Below the pieces are notes generated by a model. That model saw only the letters and a list, made by a program, of their open reading frames with translations, did not search any database and was not told the origin of the DNA. From Vermamoeba vermiformis (Eukaryota), in NCBI GenBank assembly GCA_045837725.1, contig JBEWZL010000056.1, positions 310,001 through 374,000 on the forward strand: a stretch of 64,000 bases of DNA, given 5' to 3'. The translations under genes and the position numbers were made by a program. Positions 1-64,000 of this stretch are shown here, in pieces (positions within the stretch are counted from its first letter, which is position 1; each line of letters opens with the position of its first letter).

Positions 1-180
1 CTTCATGTTGTATTCTTGGACGATAGGACGGATGTCTGCAGCTTTGAACGACCGCGCGTAGATCTTGCGTACACTTTGCTTGGAGCCACACATCTTGCAC
101 ACAAAATCATTTGTTTTGCGCAGCTGTTGTGCTTGAAAGGATTGGCACGAGTAGCAGCGCACTACGATGTGTTCGGGCAT
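1..180 (-). CDS. MRNIP: MRN complex-interacting protein (MRNIP/UPF0544-like), 5' part; runs off the window start
   Basis: Minus-strand reading from ATG at 180 gives MPEHIVVRCYSCQSFQAQQLRKTNDFVCKMCGSKQSVRKIYARSFKAADIRPIVQEYNMK. The CxxC..FQ...CKxCGxKQS pattern is typical of MRNIP. Not in the ORF track because it is truncated. Confidence 0.8.
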   Translation of the reverse strand, partial: MPEHIVVRCYSCQSFQAQQLRKTNDFVCKMCGSKQSVRKIYARSFKAADIRPIVQEYNMK

Positions 181-742
181 CTGAAATTAGCGGAAATTAA
201 TAATGCACAATCTTATAAACCAAAGATATACAGAATTGCACTATTGAATATAGAACTGCGTGAATTAATTATATAAATTGTGTCTGGTAAATTTTCAATG
301 TTGGATCTACCTTTAATTTAATTAAACTTCGTGGTGTGGCAAGTCAAACAGAGGATTGCAAACTCAATCGAGCAGTGGTGCGGAGTTGTGAGAACCAATC
401 AGAGCAAATCAAATTCAATAGGCACAAATCTCTTGTCTGTGCTTGTCACCGCAATCATAAATCAAAACTGCGAGGCATTCACACAATTGATAATCATTGA
501 GTTGATTGGCTGCACCTCATGATCTCATTTTGAACCTTGTACTCTAGCAGAGCCTACAGAGCATGGCCATCACACTTTACATGCCATTAGAGTTTGGTAA
601 GCGGAACTTTGTGGGCAAATTGAATTATTCGATTAATTCAATTTAATTTTGATACTCAATTAATACTGGCCATTTATTATTTAAAATGATACGTGCTTTA
701 TTAACATCAACATAATAATAATATTCAGCAGTCATTTAAAAC

Positions 743-3736
743 ATGTCGGACCCCTTTTATGCGCGAAGTGATCCGCTATGCATGTCTCTCGAGCAATCGC
801 TGCACGAGAATAGAGACCTTGCCGCTAAACTACTCGAAGACGTGGCTAAGACTGAAGAGCTCTTAATATCATTGCACAAACAACTCAAGAAAGCTAAAGA
901 ATTCACATCTGCACTCGATCATCAACTCCTCTCTCGCCGCGCAGAGTTGAAGTAAGCTACTACAACTATATGTACTATTACTAACGCCGTGGTTCTAGCG
1001 CGCACTACAAACAGCTCGCTGAGCAGTACGGCGTGCCACTCGAACAGCTGTCCGTGATCACGCTGCTCTCAGACGAGCTCTATTTGGCTATATTTACCTA
1101 CTTTGACTACGTCACGCTCACTGAAATTTCAACGGTAAGTGGCACGTGCTCGCAAATAGACTGCTGATTATGACACGTTTGACAGGTGAGCAAGAAGTGG
1201 CTCACTCTCACGCGGGACAATTCGCTCTGGCTGGCACTGTTCATCAAGTACGCACTGTGCTATAAATAGACCTCTTTTCACTGAAATCACGTGACTGACA
1301 CGTGTCCGCAGAGCCAAAGACAAGTACGTGCCCGAGAGTGTGCGCGAACAAGACCGCAAACGACGCGCGGCACAAGAAGAGCGCCAGAAGAGTTTGACGG
1401 CGCTGAGTGGACTGCACAAACACAAGCGTCGCCTGACTGCTGACAAGCGCGGCACGGAGCTCAGACCTCGCCTGCCCTGTTACTACGCGCACTGGTACCA
1501 CTACTTTGCTGATCGCATGCGCGTGCACAGTTGGGTCTGGCCCGAGACTGCAGCACCGCGCAGCAGACGCGAGGCAGTGGGATTTGGTGCGCCGGAGCCT
1601 GGCTGGGCCCTGGCACTCGAGGACTGCGCGCTGAGTCAACTGCGTCACGGCCGCGTGGAGCTGTTTGACAAGCTGACGGTGGTGCTGGCGGATGTGCAGC
1701 ACGATCTCAACAAGAACTGTAAGTAGTCACGTGATCGCGTGCGAGGGCAGAACTAACGGACCAATCAGCGAACATCTTGACCACTGACGGACTCAACTGC
1801 GACCAGCACGAGCAGTGGGCGGACAGTCTCAGTCTCAAGGCACAGACCAAGACGCCATTCGACGCTGCACTCTTGTGCGAGCGCGCAGTGGACAAGTACT
1901 TGACAGCTGTCAAACAGTTCGAGGACAAATATCTCGCGTCAGTTGACAGCGCACTCGAGGACACTGCGCGTGACAGTCCTGTGCGGCTGTTGACCTCCAA
2001 GCACGACTACAGACGACTCGTCGACTCGCTGCTCAATGAACGCGAGTTACACGCACACGTCGCACGCTATTTGACACGTGTCAATGTCAACAACGTGAAC
2101 ATCAACAACACCAATCAGCTCAACTTTGACGCGCAGCCCCCAAAAGTGTTTGACTTCAGCACTGCATTGACAGCTGTCAGTGAAGAGCTCTCGGGCACTG
2201 ACACTGCGCACACAAGTCTCGATTTGACACCTGTCACATCGTCGAGCTTTGACTTCACCTCCAGTGGCGAACAACTGGATTCAGTGAACCAGCTGTCACT
2301 GGCCCTCAAATTCAATCTAAAAATGGAATCAGCGCCGACCTCCCCCGCAACGAGTGGCGGCAGTTGGAAGAAGAAACGTGTCAAACAGCGGCGTCTCTCG
2401 TTAGGCGAGTGGTCCACACAGCCCAAGCCTCAGTCGCGCACGCACGACGCACTGACCAGTCCACGCGCTACAGCTCAGATCACTGCTGGAAAGACGACGG
2501 ACAAGAAATCAGACCTTGCTGTTATTCGCAAGCACGTGATCTTGACCTTCAAATTGGCCTCCACAGTGATTCGTCTCGCGGAATTACTCGCCACTCAATT
2601 CAGCACGCAGAGTCACAGCGAAGAGATTGGCTTTGTGCTCGCGTTGTATCACATGGCTGAACTGCTGTGCACGCGCCTCATCACTGTGCTGCACACTGAT
2701 TGGCTGCAGACCACGTGGTCACGCTCAGATGACACCGACACCACGGCAAGCACGAGCAGCAGCGGCAGCATTGGCACGAGTGACGAGTTCAGAGCGTGTT
2801 TGAGCGGCAACAACAGTCCGCGCAGTGACCCTGGTGACAGTTCAGGTGTCAACGTGTCACTCGGCAAGTCAGGGCCCCTCGACTTCCAGCAAGAGAGTTA
2901 CTGCTTCTATTGCGGCATCAGAAAGAACCAGTACTTCTCGCTCAAAGTCATCACCGCTCTCGCTCTGCTTCATGAACGACGCGCAAAATTACTGCAACAA
3001 CTGCTCAAAGAAGAAGGGCAAAGTCACGTGGCAGCAGTGCACAGTCCGCGACAACAATCTCCGCGCTCGAGATCTGCCCACAATTCTCCGCTGTCCAGTC
3101 CTCGCGTGACAGGTGCTGCCGGTCGATCACGGCAGCTTTCATTTTTGCTGACAGTACTGCGCCAGTACGAGACATTTGCAGCTCTGCGCAGTTATTTGCA
3201 CATTGAATACGACGCAACACGTCTCGTGAATGAGTATCTCGGAGCGGTGTCCGAAGAGCGCGTGCACGAGTTGTCAGGTCGCGAGTTGAATCACGCGACA
3301 TTTTGTCTGCAACAAGTCACCGCGCTCGATGTCGCCGATCACCAGTCACTGTTTGAACTCGCGCGCATCTATGCGGTCATGGTACGTGGCCTGTTGTGAA
3401 CTAACTCGGGTGCGTACTCACTAGTGTTTGCAGGGCAATGAAGTGGAGTGCGAGAAGGTGTTGGCGCGGTGTGCGACGGGTGACAGGTGTTCAGGGCCGC
3501 TGGATCTGGACGACTTTGACAAGTACCGCCACACTGCCTGGTTCAGAACCGTTGTGCAGGTGCAACGTCCTACTCCGAGTGTGCCTGAACGACTCGATCA
3601 CGTGACTCTCAATCTGCCAGGGCTGCCTGAAGAGCCGACGGCCCAGGGTAGAAAAATGTTCAAAGCGAAGAAGCGCGTCACTCCGATCGGCACCATTCCC
3701 GAATCTGACGGCAAACCTGAGCCCGAACCAAAATAA
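743..3736 (+). CDS. F-box domain protein with long uncharacterised C-terminal region (multi-exon)
   Basis: Exon 1 (743-~951) splices via GT-AG introns to ITLLSDELYLAIFTYFDYVTLTEIST|VSKKWLTLTRDNSLW, an F-box consensus. It then continues through ORFs 1328-1726, 1777-3399 and 3428-3736. Confidence 0.7.
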
Positions 3737-4223
3737 CAATGTACTGAACCCATTAATTTATTTGTACTATAGTCACTTTGTAAATATTAGCTCTAGTTAC
3801 ACTTCAAAAGCTTAAATGAAGCATGCCGATAATCGACTGCTACTTACTCGCTACTAACTTGACGCGTCATCGCTTTTGCGGGAAGTATATTCGTACTTAA
3901 TTAAAGTACTCTTGCACAAGGTGCAACAGATTACAGTGCTTTATCGAGTATAGGACCAAAACAAAAGAACGAAAACTCGTTGACAGCTTACCTGACAAGA
4001 ACCTCGATCTACTTTTGGTGAGGCTGCAGAATATTGACGTGCTTATTGACAAGAACGATAGGTCATCCAAATTCCGATGCCTCATCATTCTCTGTTGTTC
4101 TCGCTGATTAGCGACCACAATTGCGATCCGATCTGATCTTCGAAAAAAACCAAAAAACAAACAAATAATTACAGCTTAGCGCATGGCCTATCATTAATCA
4201 CTCCAAATATATGATTACCAGTC

Positions 4224-5397
4224 ATGGAACAGAGACGAAACGACAATTTGCAGCAGAAGCCGACAAATCCACCAAGATATTTATTGCAACCTTTCCAACA
4301 ATATTTACCTCCGCCAGCAGAACAAGACATTTATTATAGTGCCCCTAACTATGCCTATCATCATGCTACTCAAGGCCCACTTACTGCGCATCAAACACAC
4401 GTTTTCGATTCATTCGGCGCGTCATCTGTCACCGGACTCGACTCGGATTCGCATCACTATGACGAGCTATATGCGGATATAGAACAACTCGTCAGTGTCA
4501 TTAATACGAGCGAATCATTAGGCATAGAGACGCATGCTTTACCGCTCGATCTTCGACGCAGTTCGGCAGCAGCGCAGCGCATTTACGGCGCCGTGACCGC
4601 GCAGAGTGAGGTGCCTGTGACTGACATGCAACGCGTCGTGTCTGCACTGCACGATGTGACGACTGGTAAGTGACGCACAGAACTGCAGATCCAATTCAAT
4701 CGATTTATTGTCATTGCGCGACTTACTTAATGCTCGCTATAATGACCACCTTGTTATTATTAGACTACAACTACACGCACTTGCAACTCCTCGAACAAGT
4801 GGATCAGATCTGCACCGCGGTGACGCACGAGTCCGAGCAACAGTTCCAGCACGTGCTGCACGCACCACTCACGGGCAAGCAAGACGCGCACGACGACGAG
4901 CTCGTGTTTCACGTGACTGCAGTCAACACGGCACACGATGCACCGCGCCACCAGCTGATCGATGTGCGCATCACTGACGCCAAGCCCAAGCGTGCTGTCA
5001 CTCGCCGCGGCAATCTGCCACGTGACAGTGTCGCGCTGTTGAAGAAATGGTGAGAGTTCTCGACCAGGGCTGTCACGTGACTGACACTGTTCGTTTGCAG
5101 GTTCTACGAGCACCGCGCCAATCCGTACCCGAGTGACGACGAGAAGCGCGTGTTGATGTCCGCGACGCGCTTGACGAGCACGCAACTGACCAACTGGTAC
5201 GTGTGAACAGTGCCGATGTCGCATGGTGATTGTGTGTGGGGGTCACTAACTAGTCGCGCAGGTTCATCAATGCAAGAAGACGATTGACAAAAAAGGCAAT
5301 GGCCAGTCCATCGGACAGCTCCGAGCCCGATCTCGATGACGAGCACGTGACTGAGACGTATTCACTGGAGGACACGCACAACGATGAAGTCACGTGA
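4224..5397 (+). CDS. TALE-class homeodomain transcription factor
   Basis: Spliced homeodomain RRGNLPRDSVALLKKW|FYEHRANPYPSDDEKRVLMSATRLTSTQLTNW|FINARRR, with the PYP three-amino-acid loop extension and WFIN motif. Stop TGA at 5395-5397. Confidence 0.9.
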
Positions 5398-5496
5398 TCG
5401 GTGGGGTGGTCGCTGAGTGTTGTTTGCCAAATTAGGAGTGTGTCGGGAGCCATCGACATCACGTGATGTGACCAAATAGAGGTCAGTGAACGCCGT

Positions 5497-6826
5497 TCAT
5501 GAATCAGTGTCACGTGACAATAAATCGAAGCTGTACAACTCATTGCACTGTTTGATGAACTGTTCGAGCTCCTCAATGACACCTGTCACTTTGCGACCCT
5601 TGCCAGCACGCAGTTGTTCGAGTTGCTGCACCTTGTCGCGGTAGGACTTGTACGCGCGCTGCACCGTGTCGTGACTGGCGATCAGTCGTCGCAGTTGCAG
5701 TCGTTGCTGTTGTTCGAGCAGTGCCACGTGCCGCGTCAGTTGCGTCGTGCTCTCACCCTCGCCCTCGTGTTCGATCACGTGCTCGGGATTGATGTTCAGG
5801 TCCACGTCTTGATCAGTCACGTGCTCCTCTTGCCGTTTTAGGACACGTTCAATCTCCTCGCGCTGTTTCATCATCACCGAGAGCACCCACGGATCATCCT
5901 GACCAATCACGTGACGGACAGGTGGCGCAGCAGTCACGTGACGCGGCGGTGCAGTGAGTTCCATGGACTCGGCGCTGTCCTCCAACCAGGGCATGTCCAC
6001 GTCATCGTCGCTGTCAAACGCGTCGCCTTCAAAGCTAGCACTGTCCGCATGTGAGTCGTAGTCCTGCGAGTCCTCGGACTTGACTGCTGCGCGCTCTGCT
6101 TCGGCACTGTCTTCTTCTTGACGCGAAATTTCATCTTCCGAGTGCTGTGATTGGTCACGTGACTTGTGCCCGTACCGATGACCCGCGCCGATCATGCGTC
6201 CAGGGCGCGCAACGGGTGCTAGTTCTACTCCGCCCAGTGTGCGCCACTGTACGAAACTGGTGCCGCGTGAGTGGATGTGCCTTGTTAACGAGCTGAACTG
6301 ACTCACCTCGTGTATTCTTCGGACTGCAACACTTCTTCGAGCTGTTCGCGCGTCAAGTGAGGTACGAGTGGTGCAGCGAGTGCGAATACATCTTGTTTGA
6401 GCTTGTCGGCGAGCTGTTGCGCTGTGTGCAGCTGATTGAACTGATCGCGCTGCTCGGGGCGCATGTTGTTCACCATCCTATGCAGCAATATTTTTAAGTG
6501 GATGTATAGTATACTAGTGTAAATAGGACAATAGACATATTAAAAAAATAATTTTTTGACATTTTTCTAATTAATTCCTACTTGCTTAAAGCGATCCGTT
6601 GCCGATCCTCTTCATTAACACGCACAATAGTTGGAACAAGATCACTGTGCGACACAAAATGTAACATGCATGCACGGCGACCAACTTGCACTGCCAATCC
6701 GCTCGTGCTGATCTCTTCGCGCAAAGCAGCGCGCCACTCGTCAACATTGTGAACGGTGCAATAGCGGAACCAGGGACTAGAGACACGTCCCCTGCATATG
6801 AAACAATACTGCATGCTAGCACTCAT
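5497..6826 (-). CDS. Protein with N-terminal THAP-like C2CH zinc finger and coiled-coil/acidic C-terminus
   Basis: ATG at 6826 gives YCFICRG...W...WRAAL...ACMLHF...LVPTI. GT-AG introns link it to ORFs 6303-6488 and 5497-6306. Confidence 0.55.
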
Positions 6827-6912
6827 GGTGTTGTATCTCAAGGCAAACAAAAAAATAACTTTATTGCCTGCAAACCAAACACTAGCACGGGGGACTATAC
6901 TACACACTAGGC

Positions 6913-8689
6913 CTACAAGTGAATAATCTTGTCGCGGTACTGATCAATGTTCTCCCAAGTCAGCAGCACCAGATCGCGCTTGTTGAGCGGTTGTTTGGTG
7001 ATGGGACACACGTTCTTCGGATCTTGCAACAAACTCTTGAGCCAGGTCTGATAGCCCAACACGTGTCCATAGGGTGATATAGCGGGCTTCTGCACCTCTT
7101 CAAATGTGATGGGATCGATGTAGCCAGGCAGTGGGTTGTCCACATCCGCCTCTTCTTCAGGCACGGCAGCACTCGTGTCCTCTTCAGGCTCCACACGCTG
7201 CTTCTTCTTCTTGAGCGAGGGGCGGTAGTCGCGGTCATCACCGTCCTCGTCACCTGTCGAGCGCGTCACCTTGCGCTTCTTCTTTGCCGGCCCTGGCTGG
7301 GCGGTGGTCTGCGTGGGCGTGGCGACAATCTTGGGCTCATCTGTCTTGGTCTCTTTGTCACCCTCGCCCTCTGTCAGTCACTCGTTAGTACCCCCCTCAC
7401 ACACACACTACTCGCACTACGTACTGCGCTTGCTCGGGAAGATGAAGTGTGCCTTGCCGTTCTCGTCGATGGCGTAGCGATTGTCCGTGATTTCACCGCA
7501 CTCGATCAGCTGTCGATAGAAGTTGGCGCACTGATAGCCCACGCGACCGTAGATAGCCTTGGAGAATATGCCCCACTGCCCATTCACACCGACCTCGTTC
7601 ATGCGCTGAAAGAATGCTTTCTTCTCGGCCTCCGTCCACTTGCCGTTGCGCTGTATCTCACCAGGCTCGTTGAAGCGGTAGTAGTACGCATTCGGATTCT
7701 CATCGCGCAACTTCCACGCTCTCATGCGCGCACCTGACCAGCCTTCTGTGTGCCCCTGCGCAATAGCATCGTCGAGCTTGAGCTTGGGAATGGTGATCTT
7801 CTTCTTCTTCTTGCGCGTACCCCCCTCGCTGACCTCGCTCTCAGAGTCGTCCTCGTCCTCTTTCTTCTCCTTCTTCTCTTCACTCGCGTCCTCTTCGCGC
7901 TTTCTCTTCGTGCCGCGACTCTTGCGCTTCTTCTTGCTCTGATACTCATCGTCTTGATCTTCTTCGACCTCCATGCCATCACTCTTGGCTTGAGTGTGGT
8001 TGTTGTTGGCACCATTGCTGTTGTTCATCGTGCTGTATTGCTTGGCGATCTGATGGCGCGTGTGGATCAAGTGCTGCAGATCTGTCAACAAACTGATTGC
8101 CTCTTCTTCATCACCACCGCACTCATCGAGCACCATCAGTGCCTCTTCATCGGTCACATATTCGTGGACTAGTTTGATGGACTTCAATTTCTTGGAGTTG
8201 ATGCGCTTTTCAAACTCTTTGTACTGGATCTGCTGGTGCTTGATCCGTTTCTCGATGATCTCTTGTTCTTTTTGCGTCACCTCTTCATTGCGGACATCTT
8301 GTTTTTGCACTGTTTCAATGCGGGTGCCCTCTTCAATGATTTGGTGCAAGGACTTGGACAGATCTTCTGATTGTTCGGACAACGATTGGTCATCGCGCGC
8401 AGAGACTGAATTTTGTTCAACTGTATTGGCTTTATTCTGTTCATCGAGCAAACGGCGGATGTTGCTCACTGGCGGGGCAGTTTGTCCTGGGGAAGAAAGT
8501 ATTTGAATTTTTATATTATAATCATTATTATAATAAAAATAGAACAAAAAAGTATAATAATCAAGCATTTGTTGATTGGTGCTTACTGCGAATGTTGAGC
8601 TGTGAAACGAGCTGAGTGACCTGCTCTTCGAAAAATACCGTATCTGGAAAAGCGTCACCCTTGGCTTTCTTCTTTTTTTCAAATGGCAT
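6913..8689 (-). CDS. Myb/SANT domain + C-terminal U-box-like protein
   Basis: Myb/SANT motif GKWTEAEKKAF...QWGIFSKAIYGRVGYQCANFYRQL and U-box-like YIDPITFEEVQKPAISPYGHVLGYQTW...CPITKQPL. ATG at 8689 (MPFEKKKK), followed by an AT-rich intron. Confidence 0.8.
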
Positions 8690-8860
8690 TCGTGTTGCTG
8701 CAGATTCAATAGCAATCAAATTAATCAAATTTTGGCGGCAAAATCAAAGGAAGGACCAGCCGAACATGAACATCCGTGGCCGCTGGACCAGTGTATGGAG
8801 CAAGTATAACGCAAGCAATCAAGTGAATTAAGTAGAAAAACATGTTTATAACTGTCCCAG

Positions 8861-10195
8861 TCAGTGGTCGTGGTAGATCCTCACTTGGAACTCGCCCTCA
8901 CTGTTTGCAACACCACGATACATGCCCCGTGAGTTAAACGGAGCAATAACATTGTATTCTTTATCCACGGCAATCAGTCCTATAATTCAAAGGTCACACA
9001 TGAGAAACAAATCCTAATCAAGTACGTGCCTCCATCACCCGCAATCAGCTCTTGTTCGAGAATGCATTGCGCTGCATGTTCAAGCGAGTCTTGACCAAAG
9101 CGAACACGAGCAGCGAGTTGATATGCGACTTGATGACGAATGAACTGCTCTCCTCGCCCAGTGCACGAGACTGCGAGCTGCGCATTGGCATAGGTACCGG
9201 CACCAATCAGCGGACTGTCCCCTACTCGCCCCACCATCTTGTTGCTGAGACCACCCGTACTCGTACCTGCCACTGCATGACTTGTAAGTACAGAGCTCGT
9301 ATACAACACGCAGTACGCACCGAGCTGACCGTGCGTGTCAATCGCTACACAGCCCACAGTGCCTTTGACGTCGTGTTTGCGTCTCACTGAGGCCTCGTCT
9401 TGCTCACTGCGAGTGCGCAGCCTACAGAGTGTCAGCGTGAGTGTGAACTGTGAACTGTCGCGTACCACTTGTCTTTGACCCTCTCGGTCGTGAAATAGCC
9501 TAGTACACACAACAGAATGAGTACTGGATGGTGACACCTGTCGCGTACTGTTCTCAACCATGTCTAAGTGCTTCTCTTTCGCCAAGCTCTCCGCGCCCTC
9601 TCCGGTGATCATCACGTGTGGAGTATCGGTCATAATCACTCGAGCGAGTTTAATAGGATTCTTTACGTGTCTGTAGAGCTATTAATAAAAAGAACAAGTA
9701 AAATAGCAAGTTAGTTACTTTAATCCCGAAGCAGAGCCGCATTTTAACGAGGAACCATCCATAATCGATGCCTCGAGCATATGTTGGCCTTTGCAGTGTT
9801 CGAAGTATTAAACACTTTATTATTTAGTCAAATTTACCTGAAACGTCAAGCACCGATCCAACACCAGCATTAAATAAGGGGCAATCTGATATTCGTTAAC
9901 AGCTTAAAATGGAGTGGTAGTACCTTCTAACTTGACGATTGCCGCTTCTACAACGTCTAGAGCTCGCGCACCACTTTGCAGCATTGTGACGCATTCTCGC
10001 AAAATCTTTTGCCAATTTAATCGAAGCTACAAAAATCTGTAGTAACTTACGCTTCCTAGCACATTGTAATGCTCATTTTCTTCGTCAGGGGTAATATTGA
10101 TAAATCCTGCACCAGATCAGTACGATAAAAACCATATCTCTTTATTTACCTGCACCTCCGTGTATTGCAACAGCCCAACGTTGTCGAGTATCCAT
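8861..10195 (-). CDS. Isoaspartyl peptidase / L-asparaginase (Ntn-hydrolase, ASRGL1/IaaA family), many short introns
   Basis: AIHGGAG at the N-terminus, GTVGCVA (nucleophile Thr), STGG, GRVGDSPLIGAG and SCTGRGE motifs. Stop at 8861-8863. Confidence 0.9.
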
Positions 10196-10304
10196 TTGTT
10201 TCAAACGAAAGAAATTACGATCTTGCGCTCGGTTTGGTCAGACCCAAAAAAATTCAGCCAAAAATTTCTTCGGATAGCGAAAAAAAAATGTCGTGTTTGG
10301 TTTG

Positions 10305-10328
10305 CCTCCTCTGTCTCTTTCCTCTTCC
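10305..10328 (+). promoter_or_regulatory. Oligopyrimidine tract just upstream of RPS17 (TOP/TCT-like initiator candidate)
   Basis: CCTCCTCTGTCTCTTTCCTCTTCC about 25 nt before the RPS17 ATG. Typical of ribosomal protein gene starts; TSS not known. Confidence 0.35.
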
Positions 10329-10353
10329 AGCACAAGGCGTAACCACAGATACA

Positions 10354-10977
10354 ATGGTGCGTTATAATCAACGGAATTATTAGTTGAAATGAAAATAATA
10401 TCATCGAACCAACGGAATACAGCAATAATACGCCAAATACATTTGGCCTTCTACGGATACAAAATAATGTTATTATTACAATATATATTGGAGTAATATT
10501 ATTATAATTATTAATTAAATTCAATAGGGTCGTGTTCGAACAAAGACTGTTAAGAAGGCTGCTAAGCTCATCGTCGAGCAATATTACACTAAGTTGGGTA
10601 CTGACTTCCAAACCAACAAGAAGATCTGCGAAGAAGCCGCCGTAATCCCCTCAAAGAGATTGCGCAACAAGATTGCTGGTTTCGTTACGCACTTGATGTG
10701 GCGTATTAGCAAGGGACCCGTCATCGGCATCTCCCTCAAGTTGCAAGAAGAGGAGCGTGAAAGAAGAGAAAACGTTATCCCTGACGTCTCCTTCATTGAA
10801 GAGCTTTTGGAACAAATCGAAGTTGACGACGAGACCGACGAAATGGTCAATGCTTTGGGATTCGGCAAATTGAAGGGTGTTTCTAAGATCCAAGTTCAAC
10901 AAACTTACAACCCCAGAGAGCACAGACCCCGCCGCGAGAAGGGTGAAAAGCCAGCCGTTCAACAACAACAACAGTAA
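10354..10977 (+). CDS. RPS17: 40S ribosomal protein S17
   Basis: ATG-only first exon (10354-10356), AT-rich intron, then [20 protein letters not shown]...[11 protein letters not shown]...[16 protein letters not shown]. Confidence 0.97.
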
Positions 10978-11265
10978 ATATGTTCGACCAATAAACCAAA
11001 TTTAAAAAATTATTAGATCCGCTTTGTAATCAAACTTGTCTCGAAGATATTTTAGACGTCATACCGTTAATCTCAAGGTTGTAATAGCAGATTGGGGGAC
11101 AAAAGATCATTACACTCTTTATTAACTGCTGGCTACAAAGATATTTTCTGGTCAGTTGAATCCAAGCCCACAAAATTACGAAGCTGAAGCGATTAAAGAC
11201 ACAGAGAACTGATTTTAATATCGCATATCCACAACTTTTATTATATTATCCGGGGACAAAATAAC

Positions 11266-12813
11266 TTAGAACTTAAGAGGCTTGGGTTGTTCCCAGGTGA
11301 AATCGGGGTCGTTGCGACCGAAGTGACCGAAAGCAGCGGTCTTTTGGTAGATGGGGCGACGCAACTTGAGGTCACGAATGATGCAACCGGGGCGGAGATC
11401 GAAGTTATCCTCAACAATCTTCAAAATTTCAGCGTCAGACTTGACACCAGTGCCGTAGGTGTTGACGTAGACGGAGAGGGGCTTGGCAATACCGATGGCG
11501 TAAGAGACTTGAACGAGAGCGCGCTTGCAGAGCTTGGCAGCGACGAGGGACTTGGCGACCCAACGGGCAGCATAAGCAGCAGAGCGATCGACCTTGGAGG
11601 GGTCCTTGCCAGAGAAGGCACCACCACCGTGAGCACCCCAACCACCGTAGCTGTCAATAATGATCTTGCGGCCAGTCAAACCAGCATCACCTTGAGGACC
11701 ACCAATGACGAAGCGACCAGAGGGGTTCAAGTGGTAGATGGTTTGATCATCGAGGTACTTGGCGGGGATGGTAGGCTTGATAACGCTTTCCATCAAACCC
11801 TTGCGGATTTCCTCGTTGGAAATACCGTCGTCGTGTTGAGTGGAGATGACGACAGTGTGGACACGTTCGGGGACCAAAGAACCGTCATCGTTTTGCTTGT
11901 ATTGAACGGTGACTTGAGTCTTGGCGTCAGGGCGCAACCACTTGAGCTCACCAGAGCGGCGAACAGTGGAGAGACGCTCGCAGAGTTGAGTGGCAAGACC
12001 GTGAGTGAGGGGCATCATTTCGGGGGTCTCATCTGAGGCATAACCGAACATGTGACCCTGAAAGGGGTGGTGTATTAGTATCAGCGTCGTGTGCAATAGA
12101 ATTTATAAAGGAATTTATCAATAAATATATAAATAAAGGAATCACAACGAAGCCCGGGAACAACGCGGGATTTAAAAAGTGACGATCGACTAATCCAATA
12201 AATCGAAAAATTCCTTCTAAAGTGAGAATGGAGTACTTACTTGATCACCAGCACCAATATCTTCATCAGCACGACCAACGTGGACACCTTGGGCAATATC
12301 GGGGCTTTGTTTGTCGATGGCAACGAGGACGTTGCAAGTGTTGTAATCGAAACCTGCGAGAATAATGATTAATATAAGTAATGCGCACCATAATTAATTA
12401 TTCGGGCAGCTCAATTTACCCTTGGCGGAGTCATCGAAACCAATCCATTTAACGGTATCACGGACAATTTGGTTGTAGTCGAGAGTGGCAGAGGTAGTGA
12501 TTTCACCGAAGACCATAACCATACCAGTCTTAGTGCAGGTCTCTGCAAATGAAACAAGTCAGGTTTCGTTGATCGACGCCACCATCGGAGTGAGATCTTA
12601 CCGCAAGCAACCTTGGAGTTGGGGTCAGCCTTCAAGCAAGCGTCCAAAACAGCGTCGGAGACTTGGTCGCACATCTTGTCTATTCATTACAACGGTTAAC
12701 TGTTGCGTGGATCGGGATTTGCAAAAGTTCTTTTTTGACTTACCAGGATGGCCTTCAGAGACGCACTCGGAAGTGAAGAGGAAAGACTTAAGAGGAGAGC
12801 CTGCGTTAGACAT
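11266..12813 (-). CDS. metK: S-adenosylmethionine synthetase
   Basis: [51 protein letters not shown] and GGGAFSGKD motifs. Strongly biased codon usage. Confidence 0.97.
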
Positions 12814-13050
12814 GTCTAAAGTTGTGGATGTAAGCTTTGACTGAATACAAAGACAAAAATATCGGAGCACGCGAATGGTTTTGTTTCATTTTTTGGCCTG
12901 AATTTTTTGGGCCCAAAAAAACGGAACTGCTCTGAGAATCGCTGGTCAAAGTCTGAAAGTAAGCTTAATGTGCGCAAGAAAGTGCACAAGAAAGGTCAAA
13001 CGTCAAGTACACAAAGTTGGTTGTTTATTTTACTATTGACAAGGGATCAG

Positions 13051-16000
13051 CTAAGATCCACGGCTTTGCTTGAAGAAAGTCTAATTAATAATATTACGGT
13101 CAGTAAATAGGCAGAGATAGTTAAATACCACACACCCTTAAATAATTTCTGAAGTCGTTGATGGAAGCGGACTTCAGCGAGTTTAAATACGTAGCAGCAG
13201 CTTCGGGGGTCATTTTGAGTGAAGGCAACAGCACCGTCATCATAAAGTTCGTGAACTCTTCGCCGCACACTGTCTGCACGGATTTTTGCAAAGAAATGAT
13301 CTCTGAGAGCACTGTGAGCGAGGTGCCGTCCTCGAGATTGAAGCGCGGTGAGAGCGGCACTTCAAAGCAGGCCTTGATGACGTGCTGCAAGATGAAGGCA
13401 TTGAAGCCTTGCAAGCTGCCTGGCTGTGTGCCACCCAACTTCTCGCTCAACAGCCGCAGAATGGTGAAGCAGCGCCGTTGTGTCTAACGAACAGCATCAG
13501 TACCACACCCGCAGCACATCGCAAGCACTTACCGTGGGTTCAGTCCAGTACGTGCAGCCTGCGAGCACGAGTTTGAGCACTTGTTCGAAGCGCGGCATGT
13601 GTGCTGCGAGAGGTGTGAGTGCACTGACAGTACTGCAGGGGTCGTGGCACTTACCTGGAGTGACGAGCACGGGCAGCAGTTTGTGTTCGCAGACGGAGGA
13701 CAAGAAGTAGTAGTAGGTCTTCTTGAGCTCATTCAACTCGCGCTCGTCTTCGCTGCCAGGGGTCACTTGGCTCTCGTGGGCCAGTGCGGAGGTGACGCGA
13801 TCGCAGAGGGGCAAGTAGAGTGCTGAGACCACATCGAGCATCTTGTCTTCGAAGGTGTCGTTCAGCTGCGCGACGAGCACGATGAATTCTACGAACTGCG
13901 GCACATTCTGCAGGTGCGTGAGGAGCCGTGGCACGAACATATTGAGATAGGGCAGCAATTGGGCCCCGAGACACTCCACCATGCGATGAAAGAAGAAGAT
14001 GACTTGCTTGAATATCTCTGCGTTGTTGGGCAGCTGTTCGTAGGTCTTGATCACCACTTCTGTCGCTTTCTTCCACAGATCAGCGACTGGGGGTTGGATT
14101 TGCTTCGACGGAAAACCTGCGTGCAAAGTGAGCATATGAGACTAGGGATTTGGCACGCATACCTTTACTAAATGTGCCAATGGACTGAATGAGATTGGCG
14201 AGCAATATTAAGTGTCGGGGGTTGTTGGGCGGATCTTGTTTGTAGAGCTGTTTGGTCACTATTTCTTCAATGCGTTGGAGCGAGGGACTGACGAGGTACT
14301 GCACACGTGTGAGACTGAGTGCGACATGTGCATTGAACACTTACCAGCAGCGACTGTTGTTGCAAGGCGACGTCTTGACTAGATCCAACGAGCTTGCTGA
14401 CCGCTTCGAACAGATCCAGCTTGTCCTCCAGTCTGTAGTCGAGGGTGGGCTGATCAAACTGGAACAGATCTTTGAGGTTGTTGATGATCATCGCCGTGAA
14501 TGTCGCGAGGTGTGGCAGCAGATTGGCCACAAAGTTCTTGAACAGATAGCAGTGCCGTGCGCGCGCTGAGGGCAGTGGTGAGCGGATGCCACTCTGCGGC
14601 GACAAGAAGGCCGCCAATATCGCACCGATCAGCTGTTGGTGCTCGGGCGAGGCAGGCTGCGAGGCCAAGATGCGACTGCAGCGCGACACAATCTCAAAGT
14701 ACTGCGTGGCCACGGTGCGCTGCGTGAGCTGATCGACGTGGTGCTCGGTGAGTGTGGCGATGACTTGCATGAAGAACTTGCTGTTGTTCTTGAGCACTTC
14801 GGGCTGCAGTGCCTCGGCCATGAGATAGAACATGTTCAACAGTCCAGCCAGCTCACTCTGCGCCTTGTGACCGTCATTCAAGCTGCTCATGCGAATCAGT
14901 TCTGGCAGCTGCGGCATCAGTTGTATAATGTACTGCGCCACCAGTTCAGGCTCCAGCTGCGTGATGCTCTTGAACATCTTGCTCAGCTCTTTCTTGAACT
15001 CGGCCCACTCGCGCAGCTCATCGTCGCTCAGCTCACCGTGCAGCGGAATGTTCGCACTGCTCGCACTCAGACCCGTGGTCAGCAGATCATCTTCGCTCCA
15101 CTTTTGGTGCAGCACGCGCAGCAGTTCACCGAGACGTGTCACGTGTTGTTGTGCGTATCCACCGTCACGCTTCAATCGTCGCAAACAGGCCACCCACTGC
15201 GTGCAGAGCTCAGCGACTGTAGCTGCCGCAACGTCAGTGCGCGCGAGGTGTCGGATGCAGAGCCGCGAGATGTGATCGAGTGCGAGATTGACTGCGGGTG
15301 TGTAGCCGAGTGTCTCGTGACAGCGCAGCACTTCTTCGCCCAGTCCGTTGATCAGTTCGCCGAGCTTGCATTGCAGTTCTTCGTCGTTCTGTGAAACAAA
15401 TGTCAGTCAGTGTCAACGTGTCACAACGTGTCACTCACAATGCCAAATAAGGACTCGATCAGTTCAGTGATGCGCAGCTGTTCAATCAGCGTCAGTTTGA
15501 CAGTCACGTCCATGCCCTTGGCAATGATCTCGTGATAGCAGTCCAGCACGTGCTCGCGATACGAGTCCACGCCCAAGTACTGCACGAAGAGCGGAATAAA
15601 TTTGTCATTCACCACGAGCCCAATGTCAATCCAACTGATGTACGGACGCATGGTCGCGAGACAATTCTTCACCACATCGCGTCGATCGATCGCGTGAAAT
15701 TGCACGAGAATGGCGTACCACAGTCCGGTAATCTCTTTGATCACGTGCTCGCGCATGCTGTCTTTCTACAATTGGACCAATGGCAGTCAGTCAATGAAAT
15801 TTCCCAGCACGTGACACTTACGATAGCAGCGTTGTGCGCGAGTTCAGCGGTGGAGCGCGGCACATCACGCGCCACGACCTCTTGATCGATGGCCTGCAAC
15901 ACGAGCAGCCACAGCGGCACTCCTGCACGCGTGTTAGTGTCCCTGTGCGAGTGTATGTAGCGCGACTGTAATGTGACTGTACCTGCGGGGTTCTGTGTCG

Positions 16001-16662
16001 TGCCAGGTGCCAGGCCGAGTGCAGTCCACAATTCACTGAAAAACTGTGGCCAGGCAGCAGGGTACTCGTGCTTGAAGACGAGCACCAAGACCTGCGCGTA
16101 CTTGTTGCGAATGGGCTGCAGCGTGGGCGTGGCACTCTGTTTGAGCAGCACTTGGTCCAAGTAGCGCATCAGTCCCGTGCGCAGCTTGACTCGATCTGCC
16201 TCCGAGAGCGTCAAATATCTGTGTCAAGGTCAGTCACTGCACTGCACTTCATGCGCGGCGTGGTGATGAGCTGCATAGTAGTGCTGTGGTAGCGGTACAA
16301 TAACGAATTTCACGCCTAGAACGCATCACAACGCAGCTGTTTCCGCAAAAATTCACAGATTTAATTTAATTACAGCTAATTATAATTGTTATTATTTAAA
16401 AATTGTTGATAAAATTGCTGTAATTTTTTGTACTATTTTCTAGTGTTAATAAAGCTTACTTGTGCAGCACAACATTTTGGATGACACCCAAACAATAAAA
16501 TGCAACCTCCATTACAGTAGTTTTGAACATCTTCTCCAAACACAAGCTCCATCCATCTGCGGAGTTCTCGAGATTCTCACAAAAAGCTCGAGCTGCATTC
16601 CGAATAGCGGGATCCAATGCTGGATTCAGCTCGCACAGCACTGCACGTTCTATGTCATCCAT
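13051..16662 (-). CDS. XPOT: Exportin-T (tRNA exportin, Los1 family)
   Basis: MDDIERAV...A.AFCENL, IRNKYAQVLVLVFKHEYPAAWPQFF, and YISWIDIGLVVND motifs. HEAT-repeat protein split by several introns. Confidence 0.88.
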
Positions 16663-16799
16663 TTCAGCGTATTATGATACAGTGCAATATAAGAGTGATA
16701 ATTGGTGGCTAGTGTACTATTGTGCCATTGATAGAGCCGACAAAAATAAAGTCAGATCAGATCTGCATTTATTGTTATTTTTTTTTAACTGAACACACC

Positions 16800-18548
16800 A
16801 TGAAGCGCGCAGCAGAAGACGATGTGAAGATAGAAGACATTGTCGACGAACATACCGACACTACTGACAGCGCACCACAGCTCAAAAAAGCGCGTCGTAC
16901 TTGTCCCTACCTCGACACCATCCACAGAAACTTGTTGGATTTTGACTTTGAGAAAGTCTGCTCCGTGTCACTCACCAATCTGAATGTATATGCATGTCTA
17001 GTGTGCGGCAAATACTTCCAGGGCCGCGGACGAGGTTCACACGCCTACATCCACAGCCTCGAAGTCAATCACCACGTCTACATTCACTTGTTCACCAACA
17101 AAATTTATTGCTTGCCAGATGATTATGAAGTCGTAGACTCATCGTTGGATGACATCAAGGTGCGTGTTGCAATTTGTGTTAATTTTTAAATTATTTTTTG
17201 ATTATTCGCTGCCGAAGTTAGGCCGCGCAGTAAAATTCACTATGGAGCGCTTATTTGACGCACTTGTAGCGTGCATTGTAATTAACCATACCTGTTAGCG
17301 CGCACTGAACACGACGTACACCAAAGAAGAGATAGCCCAGCTCGATCGACAACAGCGGATTGGCCGCACCTTAGATGGGCGAGGGTGGGTCGCAGGAGTG
17401 ATAGGACTGAATCCTATGGCGACTGGTCAGGCCACGCTCAACGACTACTTCAACGTCGTGTTCCAAGCACTCGCGCACGTGCCGCAACTGCGCGACTACT
17501 TCCTGTGGCCCGAGCACTATCAGCACTGCAAGTCCGAGCTCGTGCATCGCTTTGGCATCTTGGTGCGCAAGCTGTGGAGTCCGCACAACTATCGCAATCT
17601 CGTCACCCCGCACGAACTGCTGCAGGAAGTGACGCTGCGCTCCGAGAAGAAGTTCAAGATTGGCAGCAAGGGCGATCCACTCGAGTTCTTGTCGTGGTTC
17701 TTGAACACGCTGCACGCTGATCTCACCGACAAGAAGCGCGGCAGATCGGTCATTCACGACTGCTTTCAGGGACACGTGCACGTCACCACGGAGCGCGAAC
17801 AGCTCGTGGAGGTGCCCGAGAGTGGAGCGAGGGAGGGTGCGAGTGCTGAGGGCAGCGAGGGCAAGAAGAAGCGACGGCGTGTGAAGCAGAATGTGGTGAC
17901 TGCGCGCGATACACCCTTCTTGTACCTCAGTCTCGATGTACCGCCGCCACCCCTCTTCAAAGGTAGGCAGTGCAGTGTAGTTCTGTGACTAATATGTACG
18001 CCTATATTAACCACCACGATGCAGATGAGGCAGAGCGGAACATTATACCCCAAGAGCCGATCTTCACGCTGCTCAACAAATTCAACGGCAGCACGGTGCA
18101 GTACATTGCAGCGACGAATGAGAAGAAGAAGTATCAACTGACCTCGCTGCCCAAGTACATTATATTTGCCATCAAACGATTCACCAACAACGCCTTCTTC
18201 ATGGAGAAGAATCCGACCATTGTCAACTTCCCGATCAAGAACTTGGATCTCGCTGATTGTACGTACAATGAATGATGTTGAGACCTCGCTAACATATCGT
18301 ATTATGATGCAGATGTGCAGTTTGGCGATGAGAAGACGAGCACCAAGTACGATCTCGTTGCGAACATTCGACACGAGGGTCAGACGAAGAAGCCGAGTGA
18401 AGGCAGCTATGCCGTGCACATCTATCACAAGGCCAATGATCAGTGGTACAATATACAAGACACTAGAGTCGAAGAGGTCATGCCTGCACTCATCGTACTC
18501 TCTGAGGCCTACATCCAGATCTACGAGCGGAATGACGCGCCTGCGTGA
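16800..18548 (+). CDS. USP39: U4/U6.U5 tri-snRNP-associated protein 2 (USP39/Sad1)
   Basis: ZnF-UBP motif CPYLDTIHRNLLDFDFEKVCSVSLTNLNVYACLVCGKYFQGRG, NDYFNVVFQAL, EKNPTIVNFP, and LSEAYIQIYER. Confidence 0.96.
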
Positions 18549-18633
18549 GAAGAATAAAGCAACAATATGTACATATATCAGTCACATTTATGTAGTATTA
18601 TATTACAAGGGTAGGTGAGGGCAGATCCGTCGC

Positions 18634-19151
18634 TTATCGTTTCTTAAAGCCGTACTTCTTGCGCTCGTAGAACAAATCCGTTTTGCTGCTGCCCAAGTTG
18701 ACAATCTTCGGACACCCATCGCGATCCTTCTCCTGCACTGTGCACTCCTTGCAGTAGTACGCGTCTGAGATGCCTGGACCACCGCAGATCACGCACCGGC
18801 CTGCATTGGAGCCGTAGTTGCATTCATCGCACACACGCACGAGTGTGCACGGTCGTACATAACTGTCACATATAACGCACTTGCCGTCACACTTCTCGCA
18901 CAAACGACCAATAGAAATGCCTGGCTGCTTGCGGCACATAATCAGATCCGGATCTGTGTTTAAAAAAATTAGCAAAATAATTACAAAATAATGTATAATA
19001 TTTTTACGTCATAACTATTATAAAAAGGCGATTAAATATTATTATTGTAATTTTGGAATTTTTCAGAGTAAGAATAATTTGTTGCACCATAACTGCCTTG
19101 TTTAGACCAACGTGTGTAAATATGAAATTAACACTCACGATGTTTGGCCAT
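18634..19151 (-). CDS. PHF5A: PHD finger-like domain protein 5A (SF3b14b/Rds3)
   Basis: Spliced [39 protein letters not shown]...[31 protein letters not shown]. Confidence 0.98.
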
Positions 19152-19435
19152 AGTTGTGGTGGTGCAGCGCTTCACTAAGTTGTAACACTCGGTAAACTGC
19201 TAAGAGGGAGCAATGCTTTTTTTCAGGTCATATCGCTAGCATCGCAGGTGAGATTTTGATTGGCCGGTGAAAACACGCGTGTCTGTTCGTTGAAGATTTG
19301 TTTTACAACGCCTGCACTATAGCACCTCAATAGGGCCTTGTCATTGCATTAATTTTGTTTGGATCTGTCTTTAGACTCGTTCACTAACCACCGGATCATC
19401 ACCAGCCAGCAATATTAATTTTAAAATTATCAATA

Positions 19436-20740
19436 ATGCTGAAGAAAGCAATTACTACCTGCATATCGACTATCAGTCGCAATAAAACACTGGTCAGGCC
19501 ATTTGTGAAAGGTCAGATCCGCCACAGCAGCAGTCCTGTGTGGAAACAAGTGTGGGGCGAGCAATTGAAGGGCATTGAAGCCGCGAATACGTACAAGCGT
19601 GAGCGCATCATCGTCACGCCACAGACGACTGAGATCCGCGTGGCAGGCTCAGACAAGCCCGTGCTCAACTTCTGCGCGAACAACTACCTCGGTCTGAGCG
19701 ACAATGCAGAGCTGATCAGTGCAGCCAAACACACCCTCGACACGCACGGCTTTGGATTGAGTTCGGTGCGCTTCATCTGCGGCACGCAAGATATCCACAA
19801 GCAACTCGAGCGCACCGTGTCACAATTTCACGGCACGCAAGACACGATTCTGTACGGCAGTTGTTTCGATGCGAATGGTGGCATATTCGAGGCACTGCTC
19901 ACACCTGAAGACGCGCTCTTCTCGGACAGTCTCAATCACGCGAGCATCATTGACGGCATTCGACTCTGCAAGGCACAGAAGTACGTCTACAAGCACCTGG
20001 ATCTGACGGACCTCGAGACCAAGCTGAGCGAGGCGTGCAAGCAAGACAAGCCCCCGCGCATCAAGATGATCGTCACTGACGGTGCATTCAGCATGGACGG
20101 TGATCTCGCGCCCGTGGACAAGTTGGTGGCCCTCGCGCAGAAGTACGATGCGCTGCTATTTTTAGACGAGTGCCACACGACTGGCTTCATCGGCAAGACT
20201 GGTCGCGGCACTCCCGAGCACTTCAACATCAAGTCGATGACACAGCCGCCCATCATCATCAACAGCACACTCGGCAAGGCACTCGGTGGTGCTACTGGTG
20301 GCTACACGACTGGACCGCAAGAGGCCATTGATCTGCTGCGACAGCGCTCGCGACCCTATCTGTTCAGCAACTCGCTGGCCCCTGCCATTGTCGGTGCGAG
20401 TCTGAAGATGTTTGACATGCTCAACACCACCACGCACTTGCGCGATGTGCTGGAGCGCAACACGCAGCACTTCAGAACTGCCATGACCAAGCTGGGCTTC
20501 ACGCTCAAGGGTGAAGTGCATCCCATTGCACCAGTCATGCTCGGGGACGCTGGACTGGCCACGACTTTTGCGAATGAGATGCTGCACGAGGGCATCTACG
20601 TGATTGGCTTCTCATTCCCCGTCGTGCCGCGCGGTGAGGCTCGCATTCGCGTGCAACTGTCAGCAGCGCACACCCCGCAACAGATTGACAAGGCCATCAG
20701 TGCCTTTGAGAAGATTGGTCGCAAGTTGAAGGTGATTTAA
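19436..20740 (+). CDS. GCAT: 2-amino-3-ketobutyrate CoA ligase (glycine C-acetyltransferase), predicted mitochondrial, intronless
   Basis: NFCANNYLGLS, SSVRFICGTQDIHKQLE, LNHASIIDGIRLCKA, TLGKALGGATGGY (PLP Lys) and ARIRVQLSAAH. Basic/hydroxylated N-terminal presequence. Confidence 0.95.
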   Translation: MLKKAITTCISTISRNKTLVRPFVKGQIRHSSSPVWKQVWGEQLKGIEAANTYKRERIIVTPQTTEIRVAGSDKPVLNFCANNYLGLSDNAELISAAKHTLDTHGFGLSSVRFICGTQDIHKQLERTVSQFHGTQDTILYGSCFDANGGIFEALLTPEDALFSDSLNHASIIDGIRLCKAQKYVYKHLDLTDLETKLSEACKQDKPPRIKMIVTDGAFSMDGDLAPVDKLVALAQKYDALLFLDECHTTGFIGKTGRGTPEHFNIKSMTQPPIIINSTLGKALGGATGGYTTGPQEAIDLLRQRSRPYLFSNSLAPAIVGASLKMFDMLNTTTHLRDVLERNTQHFRTAMTKLGFTLKGEVHPIAPVMLGDAGLATTFANEMLHEGIYVIGFSFPVVPRGEARIRVQLSAAHTPQQIDKAISAFEKIGRKLKVI

Positions 20741-20836
20741 CGGCGCACTATTATCGATGTATGAGGTGTGATATGCATGTAAACACGTATGTGATCGACA
20801 CGCGTTCATTTAATGCCTGTATATATGTACAATGCG

Positions 20837-21798
20837 TTACTTGTGCTGTGCTTTGAAGCCCCGCGCATAGGCGTGGTTCTTGTACAGCGCCAACAACTGT
20901 TCCGCGCGCTGTTGAAAGGACTGCACGAGCTGCTGTTCCTGTGCCGCACTCAGCTCGAGCTGCACATCCTCGCGCACTGCACGCACGGCCATGCTCGCGA
21001 GCAGTTGTGTCACGTGCGCCGTGTCGTCCAGCTCACTGTGCACACTGCGCGCACTCACTGCGGGGGCTGCAGGGGTGACAGGGGTGACAGGGGTGGCAGC
21101 AGCAGCGCTCTTAGTGCCGCTCTTGGCAGGGGCAGCGACCTCCACGCCAATCTGAAAGCAGATCTCGAACTCACTCTTCTGCGGCCGATGATTGACGCGC
21201 AACACCTTGAGACCCTTCAAGGGCCCAGTGCTCTTTAAGTACTCGCCAGTGACGCAGTTGACATTCCAGTCCTTGATCTCGAGCACATTCAGCTCGGTGA
21301 CGTGTGCTGGCACGCCGAACTTGTCGTAGAGGTACGTGTTGTTGACTGGTGCTGCGGTGTACTTGGCTTCAGCTGCTTCGCGCGACATTTTGGTGATTTC
21401 AATCGGCAAGTCCTCGCGTATCTTCGCATTCGCGAGCTCTTCAATCTCTTGCAGCTTGTCTTTGCTGGGGGGCTCAGCGGCTGTGTACTCGACCACTAAG
21501 CGACCTGCATCCAGCGTGTCAATTTAATTGGGCATGTATTTGCAGTGAAATGAACAAGTATTCGCGTCAGCATATTTTAAAAATTATTATACTTTGTTAT
21601 TGAATTTATTTTCGCTTTTTCAGATCCGAGATCTGGACAGTTACCTTTGTCTTTAGCGTCATATTTAGTCGTAGTAGTCATGGGTGTATTAAGTACTTTG
21701 ACCATGGCTCCTTTGAGTACATGCAGTGCAGATGCAACTTCAGCACTGCGAAGTCGGTCGCGACTCGAAGCAGCTCCCTTCTGTTCAGTCTCGGCCAT
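20837..21798 (-). CDS. AlaX-S-like freestanding tRNA editing domain protein (AlaRS/ThrRS editing fold) with C-terminal extension
   Basis: Spliced across intron 21505-21644: SALHVLKGAMVKVL...KGRLVVEY...PSKDKLQEIEELANAKIREDLPI...REAAEAKY...YDKFGVP...LNVLEIKDWNVNC...KSTG. This closely parallels archaeal AlaX-S (SALHVVKGAVVKVL...DWNVNAC). Confidence 0.8.
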
Positions 21799-22003
21799 TG
21801 CGCACTATTGTTTGATGACACTGCACTGGTAAGTAATATCTCTTCAGACTAGTCTTGCAAGCCAATCAAACAGCTCTACCAGGGTTCAGAAATCCAGGGT
21901 GCGGTTGATTTTTGAACGGGCGCACATCTGCATTGCACTGCTCAGCGCACGCAGTTCGACCACGAATCAGGTCTATTCATCATCTTGTATTATTAACACT
22001 ACA

Positions 22004-23047
22004 ATGCTTGCTCTGACACGCGCACTCGCTCGGGCAGTACCCAGAAGAGCTGATCGGTTAGTGCGCACTCAGTCCCGTCGCGCACACAGCCAGTCTGCAC
22101 CGCGCATCTTGGTCACTGGCAGCTTGGGTCAGATTGGCAGCGAATTGGTGCGCGAGCTGCGCAATAAATACGGCAGAGACAACGTGATCGCCACCGATAT
22201 CCGCAAGCCTAGCGAAGAGTTCCGCGCTGAAGGACCATTTCACTTCTTAAATATCGAAGACGAAGTAACACTCGAGAGATTAGTGGTAGAAAAAGACATT
22301 ACGTGGATGGTGCATCTCGGCGCCTTATTGAGTGCAACGGGCGAGAAGAATCTTGATCGCGCGCTCAAAGTGCTCATTCGCGGCAGTGAGACCGTGCTGC
22401 AGGTCTGCGAGCGACACAAGGTGCGTGTATTCGCGCCGTCCTCGATTGCTGCGTTCGGACCTCAAACACCGCTAGATCCGACACCAGATCTCACCATTCA
22501 ACGTCCTCGCACAGTCTATGGTGTAGGCAAGGTATATCTCGAGCTGCTCGGCGAATACTTGCACTACAGTCGTGGTTTGGACTTCCGTTCACTGCGCTTC
22601 CCCGGCATCTTGTCCTACAAAACACCGCCCGGTGGTGGCACTACTGACTACGCGATTGAGATGTATCACGAAGCGATCAACAAGGGCTCGTACGACTCAT
22701 TTGTGTCTGCAGGCGTGCGTCTGCCCATGATGTACATGCCCGACTGCTTGCACGCCACCATGTCGCTGCTCGAGGCCCCCAATGACCAGCTCACCCTGCG
22801 CACCTACAACGTCGCTGCATTCTCCTTCGCACCCGAGGAACTCGCCAAGGAGATTGCGCGCGTGCACCCTGGCTTCAAGTTGGGCTTCAAGCCTGACTTC
22901 CGCGACGGCATTGCGCGCTCGTGGCCCCGCGTGTTGGATGACTCGCAAGCCCGCGCAGACTGGCAGTGGCGTCCCAAGTGGAACTTGAGTGCGATGAGCG
23001 ACGACATGTACCGCAACATTAAGACACTCTTCTTCCCGCACAAGTGA
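22004..23047 (+). CDS. TDH: L-threonine 3-dehydrogenase (SDR/GalE-like type), predicted mitochondrial, intronless
   Basis: ILVTGSLGQIG, PSSIAAFGP, RPRTVYGVGK, DFRSLRFPG, PGGGTTDYA and LPMMYMPD motifs. Arg-rich presequence from ATG 22004. Confidence 0.92.
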   Translation: MLALTRALARAVPRRADRLVRTQSRRAHSQSAPRILVTGSLGQIGSELVRELRNKYGRDNVIATDIRKPSEEFRAEGPFHFLNIEDEVTLERLVVEKDITWMVHLGALLSATGEKNLDRALKVLIRGSETVLQVCERHKVRVFAPSSIAAFGPQTPLDPTPDLTIQRPRTVYGVGKVYLELLGEYLHYSRGLDFRSLRFPGILSYKTPPGGGTTDYAIEMYHEAINKGSYDSFVSAGVRLPMMYMPDCLHATMSLLEAPNDQLTLRTYNVAAFSFAPEELAKEIARVHPGFKLGFKPDFRDGIARSWPRVLDDSQARADWQWRPKWNLSAMSDDMYRNIKTLFFPHK

Positions 23048-23179
23048 GCGGCAATAAATATATATATGAACACTTCAATACAACAGTGTGATGTTTACTG
23101 CGCGGCAAACAAGTACTGTGGTGCACTGCACGCACGAACTAATGTACGAGCCTATGAAGGGGTTGTAGCGACACGACTA

Positions 23180-24245
23180 CTACACATCGACGATGGCAGT
23201 GGCAGGACGATAGCGCGGGTTGTTGCAGTAGTCCACAATCGCTTGGTCAAAGTTGTTCTTCTTGGTCGCATCTTGAATCAAGTCGCTGATTGGTGCGAGT
23301 TGTGAGCGCACAGGAATGAGCGCGTGTTGCTTGCTAATGGTGGGCACCCACTTCTGATAGCCCTCGAGCTCAAACACGAAGGGATCACCGCCGAGCACGA
23401 TGTGGGTGGTGTTGCTGTCTTGAATGAACTCGGTGGTCACCTTGGTGTTGTTGGAGGTGAGCGTGGAGGAGACGTTGAACTTGAAGAGCTGCGCGCCCAA
23501 GTTGAAGGTGAGCTGATCGGTGACCCACTGCGAGTCGTGCTTGGTGAACAACTTGCTGTCGAAGATGGTGGTGAAGTTGTTGCGACCTCCGTACTGGTTG
23601 TCCACAAAGAAGTGCGTGCCGTAGCGGTCAATCAACTTCCTGAGCAACGGCATTGGTACGGCGATTGCGTACAACATTGCGTGGTACTTACATGTATGCT
23701 TCGGCATTGTATTCGCTGGGCAACTTTTCAATTTCCGCTTTGAATCTGGGGTGGAGCGAAACTTCGTCGATCGGGTACATATTCAATCTGAAGGTCAAGA
23801 AGTCGTTGTTGACTGTGGCAAAGTTGGAGTTGTTTTCATTCAACATCTTGGACACATCTCCCTTTGTCTTGGAAAGCGCTCCGTCCAACTTAATTTTGCC
23901 CTTCAAAAGTGTGGCGGATGCGCCAAACTTGGTCGTGCTAATGTAGCTCTGGATGAACTGAGAAGTGCTCTTCATGACTTGGAACGAGGAGTCAGCGAAG
24001 AATTGAGGAGTGCGGGCAAAGAACAACTCGTCAGGGATTTGGTATCTAACACCGTTGAGGGTGTCGGTCTGCGCGAGGTCGTAGTGCCACGCAACCAGAG
24101 GGAGTTTAAGGCGTTCGTTGACGACATCATAGCCGAGACCAACTCCTTGTCCGCAGATTTCGAGGATTGAAGGAGTATCAGCAGCGAGTGTAACCGCCGC
24201 TACTGCACATAAGAGTACAACGCTGAACCAACGTAAGATGGCCAT
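23180..24245 (-). CDS. Secreted MACPF (perforin-like) domain protein
   Basis: Signal peptide MAILRWFSVVLLCAVAAVTLA, VGLGYDVV, and MACPF signature YGTHFFVDNQYGG after a ~50-nt intron near 23640-23691. GGDP near the C-terminus. Confidence 0.85.
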
Positions 24246-24434
24246 AGTGCTTCGGTATATATGGTGCACTGATCTTTGAGTGAAAAGAGAGTGCTTTGAA
24301 TTTTTTGGTACAAAAAGTGGAGCACGTGATGTCCGACAAATTGGACCAATCCCCTGCGAGCAAGGCAAGAACTTTCTATGTCTTAAGCCGCTTGACGTCA
24401 AGTCACGGAAGTTATTATGAATACTTATGCATAT

Positions 24435-24965
24435 TTATTTTGTCATTGAAGGCAGCTCTCTCGGTTTCTTTGTACCTGTATTGATGGTAACACCGTGGAT
24501 CTGAGGCATGTCGTCCTTCAACACGCTATTCACCATTTTGTGCTATACATTGTTAGTACAACTATCGGTATTGTGTTCGCTAGCTGTAGTTACCTGTTCG
24601 AGCAAGTTCTTTCCTTCAAATTGCTTGGAGATCACGGTGATATGAAAGAAGCTTCCGTCGCCACCTATATGAAGTTAACGTTAATATTACAACGATGTAG
24701 CGAGGCACGGGTTAATTAAGCGCAAAATCAAATTGATAGGAAACGACATCTTGGATCGAGCTCGTTGGCCCAAGGACTACGTACGCGCATCATCGACGTC
24801 AATGAGCTCGTGTTCGGGGAATTTAGCGCGCAATTTGTCCGACAACTGCTGCGCACTGACCTGCACGACACGCGACTGACTGAACAGGGCACGCAACGGC
24901 CTGCTGGGCGCTGTGCGGTGCAGTGTCAATGTGCGTCGTGTAGTGCGCCACAAGTGTTGCAACAT
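24435..24965 (-). CDS. BolA-family protein, predicted mitochondrial
   Basis: Spliced MLQHLWRTTRR...KLRAKFP...IDVDDAR|GGDGSFFHITVISKQFEGKNLLEQ|HKMVNSVLKDDMPQIHGVTINT. Confidence 0.85.
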
Positions 24966-25116
24966 TGTTGTGGTTGTGTTGGTGTTAGATGAATTGAAAT
25001 AAAGTGTTCTCGGCTGAAAGTTGAAATTAATCATCTTGTTCGGATCTACTTGACAGTGCACTACACGAGACACGTAGAATAGGGACGGGTGTACCTGTGA
25101 GGTTATACGGGACAAA

Positions 25117-26106
25117 ATGAGCGAAAAAGTACGCGTGCAGAGGAACGACATTACTACGGATGCGAAAATTGCTTGCTAGGCGCGTATTAATTATAAGTAA
25201 ATAGGTGGATGCAAAAGGCGCCAAAGAGCGCTTAAAGAGAGCTCGTGAAGGCTCTCAGGCCGCGGATCCGACTTCGCGAGCAGAATCAAGCTCTCACGTC
25301 AAATCAACACCTCAACAACACACTAGCAGCAGTAGTAGCAACAATTTAGATAAGAATTTCCAAAAGTCGCGACTAGATGCACCACGCAGTGTCAACTTTA
25401 TGTACCAGCCACCACCTGTGCCAGAACCACGTCAACGACCCGAAGGTATGTGAATATGACCAAACTACGCGCACATAGCTCATGTACGATGCAGATGCTA
25501 TACCCGATGAGCCGCAGGTAACACAAGCACCATCCAGTCACCGATTACAGTGCTAACAACGCGCGCAGAACCAAGAGGTGCGCGAATTTCTGCGAAAAGC
25601 GCCCACAGAGGGCCTGTGGATGCCACTGGGCAAAGAAGTCAAAGTGATGCAGTGCTGGCGCTGCAAAGCTTACGGTCACAGAGCTGGCGACAAAGGTGCG
25701 TGTCAGTGCAATGCTGTGTATCAATGCATTATTAATGCGTGCAGAGTGCAAGCTGTTTCAAGTAGGCTCGGAGAAGGCGCGTGAATTCGCACAGGTAACG
25801 CTGCTTGACACGTGTCACTGAGTATAACACATGCATCAGATACACGAAGATCCCATGGCTTCGTACGTCAAACACGATGCAGCAGAGGAACGACACCGCA
25901 TCCGAGAGGAGAAGCTAGCACGGTGAGTGACTGGTGTGTTGTCACAGTGGCTAAATAATGTACCTAGTGTGGCGTATTTGAAGCAGTTGTTGGATGAGGA
26001 GGAGGAGAAGCGTCGACAGCGCAAAGAGAAGCGACACAAGAAGCGGCGAGCGTCATCTAGCAGTGAGAGTGATGCCCCCAAGAAGAAGAAACATAAGGAT
26101 AAATAG
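25117..26106 (+). CDS. RP9: Retinitis pigmentosa 9 / PAP-1-like splicing factor
   Basis: REFLRKAPTEGLWMPLGKEVKVMQCWRCKAYGHRAGDK(E)C zinc-knuckle motif, HEDPM, and a Lys-rich tail ending TAG at 26104-26106. Confidence 0.88.
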
Positions 26107-26868
26107 AAGGGTTAATAAATAGATTTCTCCAATAATGACCAGAAGGTTGTGATGTTACTGCCACATATGAATGTTTACAGGCATGATGTGTTTAATGAGG
26201 TGAAACCACTCAGGTTACAAATTTGACCAGTTGTCACGAGGTTGGCCAGGCCAGTTGGCAGTTACTATTGGCACCAATGATGCAGGAGCATTAATGCATC
26301 AAATGGACAGACGCACGATTGGCCCTTGTACCATACATTTGGCCTGGTCCTCCCTCATATCAAGCAGCTATGAGAATCATGTAGAACGTTCCAGATAGCC
26401 AAGCTTGGCTATCCTCCCTGATCCTGCAATGCATTTAATGGTTGTTGTTACATCAAAAGGTGGCTGGACTTGAGTTAATCGAAAGCACCCTGGGAGTTCA
26501 GGACCTGCAGAAATGAAAAGAAAAATTGCCTCTTTGGAGGGTTCAAGCCCCACTAGTCCCTTATGCAAATTACAATATTTTCTTCAAAGAAAGGGTTCTT
26601 TAAAAAACCCCTTGCAGCTGGATTCTCATCAACTCTGACCATAATTAATGAAATTACCAATGGTTGTCAGAAACAAATGCTTGTATGGACATTTGCCACC
26701 AGGGTCGCTGCATCTTCTGATGTTAGTAATTGACCAACTTATACCAAACCTTGCCATTAGCACCAGCGGACCCAAGAAGGAATACTTTTGGCTCAGGAGG
26801 CTTTGGGCTAAGCGCTGGAGGCTGAAAATGTCATTGTTCTGCATAGAACTAAATACTAGAACATTGTT

Positions 26869-26920
26869 GGAGGTCGTCCTGCCCAAATTAGACGGAACGT
26901 CCGTCCATAGACAGGGTGTC
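26869..26920 (+). repeat. Left terminal inverted repeat
   Basis: GGAGGTCGTCCTGCCCAAATTAGACGGAACGTCCGTCCATAGACAGGGTGTC aligns ungapped with the reverse complement of 32880-32931 (38/52 identical by hand count; first 10 and last 11 perfect). Confidence 0.85.
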
Positions 26921-26998
26921 TGTCCAGGGACATGGCGTCCGTCCGTGGACAGGGTGTCCGTCTGGGGACAAGGCGTCCGGATCCGGACGGGGCATCCG
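26891..26998 (+). repeat. Subterminal tandem array of ~6 x 19-bp units (GAC-N5-GTC core)
   Basis: Units begin at 26891, 26910, 26929, 26948, 26967 and 26986: gacggaacgtccgtccata / gacagggtgtctgtccagg / gacatggcgtccgtccgtg / gacagggtgtccgtctggg / gacaaggcgtccggatccg / gacggggcatccg. Confidence 0.85.
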
Positions 26999-27552
26999 CT
27001 GAAGTTAGTAATTAACGAAATTCAATTCTGTTTGCTGCAGTAGGTAGAGCATATATAGGATACTACTAGGTATGAACTTCCCATCCACATCAGCTTCCAG
27101 CCACTGGAGATTGAGAAAGAATTGTAATCACCATACATTGGAAAGTGGATATTTTGGCTAATGGATGTAATTTCAGCGTCTTTATCAAGAAAATAACGTA
27201 TTTTTGCAACCAGGACATGTTTGGAGCACAAAGAAAAGTTTAACATCCTATCCAAAAATTGTGTGCTATTTGAGCTATCATCCTATAGATTGTAGTTCTG
27301 CATAGAACTGTGCCAGAAATGGATTATTGTGAATGAGAGGTTTCGCATAACAAAGTGCACTGTTGATTCTTTCTATTGAACTCTGACATGTCCACTAGTT
27401 GCAAACGATTCCGTATGTCATGCCAAGCCGTATTTATCAAAATCTTTGTTACTTGAGCCATTTGGAGCTTGATTTCAAAAACTGAGGAAATTATGCTCAA
27501 TCCAATAGAATTTTATTGAAATTGTAAAACCTCTTTATTAACATTTTCATCT

Positions 27553-28370
27553 TTATACAAACTTCTGGTCAGCACCTGTGCTGTTGTACAACAGTGCCTG
27601 CAGCAGCATCTGTTGGTTTTCTAAGTTGTGCAGCCTCTGGTCATTGAGTTGTTGTAGAATTCTCTCTCTTTCTTCGTGGGAATGGAGCTCATTGCTAATG
27701 AGTTGGTGTTGCATTAGCCTTATCTCACGTTCTTCCAGTTGAAGTCTCAAAGATAGATTAGTAGATGAAGCAGTGGGCCACTGAAGACTAATTCCTTGAG
27801 AGAGTGGTGCACTAGCGTGCACTGGCTGCATTTGCTCTGGTAAGTCTTCCACAGTCCCAGCCAGCATGGTTTTGACCACCTGAGCCTTCTGTGCAGTGGG
27901 TTCCTTCTTTGTGACAGACTTGGGCTTGTGCTTCTTTGCTGGCTGAGTGTCTTCATCGAACAGCTCTATTCTACGTCTCTTTCTTTGTGGTTTTGCTAGA
28001 GGACTGACTTTTACTATTTGATGGCCCATTTGTTCATCTATCCACCTCTGTAAGCACTCTGTAACCTTGGGAAGTGCTGATGGATTGGACTCTAGCACAG
28101 TGCAGCTTCCAAGAGACAAAACTTTGGCTTTGTGTTGTAATTTGATGTGGCAATTGCTAGGAGTCTAATGGTGCCTCTTTTGTCTTTAACTAGGGCAAGA
28201 GTGGTGTACTTTTTCTTGCAATGCCGCACAGTGTGTCCAAGCTGTAACTGTACTTGGTGATCTGCCGATTCCAATCTTGGGTACAACATGTAAGGTCCCA
28301 CAATCATCATCTCTCCTGCTACTTGGCAGTCTAGAAGTGAGATGTCTGGGACTTGGAGCTCAGCAGGCAT
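27553..28370 (-). pseudogene. Transposon passenger ORF of unknown function (basic NLS-like patch, C-terminal coiled coil), apparently frameshifted
   Basis: ORFs 28092-28370 and 27553-28119 overlap in different frames around 28110-28125 with no plausible intron. Contains KPQRKRRRIE. Confidence 0.5.
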
Positions 28371-28604
28371 GGTATTGACAGTGGGAACCTATCAACAATA
28401 ATTTATTACCGCAAATTTGCAGGTAAGGATCGAAGCTGTTCAGTGCATGAAAAAAAGTTGATCCTGAAAGTGGCACAATAATTGAAGGTGTTGTTGCGGA
28501 GTTATTAAGGCTGCAAATCTGAAAAAGCTAAAAATAGGAGCGTACCCGTAGTCAGAAGTCATTTTTTTTTGTTCGAACAAATTAAATTATTGTATTCAAA
28601 AACA

Positions 28605-29745
28605 ATGACTCAGTATATAGACGGGCCTGAGTATAGGGGAGGTATCAAGTATTATACGCTCACGATAACTCCTCCTCCAGTGTCGAAGAACGATCCACCT
28701 AAACCGCAGCTGACTCCTATCGAAGCACTTAAATTATTTTTACTCGATGGTAACTTCGTTGTCGTGGACCAGAATGGTCGTTGGGTAAGACAATAGCATT
28801 TAAATAATTTTATAATAATCGTTACAATAATATTAATTACAGCCGAGCTCAATTTAATTTTTTTTAACGCAGTTAATTTGGAATATTAAGGCAGGCGTTG
28901 ATTCTGACTTAAATGAAAAATTACTGGCTGCTCTTGAATGGGCGGAACAAAATTGCACAGCTCAGACGAAGGACCTGTCGATTCACGTTGGCTTTTGGCG
29001 TCGATACGCTTTGCACATATTTTTGTCACGAGATTCAACGATCGGGAAGGGTTTAAAATTCATTGATCAACCCGGAGTGCGTGATTTCCTTGAAGTGATT
29101 GACCAATGGTTCGCACACGTAGACCCGCAGTTGTACGAAGAATACTGTAGCGTCACTCCGGACAAGCAACGTGTGCTCGGCAAGTCATTTCTCATGGCAG
29201 TGCTCAATCACGGAGGCTCTCAACCTCACATCGACAGTGAGGACCGCATCGATGGCTGCTGTTGCGTTGTGCCTGTTGGCAAAGATTGGTCCGGTGGCGA
29301 GCTGGCCTTTCGCGATCTACACCTTAAAATCAACGCACAGCCTGGAGACATCATTTTCTTTCGCTCGGCACAACTATACCACGAGAATTTGACTCACATT
29401 GGTGATCGCCGGTCGATTGTGCTGAACACTGACGCTAACTGCTTCACCGCACCTGGACAAATTCGCGACCCCGAATTTCTTGCAGAAGAACGTGACTACA
29501 ATGCGAATAACAACGTTGAAATTCCACCAGCTCCTCAGTGGTCCGTGCAACCACTCTCGGAGCAGCTTGGATCTGCAGAACGGATGCACAGCTATTTGAA
29601 AAACCGACTCAACTTGCGAGTTCAGAACAAAGAAGCAGCGCACAAGAATAAACTCATTCAACGCAAGAGTGCTGATTGGCAGCCTCGACAATTCAATTCA
29701 AAGAATCGAACGAAGAGTAAAGGTACTAAGCGGCATCAAAAATAA
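28605..29745 (+). CDS. TET/JBP-like 2-oxoglutarate/Fe(II) dioxygenase (2 exons, ~350 aa)
   Basis: Exon 28605-28784, intron GTAAGA...GCAG, exon 28873-29745 in frame. Motifs HVGFWRRY, HIDSED (HxD), CVVPVG..WSGGEL.F.DL, PGDIIFFRS..LYHEN (distal His) and GDRRSIVL (2OG-binding Arg). Confidence 0.8.
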
Positions 29746-30408
29746 AACTTACGTCAATTCCTTCACTTCCGTTACGTGCTTCATTATTCATCATGTTATT
29801 GATGTCAGCAACTTCACGCACAATCTGTTTATTATTGAATTACATATATGTCAATTCTGTTATTATTGGTAACTTACATTCTCTGTGCCGCTCCTTAACT
29901 CACTGACAAATTGATCGGTGCTTGACTGTTCGTTGAGTAATTGAGTCGCATTGCCATTGTTGTCTCCCTGATAAAACAGTTACTATGTAAAAGCATAATA
30001 ATATTCAAAGTCTAAATATAGCGTTCGAGTAATATGAAGAAATAGTGGATCTGCTTTGCAATGCTTACCTTGCATGTGCCTCCGTTTGCCTGAGTTTTGG
30101 ATTGTATTTCTTTTGTCGATACTTGTGAGAGCTGTGTTGGCCCTGACTCCTAGTTGGATAGCAGTGAGTTTGTAATATTTTGGGAATTGTTGGATCGTAC
30201 AGGCTCTAAATTGTCTCCGAGAGCATCTTGTGCATTCGAACAACTATTTGCTTGGTCAGAGTTAATTTTTTCTCTTCTTTGAGATCTATTCAGCACTGGC
30301 ACATCCATAGTCACAGGTTCTGTCTGTGTTCCGTTAGCAAGGCTAAATTGCACTGCCAAATCTTACTTCAAGCAAAAGCACATCGTCATCAGCATTCCAT
30401 TCTGTCAT
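29726..30408 (-). pseudogene. Possible decayed spliced passenger ORF (low-complexity, Asn/Ser/Gln-rich)
   Basis: Minus-strand GTAAG donors near 30068 and 29877 with matching CAG acceptors give in-frame exons. In-frame TAG at 30150-30152. 5' end unclear. Confidence 0.3.
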
Positions 30409-30719
30409 AACTAATTCTTTGTGGTTAACAAGTTAAGTTTGTCACGACAAAATGTCAAGCAACACGGATCATCCCAAAGGTACACTTGATTGATTTCAAT
30501 TGCTTTAACCTAATCACAAATTAGCCTTCAACTTGGTAAGGCAATACATACATGAACCAAAGGGCTTCACCAAAGCCCGTACAACCACTGTAGCCAATTT
30601 CCCAAACACTCTGTACCGATTTTAAGATCAATTGATAGTGATGGACTATTACGTAGTTCTATAGAGAATAACCACATACCAGTGTAAGTGAAAATTCAAT
30701 TAATAAATTAATTTTTCAG

Positions 30720-32737
30720 ATCGTATCTAACATACATTACAGAAACAAACCAAAACAGGAGGGCTTGTGCAATTCTATGCACTTGGGACAAATTCTCTAT
30801 TCCCACTGTTGCCCTCGGCAATGCATTGCTCAGCATTTAAATGAAACTCCTTGCACCATCGAAGAGCACCTCAAACTTTGGTCTGGCTTGCCACAGAATG
30901 TTTTAACAACAGAGCTAGCCAAATTGCTCAGTGATGCACAGGTAAATAATATTCTTAAAATGTATAGCTGTTCTTATGTGGTGGTTAGGTTGAACGTCAA
31001 TCAGATACAAGCGTTCAAATACAAGGAAAATTCTACGAGCTCCGTTGGCACGGAATACCTTTGTGTCGCAATGCATTTCAGTTGCTCTATGGGGTGAGCC
31101 GAAGAAAATTAATATCCGCTTGCAGCAGTTCAGATGTGCTACAGCATGGCAATTCTCTTGTGGACCACGACAACTCTCTTACTATGGATATCATCAATTA
31201 TATTGATGATCTTAAAGTTCGTTGTGGAAATGAGTGTGATTTTGACCCTAAAAAGATCTACTTGAACGGTTTCTATGAAAAACGACAAGTGTGGAAGCAT
31301 TACGTAGATTCACGCCCAGATCATCAAAATGTTGCGAGCGACTCGCATTTCTACTATGTTTGGACTCATCATCGCCCTAATATAGTCATCGAGACAGATG
31401 CCATGAAGTGTGCCATGTGTGCCAAGATCGACATTGAAATGCACTCAGTTTCAACGTAAGAAATTGACAAGCAATACATGAACTTACTAAATACTACATT
31501 CCAGGACAGAAGAGCAACTTGTCACTCTTCAAGCTGACAAGATTCGACACAAACAGATTAAGAACGCACACTTGGAGAGAATGCACTCTCTTATAGCACG
31601 TGCAAAGAGTGGTCAACTGTTACTTTTGATTGGAGACCATATGCGCAGCAAAGGTTTGCCCAAGCTAAGACGCAACAACATGAACATACTGATGAGTGAG
31701 CTTATAAATGTGCACTTTTCTGGTTGGTTCAACCCATACACTGGCAAGTCAAAGTACTACCTGAGAGGTACCACTCAGAGTGTGCAAACTCCATCATTTC
31801 ATGCTTGCATTCTCTGCTAAAGGAGCTTCATCCAACTCAAAGAAAGCTTGTGCTGGTCTTTGACAACCATAGCACACAGCACAACAATGCACTGCTTGCA
31901 TACTGTGACTGGCTTGTTCGGTAAGTCTTAATAGGATTGTAACTTTGCTAAAGACGCATTATTTGTAGCTTCAAGAGACTGTTTGATGAGATTGAAATCC
32001 TGTTTCTGATTGCTGGCCACACAAAGAATCAACAAGACCAGATGAACTCCTATGTGGCTGGTGAGTACATGAAGAGACAGTTCTTTAGCATTGAAGATCT
32101 TTGTACACTTGGAAATGATAAGCGATCATTTGAAGAGCAAGAGCACATCTTACAATGGGTAGAGAAGTTTGCACCACTAATGAATGAGTATCCACGTATC
32201 TCTCGTGCACATGTATTCCATTTCACTTCTGCTGGCATGCAAACAAAAGAATTTGTAGATGATACAGAGTGGAATACTTGGAACCAACTTGGTGCAGCAA
32301 CTTATCACTGTATGCTAAACGAAGAACCAACTGGATTATTAGAGCCAATGCAACCATACCAGCTGTCTGACAAGAAGAAACGTGATGCAAAAGCCTCGTT
32401 AGCATACATTCCTCAAGAACAACGAACATACATCCAAGGACTCATTGAGAACAACTTTGGCTATCAAATACAGGCTCTTAATGCTCTTGGTGACTTTACC
32501 TTAGCTCCTGCAACGGCTCAAATGCCCCCAATAACTCGCAAAGTTGTATTCCGAGAGAAACATAGGAGAAAGGACCATGCCACTCAACCAACATTACAGC
32601 ATTCTGAGTTAGAGCCTGGAGAGGTCGAATACCTATTACAATCCCTTCCTCCTGATGAACACTTTGATGAGTCAGAGGACGAACTTGAAAAGGAGCTACA
32701 AAAGGCCAGGAAAAGGAGAAAATCTGTAAAGAACTGA
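30720..32737 (+). pseudogene. Sola1/DUF7869-type DDD transposase, spliced, with an apparent frameshift near 31755-31766; 5' end uncertain
   Basis: Exons give CCPRQC, LCRNAFQLLYGVSRRK, HGN, CAMC, LLIGDHM (D1), ANSIISCL...LVLVFDNHSTQHNN (D2) and FDEIEILFLIAGHTKNQQDQM (D3). ORFs 31572-31820 and 31724-31924 are in different frames. Confidence 0.8.
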
Positions 32738-32879
32738 ACTATTTACAATACCAATGTGTTTTTACATTTTCAATAAAATTCTATTATCCCTAGAGCTTGG
32801 CCAGGAAGGATCAAACTCATTCTAAATATAGGTATCCACAACAATTAGGTGCTATTTGCCTCGAGAACTAGTGACGGTG

Positions 32880-32931
32880 GACACCCTGTCCAAATCTGGA
32901 CGTCCTGCTCAAATTGAGCAAGACGACCTCC
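32880..32931 (-). repeat. Right terminal inverted repeat (contains internal palindrome TGCTCAA-A-TTGAGCA)
   Basis: GACACCCTGTCCAAATCTGGACGTCCTGCTCAAATTGAGCAAGACGACCTCC followed by GTT. Confidence 0.85.
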
Positions 32932-33173
32932 GTTCTATGTGCTGCAATACCATTTAAACTTTGGAAATGTCCGGGAAGAGCCTTGTGTGCTAATGGACAG
33001 CCCTGGCAGAGCGAGCCATTTCTAAGCGCACTGGACCATTAATATGTACCAAAATACTGTACACTTCTGCATTCTCGACATACGGCACAACCAAATTAAA
33101 TTCATTGTTGTTCCAAACTTGTCTATTCATTTTCCCAATCAAACGTTTTAGTTAAATTACATCTAATAAGCAA

Positions 33174-34203
33174 CTAATCTCCAAACAGAGACTCCACACT
33201 GAACAAGTCACTCTCTTCCTCAGATGTCTCTGCTGCAAGTGCTGCTGCAAGTACTGGAGCTGCCTTGACAGGTGTTAGGGCACACTCTTGAGGGATGTCT
33301 TTGCATGCCACACACAGCCATTTTGAGCAGCCTGGAGCGTTGCACGAGGTCACACACAGTGCGCACGTGATTCTGAGACAGCGGTGGCAGAGTGGTGCCA
33401 GGGCAGCGCGGTGGTAATCGCTCTGCAGGCACATGATGCACACCTTGGCCCCGCACGAACAGGGCAGCACACCGTAGTCCCTGGCACACAAGCGACACGT
33501 GTTTGACACTGTGCTGCGTGCTTTGAGGTGGCACGTGGCACACTCTTTGTGCAGCTCAGTGGGTGCGGGTGAGGTAACGACATCGACGCGCTCAAAGCAG
33601 CCTAGCACGTGTCAGTAGTGTGCAGGGGGCAGCAGTCACTCACCTCCACAGCCGTAGCCAGGCGACGCGTACGAGAAGTGCAAGTAGTCGTTGAACATGC
33701 TGCTCGCCCTCACCTGCACGGAGAGACGCAGATCTGTGCGCGCGCGAGGATTGTAGAGCAAGTCCGTATTAACTTTGATGCGGTACACTGCAGCTCACAT
33801 TAGCACTGACCTTAGTAATTAATAATAATAGCTTTACCTGTCTCGAAGGAGTACTTCGCATAGTGCACGATAGTCGTCTTCAATAACGTGCGGCAGTGGA
33901 AGCAGTGGTGGTGCTCTTTTGCCCAGAATTGCAGTGGATGCACTCCGAGCTGCGCGGCGATTTGATCTTCCTTCCACTCGGTGGCGAACTTGATCAGCTC
34001 GCTTCTCGATGCACCGGGAGGAGCAGTCTGTGCGGCAGATTAATTTAACTACGACAGTCAGCGAGGCATACGATAGCGAGCAGTGTTGCAGCGCGGTGTC
34101 CCATCTGACTGAGCAGCGCGAGTACGAGGTGATAGCGGTCAATGCAGTGCAAGTACGCACTCACTTGATGCACGAGCTCGTGAGGCAGTGCGAGGAGTGA
34201 CAT
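33174..34203 (-). CDS. Putative F-box-like + Cys-rich (multiple CxxC) protein, multi-exon
   Basis: MSLLALPHELVHQVSAYLHCIDRYHL resembles an F-box start. The last exon 33174-33608 has about seven CxxC pairs. Exon structure is tentative. Confidence 0.45.
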
Positions 34204-34445
34204 ATGGCGCTGTTGTGGTGCTCGTGCTGGTAGTGTGCTGTGCTGGGGACCCGTTCCACCAGGGCTCAATGATCACGTGCTAAATATAGCGCCGTCACGT
34301 GATGCAACAGGGCACTGCGAACACCGACCAGCATTGCGATAGTGAGCACATAGTGAAGAGCAACACCTCTATATGATAGCGCGCACAGTATCGTTCAGAT
34401 CGGCGCAACGAACTCAGATCTGAATTTCAATTTCAAATTCCGAAT

Positions 34446-37341
34446 ATGGACAAAAAGAGAAAATTGATCGATATCAACTATGACGATAGCAATGAAAGTC
34501 GTCGCAAAAAATCCAAGAAATATTCAGACGAAGAAGAAGTGTTGTCAGATGCAGAAGGTACGAAAATAATTCGTTAATAACAATAATTATAATAACACCG
34601 CTGCGTAACCGCTCAATATTCACCCCCTCGACCACTACTATTCGCGTCTATATCTGACCCTGGCATTAGAGGCAGCAGTGCGTGCAGGGTTTCCAGCGCA
34701 CTCGTTGACGTGGGGTGAACTCGAAGCCTACATGAATATGACTGCTGCGAGCACTGCTACGCGCGAGAGTGAACAGCTGGCAGATGTCTACTTGCAGATA
34801 CGCAATCATCTGCTCTGGCGCTGGAAGCTCGATCCCGCGCACTACTTGTCGTACGCCTCGCTGTACCGCGCAGAGTCCAAGCAGCACGTGCCCAGCTACA
34901 TCGAGCAGCACGCGGGCTGTGTGTTGCGCGTGTTCGAGTACTTGATGCGCAACGGCTTCATCAACGTCGGTGTGTTCAACGATGACTTGCGCGCGCAAGA
35001 GGATCCGATCGACTTGACTGCCACGCAAGCTGCTGACGGTACGTACGGCATTCATGAACGCAAATCACGTGATCGACTGACAGCAGTGACAGCACGACCC
35101 TTGCGCGTACTGGTGATTGGTGCCGGGGCAGCAGGACTCGCGGTGGCACGTCAACTTACCACATTAGGCAATGGCAAGGACTATCACGTGACAATCTTAG
35201 AAGCACGTGATCGACTCGGAGGTCGCGTGTGGACAGAGACGACAGCACTGCACGGTACACCGATCGATCTCGGGGCCTCGATCATCACGGGACTGATCGG
35301 CAATCCGCTCGACGATCTCCACGCGCAGATGCAGTGCGAGACACGTGTCATTGGCGAGACTGCACGACTGCTGTCACGTGACGGCAGTGTGAGCGGTGCC
35401 GAGCTGGAGGAGCAGGACAGCAAGATGGACAAGCTGTTCAACGAGCTGTTGGAACAAGTCAGCCGACACAAGCACAAGCACGCAGCGGACAAGAGTCTCG
35501 GCGATGAGCTCAACAGACTGCGGCCCTCCCTCACACCCCTCGCGCGCGCAGTGCTCGACTGGTACTACGCCAATCTCGAGTACGCGTGTGCCACCGATCT
35601 GAGTGCGCTGGGTGTGCGCGAGTGGGACCAAGACGATCCGTACGAGTTCGAGGGCGAGCACTTGATGTGCTGCTGGGGATATGCCACCTTGATTGCTAAA
35701 TTAGGCAATCGCTTGGACATCGTCTACAACACTGCTGTCACGCGCGTGGAGTACTCGGAGGACGGTGTCACTTGTCACGTGACACGCGATGGACAGCACG
35801 CGGAACAATTGCAGTGCGACATTTGCGTGGTGACAGTGCCGCTCGGTGTGCTCAAAAAGAATTGCATTCAATTCGTGCCACCACTCCCTGATTGGAAGTC
35901 TGAGGCCATTGCCAAATTAGGCTTTGGCTTGCTGAACAAGGTCGGAATATTGTTTGAAGAAATCTTCTGGGAGCGAGATCTCGATTGGTTTGGCGTGGTG
36001 AACAGCAATCTGCCCTCGGAGCGGCGCGGAGAATATTACCTATTTTGGAACATGTACAAGTTCACTGGCAAGCCCATGCTGATGGCACTCGTCGCTGGTC
36101 ACGCGAGTCAGTTGCACGAGTCACGTGACGATGCTGTCATCTTGCGCGATGTGCTCGAGTTGTTGACGCGAAATTTCGGCAAAGACAATCCAGCACTGAT
36201 ACGAGTGATCAAATCTCCGCTGAGTCACGTGATCACGCACTGGGGCACCGATCGCTGGGCCTATGGCTCGTACAGCTACATTGCCGTGGGTGCCACTGGC
36301 AACGACTACGATGCGCTGGCACGCCCAGTGTGGCTCGGCGGAGTGCCGCGGCTATTTTGGGCAGGCGAGGCCACCAATCGGCTGCACCCTGCCACCGTCG
36401 CGGGGGCTTATCAATCAGGGCTGCGCGAAGCGGAACAAATTCACCGTCACTTCCATCCCCCTCGATATTATTCCGCTGCACCACTGCGGAATATCCCGAC
36501 CGATGTGGAGCCCAATCATCACATGGAGAGCTGCGACGAATTCTTTGCACAAATTAGTGGCCACGAACCGCGACACGAGCACGTGGCTGAGCGGTCTAAG
36601 CGTCGTGGCATTGTGAAATTTCGTCACCGACCACGTGACACGCAGTTCAAGTACGAGATGCAGTTCCAAGTCAAGACTGAAACTAGTGCAAACACTGCGC
36701 ACGTGACCGAAGATCGGTATCGTAATTACGGATCTATTTTTAGCTTCTCGCCCAAAAAGCCACGTGACGCGCGACCAATCACCTCACCGCGCAGTGACAC
36801 GCGACCAGACAGGCCGCGCTACGACGACAGACCCAAATATAGTAACAATCGCTCGCCGCTGAATCGATCACGTGACTCCGACTCGGACAGATCGCGCTCT
36901 AATTATAGCAACAATCGCTCGCACAGATCGGAGTCGTCAACCAATCGCGGGACATCCGATCGGCGTTCAGTGAACGAGACAGCTGTCAACTCCACTGACA
37001 CTTTGCCTCGGCGCAGCGACGACCTCAATCGAGCTGTCAAACAGAATTCTTTGCCGCACGTGTCAACACCTGTCAAAAATGGCAATGGTCGTGCGCACGA
37101 GGACGACACGCAGCGGAAAAAATACCGCGATGAAGTTGCAGCCGTGGTGACGTCACTGCTGTCGCCGTATTACAAGCGACAGATTGCCACCAAGGAAGAA
37201 TTCAAAGAGCAGGCGCGGAAATTCACGCACAACATTGTGGATAGTGATCTCCAGAGCGGAGATGAACTCGTGCTCACGGAACAGAAACGCGCAAAGATTA
37301 AAGAGATGTTGCAACAATTTTTCGAGAATACACGGCAGTAA
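34446..37341 (+). CDS. Lysine-specific histone demethylase LSD1/KDM1-like (SWIRM + FAD amine oxidase + C-terminal SRI-like domain)
   Basis: SWIRM motif YLQIRNHLLWRW...FEYLMRNGFINVG, VIGAGAAG, LEARDRLGGRV, DLGASIITGLIGNP, LEYACAT, GLLNKV (catalytic Lys) and AGEATNRLHPATVAGAY.SGLREA. Confidence 0.92.
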
Positions 37342-37398
37342 CACTTGCCTAATTTGTAATTAATTCCTGTAATATACAACCTATAAATAGCTGCGCTT

Positions 37399-39776
37399 TT
37401 ATTTAGCTTTGAAGATGGCGTCACTGACACGTGTCACATCGCGCATGGCAGGCAGATCATGCACGCGCACTGCAAGAGGTTATTACCAAATTAGGACAAG
37501 ACCTTATTTAGCCACACTTACCAAAGTGCGCTCCCCCCACGATGGCAGCAGTGACCGCAGCAGCAGTGCCCCAGACGCGCGCTTGTGGCTCCGAGTGCCC
37601 AGTGCTGCACAGGTCAGTCACGTGATCAGTCATTGCACTTGTTTAATTTAAAATTAGGACTTACACGTGACCAATGAATCCTTTGCGGGAAGGGCCAACG
37701 TACAGCGGATAGCCTCCGATCAGTTGGTGCCACCGCGACAAATGCCTTAATATGGACAGACTCTGAGCCGGAGTTTTGGCAAATCCTGCAAAGATTGGTC
37801 AGGTGACTCGCCAAATAAGGCAATGCCGTACCGAGTCCCGGGTCCGTGATGATCATCCAGGGCTTGACTCCCACTCGCAGTGCGCGCTCTACGACCACGT
37901 GCAGTTCATGTGCCACTAGTGAAGTGTGAGCTGCCTAAATATAGAATACGATGCTCTATTTATAGCATACCTGCTTCAATCACGTGCTCGTCGGACACAC
38001 CGTACTCAGTCTCGCGCGCCATGGTCTGCGGAGTACCGCGCGAGTGTTGCAGCACGAGCGGAACATTGTAGTCACGTGCCAGCAGCAGCATGGCCTCGGA
38101 GGGGTGGCCGCTGACGTCATTCAACACGCTGCAGCCACTCTCCAGTGCGGCACGGGCCACGTCACTCTGCTCGATCGGTCAGTCTTTGCACTAAATTGCC
38201 GCAATGTTACGCGGTACCTTCACAGTGTCCACAATCAGCGGAACATTATCGAAACTGTCGTCGCTGCGGAGTGCTGCAATGACATGAGTGACACGTGCCA
38301 CTTCGAGCTCTGCTGGCACTGGAGTGGCTCCAGGACGCGTAGATTCTCCGCCGACCTCGATGATATCTGCTCCTCCAATCACGTGATTGCGCGCCAGAGC
38401 GACGGCAGCTGCTGTCACATCTGTCATGTCGTTACTATTTTTGGCAAGTCCATCCCCCGAAAAGCTGTCTTTGGTGACATTGAGTACACCCACAAGTTTG
38501 GTGGCACTGAATTGTTCCGCACTGGTGGAATAATCTTTCACGCACCACATCTCTTGACGCGTATTGCCTAATTTAGTCCTCCACGTGACAGGTGTCACTT
38601 GTTTGAGTTTGACGGGCTCACTGCTGCTATATTTAGCCCACAATTCAGCGAGAGTGCACTGTTGGAGGAGTCAGCAACAGGAGCTAAAATTAGCACAAAA
38701 TTAATTGGTGCCACCGCTTACCAATTTGACGGGGTCTCGGTAGTCAGGCGCGATGCTAAAAATAGCGTCAGTAGTGCATGCATCGAGGTCACTGCGTACT
38801 CTACCAGGGGCCGCAGCACGAAATCTCGCTCGTAGATGCTGGGGTGCGGAACAACTAGTACGGATTTGGAAATGATCTGCGCGTCGTAGTACAGCAGGTC
38901 AATGTCAATCACGCGCGGTCCATTGCGCGCATCGAGGGACATGGGTGCACGGCCCAGCTGCGCTTCGATCGATTTGAGCTGCTTCAACAGTGCCAGCGCA
39001 CTCAGCTCTGTGTCTATAATTAGACACAAGTTCAAAAAGTCGGGCTGATCCACCACATATTTGGCTGGTGACTCGTACAAGTAGCTGAGTCTAATTATAG
39101 TGCCGAGTTGTGCCAGCAGTGCCAGCGCGCTATTTATAGTCGCAATGCGGTCGTTAATGTTCGAGCCCATGCCTAATATGGCGCGATGTGTCTTGTGGGA
39201 CGTGTCTCCCAGGGACTGCTGATGCTCGGCGTGAACTGGTGAAGGGTTTCCTAATTTAGCAATGTCACTAGTTTCCAGCACATACGGCGCTGCTCCGAAT
39301 TTGTAAGGCGGAAAAATGTCTTTTGAACGAGTCACGTGGACCTCGGCCCTGGCGAGTCCGCTAGACTGCGTGAGAGTGAGAGAGACACGTGGCACATTGC
39401 CTGTTTTGGCCAGCAGCGTGACAGCAATCTCGTCCGCGAGATATTCGAGTGAGCTGGCCCGCGCCGTGAGTGTCACGTGCTCAATGGTGCGTGTCAACCA
39501 GCTGTCACGTGGTTAGTAGTGGCCTTCAGTAATATTGCACCGAATTGTTGCAAAGATAACGCTAAATTGAGTCGCTTACGCGTGATCGAGTGTCGCGTGA
39601 CCACTACTCTGCACGGGAGCTCCAATATGCACACTCAACGCCGCTGATATAGCGACACTAACGGTGTGTTCGTTAATCACTGCGCGCACGACGACATCAC
39701 GCAGCACGAGCTGATCGGAAAACAGCCGCGTACTGGACTCGTTCTGCGCAGTCAATGAGGTGTGTTGGTCTGCCAT
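37399..39776 (-). CDS. FOL1: Folate synthesis fusion: DHNA-like + HPPK + dihydropteroate synthase (FOL1/sulD-like)
   Basis: HPPK motifs LGMGSN, QPDFLN, LKSIEAQLGR, PRVIDIDLL, PHP..ERDFVLRPL. DHPS motifs GVLNVTKDSFSGDG, GGESTRPGA, DPGLG|F, GPSRKGF. N-terminal FolB-like segment. Confidence 0.92.
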
Positions 39777-40127
39777 ATGATTGGTGTTAATATAGGGCTG
39801 TTGTGGCTCTCAGTTGTTTGTGGTTGCAAATTATGACTGCAAGACAGACAAGAGTTTTCTGCCGTGTTTCGGAAGCGGATCTGACACTGCCCGCACTGTT
39901 CCACTTGCGAACCGAACTGGAATGGATGTATATGATCGCGATCGAATGGTGGTGTGTCCTAGAAATGTACGACAAACAATGAGAAATTTTCTGTGCGCAA
40001 TACTAAACCTCGATCTGATCTGTGCACCACACACCAGCGACATTAATTATTATTATACGCGATTGGGCATATACCGATATAATTATTAAATTCCCTCATC
40101 ATCTTATTGGCCACGAACAGAGTCACC

Positions 40128-41329
40128 ATGAGTCAGCACATCCAAACAACACCGAGTCCCACAGGACCAGTAGTCATTAATCCCCCGCCCAGCCAAGAGA
40201 CCGATGAATATGAACACGCTAAATTCGGCGTATTACATCGCGAGATATTCTGCCGTGCAGATCTGGACGAGTTCAAACAAACAGCGACCTACGCGCAGTG
40301 GCTGCAATTCATCACCGAGTTGACGGAGAGTGTCAAGGGCCTGCCCTGCTCGACAGAGTGTCACATCTCTGCGGTACGTAGCGACTGTCATTGCACTGAC
40401 AACGAGGACTAACAGTGGTGTGTCGCATCCAGCCCGTGCAGCACGTGATCGACATGTTGCACACCCTGCAGCAGTGGATCCAAGAGATTCCTCCGCTCGA
40501 GAACCTCAAGTCCCGATTTGGCAATCCTGCATTCCGCATCTGGTACGAGCGCGTTGTGTCACGTGCGCCCGAGATGTGGCAGTGGCTGAGTGGCAGCGTG
40601 GCAGCGGAACAACAGCGGGAAATCATGGGCTACTGGTGCCACTGCTTCGGGAGTGCCGTGCGACTGGACTACGGCACGGGGCACGAGTCACACTTCATGG
40701 CCGTGCTGTACTGTCTGACACGCGTGCACGTGATTGGTCAGGACGACTACCGCGCCCTGGTGCTGCGCGTGACGAGTGCGTACTTGGCCCTGATGCGGCA
40801 GTTGCAGACGGTGTACTGGCTCGAGCCTGCAGGATCGCACGGCGTGTGGGGATTGGACGACTATCACGTGCTGCCGTTCCTGTTCGGCGCGAGTCAGCTG
40901 ACCGAGCACAAGTACATTCGACCCAAGAGCATTCACAGCGCCGAGGTCGTGGAGGGCTATGCCGCAGAGTGGCTCTACTTGCAGTGCATTCAGTTCATCA
41001 ACAGCGTCAAGACTGCCTCGCTGGCCTGGCACAGTCCGATGCTGAACGACATCAGCGGCGTGAAGAGCTGGGCCAAGATCGCACAGGGACTGTTGAAGAT
41101 GTACACGCACGATGTGTTGGACAAGCTGCCCATCATGCAGCACTTCTTGTTCGGCACGCTGATTCCATTCACGGCCTCGCATCACCACGAGCACGTGACT
41201 GGCGCGGAACAACACGATCACGTGCACGAAGAGACGGAATTTCCGAGCTGCTGCATCTCCAAACTGCCCTCCGCTGCTGCTGTCAAAGCTGTCAACAATA
41301 ACCGCAATTCTTTCGTGCCCTTCGATTAG
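40128..41329 (+). CDS. PTPA: Serine/threonine phosphatase 2A activator (PTPA/Rrd family)
   Basis: SRFGNPAFR, FGSAVRLDYGTGHE, YWLEPAGSHGVWGLDDYH.LPF and KLPIMQHFLFG motifs. Confidence 0.95.
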
Positions 41330-41382
41330 CACCCACTTGCCTAATTTGGAACTACTTGCATGTAAATAGTCGTTGTAAATCT

Positions 41383-44300
41383 TTATTTGAGGTACCCGTG
41401 TCGCTTCATATATTGCAAATATTTGTCAATGAGATCACGTGACATGCTCGGACACGCCACTGCCAAATTAGTACATTCCACAGGGTCGTCGGATGGCACT
41501 CCGTCACTGAAGTAGGCCATTAATGGTGCGAGGGCGTTGTTCTTGGCATTCGCTTCGAGTTCTTTGCGCCATTCAGTGAACCGCACGATATTGTGCGGTC
41601 TGTTGCCAAATATGGTGCTTTGCGTGATGTAAGTGATGAAGTCTTGCCAGGACATGGCGGAATTATTCACTAGATTTACAACGTGCAGTCTGGTGCCCTG
41701 GTGAATGTCCTTCAAACTTTGCAGAACGATATTCTTTGCTACAATGTCGACCGGAATCCAATTCAGGGCACTGGACAAATTAGGAAATGACCCTAACTGC
41801 ACGAGACCAGCCATCAGCTTGTTGATGTATGCTTCCATATTTAGTGCGCCATGCACTGTGTCGCCTGAAATAGAGCCAGGTCGGTAAATCGTTGCTGCCA
41901 AATTAGGCAATTGTTCGACAGCAGTGCGCACGAATTCTTCCGCGACAAATTTGCTGAGCGGATAACCCCCGTCTCTGGACCACAGCTGCGACTGATCGGC
42001 CAGGGTCGAGGCTGTCGAGATGTAGTGGAGATTCTTGCCACGTGACAGCGCGGAATATTTCAACACGTCAATGACAGCATGCACGTTGACAGCACGCAGA
42101 CTCTTGTAGGGCCACAGACCTAAATGCAGCTGTCAGTCACTGATTGACACGTGTCAAAGTGAAGTTTGTACCATTCACCCACGCTGCATTGTGAATCACG
42201 TGGTCGGTTTGCGCGGCTAGTTCAGTGAACCGCTCCTGAGTGAGTCCAAAATAGGCAAGATTTAAATCTCCTTCTAGCCACGTGATTCGCGCTGAGGTTT
42301 CAATCTCCTGCACGAGATTGCTGTCAATTTCGTACTTGCGCAGTGTGGCGCTGATTGAGTGTTGTGGAGGGGCTGATTTTTTCCTAATTAGGCAAACGAT
42401 CTGTCCATTCGAGGGCAAACAGCGATATAATTCCGCTAACAAGAACGAGCCCAAGAAGCCAGTGACACCTGTCAACGTGTCAACTTCGAGTACTTGATGC
42501 CACATTTAGCATGCACGGACCTGTCACTAGAACTGTCTTTGTGTCACTCGTTGCGACGGGCACGTGACACGCAGGGCGATCTTTGAGCCAAGCGATTGCC
42601 TTATTTAGTAATTCCGTGTCCTCGCGCACCAATTGCGTCAGTTCCGCGCTGGTGTTGATCACGTGACTGGCACTGCCGCGCCGTTGACGCAGCGCTGCAA
42701 TGATTTCAGTCAGTCGCGCGACACACTCGTCCGTGGTCTAAATTAGGCAATTAGTGATGACAACTATTTTTAGCGACACACGCACGTGATTGACGAGCAG
42801 ATCGATGAGACACTTGTGATCGAGTGGCACTGCGAACAGTTGACTGAGGCGATTGATGAGTTCTATGGTGGCAATGCTGTCCACCAGCACGGCACTCACT
42901 GGCACTGTGCCGGGTACTTGCGAGCCCACTTGCGACTCGATCACTTGCCTAATTTGGACTGGCAATTCGTCTGAAGTGATCACGTGCTCGCTTGGCTGTT
43001 CAGTGAACAGTGCCGAGAGTTCAGTTCTAAATTTAGCTACAATGGCGCGGCGATTGATTTTGTCGGTGGCTGTCAACAGGCCATTCACTGAACTCCACTT
43101 GACAGGTGTCAAAATCACGTGTTTGATGCGCTCGAAAGTGCGTAGCTGCATAGCATTAGAAATGTCCAAATTTGGCAAACTTTACCTTATTTAGAGTCGC
43201 CAAGTATCTGAAATCGTTCAAAATCAGTTCTTTCACGTCGCTTCTTCCGCAATAACTTTCTAAATTAGGCAAGTCGGTGCCACCAACGTCCACGCCGAAA
43301 TGTTCGTTGAGTGCGGTCAGATTAGGCACTACAATTGCGACCAAAAAAGGAAATGCAGATTCGCCGTGAATGCACACGTGATCGACAAAAGTGCTCTTAA
43401 AATAGATCAGTTCCATCTCGTTCAGTGAAACAAATTCTCCCTGCGACAGTTTGACGATGTTTTTCTTGCGATCGATGATGCGCACCATTTTAGGACCTTC
43501 GAGCTGACCGATATCTCCCGTGTGGAACCAGCCGTTCACGAACGAGTTGGTGCTGTCACCGGAGTTCAGTGAATGAGTGGCAGTGACACGTGTCAAATCA
43601 AGACTTACGTCGTGTGCTCATCTTTGTAATATCCCAAGCTCTGGCGTGAACAGTCAGTTGATGCCTAAAAAGGAAATCCAATACTTGCCATCGTATTTGT
43701 GCGCACGACAATTTCTCCGCGCGGATAAGGTCGATCAGTGGAGAAATATCCGAGTTCGGGGACATCAATGAGCTTGCATTCTGTGAAATACATCGGTAAG
43801 TTCCATATTTGGGCATGTCACGTGACTTACCAACATTGTCCTTAATGTACTCGTTGACAGCAATGCCACCGACCTCTGTGATGCCATAGCTGTTGAACAC
43901 TGTCGCGCCACACCTGTCACGTGATCAGATCAGCACACTTGCCTTATTTAGTAATTCTTGCCTCTGAAATTTGCGCATCCAAGACAGCACTTTGTCGCTG
44001 GTCGGTGCACCACCTATCGCGCGAGAATTAATCGCAATGACATGTGACAGGTGTCAAACACGCACCCGTGACGAGACCCACAGCGCGTCCCCCAAAGTAC
44101 TGCGCGTAAAAGAGTTCAATCAGCGAGTCGTGCAGCTCATTGTCGCGCTGATTCTCGAGCACATATGTCGTGTCGCCCGTGCGCAGAGTGGTGTGACTGT
44201 CACGTGACTGCACTGCACCCTCGCTCTGCAGCACACTCAGCGCGCGCTCGTACTCGTGGTAGACAAAGTTCCACAGCCGCGGAGATCCGACAATGACAGT

Positions 44301-46304
44301 TGGTTTCAGTGAACGCAGACACGCGAACAGCTCCATGCTGAACTCTTGCTCGAACACGCCTGACCGACCTCCCGCCCTGCCTTATATGGTCAATCCGTGC
44401 TGACAAGATGACACGTGTCACTCACAGCATCACGTTGTAGGTGTTGGTGCGTTGCGCGTGACTGAGTGGTTCCCAGCACAGCTCAACCAGGGTCTCAAAC
44501 AGCGGAGTGCTGTAGGCACACTCGCGCATCATGGTGCCCTGGTCCAACATGGCGCCCTTGGGTCTGCCAGTGCTGCCACTCGTGTAGCCAATGGAGCACA
44601 GATCACTCGCCGCGCTGGTGTCGAGTAGCACCGTGTCAATGTGCGCACCCTGGTAGAGTGGACTACTGTTAGGGATTGGTGTTTGACACCTGTCAACTCA
44701 CTCACCATGTTCATCACGTCTTGCAAGTCGTACAATGACACGTTAGGGGCTATTTTTAGCTCTGAACGATCTTCTTCAGCGAGTTCTTCCAAACAAATCA
44801 CGTGCTTCAGTTTGGGACACGTGACAGCAGCTGTCATGAACTGACACCTGTCAATACCCGCATGTGTTTCACGAATGGCCGTCACTTACTCTGGGAATCA
44901 ACTCCGCGCTGCAGAACACTGCTGTCACCTCCGCGTGCTGTGCGATGAATTGCAGATCTTCGTCGCTGATCACGTGGTGCATTGGCACTGCGATGTAGTT
45001 CGATACTATTATGGACATGTCTGCGAGCAACCACTCTATTTTTGGCTTGCTACACACGGCCACGTGATCTCGCTGCGTGCAAATGAGCGAATGACACGTG
45101 TCAAACGGAGATACGTACCTTGTTCAGAATGACACTCAGACCTGCTGCTATTTTTAGCACTTCTTGCGCCAAGTCCTCAGCGGTGAGCCACGCCCAGTCA
45201 CCGCGCCATCTTCCAAGACATGGTCGACTGCCAAATAAGGTTAAAGCAGCCAAGATTGACTGACACATGGTGGGATATCTCACGCGCCAGGCCACATCGA
45301 CCTGCAAATGAACTGCAAAGCTATGAGCGACACGTCTAATAATACGAGAGTGACCAAGAACTGCCGTTCATGAACGTACGTTGTTCGCGGTAAGTGGTAT
45401 GGTGGTGCTTTTTGCCAAATTTGGCTTGACACGTGTCACAGACATGATACGTCTTGTCACAGTCGCGCTCGAAACATCTGTTCACGTGCTCGCCTGGCTC
45501 AATGCGCTCTGAACAGCTGTCGCGCGGTTAGTGCCAATTACCAAATATAGTAATCTTACCTCGTGCAAAAGTCACTGCGGCAGTAGTCTTTCAGTGAATT
45601 CAGATCTGACCACTCTTTGCGGACCATCACGTGCTTTTCACTGACAGTGGTGTCTTCAAAGCTAAATTTAGCTTGGCGTTCACTGAAGCGGGCAGCAAGT
45701 GCCAGCAGCGCAGTTGATTTGAAGAGCAATTCCACGCCTAAACTCTGTAAGTACGTCGTCCATATTAACTCTGCCCATCTCTCCACGTACCCTCGCCAGT
45801 GCGCGCACTGCACTTGATGACACGTGCCCGCTGTTGCAAGGCAGTCAGATCTGCTACCGGCACGAGTTCTCGATCCACACCGCACTGCACAAACACTACG
45901 CGCGCACCTTTGTTCAGTAGCGGCACTATCTCGTCATAGTACTGCCAGATGGTTAGTACCAGTGTATCAATAGGCCACATCCACCTTAGTAACAGCAGCA
46001 GTGTCGTCATCGGCCTTGAAACAAATTAAAAATATATCTGTCGCGGGAGATACAGCTTGGCGGTGTTGCAGAGCCTCACCACCTGATTAGAGGCAGTTAA
46101 TGGAAAGTAATAATAAAATTAATAAATGAGCAGCGTACCAGTGTCCCACAGGCCTATTATACACACGCGACTAATAGGCAGCGAATAGAGTTCAGCAGTA
46201 GTGTGCTGCTCTTCAGTCAGCCACTCGTTGTATACGTAACGGTGGATCAGGCTCGTCTTACCACACCGTGGTGTGCCAATCACGGTGTATTTAATGCTGT
46301 TCAT
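41383..46304 (-). CDS. Small GTPase-like + ZZ-type zinc finger + carboxylic-acid-reductase-like (adenylation-thiolation-reductase) multi-exon gene
   Basis: GTPase: [30 protein letters not shown] finger: CTSC...RC...C...VCDTC...HHH. A domain: [44 protein letters not shown] domain: VDSI. R domain: [24 protein letters not shown]. Confidence 0.8.
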
Positions 46305-46582
46305 TCGATTGTTATGATATTATTATATGCTCATAGAGTTGTATTTCTCTGCATAAAATCAAGACGTTGGCGGTTGTATTGTAATTATTCGCGCAGCATT
46401 AAGGTCGAGTAGTTGTTGCAGTGATGTCTCTTGCTCGATACAACAACGCAATCTCTGTGCGGAGGTCTGATCCGCAAAATTTACCTGTCAACGAACGTGT
46501 CAAAGAAAAAGCGCCGTTGGTCCCGAGAGGGAGTAAAGACTTTGACACAGCAGTGATATCCACAATAGAGTCTTGTCTATAC

Positions 46583-47530
46583 ATGTCGTATTTATTTTAT
46601 TTTGCCCTTGTAGCTGCATTGTTCAGCGTAAGTGATTCTAATTCCACAACTGAATCCAGCCCTGTCAATTTGCAACAAGTCAAGTTATGATTATCGATCC
46701 TCATTATTGACAAACATGCTAATTTTACACGAATATTCACCGTTACCAGCCTTGAAAATTAACTGCTATCTAAATCCGACTCTTCAGGCGTTGAATGCGC
46801 AGTCCTGTGACGTCAAATACGTGAACGGATTGGCCCCTGAGTGCATCTCTAAGAAGAGCACTGTGCCATATTGTCGGTTGGACGTCTACACGAGTGGCGC
46901 AACCCCCATCTGCGGCGAGTGTTTGACGGATTGTGACTGCGATCTGGGCCAGTACTGCTCCAGCGCACCAGAGACACTCGGCACCTGCGTGGCATTCAAA
47001 GCTGCTGGTCGCGACTGCTTGCCGTTCACTGAAGCGCAGCTCGAGAACTCAGATTTCGATGCCAGTCTCAAATGGTGAGCTATATTTAGCGCAGTGCAGC
47101 AACTAACTGACTGACAGTGCGGATCTGTTCACCGTGAGTGGTGCCAATGCGTCCTTAGTCATCGACCATCAAGGGGTGTGTCTCAGCGGTACGTGCCAGT
47201 ACTGCGCGGAGTTCGGTGCAGTGACCAAGACACGTGGTTTTGTCACGTGCTCCGAGGGCAGTGGCACCAACAGCCCGCGCGAGTGTGTGTGGCCTGGCCT
47301 GTTGATTGAACCCCTCGACAAGGCGTGGCAGCCTGCTGTCTATATCCGCGACCGTGTTGGTGAGTTGTGTTTCGCACTCTAATATATAATCTAATGATAT
47401 CAATATACCTCTATTATCACTATTGACGATGATTAATGCTTGGTGTGTAGCGGTGTGGACTGCGATCCTATTCCCCCTCATGGTGATAGCCATAACTGTA
47501 TTCGGTATTAGTGCTTTCAGAACCAAATAG
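46583..47530 (+). CDS. Small Cys-rich type I membrane / surface protein
   Basis: Signal peptide MSYLFYFALVAALFS, Cys-rich exons (CGECLTDCDCDLGQYC), and last exon AVWTAILFPLMVIAITVFGISAFRTK* (TM helix). Confidence 0.7.
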
Positions 47531-47693
47531 AGGACATATAAATAAAGCTCTATTCTCTCTTTTGTGTTCGATCGTTACTGCATCAAATTTAAATTTTTGC
47601 GCGCGAAACCTCGGGGCGACTGTTGTGAGCTGAGGATGTTAGTAATTTAGTCATAATATTGTCATTCGAATACACACAGCTCATTTCAATACC

Positions 47694-50600
47694 ATGGATG
47701 AAGTGTTGCGTTGTTTTGGTCCGATTTGCGATCCAACGGGCAATCCACACCGCGCCCAAGCAGAGCAGCGATTACAAGAGTTGTCTCGACAAGCAGGTAT
47801 AATATTGGCAATATTAATATAGAACATTGAAGCTGCTCTGTGCTTTGATAATTGCAAATAATAATTCTATTGACGGATCTGTCTTGGAATTATAACTGAT
47901 TAATTAATTATTATAGGCTACGCGCTAGTGCTGGCACAGATATTCATTAATAAAGAGCTTAATATCGATATTCGACAGATATCCTTTTTAAACGATTGTC
48001 AGATCCACTGCTGCGTTTCTCATTTAACCCGTTACAATCTCTTTGACTCGCACTCACCTCGCAGGAGTACTATTGCAGCAGTACATTCGGCACCATTGGG
48101 ACAGACGCAGCAGCAAGTTCACTGAGCCGCAGATCGGGGACGAAGAAAAACAGCTGATCAAGCAACAGATTCCCGCGTGTCTCGGTGACGCAGCACCCAG
48201 AATACGCACCACCACGGTGAGTGACTTGTTGAACAATCACGTGACGCTGTTCGTGCGAGTCGACTATTGACACGTGTCACAGGCTGTCGTGTTGGCCAGT
48301 ATCGCGCACTGGGATTGGCCCGCGCAGTGGCCAGGACTGATCGAAGAGCTCGTGAAGTGTCTGCAAGCACGTGACAATCCTAATTTGGTATCGGGTGCCA
48401 TCACAGCGCTGGACGAGTTCGCATCAGGCGGCAATCTCGCGAGTGAACACGTGCCACCACTGCTGCAAGTCATTTTCTCCAATCTGCTCGCCGTGCTGGC
48501 AAGTGGCAATCTCGTAAGTACTGTCCTGTGCGGGGCTATAATTAGACTCACCTCGACCAGGGCTTCGGAGAAATCGAGACAGCAAGTGCACTGCGCGTGG
48601 TGTTCAACTGCCTGGACTGGGTGGCGATTGTGAAGCGTGATCCTGACTTTGACAGCAGTGACAGCAATCACGTGACACTTGTCAAGACACAGCTGCAGCA
48701 GTGGGTGCCACAGTGGATCGAATATCTCCTCGCGAGATTCACAGCTGTCCCCATCACTGCCACCGGTCTGAATGTGACGGCGATTGTCACGTGTCAAATC
48801 TTTGCGCTGCTCATCAACGAATTTCCTAATGTGGTAAAGAAGTTCATGCCGCGCATCACTTCAGCGGTGTGGCAGTGTCTCGTCACCGCACAGCCCTTGT
48901 AAGTCACTGTTTGACACCTGTCACATGCGGGTCTGACACAGCTGCAGGTACGTCAGTCACGTGGTGCAAATCAATGCCCTGGAAGGTCACGAGACCTTCA
49001 GCGGAGGTCACCGCGTGGGTCTGAAAGTGCTGGTGTCCGATGCCATCGATGTGCTGTACGAGATCGCCCAGCGCAAACGATTCGTGTCGCTGCTGCACGC
49101 ACAGCTGAGTCCGCTGCTGGCCATGCTCATGTCATTCGCACAGCTCACCGCCGAGGAGAGCGAGGACTTTGAAGAGGCCGGTGAACAGCTGCTGGTCTCA
49201 GAGCAAGACGAGGGGCCCTATGGTCTCGGACTGCGCGCCACTGCTGCGGTGATTGTGCGCGAGGTGGTGGCATCCAGCGACGCGGAACTGCGTGCCACCG
49301 GACTGCGCGAACTGATGCAAGCACTGAGTCGCGTGATCAATGCCGCAGCTGAAGCCCAACAGCGTGCCGTGGAGGGCTGGTGGCGATCACGTGAGGCCGC
49401 TGTGTTCGTGGTGGGCGTGACGCTGTGCAGCGAGGACAATGTGCTGCTGCAGGTCGGCGAGCACTTCCAGCTCAGCTCATTCATTCAACAAGTCGTCGTG
49501 CCTGATCTGCACGTCAACGGTACGTACTGTCCTGCAGCTATAAATAGACACTCACACCCCGCACAGCCCACACCATGCTGCAGAGTCGTGCGCTGTGGTT
49601 CGGAGCGCGCATGTCCGCAGCGATCACTGGTGAGATGTGCATTCCCTTCCTGCAGCTTGCCGCGCACGTGCTCGCCAGACCACACGAGCCCCTCGCCAAG
49701 CGCATCAATGCCATGCGCGTCGTGTCGGCAATGCTGTCGCGCACGGGCACGGACAAGAATCTGATTCGCACCGTGCTGCGCAGTGTGATCGATGGCATGG
49801 CGGCACTGATCGAACAGCTCGACAAGGAGCTCATCTTGGCGGCACTCGAGCCGTTGGAGCAGTTACTGGCTGCAGATGAAGAGTCCACGCGCGAACACTT
49901 GGCCAAGCTGATGGATCTGCTGCTCAAAGTGTGGGCCAAGTTCCACGATGATCCGTACGCCTCAGATCTCATTCGCGGTGTGTAGTGGTGCTCGCTGAGG
50001 AGGAGCGGTGACTGATTCTATTTTTAGACTGCTTCAACACCCTCTGCAAACAGACCACGTGCTTGCCATTCATTCTGCAACATCTACCAGGGCCACTGCT
50101 GGCACTGCTGTCACATGAAGTCCCGGGTGTCGTTGATGTACGGTGCTAAAAATAGCTTTATATGCTGCTAATAATAGCTCCACAGACCTCCATGGCGATT
50201 GTAGGCTCACTCATCACGTACTCGACGTGTGATCAGCTCGTGGCTGCAAATATCGTGCAAACACTGCTGCCCCGCGTGTTCCAACTGATGCAGACTTCGA
50301 TCGATCGCTCCGTGCTCGAGTCAGGTGTCACTGTACTCACGCAGATCATTCGCGTGTGTCGCGACAAGTTGTTTGACTGGTAGGTGCTGCTGTGCTGCAG
50401 ACCCGATCACGTGACTGACAGGTGTCAATGTCAGGACGATAGCAGAGCACAATGCCGTGGCGCTGATTCTGAACATCACCGCACGACTGTTGGGCCCCGA
50501 GTTCAAGGGCATCGAGGCCCTCACCAACACGGGAGATCTCGCCACCAAGCTCATCACGGTGCTCGGAGCTAGACTCGGTGACACGGTGGTGCAGATGCTC

Positions 50601-51531
50601 GAAGCGGTGCTGCAAGCTCTACAGCGCGCGACGACCAGTCCCGTGGTGTCCACGCTGCTGGTGGTGTTTGCCACGCTGCTGATTCACCACCGCGCGCACA
50701 CACTCGCCTTCTTGCACGCACAGCGTGTCACTGTCACGCAGCCTGATCACAGCACGAGCACTGTCACGGGCCTCGAGTACCTCATGCGCATGTACGGACC
50801 TCATTTTGACACGTGTCACTTGTGGGCGTGACTAACGGTGACATGTTTGACAGGTGGACGCAGTTCAGTGAAGAGATTCATGGCTCATACCGTATCAAGC
50901 TCTGGTGAGTAGCACGTGACATGACCAAATAAGGCATACTGACCCCCCTGTACAGTTGTGTGGCACTCTCACAGCTCGTTGAGCACGCAGATCCGCTGCT
51001 CGATCAGCTGCAAGTGCCGGGTGATGCCCCGCCAGTGCAGGGTCGTCAAACACGTGCCAAGAAGGCGCAGACACAGCTCTACTTGGAACCACTCCGCGTG
51101 CGCATCATCAAGCTGCTGACACGCGACTTGGGCATTGCGATTGAAGACGAAGAGGGTGATGTGGAGTCCATTGACAGCCGCGAAGAGGACGACGATGATT
51201 GGCTCGCGGGCGAGGACGATCTCGATGCCATCACGGGTGTGGGGGCCAATGGTAGGTCTATATTTGGGCATTGCACTGCTCGGTACTCATCGCCATATTA
51301 GGCAAGTTGCAGCTGTTGTCAGATCTGCTGAACAAAGACGACGTGTACGATGAGATCGATGAAGAGGATCCAGATGTGCTCGCAGATCCGATCTACAACA
51401 TCAATCTCCGCCAGTATCTCACCGAGTTCTTCCGTCGACTCGCTGGCTCCAACCGTCAGCTGTTAGAGAGCAGTATGGCAGCGATGAATGAGGGTGATCG
51501 TGCCACACTACAAATGCATGTATTTAAATAA
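47694..51531 (+). CDS. IPO9: Importin-9
   Basis: IBN_N motif R.QAEQRL...IRQ|LAGVLLQQYIRHHW, IAHWDWPAQWPGL, WWRSREAA, acidic loop, and C-terminal EEDPDVLADPIYNINLRQYLTEFF. Confidence 0.92.
47979..48057 (+). other. U12-type (minor spliceosome) AT-AC intron in importin-9
   Basis: 5' site ATATCCTTTTT, branch-like TCTCTTTGAC ending 10 nt before the terminal CAC. Removal restores in-frame IRQ|LAGVLL. Confidence 0.85.
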
Positions 51532-51866
51532 TAAATAACCGCGAGCAATGTACTCGCACATGTAATTACAATACCATATTTGGTAATGATCACGTGCTTG
51601 CTGCTGTTTCTCAGATCGAGCGGTGACATTGATTGTTTGAATACTATAGTGCACTCGAGCACGTGTTGTTGATATTAACATGCGCAGATTATAATTAGGG
51701 ATCCATCCAATTAACTCGTAAGTGTTGGTATTAGAAACAGTTACCGTGATTGAATAATTTTCCGAACATAATTTATTAATTTATACGATTATTTATTATA
51801 ATACATAATACGTTTATGATGTTGTGATGTTTAATGCAACTAATTATTTTATTAATTTTTCAGATC

Positions 51867-54800
51867 ATGGCATTGCTAATCGCGCGTTTAACGCAAAAAA
51901 TTAGCAAGGTGACGAGATTAGCAAGTCCTATATTATGGACCAAAAATGTAAGAGTGCAATCCAGCGCAAAACGGTCGTGTCAGATCTGCATCCGAGCGTC
52001 GCTAACAATACCACTGCAGGTGCGATATTCCACGCAAACAGTATTCACCAATGCGCGCAAAGTACCAGCACACAAACAGCGCGACACCAAGTTCACGCGA
52101 CCAGCCTTCAAATCCGAGTCAGAACGCACCTATCAACAGCTGTACAATCAGCTGATCGAGTCGCAGCGCAGCAATGACACCGCGCGAGTGGAGCACCTAT
52201 TTCAGACCATGCGCGACTCACCGCACCTCAACTACTCGCTGTTCAACAGCATGGTAAGTCACGTGTAGCAGCAGATCTGACGCGCACTCACACCACCCCC
52301 GCAGTTCCAGTACTATCTGACCACGCAGCAGTACGACAAGGGCGTGCAGCTCTACAAGTCAATGACAGATCTGCTCGAGCGCACGAGCAACAAGTGGCTC
52401 ACACCGCGCATCACAACGGCCGTGCTGGTGCTCGAGCTGCTGATTCGTGCGCGCGAGATCACACTGCTGTACGAGCTGATCGATCTCAAACTCGCGGCCT
52501 ATCACATCACTCCACTCGATGACATTGTCTCGTATGTATCGCCACTCGTACCGGTGCATTGCCTAATATGGTAATTTGACAGCGTGTGTCTCAAGCACAA
52601 CATGCCCGAAGCAGCAGTGCGCGTCGTAGAGTCGAACAAAGCCCTGCTGAACACCCCTGCCATGACACATCTGATTGTCAAACTGGTACGTGATGAAAAG
52701 AATTGACGTGTCATTTGCATCGATTGACACGTTGACAGCTGCACGCAGGCAATGAGAGCGAGGCCATGAAGTACTACCGCCAGATGTGTGTCGTGGGTCC
52801 TGCGCCCAATGAGATCACTTTCCGCGAACTGTTGCTGTTCTTTGCCAAAAATAGACACATGGAGCGCGTTGTGCAGCTGTTGCACGACATTTACGACCAC
52901 AAATTCGTGCTCGACTCGGGCACGTACACCAATGTGATACGCGTGAGTACTGCTCGCCCATTGATGTCACGTGACTGACCACAGTGCCACAGCTGATGGG
53001 CATGGAGAATGAGAGCGAGACACGTGCACTGCTGTCGCCGCTGATTCACTCGCACCGTGCAGACACGCGCACCTTCAACATCATGCTGGCACTCAACAAG
53101 GACAACAAGCTGCCCGTCGACTACTCGCTGCGCCTCTACGGCACCATGCTCGCGGTACGTACCACTGCACTCGAGGTGTGACGCGCTAACCAGCACTGCA
53201 GGAACACGTGCGGCCCAATGTGATCACGTACAACACGCTGTTCAAGCTGCTGCACGACGCAGGACGCACCGAACACTTGCCGCGGCTGTTGCAAGAGATG
53301 CGCAGTCACGGCGTGGAGTACAACGAGTACACCTACGGCATATTGGCGCATGCGTATGTGCGTGCTCGCCAGTACGACCTCGCGATGCAGACTCTGAGCG
53401 AGGCTGAGTCACGTGGTGTGCGCGTCAATGTGGAGCTGTGCAACATAAAGCTGATGACGTACCGCGCACAGGGCGACATGACCAAATTAAGACAGTTGTT
53501 CTTCATCGACATGCCACGTGCCAATGTCACTCCCGACGCCTATTCGTGGTCAATTCTTCTCACCGCTTCGTTCAAATACGAGTACGTAACGATCATTGCC
53601 TAATTTGGTAGCTGACACTCACCGATCGATAGACCGATGGAGGACGCGGAAAAACTCGTCGAGCTGTTGCACAAGTAAGTCAAGTCCAAATAGTTGTTCC
53701 GCGCGATGCTCACGTCCAAAAATAGATCGAATGTCGCCAAGTCAGTGGTGAATGACGTGCTGTACAGTCACATGATTCACATGTACAAGCGCAAAGGTCA
53801 GAGCGACAAGATCACGCAGCTATATTTAGAACAGATCAAACCGCGGAACAAATCGATCGATCGACGCCTGCACGCAGATCTGATCGACGCGATGCCACCC
53901 TCACTGCACCTCGTGGAGGTCATCAACATGGCCATTACCAAATATGGTGATTTTGTGGTACCTTTGCCAGTATTTCACGACACCATTCGCTGGCTGCGAC
54001 AAGAGCGCGCCTTGACAGAGCTGCGACAGTTGTTCCGCACCCTGTCCATCATGGGTGCCAAGTGTCACTTGCCCTCGCAGACCAAACTGCTGGCTGACAC
54101 TTACGGTCACGTGCTCCTCGCCCTGATCGAGAACGATCAATCTGCCGCGGAGATTTATGCCGTATTTGACCAAGCGGCCGTGCAGAAACTCAATCTCGCG
54201 GGAGATGTGCTCGGATCATTCGTGAATCTGCTGGTGACACGCGGTGACACTTCTAACTTGACACGTGTCATCACACTCATTAGCACACATCACGTGACAC
54301 TTTCAGCGACGATACTGTCACATGTCATCGTCTTGTTGGCTAAAAATAATCTCTGGCCAGTCATTCAACAATTACAGCAATTAATCGAGGAACAATTGCC
54401 TAATTTGGAAATTGAAGCCATTGAACACCTCATTCGCATCAGTGCCGCCAATCAGGACAATAATTTAGCTCGTGCTGCCAATGAAGTCTACAAGTCACGT
54501 GTCACAAGTGTCAACATGTCACTCTTCAGTGTGTTGCTCGCACTTGAGGCTGAGAATGGCAGCAAAGCTATTTTGAGCTTGTTAGAGCGCGCTCAGCCTC
54601 CATTCCCAGTGATCACGTGCTCTGCGGAAGAATTGAAGCTGTTGCTGCGTGTTGCGGCGGAACAACGCAAGTTAGAATGGGCGCAAAGACTGATCGCGCA
54701 CAACACTGCCGTCACTGACCCTGCAAGAGTGAGCTGGTTCGTGAAACACTTGCCTGTTTTGGACAGCGAGTCAACACTGTTGGCTTTCACTGAATGGTGG

Positions 54801-55094
54801 CAAAGTCACGTGCAGCCCTTGCAAGGTGACCAGTACGTCGCACTGACCGAGAGTTGGGGTCGCTTGAAATCCCTCAAACACGCCATCGCTGTCTATCGCG
54901 CGGCAGAGCAACACCAACCCGCAGCTTTGGCGAGTGTCGCAAGCGCACTGCTCGACGTGTTTATTCGCGCACAACTCTTGGCACTGCGAGCTCGTTCACT
55001 GCAGACGCAACTGTCCAATCTGAGTGCCGCGCAAGTACACGAGGCCGTGCAGAGTCTGATACGCGAGAGCGAACAACAACAATCAAGCAGTTAA
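51867..55094 (+). CDS. Pentatricopeptide repeat (PPR) protein, predicted mitochondrial
   Basis: Tandem ~35-aa motifs PNEITFRELL, PNVITYNTLF...EMRSHGVEYNEYTYGIL and PDAYSWSILL. Basic N-terminal presequence. Confidence 0.85.
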
Positions 55095-55235
55095 TATTCA
55101 ATGTGCATAGTAAAACAACGATATTTAAAATAAAGCGAAGAATTTGAATTTAACATTTGTTTTATTCTTACACACTATCAACTACACATTAAGCGACGAG
55201 CAAGAGAACTTGTCGTCGTAAGCCACAAAGCAGGC

Positions 55236-57229
55236 TTAGATCTTGAGGTTGTAGTTGGCAGCAGCTGAGCCAGGGTGAGCCTTGGCGTACCAAACGAGCA
55301 CGGCAACAACGGCACCACCGACGAAACCAGCACCACCAACACCAACGAAAGCAACACCCCACCAGGGAATGAGAGGGTTGACAGTCAATTGAGCCTTTTG
55401 AGATCTGTTGGTGAAGTTGTTGTTACGAGTGGAGTAGTAGTTCCAAGTGCCAGTGTTGCTCATTTGAATGACACCACCGTTGAAGTAGGCAGAACCAGCG
55501 TTCAACTTGTTGCAGTTACGAACGTCTTCGTTGGGGTTGTTGACTTGACCACCAGTGATTTGGTCTTGGGTCAAGCAGCAGTCAGTCGAAGTGACGGAAT
55601 CGCACCACACGGTGGGTTGATCGACGTGGGCAAAGCGCTCCATAATCTCACGAGGCAAGAAGGTTTGCTCGTCGAGAGAGGCAGGGTAGTTACGACGACC
55701 CTGGTTACCCTTCAAGATGACAAAGTTGTGACGATCAGTCTTGTCAGTACCCTCACCAGCAGCGTTGGCTTGGTTGAAGTCGCAACCAGTCCATTGGAAG
55801 TGAATGTAGTCACCTTGGTTGACTTGCAAGTTGTTGGGAGTGAAGTCGTACTCGGTGGCGGGGTAGCATTGAACGATGTTACCACGACGACCACGGACAG
55901 ACAAGTTGATGATACGGCCAGAGAGAGGCAAATCAGCAGGGCGGGGCAAGATGCGGAAGATGTGAGATCTGTCCTCGAAGGTACGACCGTATTGGTTGGT
56001 GTTGAGAGCCAAAGTGTAGTTCCAGTCACCGACAACAACAACGGGGTTTTGCTTTACAGGGGAGTTCTTGTCGTTGTAACGGGCATCAATCATGTCGGCG
56101 TTACCCTCAACGTGTTGCCAAGCATTGTAGTCACCAGAAGAGATGTTGTAACGGAGACGGAAGACGCAGTTTTGACCCTCATCAGCAGAGGACAAAGTGG
56201 GGATGACCCAACGGTAGATGTTAGTCATACCAGAGCGAGTGTTACCCAAGTGGTTGTCTCTGTTCCATTCAGCGGAGACGCAGTCAGGAGCAGCAATACC
56301 CCAAGCAGGGTATTCGTCCCAAGTACCACCAGCAGTCATGCAGTCAACTTGGTTGTTCCAGTCGGGAATAGAGCACAAGTTACGGGGCTTAACGTTTTGA
56401 GACTCGGTCTTGTAGTAGTTGCAACGAGCAATGTTGGAAGTGATGACGGCAATATCCTTCCATGGGGCAGGGTGCCAGTAAGGATAGTAGTCACGCTCCT
56501 CAGGGCATTCGTAGCCAGAACGAGCACCGTTGTTGTTTTGACGAGTGTTGGTAGCAGGACCGTTGGGGTTCAAGTTACCACGGAGGATGCGATCAGCGGC
56601 GAAGAGACCATTGTTGCGGTGACGAGTAGAGCAGTTGATGTAGAACTCGTAGCTCTCGTGCATACCGTACAAGTACTCTCCGTTGGCGTTCTTGTTATCG
56701 CGAGTGTCATCCAAGGGGATACGCTCGTCAACAACACCGTCGCGGAGATCAGCACCGCACATGTATTGCAAAACAAAGTTGCAATCAACGTTATTGTGAC
56801 CGGTACCGCAACCGTGTTGGGCGGTCCATTCAACTTGAAGGATGGATCCGTAGTAATAAGTCATAGCCTCACCCCAGCAATAACCACCAGCGGCATTGTT
56901 TTGGGTATCCATAAGTCTGTTTAATCACGATATTAGTAACCATAATTTCCTTAGTTGAGCGATAGTCTTTATCGATTTATAAAAAGATTTTGATCAGCGC
57001 GTCAAATCTGATTTGACACGTTCACCGAACATACGCATATTAGAATATTGAAGCTGCTTACGGTCATCAACTCAATATTATTAGTCATATTTACATACCT
57101 GTTTTGAGTAACAGTATTTCTGGAAGGAGTATTGAGTCTGTTGTTAGACATTCTAGGCGAGTGACCATAGACGTCGGCCATAGTGCCGGCCAAGAACAGA
57201 CAGATGACTAATAGGACAGCCTTCAACAT
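55236..57229 (-). CDS. DD3-3-like secreted/type I membrane protein
   Basis: Signal peptide, DVYGHSPRMSNNRLN...R|LMDTQNN.AGGY, EWTAQHGCG, GYECPEERDYYPYWHP.PWKDIA, VRGRRGNIVQ and STRNNNFTNRSQK, with a C-terminal TM. Matches my recollection of Dictyostelium DD3-3. Confidence 0.8.
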
Positions 57230-58279
57230 GCTATCGATGAATAACGTTAGTAAGTTTTATTCTAATTGCAAAACAATTAACGACTTGGAAAATTAACTTG
57301 TAAAAACATAGAATTTGCACAGTAGACATTTTGACTTTACTTACGTTGTGTTGGATCTATCGTGTGAGTGTAAAAAGTTTGATTCCAGTTCGAAAGATTG
57401 TCTTTTATGTTTTTTTTTTCGCGTGACAATTTTTTTTTCTTTTTCCTAATATTTGTGCATAAAAAAAAAAGTGTCAAACACACGCTCGCGGAAGAAATCT
57501 CACTCGAATCACAGTTCGGGACAAGCAACAGAAATCCATCGCGCAGGCCTTTGCAGAGTGCACTATTGTACCGTACAGCTCCGTCAAGCTTCTGTAACTG
57601 GCTCTTATTACATGATTCAGTTATGAGCATGTAGCGCGAGGGTATTGTGGCGACAGTTGTGGGAGTTAAATTTTAGCTTGTTAGTTATGTCATTCGATAT
57701 CTTTTGGTCGCGATACCTGCGTTTTGGCCCGCAGAACCACCAGCTAGTTGTTTTGGACTTATCGAACGAAATGTAACTCTCTTTACCATAATAAGCTGCC
57801 GTACGTTGCGAGTAAAATTTCAGACATCCAAAACGCCGATTAATCCAACTCGAACTATGAGTAAAGCTTGGGTATTATCGGCTCAATAATTTTGTTTCGC
57901 AAAGTTATGGAAATGTTGTTCGGTCACACAGGCCAGAGCGTATATTTATACCGGTAGCTTTAAATATTACGTATCGGTCATGTAAGAAATCATATTATAC
58001 TTTACCAGTAGGGTTAATCCCGAACTTAAACAATAGATTGGGTTCAAATCCAAATTTCGAGAGCTCAAAAATTCTAGAATGGTGTTTGTGTTGATGTAAT
58101 CAATTGTTAACTTGTGCAAGTAGCTTGTGATGTGTCGCCAGTCGTGTTGGTTTGGAAGGAGGACAAGCAAACAAACTCCAACCATTTTTTTCACCAAACA
58201 AGCACAGCACAAGCCAAAGCCATTGGTTGTAGTGAACAATGAAAAAAGTTGTTGATATATGAATTAACGATACTTATTG

Positions 58280-61200
58280 ATGGCTGACTACGAGGGTAAG
58301 TTAGGTTTTTTAAGTATCCCTGTGTCTGCAAGGAATGGTGCAAATTTATTATTATTATTTTTCTCGTATAACATACGCATGTGTGACCATGTATTTGATT
58401 GAAAATAGATCAATTGAAGTATAATAATTTTTTATTTTTTCCTAGATCTGCTTCAACAACTCAGCAACGATGATTGGACCGAGAGGAATAAGGCAGTATT
58501 ATCTCTTGGAGATGACAAATACAAGTATAAAAACAAAGTCCTTGATTCGTTGATTTCCATGTTAGATGTGGAGACTAAAACTCAAGTGCGCAAGAACATC
58601 GTTAAAGTGCTTGGTAATCTTCAAGCCAATCGAGCAGTCCCCGCACTTGAAAAAATAATTGCTGATCGCAAGGAAGAGACACGTGTTAGATCCATGGCAC
58701 AAGTCTCGCTTGACAAACTGCGTAGAACCACAACCACAAGTCAAGCATTCACAGCAGTGCCGCACAATTCAAACACAACGTTCTGCGTACCAGCGACAAC
58801 CAGCGGACCACAGAGTCTTAAGCGTAAGCTAGACTTCGAGACGGGTTCAAACAAATCAGCCAAGACAAGTGTCAAGACGTCACCGAGCAAAACGGTTGAT
58901 AGTTCAAAGAACAAAGAAAATGCAACCAACGGACACGAGTCAAATGCCAAGTCTACGGAAAATATTCGTCCAGCTCAGAATAGCAGTGGTGAAGTCAACA
59001 AATCACCCTCAAAACAGCTCACAAATTTCTTTGCAAAAGTCGACAAGACAACAGCCCTCACACCTGCACCCGTCAGTCCAAAGAAGACCGTAAACGAGCT
59101 AACACGTACCCAGCGAATGTTGTTAGAGACGGTCGAAGAGTTCCCTGGACTGCACCGCGATGTCATAATCGCGATATTGTTCGGCAACAGTTCCATCGAA
59201 AAGCAGCCCAACTACTCAGTGTTGAAGTGCTGGAAGTTCTATCGCAGTCTCAAACGACCATTGCACCGCGAACACGAATTGATAGACGACGTCGGCAGGC
59301 TGTTAGAGTACAATTTATTAACGAAGCATGAACAGCGGCTGTATAAATGGGGTGTTGATCTGACATCTCTTGGCACGGACAACGGAAAGGCAATGCCTGT
59401 CGAAGAGAACGCAAGGCCTGGAATTGCGACCTCGTTAGTTGACAGCACCGAGTCTGTAAATTTTGAACCGTCTGAATTAGAAGGCAAGAAAACGCTCGTC
59501 ACTGAAGAGAAGGATGTCACGATGAAGGATATTACTCGCTGTGACCAATTGGCAAAGAACACTAGTGAAGTACCTCCAAAACCAGACCAGCGCTCAACAC
59601 TATTAGCAAGCCAACAGATAGCCCGCTATCTGACGGAGTTCACCGACATCAAGACAGGTGAGACACAGGACGAAGAACACAGCGTGGTGAACACAGAGAC
59701 GTGTATCAAAAGTCAGCAGAGTACATTTCAAGAAGCCAGTTTGACCTTTGAAGAGCACACGGACGAATTTGCACTACGACTTCTCAACGAGCCACTCTCA
59801 GTGAGCAGCAGCAGCGCTTTTGTCACTGAGACCGAATATACGGCCAGCGAATCTGTTCTGAACTTGTCCATCAAGCAATCAACAGAAATTGTTCCGCAGC
59901 AACAAGAATCAACGGCAGAGACGTGCAGCGAGGTGTCTGCAGTGCCACTGATGCCTGCAGTGACACCAAACAAGGGCACTACAACCACCAGCCCGCGCAC
60001 TTCGCCAAGCCAGACCAGTCCAGTCAATGCTTTCGCCAAAATGATGCAGGCGCAGAAAACTAAGTCCTCGCTCGCCCCTGCATCTCCAGCACCTCGCGAG
60101 GTATCTAATAACGTCCCTCAAGCACCAGTCACTTCGCCCACTACTGTGCATTCACTGCCTTCATCGTTCAAAACGCGAGGGATCAACCCATCACTCAACC
60201 AACTGCAGCCTCTCAGTAAGTGTAAGTTTTAGACAGTGCCATATACTCACGTCATATAATAGGTTTTAGTAATCTCGAGGCCTCAGTAAGTCTTGTAAGC
60301 TCTCGTTCTGAGCTTGCAACCAGCACTTCAAAGCTTGAATCAAAGACTCCTAACATGCTCTTACAACCAAAACGGTCTATTAACCAGCCCCTGCCTGCTA
60401 TTGTAAGCAGGTCAAAAGATTTCAAAAAGATTCGTTTACTAACTAAAAATAGCAAAAAGTTACTCCATCCACAACACTAGGCACGCCATTGTCTTCAGAA
60501 CAACAGAAAATTCTGGACAAAGCCCTTCAAGGGCAGTCATTATTTTTTACGGGAGCAGCAGGTTTGTTTAACGACTCAGAAAGCAAGTCGACATCCCGAT
60601 CTGACACTTCAATCAATCAGGCACCGGTAAATCTTATTTATTGCGAGAACTAGTGCGAACGTTACGATCGAAACACTCCTCGGCGAGTTCAGTATTTGTC
60701 ACAGCTCCTACAGGCATAGGTACGGAGTTAGTCCGTTCAATAATCATTTAGAACTACTGACTGACTATATTAGCGGCTTGTAATATTGGTGGCTGCACTA
60801 TTCATTCGTGGAGTGGTATTGGATTGGGCCGTGAAAGTAAAGAGGCGTTGTTGAACCGAATACAACGTGTAGCAACGAATGTCAAGCGTTGGAAAGATAC
60901 ACGCGTGCTGATCATCGATGAAGTGTCCATGTTGAGTGCGGAACTGTTTGACAAGCTTGATTACATTGCTCGATCCATCCGTAAGCGCCCTGAGCCGTTT
61001 GGAGGCATTCAAGTAAGTCCCGACAGAACAGGACGTAGTATACTGATGCACTTGTTGCAGGTGATCATGTGCGGCGACTTCTTTCAACTGCCACCAGTCG
61101 GCGATGACGAGAGCGAAGGAGTGCGCTACTGTTTCGAAGCAGACTGTTGGTCTCAAGTCGTGCCTCATTGCTACGAACTGTATGTTGTTCAATTATCGTC

Positions 61201-62262
61201 GGTGTCAATTCTTACCATACTGTAATTTACAGGAAGCAGATCTGGCGTCAGAGCGATCAAGTATTCGTATCAATGCTAAATGAAGTTCGCATGGGTCAGA
61301 TCTCGGATGAGACCTTCGAGCGACTGATGCAGTGCAGGAACACTCAATTTGACGAGAGTGACGGTATTAAACCCACCATGTTATGTGAGTACTATCATTC
61401 TGTAAAGTTGTACTAATCCGTCCGAAAATAGATCCACACAAAGTGTTTGTGGAGCAACAAAACAATCAACGACTTAATGAACTAGAAGGCGAGATAGAAG
61501 AGTTCAAAGCGCGTGACCATGAAACCTATGTGAATGGCAAGTACCTCGAAGGGCTGCGCAAAAATTGTCCGGCACCCGAGGTACTGCAGCTAAAGATAGG
61601 CGCGCAGGTAATTAATTTCTCCGATTAGCTTTATTTGGCAATTGTTCTTAATAAATTAACGTGCATTTACAGGTGATGCTTCTCAAGAATTTGAATTTCG
61701 ATCGAGAACTAGTTAACGGTGCACGAGGAAAAGTGATTGGCTTTGATGTGGATGCAAAGACCAAGGAAAAGTACCCGATCGTACTGTTCACCTCAAAACA
61801 GACCCAAGTTATCAAGTAGGTCCTACTAGCATTGCTTTGTGAATTTAATATATTTTTGTAGGCCTGAAAAGTGGAGTGTAATGCTAGGCAGTAAGGAAGT
61901 TGCATGGCGCGAGCAGATTCCCCTCACTCTTGCTTGGGCTATGAGCATCCACAAAAGTCAAGGCATGACCATTGATCGAGTTGAAATGGACCTTAGTAAT
62001 GTATTTGCTGCTGGACAAGCCTATGTGGTACGTTTCGGAAAGTCTATTAGTCGATCGTAAATTAAAGCAATGTTTTGTTTAGGCGTTGAGTCGAGCAACA
62101 AGCTTATCAGTACGTAATAATTAATTATTTTTGACGTAAGTAGAGTCTAGCGATTAATTCAAATTCAAGGGATTGAAGTTGCTCGGAACAATTGATCGAA
62201 CGAAGATCAGGTCGTCGTCAGCAGTTGTGCAGTTCTACGCCCAATTAAAAACCCTTTCTTAG
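58280..62262 (+). CDS. PIF1: PIF1-family 5'-3' DNA helicase with long N-terminal extension
   Basis: [81 protein letters not shown] and GQAYV|ALSRA. Confidence 0.93.
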
Positions 62263-62651
62263 GGATCACATTGTAAATAGTTCCAATTGTACAGACAAAA
62301 GAAGTATCTTTCGGCTCCCACAATTCCACTTTTAGCTCACCACGTGCGGCAATCACTTGTGTATTTCAATTTTTTCCCTAGTTTGGTAACCAGTCACCAC
62401 GTTTCCCGGCAGCAACGCAACATCTTATTGAAGTTGAATGGAAGATATTGTTTAATTATATTATTACCACCCATAATTGATCAACGTTGCAACAATGTTT
62501 AAAGCTTTAAAAGCAGGTCGTAGACGATCTTCTCCAGGTACCTATTTATGTATACAATTGATTTCGTTATATAATTATTGGCCAAGAGGACCCTTATTTT
62601 CATATTTTATGTACTAATTTTGCGGTTTATTAATAATGCCTCTCTTGCGCA

Positions 62652-64000
62652 GCATTCGGTTCTCTAAAGAATCAAGCAGAAGCCTTATTACGAAAGTTAC
62701 AACTACGAGTGTCCGAAGGAGTTGGGCCTCAAACAATTGTCAAACTGTATAACGTAAGCGAAGCGAATCTGCGATCCTCCGATCTTTGTAGGTCTGACGA
62801 AACCTTTTAGATACTCACAAAATGGAATATACTATCAACTCACGGAGAGGAATCAATTCTAGCTTTAAAGCAGACTCTTAAACAATTGGGACGCAGCCTG
62901 GATGCGTGCGAAAAACAAACTGAATTGACGACTATCCACAGTTGTTTAGAAGAGGCGGTGAAGGTACTATTAACTACCCCTTTGATTCGTTTTCGTTATT
63001 TTACCACCGATAATTGCAAACGTAGACTAATATTCGCGTTACAGAATTGCCGTCAAGAAGGTATGTTGGGCTCTCTCGCTGAAAGTGAAGAGGACGGAGA
63101 TGCAGGAGAGGGTAAGTCGTGCCATTAATACCGCGATTGCAGGGTAAACGCGTTTTCTTTATTTTTGCCAACGTGTTACATGTAGATTCTAAATCTGGAG
63201 AAGAGTTAAGCCACCCAAAATCAGCACCTGCACTGACTGGGGGCAATAAGGAATATATTCGAGTATACATCAATTCAGATACCACGTTCCGGAGCTTCGT
63301 TGTAGCCTCGGAAGAGACCGTGCGAGAATTTTTGCAAAGAATAGCTCCCAAGCTCTCTTTATCAGACGATTATAATGAAGGTAAGCGTAATTTTAAAATG
63401 CTAATTCCGAAATCGAGGCGCGATAATTCGCCTGGTTTCGCATCCGTTCACCACTCAAGTCCTGTCATGTCTAAAATAGGAAAATTATCAAGCTTGTGCG
63501 TGTGTCATGTCATTCTCGTTAGTCGTAGGCCTGTCAACGAATTCGCATATTATAATGACCTAATCTGTTGTTATGTTGCGCTTAATATTTCGGAATCAAT
63601 CCATTTCAGACGTTCACTCGTCCGCGTGGAGCGTATCCAAATTTTCTTTTTTTAATTTTATGTTGAATCAGCCTCCTTTATATCTAACCATTTCTATACG
63701 GACGGTGGTGTTTGGTTTTGCGGAGTTAGGCGGCTTAAATCACGCGAATGTCACTTATCGGCAATTTTCCAAAACAGTTTTGTTCGTTTGTCTTCCTTTT
63801 TTCACTTTCTAACCGAGTGAATGCAACAGGTTGCGAGTTGTTCCTCGTCAATACCAAAACGCAAAGCGAGGAGCTGATCGCAATGGATGACAAGCCTGCT
63901 AAACTCAAGCGCTCCATCAGCGCCAGCGGATCTGGAAAGTTTATGCTTAAAAGCAAAGTTAAGACCGACGAACCAAAGAGCAGTACAATACATCGCTCGA
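62652..64000 (+). CDS. Ras-association (RA/ubiquitin-like) domain protein, partial; start uncertain, runs off the window end
   Basis: Spliced YIRVYINSDTTFRSFVVASEETVREFLQRIAPKLSLSDDYNE|GCELFLVN...EELIAMDDKP...KFMLK fits an RA domain pattern. Confidence 0.55.

Follow-up and report, generated by a model that had tools for sequence, protein, structure and literature searches.

Small GTPases usually reach the enzymes they act on in trans, by way of effectors, and it is, to our knowledge, rare for a G domain to share one polypeptide with a metabolic enzyme. The locus described here raises the question of whether a Rho-like small GTPase, a ZZ-type zinc finger and an adenylation-carrier-reductase (A-T-R) enzyme, read by the initial annotation as one continuous frame and interpreted as a signalling-coupled NRPS-like reductase, are the product of a single gene, and what such a protein would do. 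The locus lies in a window of 64,000 nucleotides, the whole stretch of DNA that was analysed, to which all coordinates refer.

Gene structure

The gene model was built by hand with canonical introns and then checked by script. The check bears out the proposed continuous frame: the 19 exons give a 4014-nt coding sequence that runs from start codon to stop codon without an internal stop (Table 1). All 18 introns are short (40-67 nt), 16 of them GT-AG and two GC-AG; for intron 11 a GT donor was dropped in favour of a GC-AG intron, which agrees with the related protein P0001 and with a spliced joint in run X2. The AT-rich intergenic gap that the first reading had found missing is indeed absent, with a GC content of 0.49-0.53 over 45050-45650 compared with 0.40-0.43 in the true intergenic stretch 46100-46850. 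Beyond the other end of the gene lies a convergent PTPA gene, whose open frame ends at 41329.

Table 1. Features of the G-ZZ-A-T-R gene (window coordinates)
Feature	Position	Strand	Remarks
Whole gene	46304-41383	minus	19 exons, 18 introns, CDS 4014 nt, 1337 aa
Start ATG	46304-46302	minus	
Stop TAA	41385-41383	minus	
G domain, Rho-like small GTPase, aa 1-156, exons 1-4	45685..46304	minus	Pfam Ras
G-domain introns	46138-46083, 45984-45942, 45790-45738	minus	
Linker, aa 157-195	45568..45684	minus	same exon 4 as last G-domain helix and first finger Cys
ZZ-type zinc finger, aa 196-237	45399..45567	minus	split by intron 4 (45559-45517)
Intron 5, 67 nt, GT-AG	45313..45379	minus	ZZ exon joined in frame to first adenylation exon
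Adenylation (A) domain, acyl-CoA-synthetase/CAR type, aa 244-833, exons 6-16	43050..45312	minus	
Carrier (T) region, aa about 850-930	42711..43001	minus	presumed phosphopantetheine Ser 891
Thioester reductase (R) domain, aa about 990-1337	41386..42533	minus	Rossmann motif and YPLSK

The model is collinear with P0001, a 1344-aa open reading frame from a relative, and 84% identical to it (1130/1345 alignment columns). Identity extends over every part of the protein: 135/165 columns in the G domain, 33/40 in the linker, 42/45 in the ZZ finger, and 512/587, 105/131 and 303/377 in A, T and R, respectively, so that the N-terminal module and the enzyme are conserved to a similar degree. P0001 is uninterrupted, on contigs of 4.2-5.7 kb that are too short for the introns; the relative's cluster contains four such 1344-aa frames (P0001, P0005, P0008 and P0012, on contigs of 4243-5705 nt) together with P0007 (1241 aa) and P0004 (210 aa, across G-ZZ-A). 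In the relative L002 the boundaries of exons 1-5 are unchanged.

Evidence for a single transcript

The joint that matters most is intron 5, which connects the finger exon to the enzyme. Two public runs from two studies, X1 and X2, which were taken as RNA by guess only, each contain one contig with the joint 45312->45380 (67 nt skipped, CT..AC), at a depth of 3.8 with 35 nt on the shorter side in X1 and a depth of 5.66 with 90 nt in X2. Among the joints listed, spliced contigs match 14 of the 18 model introns (1, 2, 5, 7-13 and 15-18); introns 3, 4, 6 and 14 have no spliced joint among those listed, beyond which there are two further joints. Since intron 5 and 13 further introns are spliced in these contigs, their source is either processed RNA or a copy that lacks introns. 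Raw RNA-seq reads from X12 (22 reads) and X14 (70 reads) are uninformative on the N-terminal part, as none cover 45128-46500; these reads are mostly 90-95% alike and aligned only in part, and we treated them as coming from relatives or paralogues.

The initial annotation had been wary of out-of-frame acceptors near 45315-45380. Only one of the three possible acceptors there, 45313, keeps the frame, and it is also the only one seen spliced, in both X1 and X2. Acceptors 45321 and 45302, and likewise retention of intron 5, lead to early stops in every case, and the residues at the intron 5 junction are identical in P0001, P0004, P0007 and P0012. Moreover, exon 4 by itself carries the last part of the G domain, the whole linker and the finger's first Cys, which excludes separate genes for G domain and finger. 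Together these data show a single nuclear gene, transcribed and spliced to one mRNA, for a protein of ~150 kDa with the order G-linker-ZZ-A-T-R; an extra internal promoter may give a shorter isoform.

It could be argued instead that two adjacent genes, one for G-ZZ and one for A-T-R, give functionally separate products, and that the joined form is a read-through or chimeric transcript or an artefact of assembly. The genome is compact, with the PTPA frame a mere 54 nt from the stop of the reductase gene, a Met at aa 258 lies close to the start of the A domain, and a retained intron 5 would terminate a G-ZZ protein at its in-frame stop at about 45328. Against this stand the observation of the in-frame acceptor as the sole one in contigs, the fourfold occurrence of the full-length 1344-aa frame in the relative's cluster, and the exon common to G domain and finger. 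The spacing from finger to A domain is kept, with its flanking residues, down to about 30% identity; the finger is attached to an A domain even in relatives that have no G domain (P0025-P0027), and Met 258 is absent as a conserved residue in P0023 and P0024. The two-gene reading is thus largely refuted, and we regard it as very improbable.

The G domain

All the Ras/Rho-like motifs named in the initial annotation recur on the minus strand at the same coordinates: G1 is GTPRCGKTS (aa 10-18; 46277-46251), G3 is WDTGG (aa 53-57, across intron 1), G4 is CGVD (aa 108-111) and G5 is CSART (aa 132-136). Pfam Ras (PF00071, cut-off 21.6 bits) matches exon 1 alone with 24.5 bits (E 2.2e-5) and residues 5-148 of P0001 with 37.3 bits (E 2.5e-9), which goes beyond chance, and scores above the gathering cut-off together with GxxxxGKT and DxxG place the domain in the Ras superfamily. 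A Pfam Roc match on P0001 is weak (2.2e-5) and below its cut-off. For the relative fragment P0015, the best solved match, which aligns with its first 81 residues, is Rnd3/RhoE (E 1.1e-10), followed by RhoD, RhoA and Rac. The Rho insert helix is missing: about 20 residues separate the G4 Asp from the G5 CSA, compared with about 38 between G4 and G5 in RhoA. The G domain has no lipidation signal or CAAX box, because it is N-terminal and fused.

Two canonical elements are lost, namely the [NT]KxD form of G4, replaced by CGVD, and the catalytic Gln after DxxG, where a Glu follows DTGG. Since neither the catalytic Gln nor the NKxD residues Asn and Lys remain, nucleotide binding is itself uncertain, and these losses, together with the best match being Rnd3/RhoE, suggest that the G domain may not be a classical switch. 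In comparison with L002, pN is 0.21 and pS 0.73 in the G domain, and 0.14 and 0.74 in the linker.

The zinc finger

The annotated ZZ-like finger is present (aa 196-237), with the ligand pattern C-x2-C-x12-C-x4-C-x6-C-x2-C-x7-H-x-H. Ligand columns C12, C15, C33, C40, C43, H51 and H53 are invariant in all seven family members, and the third Cys is kept in six of the seven. When compared with the PDB, the family profile A1 matches the ZZ domains of p300 (8.4e-5) and CBP (1e-4 and 1.9e-4). The AF2 model has pLDDT 83-92 across the finger block, and its predicted fold superposes on the p62, p300 and HERC2 ZZ domains with an rmsd of 2.1-2.7 Å over about 50 columns (target TM 0.62-0.76); profile and predicted structure thus both point to a ZZ fold with cross-brace Cys/His ligands. 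The top Foldseek ranks are the p62, CBP, p300 and HERC2 ZZ domains, all at E >= 0.13 and none at <= 0.001, with a target TM of about 0.7 for stand-alone ZZ chains. Pfam ZZ (PF00569, cut-off 21.4 bits) gave no match on the finger exon at E <= 1 or on P0001 at E <= 0.1, and of seven relatives scanned at E <= 0.01 it found P0026 only, at 18.8 bits, below the cut-off. The finger has the low pN of 0.07 relative to L002, with pS at 0.64-0.74 across G domain, linker and ZZ, values that point to constraint on this N-terminal module.

The A-T-R enzyme

Adenylation, carrier and reductase domains follow in the same frame, as the initial annotation had it, with AMP-binding and NAD_binding_4 matches on P0001 and the VDSI Ser, the presumed phosphopantetheine site, at aa 891. 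Pfam AMP-binding is found in exon 7 (E 6.8e-7), exon 9 (E 8.7e-11) and exon 10, and on residues 271-680 of P0001 (1.4e-48); the adenylation core is complete, with motifs A3, A5, A7 and A8 as well as the Lys of A10 ([47 protein letters not shown]). The VDSI motif lies within [10 protein letters not shown] (42887-42858), and in the alignment its Ser stands opposite that of GVDSM in P0027, whose carrier domain Pfam PP-binding recognises (705-767, E 5.3e-10). The same Pfam family has no match in P0001 at E <= 0.1, and the carrier exon alone gave 0 PDB matches at E <= 1. The R domain contains the Rossmann motif TGVTGFLG at aa 993 and, at aa 1145, YPLSK, which has the YxxxK form, and NAD_binding_4 matches residues 1000-1230 of P0001 at 1.8e-47 (162 bits; cut-off 20.1), which identify it as a thioester reductase domain; the thioester-reductase model TIGR01746 scores 206.5 bits, just below its cut-off of 213.35.

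The structure 5mso, a carboxylic acid reductase (CAR), aligns in one piece through A, T and R (E 2e-67; P0001 310-1143 against 5mso 114-927). The NCBIfam CAR equivalog NF041592 is the top model, at 362.4 bits (4.5e-108) for P0001 and 371.3 bits for P0027; P0001 falls short of its cut-off of 1300 bits. CAR-matching clusters in the Atlas score 0.93, and the Ras family is absent from the 10 Atlas clusters listed, each with at most three Pfam families. By sequence the enzyme is thus an A-T-R reductase of the CAR/FadD9-like kind in which no core motif is lost, but which is far below the CAR equivalog cut-off. By analogy with the family, the C-terminal 1100 residues, with their collinear domain order and intact adenylation core, would work like a CAR/FadD9-type carboxylic acid reductase.

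Relatives

An exhaustive HMMER search with P0004 over 1.84 billion representatives returned nine proteins at E <= 1e-3, two of which are fragments of close relatives. A third, P0024, is a distant protein (about 35% identity) with Ras (4e-20), finger and AMP-binding. P0023 has finger and AMP-binding, and we read the segment before its finger, where Pfam has no Ras match, as half of a G domain (G4-G5). P0025, P0026 and P0027 lack a G domain but have finger and A domain, to which T and R are added in P0027; P0028, a fragment of 163 aa, begins at the finger, and P0029 is an unrelated TPR protein. A membrane anchor was considered for the three G-less relatives and set aside as too weakly supported, a clear hydrophobic N-terminus being found in one of them (Kyte-Doolittle 1.8 in P0026, 1.14 in P0025 and 0.79 in P0027).

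A near-length search with residues 1-255 returned nothing but P0001 among 1590 candidates; the best ESM Atlas score with the same residues, 0.82, is below the level where shuffled sequences also score and serves as a lead only. A metagenome locus scan with P0004 gave two short loci only, and viral contigs searched with P0023 held no relative. A small, rare family is defined by a ZZ finger placed immediately ahead of its A domain, and at least one distant member (P0024) has the GTPase as well. Because the GTPase-less relatives P0025-P0027 have it too, the finger is probably an ancestral N-terminal appendage of a CAR-like subfamily and not a linker between GTPase and enzyme. The literature, searched at index level, contained no report describing a small GTPase-ZZ-A-T-R architecture, in line with the annotator's remark that it was unfamiliar.

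Discussion

We consider it probable that one gene encodes a CAR-like enzyme with an integral ZZ finger and a nucleotide-binding, poorly hydrolysing G domain. The A domain would activate a carboxylic acid with ATP, most likely a fatty acid, since the A-domain motifs are acyl-CoA-synthetase-like; the acyl group would be loaded onto phosphopantetheine carried by Ser 891, the presumed attachment site, and reduction of the thioester to an aldehyde by the R domain would use NAD(P)H. Such an enzyme needs a phosphopantetheinyl transferase. The ZZ finger would be an integral protein- or peptide-binding appendage; across the small family its distance to the A domain that follows is short and constant. 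The least certain part concerns the G domain, which would have been added before the finger in one branch, may still bind guanine nucleotide and hydrolyse it poorly (with Gln replaced by Glu, as in Rnd-type Rho), and could, by binding partners in a nucleotide-dependent way, position the reductase or gate it, and would not be a fast on/off switch.

The proposed functions of the G domain and of the enzyme each have a competitor. The G domain could be a pseudo-GTPase, a Ras fold without a nucleotide switch that serves as a constitutive scaffold, dimerisation or docking module and receives no signalling input. NKxD is degenerate here (CGVD) and in relatives (CCVD in L002, CESD in P0024), the catalytic Gln has become Glu here and Arg in P0024, the position equivalent to Gly12 is a Pro, and the best solved match, Rnd3/RhoE, is a hydrolysis-deficient Rho protein. 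However, the P-loop GxxxxGK[ST], DxxG, the guanine-specifying G4 Asp and G5 SA[RK] are retained in the window protein and in P0001, P0015, P0018, P0020, P0021, L002 and P0024, and pN is far below pS. This pattern of motifs and substitutions is easier to reconcile with nucleotide binding that has been kept than with a scaffold alone, and we hold the pseudo-GTPase to be the less probable reading, with a real chance of being right. As for the enzyme, Lys2 and fungal aryl-acid reductases act on amino or aromatic acids and MxaA-type R domains make alcohol, so that the A-T-R part might carry out a four-electron reduction to an alcohol, or take an amino or aromatic acid, instead of converting fatty acid to aldehyde. 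The R domain does match the MxaA reductase in the PDB (7.8e-42), TIGR03443 (aminoadipate-semialdehyde dehydrogenase) matches the T-R part at 1.7e-48, and the CAR equivalog cut-off is missed widely; yet the best full-length matches are bacterial CARs in the PDB, in NCBIfam and in the Atlas alike, A8 and A10 are of the acyl-CoA-synthetase type, and the Lys2 model covers the T-R part only. We therefore judge another product or substrate improbable, and a fatty-acid-to-aldehyde reductase remains our preferred reading.

The structural half of the original interpretation, an NRPS-like reductase encoded by one gene in one frame with the order G-ZZ-A-T-R, stands; the signalling half is offered as a suggestion, the G domain being without the catalytic Gln and the Asn and Lys of NKxD. 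In its boldest form, which we find doubtful, the protein would be a nucleotide-gated or GTPase-addressed carboxylate reductase, whose G domain and finger couple the making of a reactive fatty aldehyde, or of a lipid derived from it, to a cellular signal or to a particular membrane or partner. No small GTPase domain fused to an NRPS-like enzyme would have been found before, and the fusion would have arisen once and been kept in several distant eukaryotic lineages. If the G domain does control activity or placement, the protein would provide a natural one-polypeptide model of a nucleotide state gating a multi-domain carrier-protein enzyme, and would tie the metabolism of fatty aldehydes or alcohols, in protists or fungi, to signalling by small GTPases. 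The finding also delimits, among CAR-like enzymes, a small branch that bears a ZZ finger. CARs have practical value as biocatalysts, and what the finger does in them is easy to test.

Comparison with known systems

With bacterial CARs (Nocardia/Segniliparus 5mso, 5msc and 5msp; mycobacterial FadD9) the protein shares the collinear A-T-R order, motifs A3/A5/A7/A8/A10, and TGxxGxxG and YxxxK in the R domain, and it has a putative carrier Ser; unlike them it is eukaryotic and intron-rich, scores 362 bits where the equivalog cut-off is 1300, and has about 250 extra N-terminal residues (G and ZZ). Its finger resembles the ZZ fingers of p300/CBP, p62/SQSTM1 and HERC2 in its eight Cys/His ligands in cross-brace order, but the second knuckle in the G-bearing branch is C-x4-C and not C-x2-C, and the ZZ domains known to us occur in chromatin, ubiquitin or autophagy proteins and not in adenylating enzymes. 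Rho GTPases of the Rnd3/RhoE type are matched in sequence and have likewise lost the catalytic Gln; here, in contrast, there is no Rho insert, NKxD has become CGVD, no C-terminal CAAX is present and the domain forms the N-terminal part of a fusion with an enzyme. ROCO/LRRK kinases, RhoBTB, Miro and TRIM23/ARD1 also join a small-GTPase fold covalently to an effector or enzyme domain, whereas in the present protein that fold is joined to an A-T-R enzyme of metabolism, with no COR, BTB, EF-hand or RING.

A single spliced gene encodes the GTPase-reductase

On the minus strand of the window, read from 46700 to 41250, the gene model begins with an ATG and ends with a TAA that match exactly the limits 46304-41383 set by the initial annotation. 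Eighteen introns, placed by hand and then checked by script, separate 19 exons whose joined coding sequence of 4014 nt has zero internal stops and translates into 1337 aa. The single frame through canonical introns that the initial annotation had proposed is borne out by this sequence and by its collinearity with P0001, a 1344-aa orthologue from a relative, and every motif quoted there can be located in the model (see table). The introns are 40-67 nt long, 16 being GT-AG and two GC-AG (introns 11 and 13). The GC-AG pair (43961-43914 and 43688-43641, minus strand, with donors GCAAGA and GCAAGT) is consistent both with the joints of X2, one of two public sequencing runs with contigs matching the gene, and with the protein of the orthologue; we believe two in 18 to be an unusually high share for a single gene.

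Features of the GTPase-reductase gene and its 1337-aa product
Feature	Position	Located in
Start codon ATG	46304-46302 (-)	window
Stop codon TAA	41385-41383 (-)	window
Exon 4	45737-45560 (-)	window
G1 motif	aa 10-18	GTPase-reductase protein
G3 motif	aa 53-57	GTPase-reductase protein
G4 motif CGVD	aa 108-111	GTPase-reductase protein
G5 motif CSART	aa 132-136	GTPase-reductase protein
Cys/His finger	aa 196-237	GTPase-reductase protein
Adenylation motifs A3, A5, A7, A8, A10	present	GTPase-reductase protein
Presumed carrier Ser	aa 891	GTPase-reductase protein
Reductase motifs TGVTGFLG and YPLSK	present	GTPase-reductase protein

The GTPase-reductase is one gene and not two, as three independent lines of evidence agree: the exon layout, the junction between the finger and the adenylation (A) domain, and the orthologue. 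The helix after G5, the linker and the first finger Cys are all encoded by exon 4 alone, and intron 4 interrupts the first CxxC knuckle of the finger; because exon 4 spans the end of the G domain, the linker and this Cys, the G domain and the finger cannot be separated as genes. The finger-to-A junction, which the initial annotation had named as its weak point, has three possible acceptors, of which the one at 45313 alone preserves the frame. This acceptor is the one spliced in the contigs of X1 and X2: one contig from each run carries the joint 45312->45380, in which 67 nt bounded by CT..AC are removed. A further 13 introns of the model (1, 2, 7-13 and 15-18) are spliced among the joints listed. 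X1 and X2 belong to different studies, and that both are RNA is a guess; eight of the 12 aligned X1 records are at least 99% like the window, and those of X2 are mostly 95-99%. Since these contigs lack many of the introns, their source is either processed RNA or an intron-less copy, and either way they support a continuous coding sequence.

The orthologue

When the 45-aa finger exon was used as a query against longer proteins, a single cluster was returned, that of P0001, which is 93% identical over this exon and has precomputed Pfam domains Ras, Roc, AMP-binding and NAD_binding_4. Four 1344-aa ORFs belong to this cluster; their contigs (4243, 4852, 5583 and 5705 nt) lack room for roughly 900 nt of introns, so that these ORFs are spliced messages. 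Other members are P0004, a 210-aa ORF running from the middle of the G domain through the finger and into the A domain, and exon fragments of 115 aa. These fragments read on into introns, on contigs as long as 364 kb, showing that the genomic copy of the relative bears introns too. The window model and P0001 are collinear and 84% identical (1130 of 1345 columns), junction residues included. At L002, a locus from a more distant relative (~70% identical), the boundaries of exons 1-5 are unchanged.

The N-terminal module

The G domain is recognised by the Pfam Ras model, both from exon 1 (E 2.2e-5) and from residues 5-148 of P0001 (E 2.5e-9; 37.3 bits, cut-off 21.6). When P0015, a G-domain fragment from a relative that spans G1-G3, was searched against the PDB, 463 sequences were returned at E <= 0.01, led by Rnd3/RhoE (1.1e-10) and followed by RhoD, RhoA, RhoC, RhoB and Rac. 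All relatives seen retain the P-loop, DxxG, the G4 Asp and the G5 SAR, and in the window protein three positions are substituted: the catalytic Gln by Glu, NKxD by CGVD, and the Gly12 equivalent by Pro. Lacking the catalytic residues, Rnd proteins stay GTP-bound constitutively. The G domain is most plausibly a nucleotide binder with poor hydrolysis.

The initial annotation had called the finger ZZ-like. Its ligand pattern, its profile and its fold ranks support this name, although the Pfam ZZ model gives no call on either the finger exon or P0001. A seven-member finger profile (A1) matched the ZZ domains of p300 and CBP in the PDB at 8.4e-5 to 1.9e-4, with UBR boxes behind them at 0.006 and worse. 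Because both flanking domains are truncated, AlphaFold2 predicts P0004 poorly as a whole (mean pLDDT 55.6), yet the finger blocks are confident (83-92). Foldseek ranked the ZZ domains of p62, CBP, p300 and HERC2 first, with rmsd values of 2.1-2.7 A over ~50 columns and target TM scores of 0.62-0.76 for stand-alone ZZ chains; this search gave zero matches at E <= 0.001, unsurprisingly for a domain of 45 residues. We accept the finger as a putative ZZ-type module by modelled fold and ligand pattern, not by Pfam threshold.

Identity to P0001 is similar in the N-terminal module (G domain, 135 of 165 columns; linker, 33/40; finger, 42/45) and in the enzyme domains (A, 512/587; carrier or T, 105/131; thioester reductase or R, 303/377). 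Compared with L002, the module has 0.21 non-synonymous differences per site in the G domain (152 codons), 0.14 in the linker (38) and 0.07 in the finger (44); synonymous differences in the module, at 0.64-0.74, are saturated. Judged by these codon comparisons, the G domain, linker and finger are under purifying selection.

Distant relatives and the origin of the fusion

With P0004 as query, HMMER was run exhaustively over 1.84 billion representatives and found nine proteins at E <= 1e-3. Two (P0016 and P0022) are fragments from close relatives and one (P0029) is an unrelated TPR protein; the other six (P0023-P0028) are true distant relatives with 30-40% identity, all of which keep a constant spacing from the finger to the conserved start of the A domain. 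P0024 (990 aa) runs from a Pfam Ras domain (4e-20) through the finger to AMP-binding. P0023, which has no Ras match in Pfam, begins with what reads as half of a G domain (G4-G5) and continues through a coiled stretch and the finger into the A domain. A G domain is lacking from P0025, P0026 and P0027, in which the finger precedes the A domain; P0027 (1169 aa) is a complete finger-A-T-R protein. P0028 is a 163-aa fragment that begins at the finger. Since the finger is common to all six, and P0025-P0027 join it to an A domain with no G domain, the finger appears to be the older appendage. The G domain was apparently gained in the branch with a C-x4-C second knuckle, which comprises the window protein, P0001, P0023, P0024 and P0028.

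Few members of the family of CAR (carboxylic acid reductase)-like proteins with a ZZ finger occur in the databases searched, and the fusion extends beyond one genus. The initial annotation did not recognise this architecture from the literature; the titles and abstract openings returned by full-text searches contain no description of such a fusion. An unremarked InterPro-type annotation of such an architecture may exist, and in one source P0001 already carries the name "fatty acid CoA ligase FadD9" and P0024 the name "small GTP-binding protein".

Repeated words and neighbouring genes

The window contains 133 copies of CACGTG where 15 are expected, a roughly nine-fold excess confined to 33000-55500 and 1000-6000 (3-8 sites per kb); from 6 to 33 kb and from 55 to 64 kb the density is close to background. 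The extended consensus, RTCACGTGAY, is a bHLH/Cbf1-type E-box; the sites are randomly spaced (CV 1.03) and lie in exons, introns and several unrelated genes. In the GTPase-reductase gene, 11 of 18 exonic sites provide in-frame His-Val codons, and the excess is strong enough to raise the His-Val count of the protein (13 HV dipeptides against 3.5 expected).

The 12-mer palindrome TGACACGTGTCA has 11 copies in the window, four of them in introns of the gene, at 42145 (intron 18), 43584 (14), 44409 (9) and 45092 (6), and the others at 2072, 25806, 37425, 45427, 48268, 50807 and 54259. One-mismatch variants number six for TGACACCTGTCA and four for TGACAGGTGTCA, and many copies of this type fall within the 40-67-nt introns of the gene. 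The palindrome could be a shared intron element or a component of the CACGTG excess. Counted with its reverse complement, TTGCCTAATTTG recurs five times (e.g. 41345, 41905, 42390, 42750, 42955, 43270), several copies lying within exons and introns of the gene.

The open frame of a convergent PTPA (phosphotyrosyl phosphatase activator) gene (40400-41329, plus strand; Pfam 1.2e-104) ends 54 nt from the GTPase-reductase stop codon, so the 3' ends must overlap or almost touch and the genome is compact. A 910-aa single open frame at 34609-37341 (plus strand) carries SWIRM (2.4e-8), flavin amine oxidase (1.8e-79) and a C-terminal SRI (Set2-Rpb1-interacting) domain (6.4e-15); its product looks like an LSD1-like histone demethylase with a module predicted to bind the RNA polymerase II CTD, and this combination may be an unusual fusion in its own right.

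Proposed function and comparison with known systems

The product is a six-part single polypeptide expressed from one spliced message. By analogy with the CAR family, its A domain would use ATP to activate a carboxylic acid, probably a fatty acid. Acyl transfer to the phosphopantetheine arm of the carrier would follow, and NAD(P)H would drive reduction of the loaded acyl group to an aldehyde. Known ZZ domains bind the free N-termini of partner proteins; position and conservation suggest that the finger forms part of the enzyme as an integral binding module. Least certain is the role of the G domain, which might act as a nucleotide-dependent address or gate.

The best NCBIfam model for P0001 is CAR (4.5e-108), at 362 bits against an equivalog cut-off of 1300 bits, and in the Atlas the whole protein adjoins bacterial CAR clusters (0.93); a Ras family is absent from the Pfam families, at most three each, given for the 10 cluster rows listed. 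The carrier domain, too divergent, has no match in the Pfam or PDB searches, and its Ser aligns with a Ser in the Pfam-recognised PP-binding domain of P0027. Atlas clusters of ascomycete A-T-R (NRPS-like) proteins of ~1230-1240 aa bear the automatic name 'gluconokinase', which suggests further N-terminal additions to fungal A-T-R reductases.

Compared with the Rho family, the G4-G5 spacing of the G domain is too short for the Rho insert. Compared with the Nocardia-type CAR 5mso, P0001 aligns at 2e-67 in a single stretch over A, T and R.
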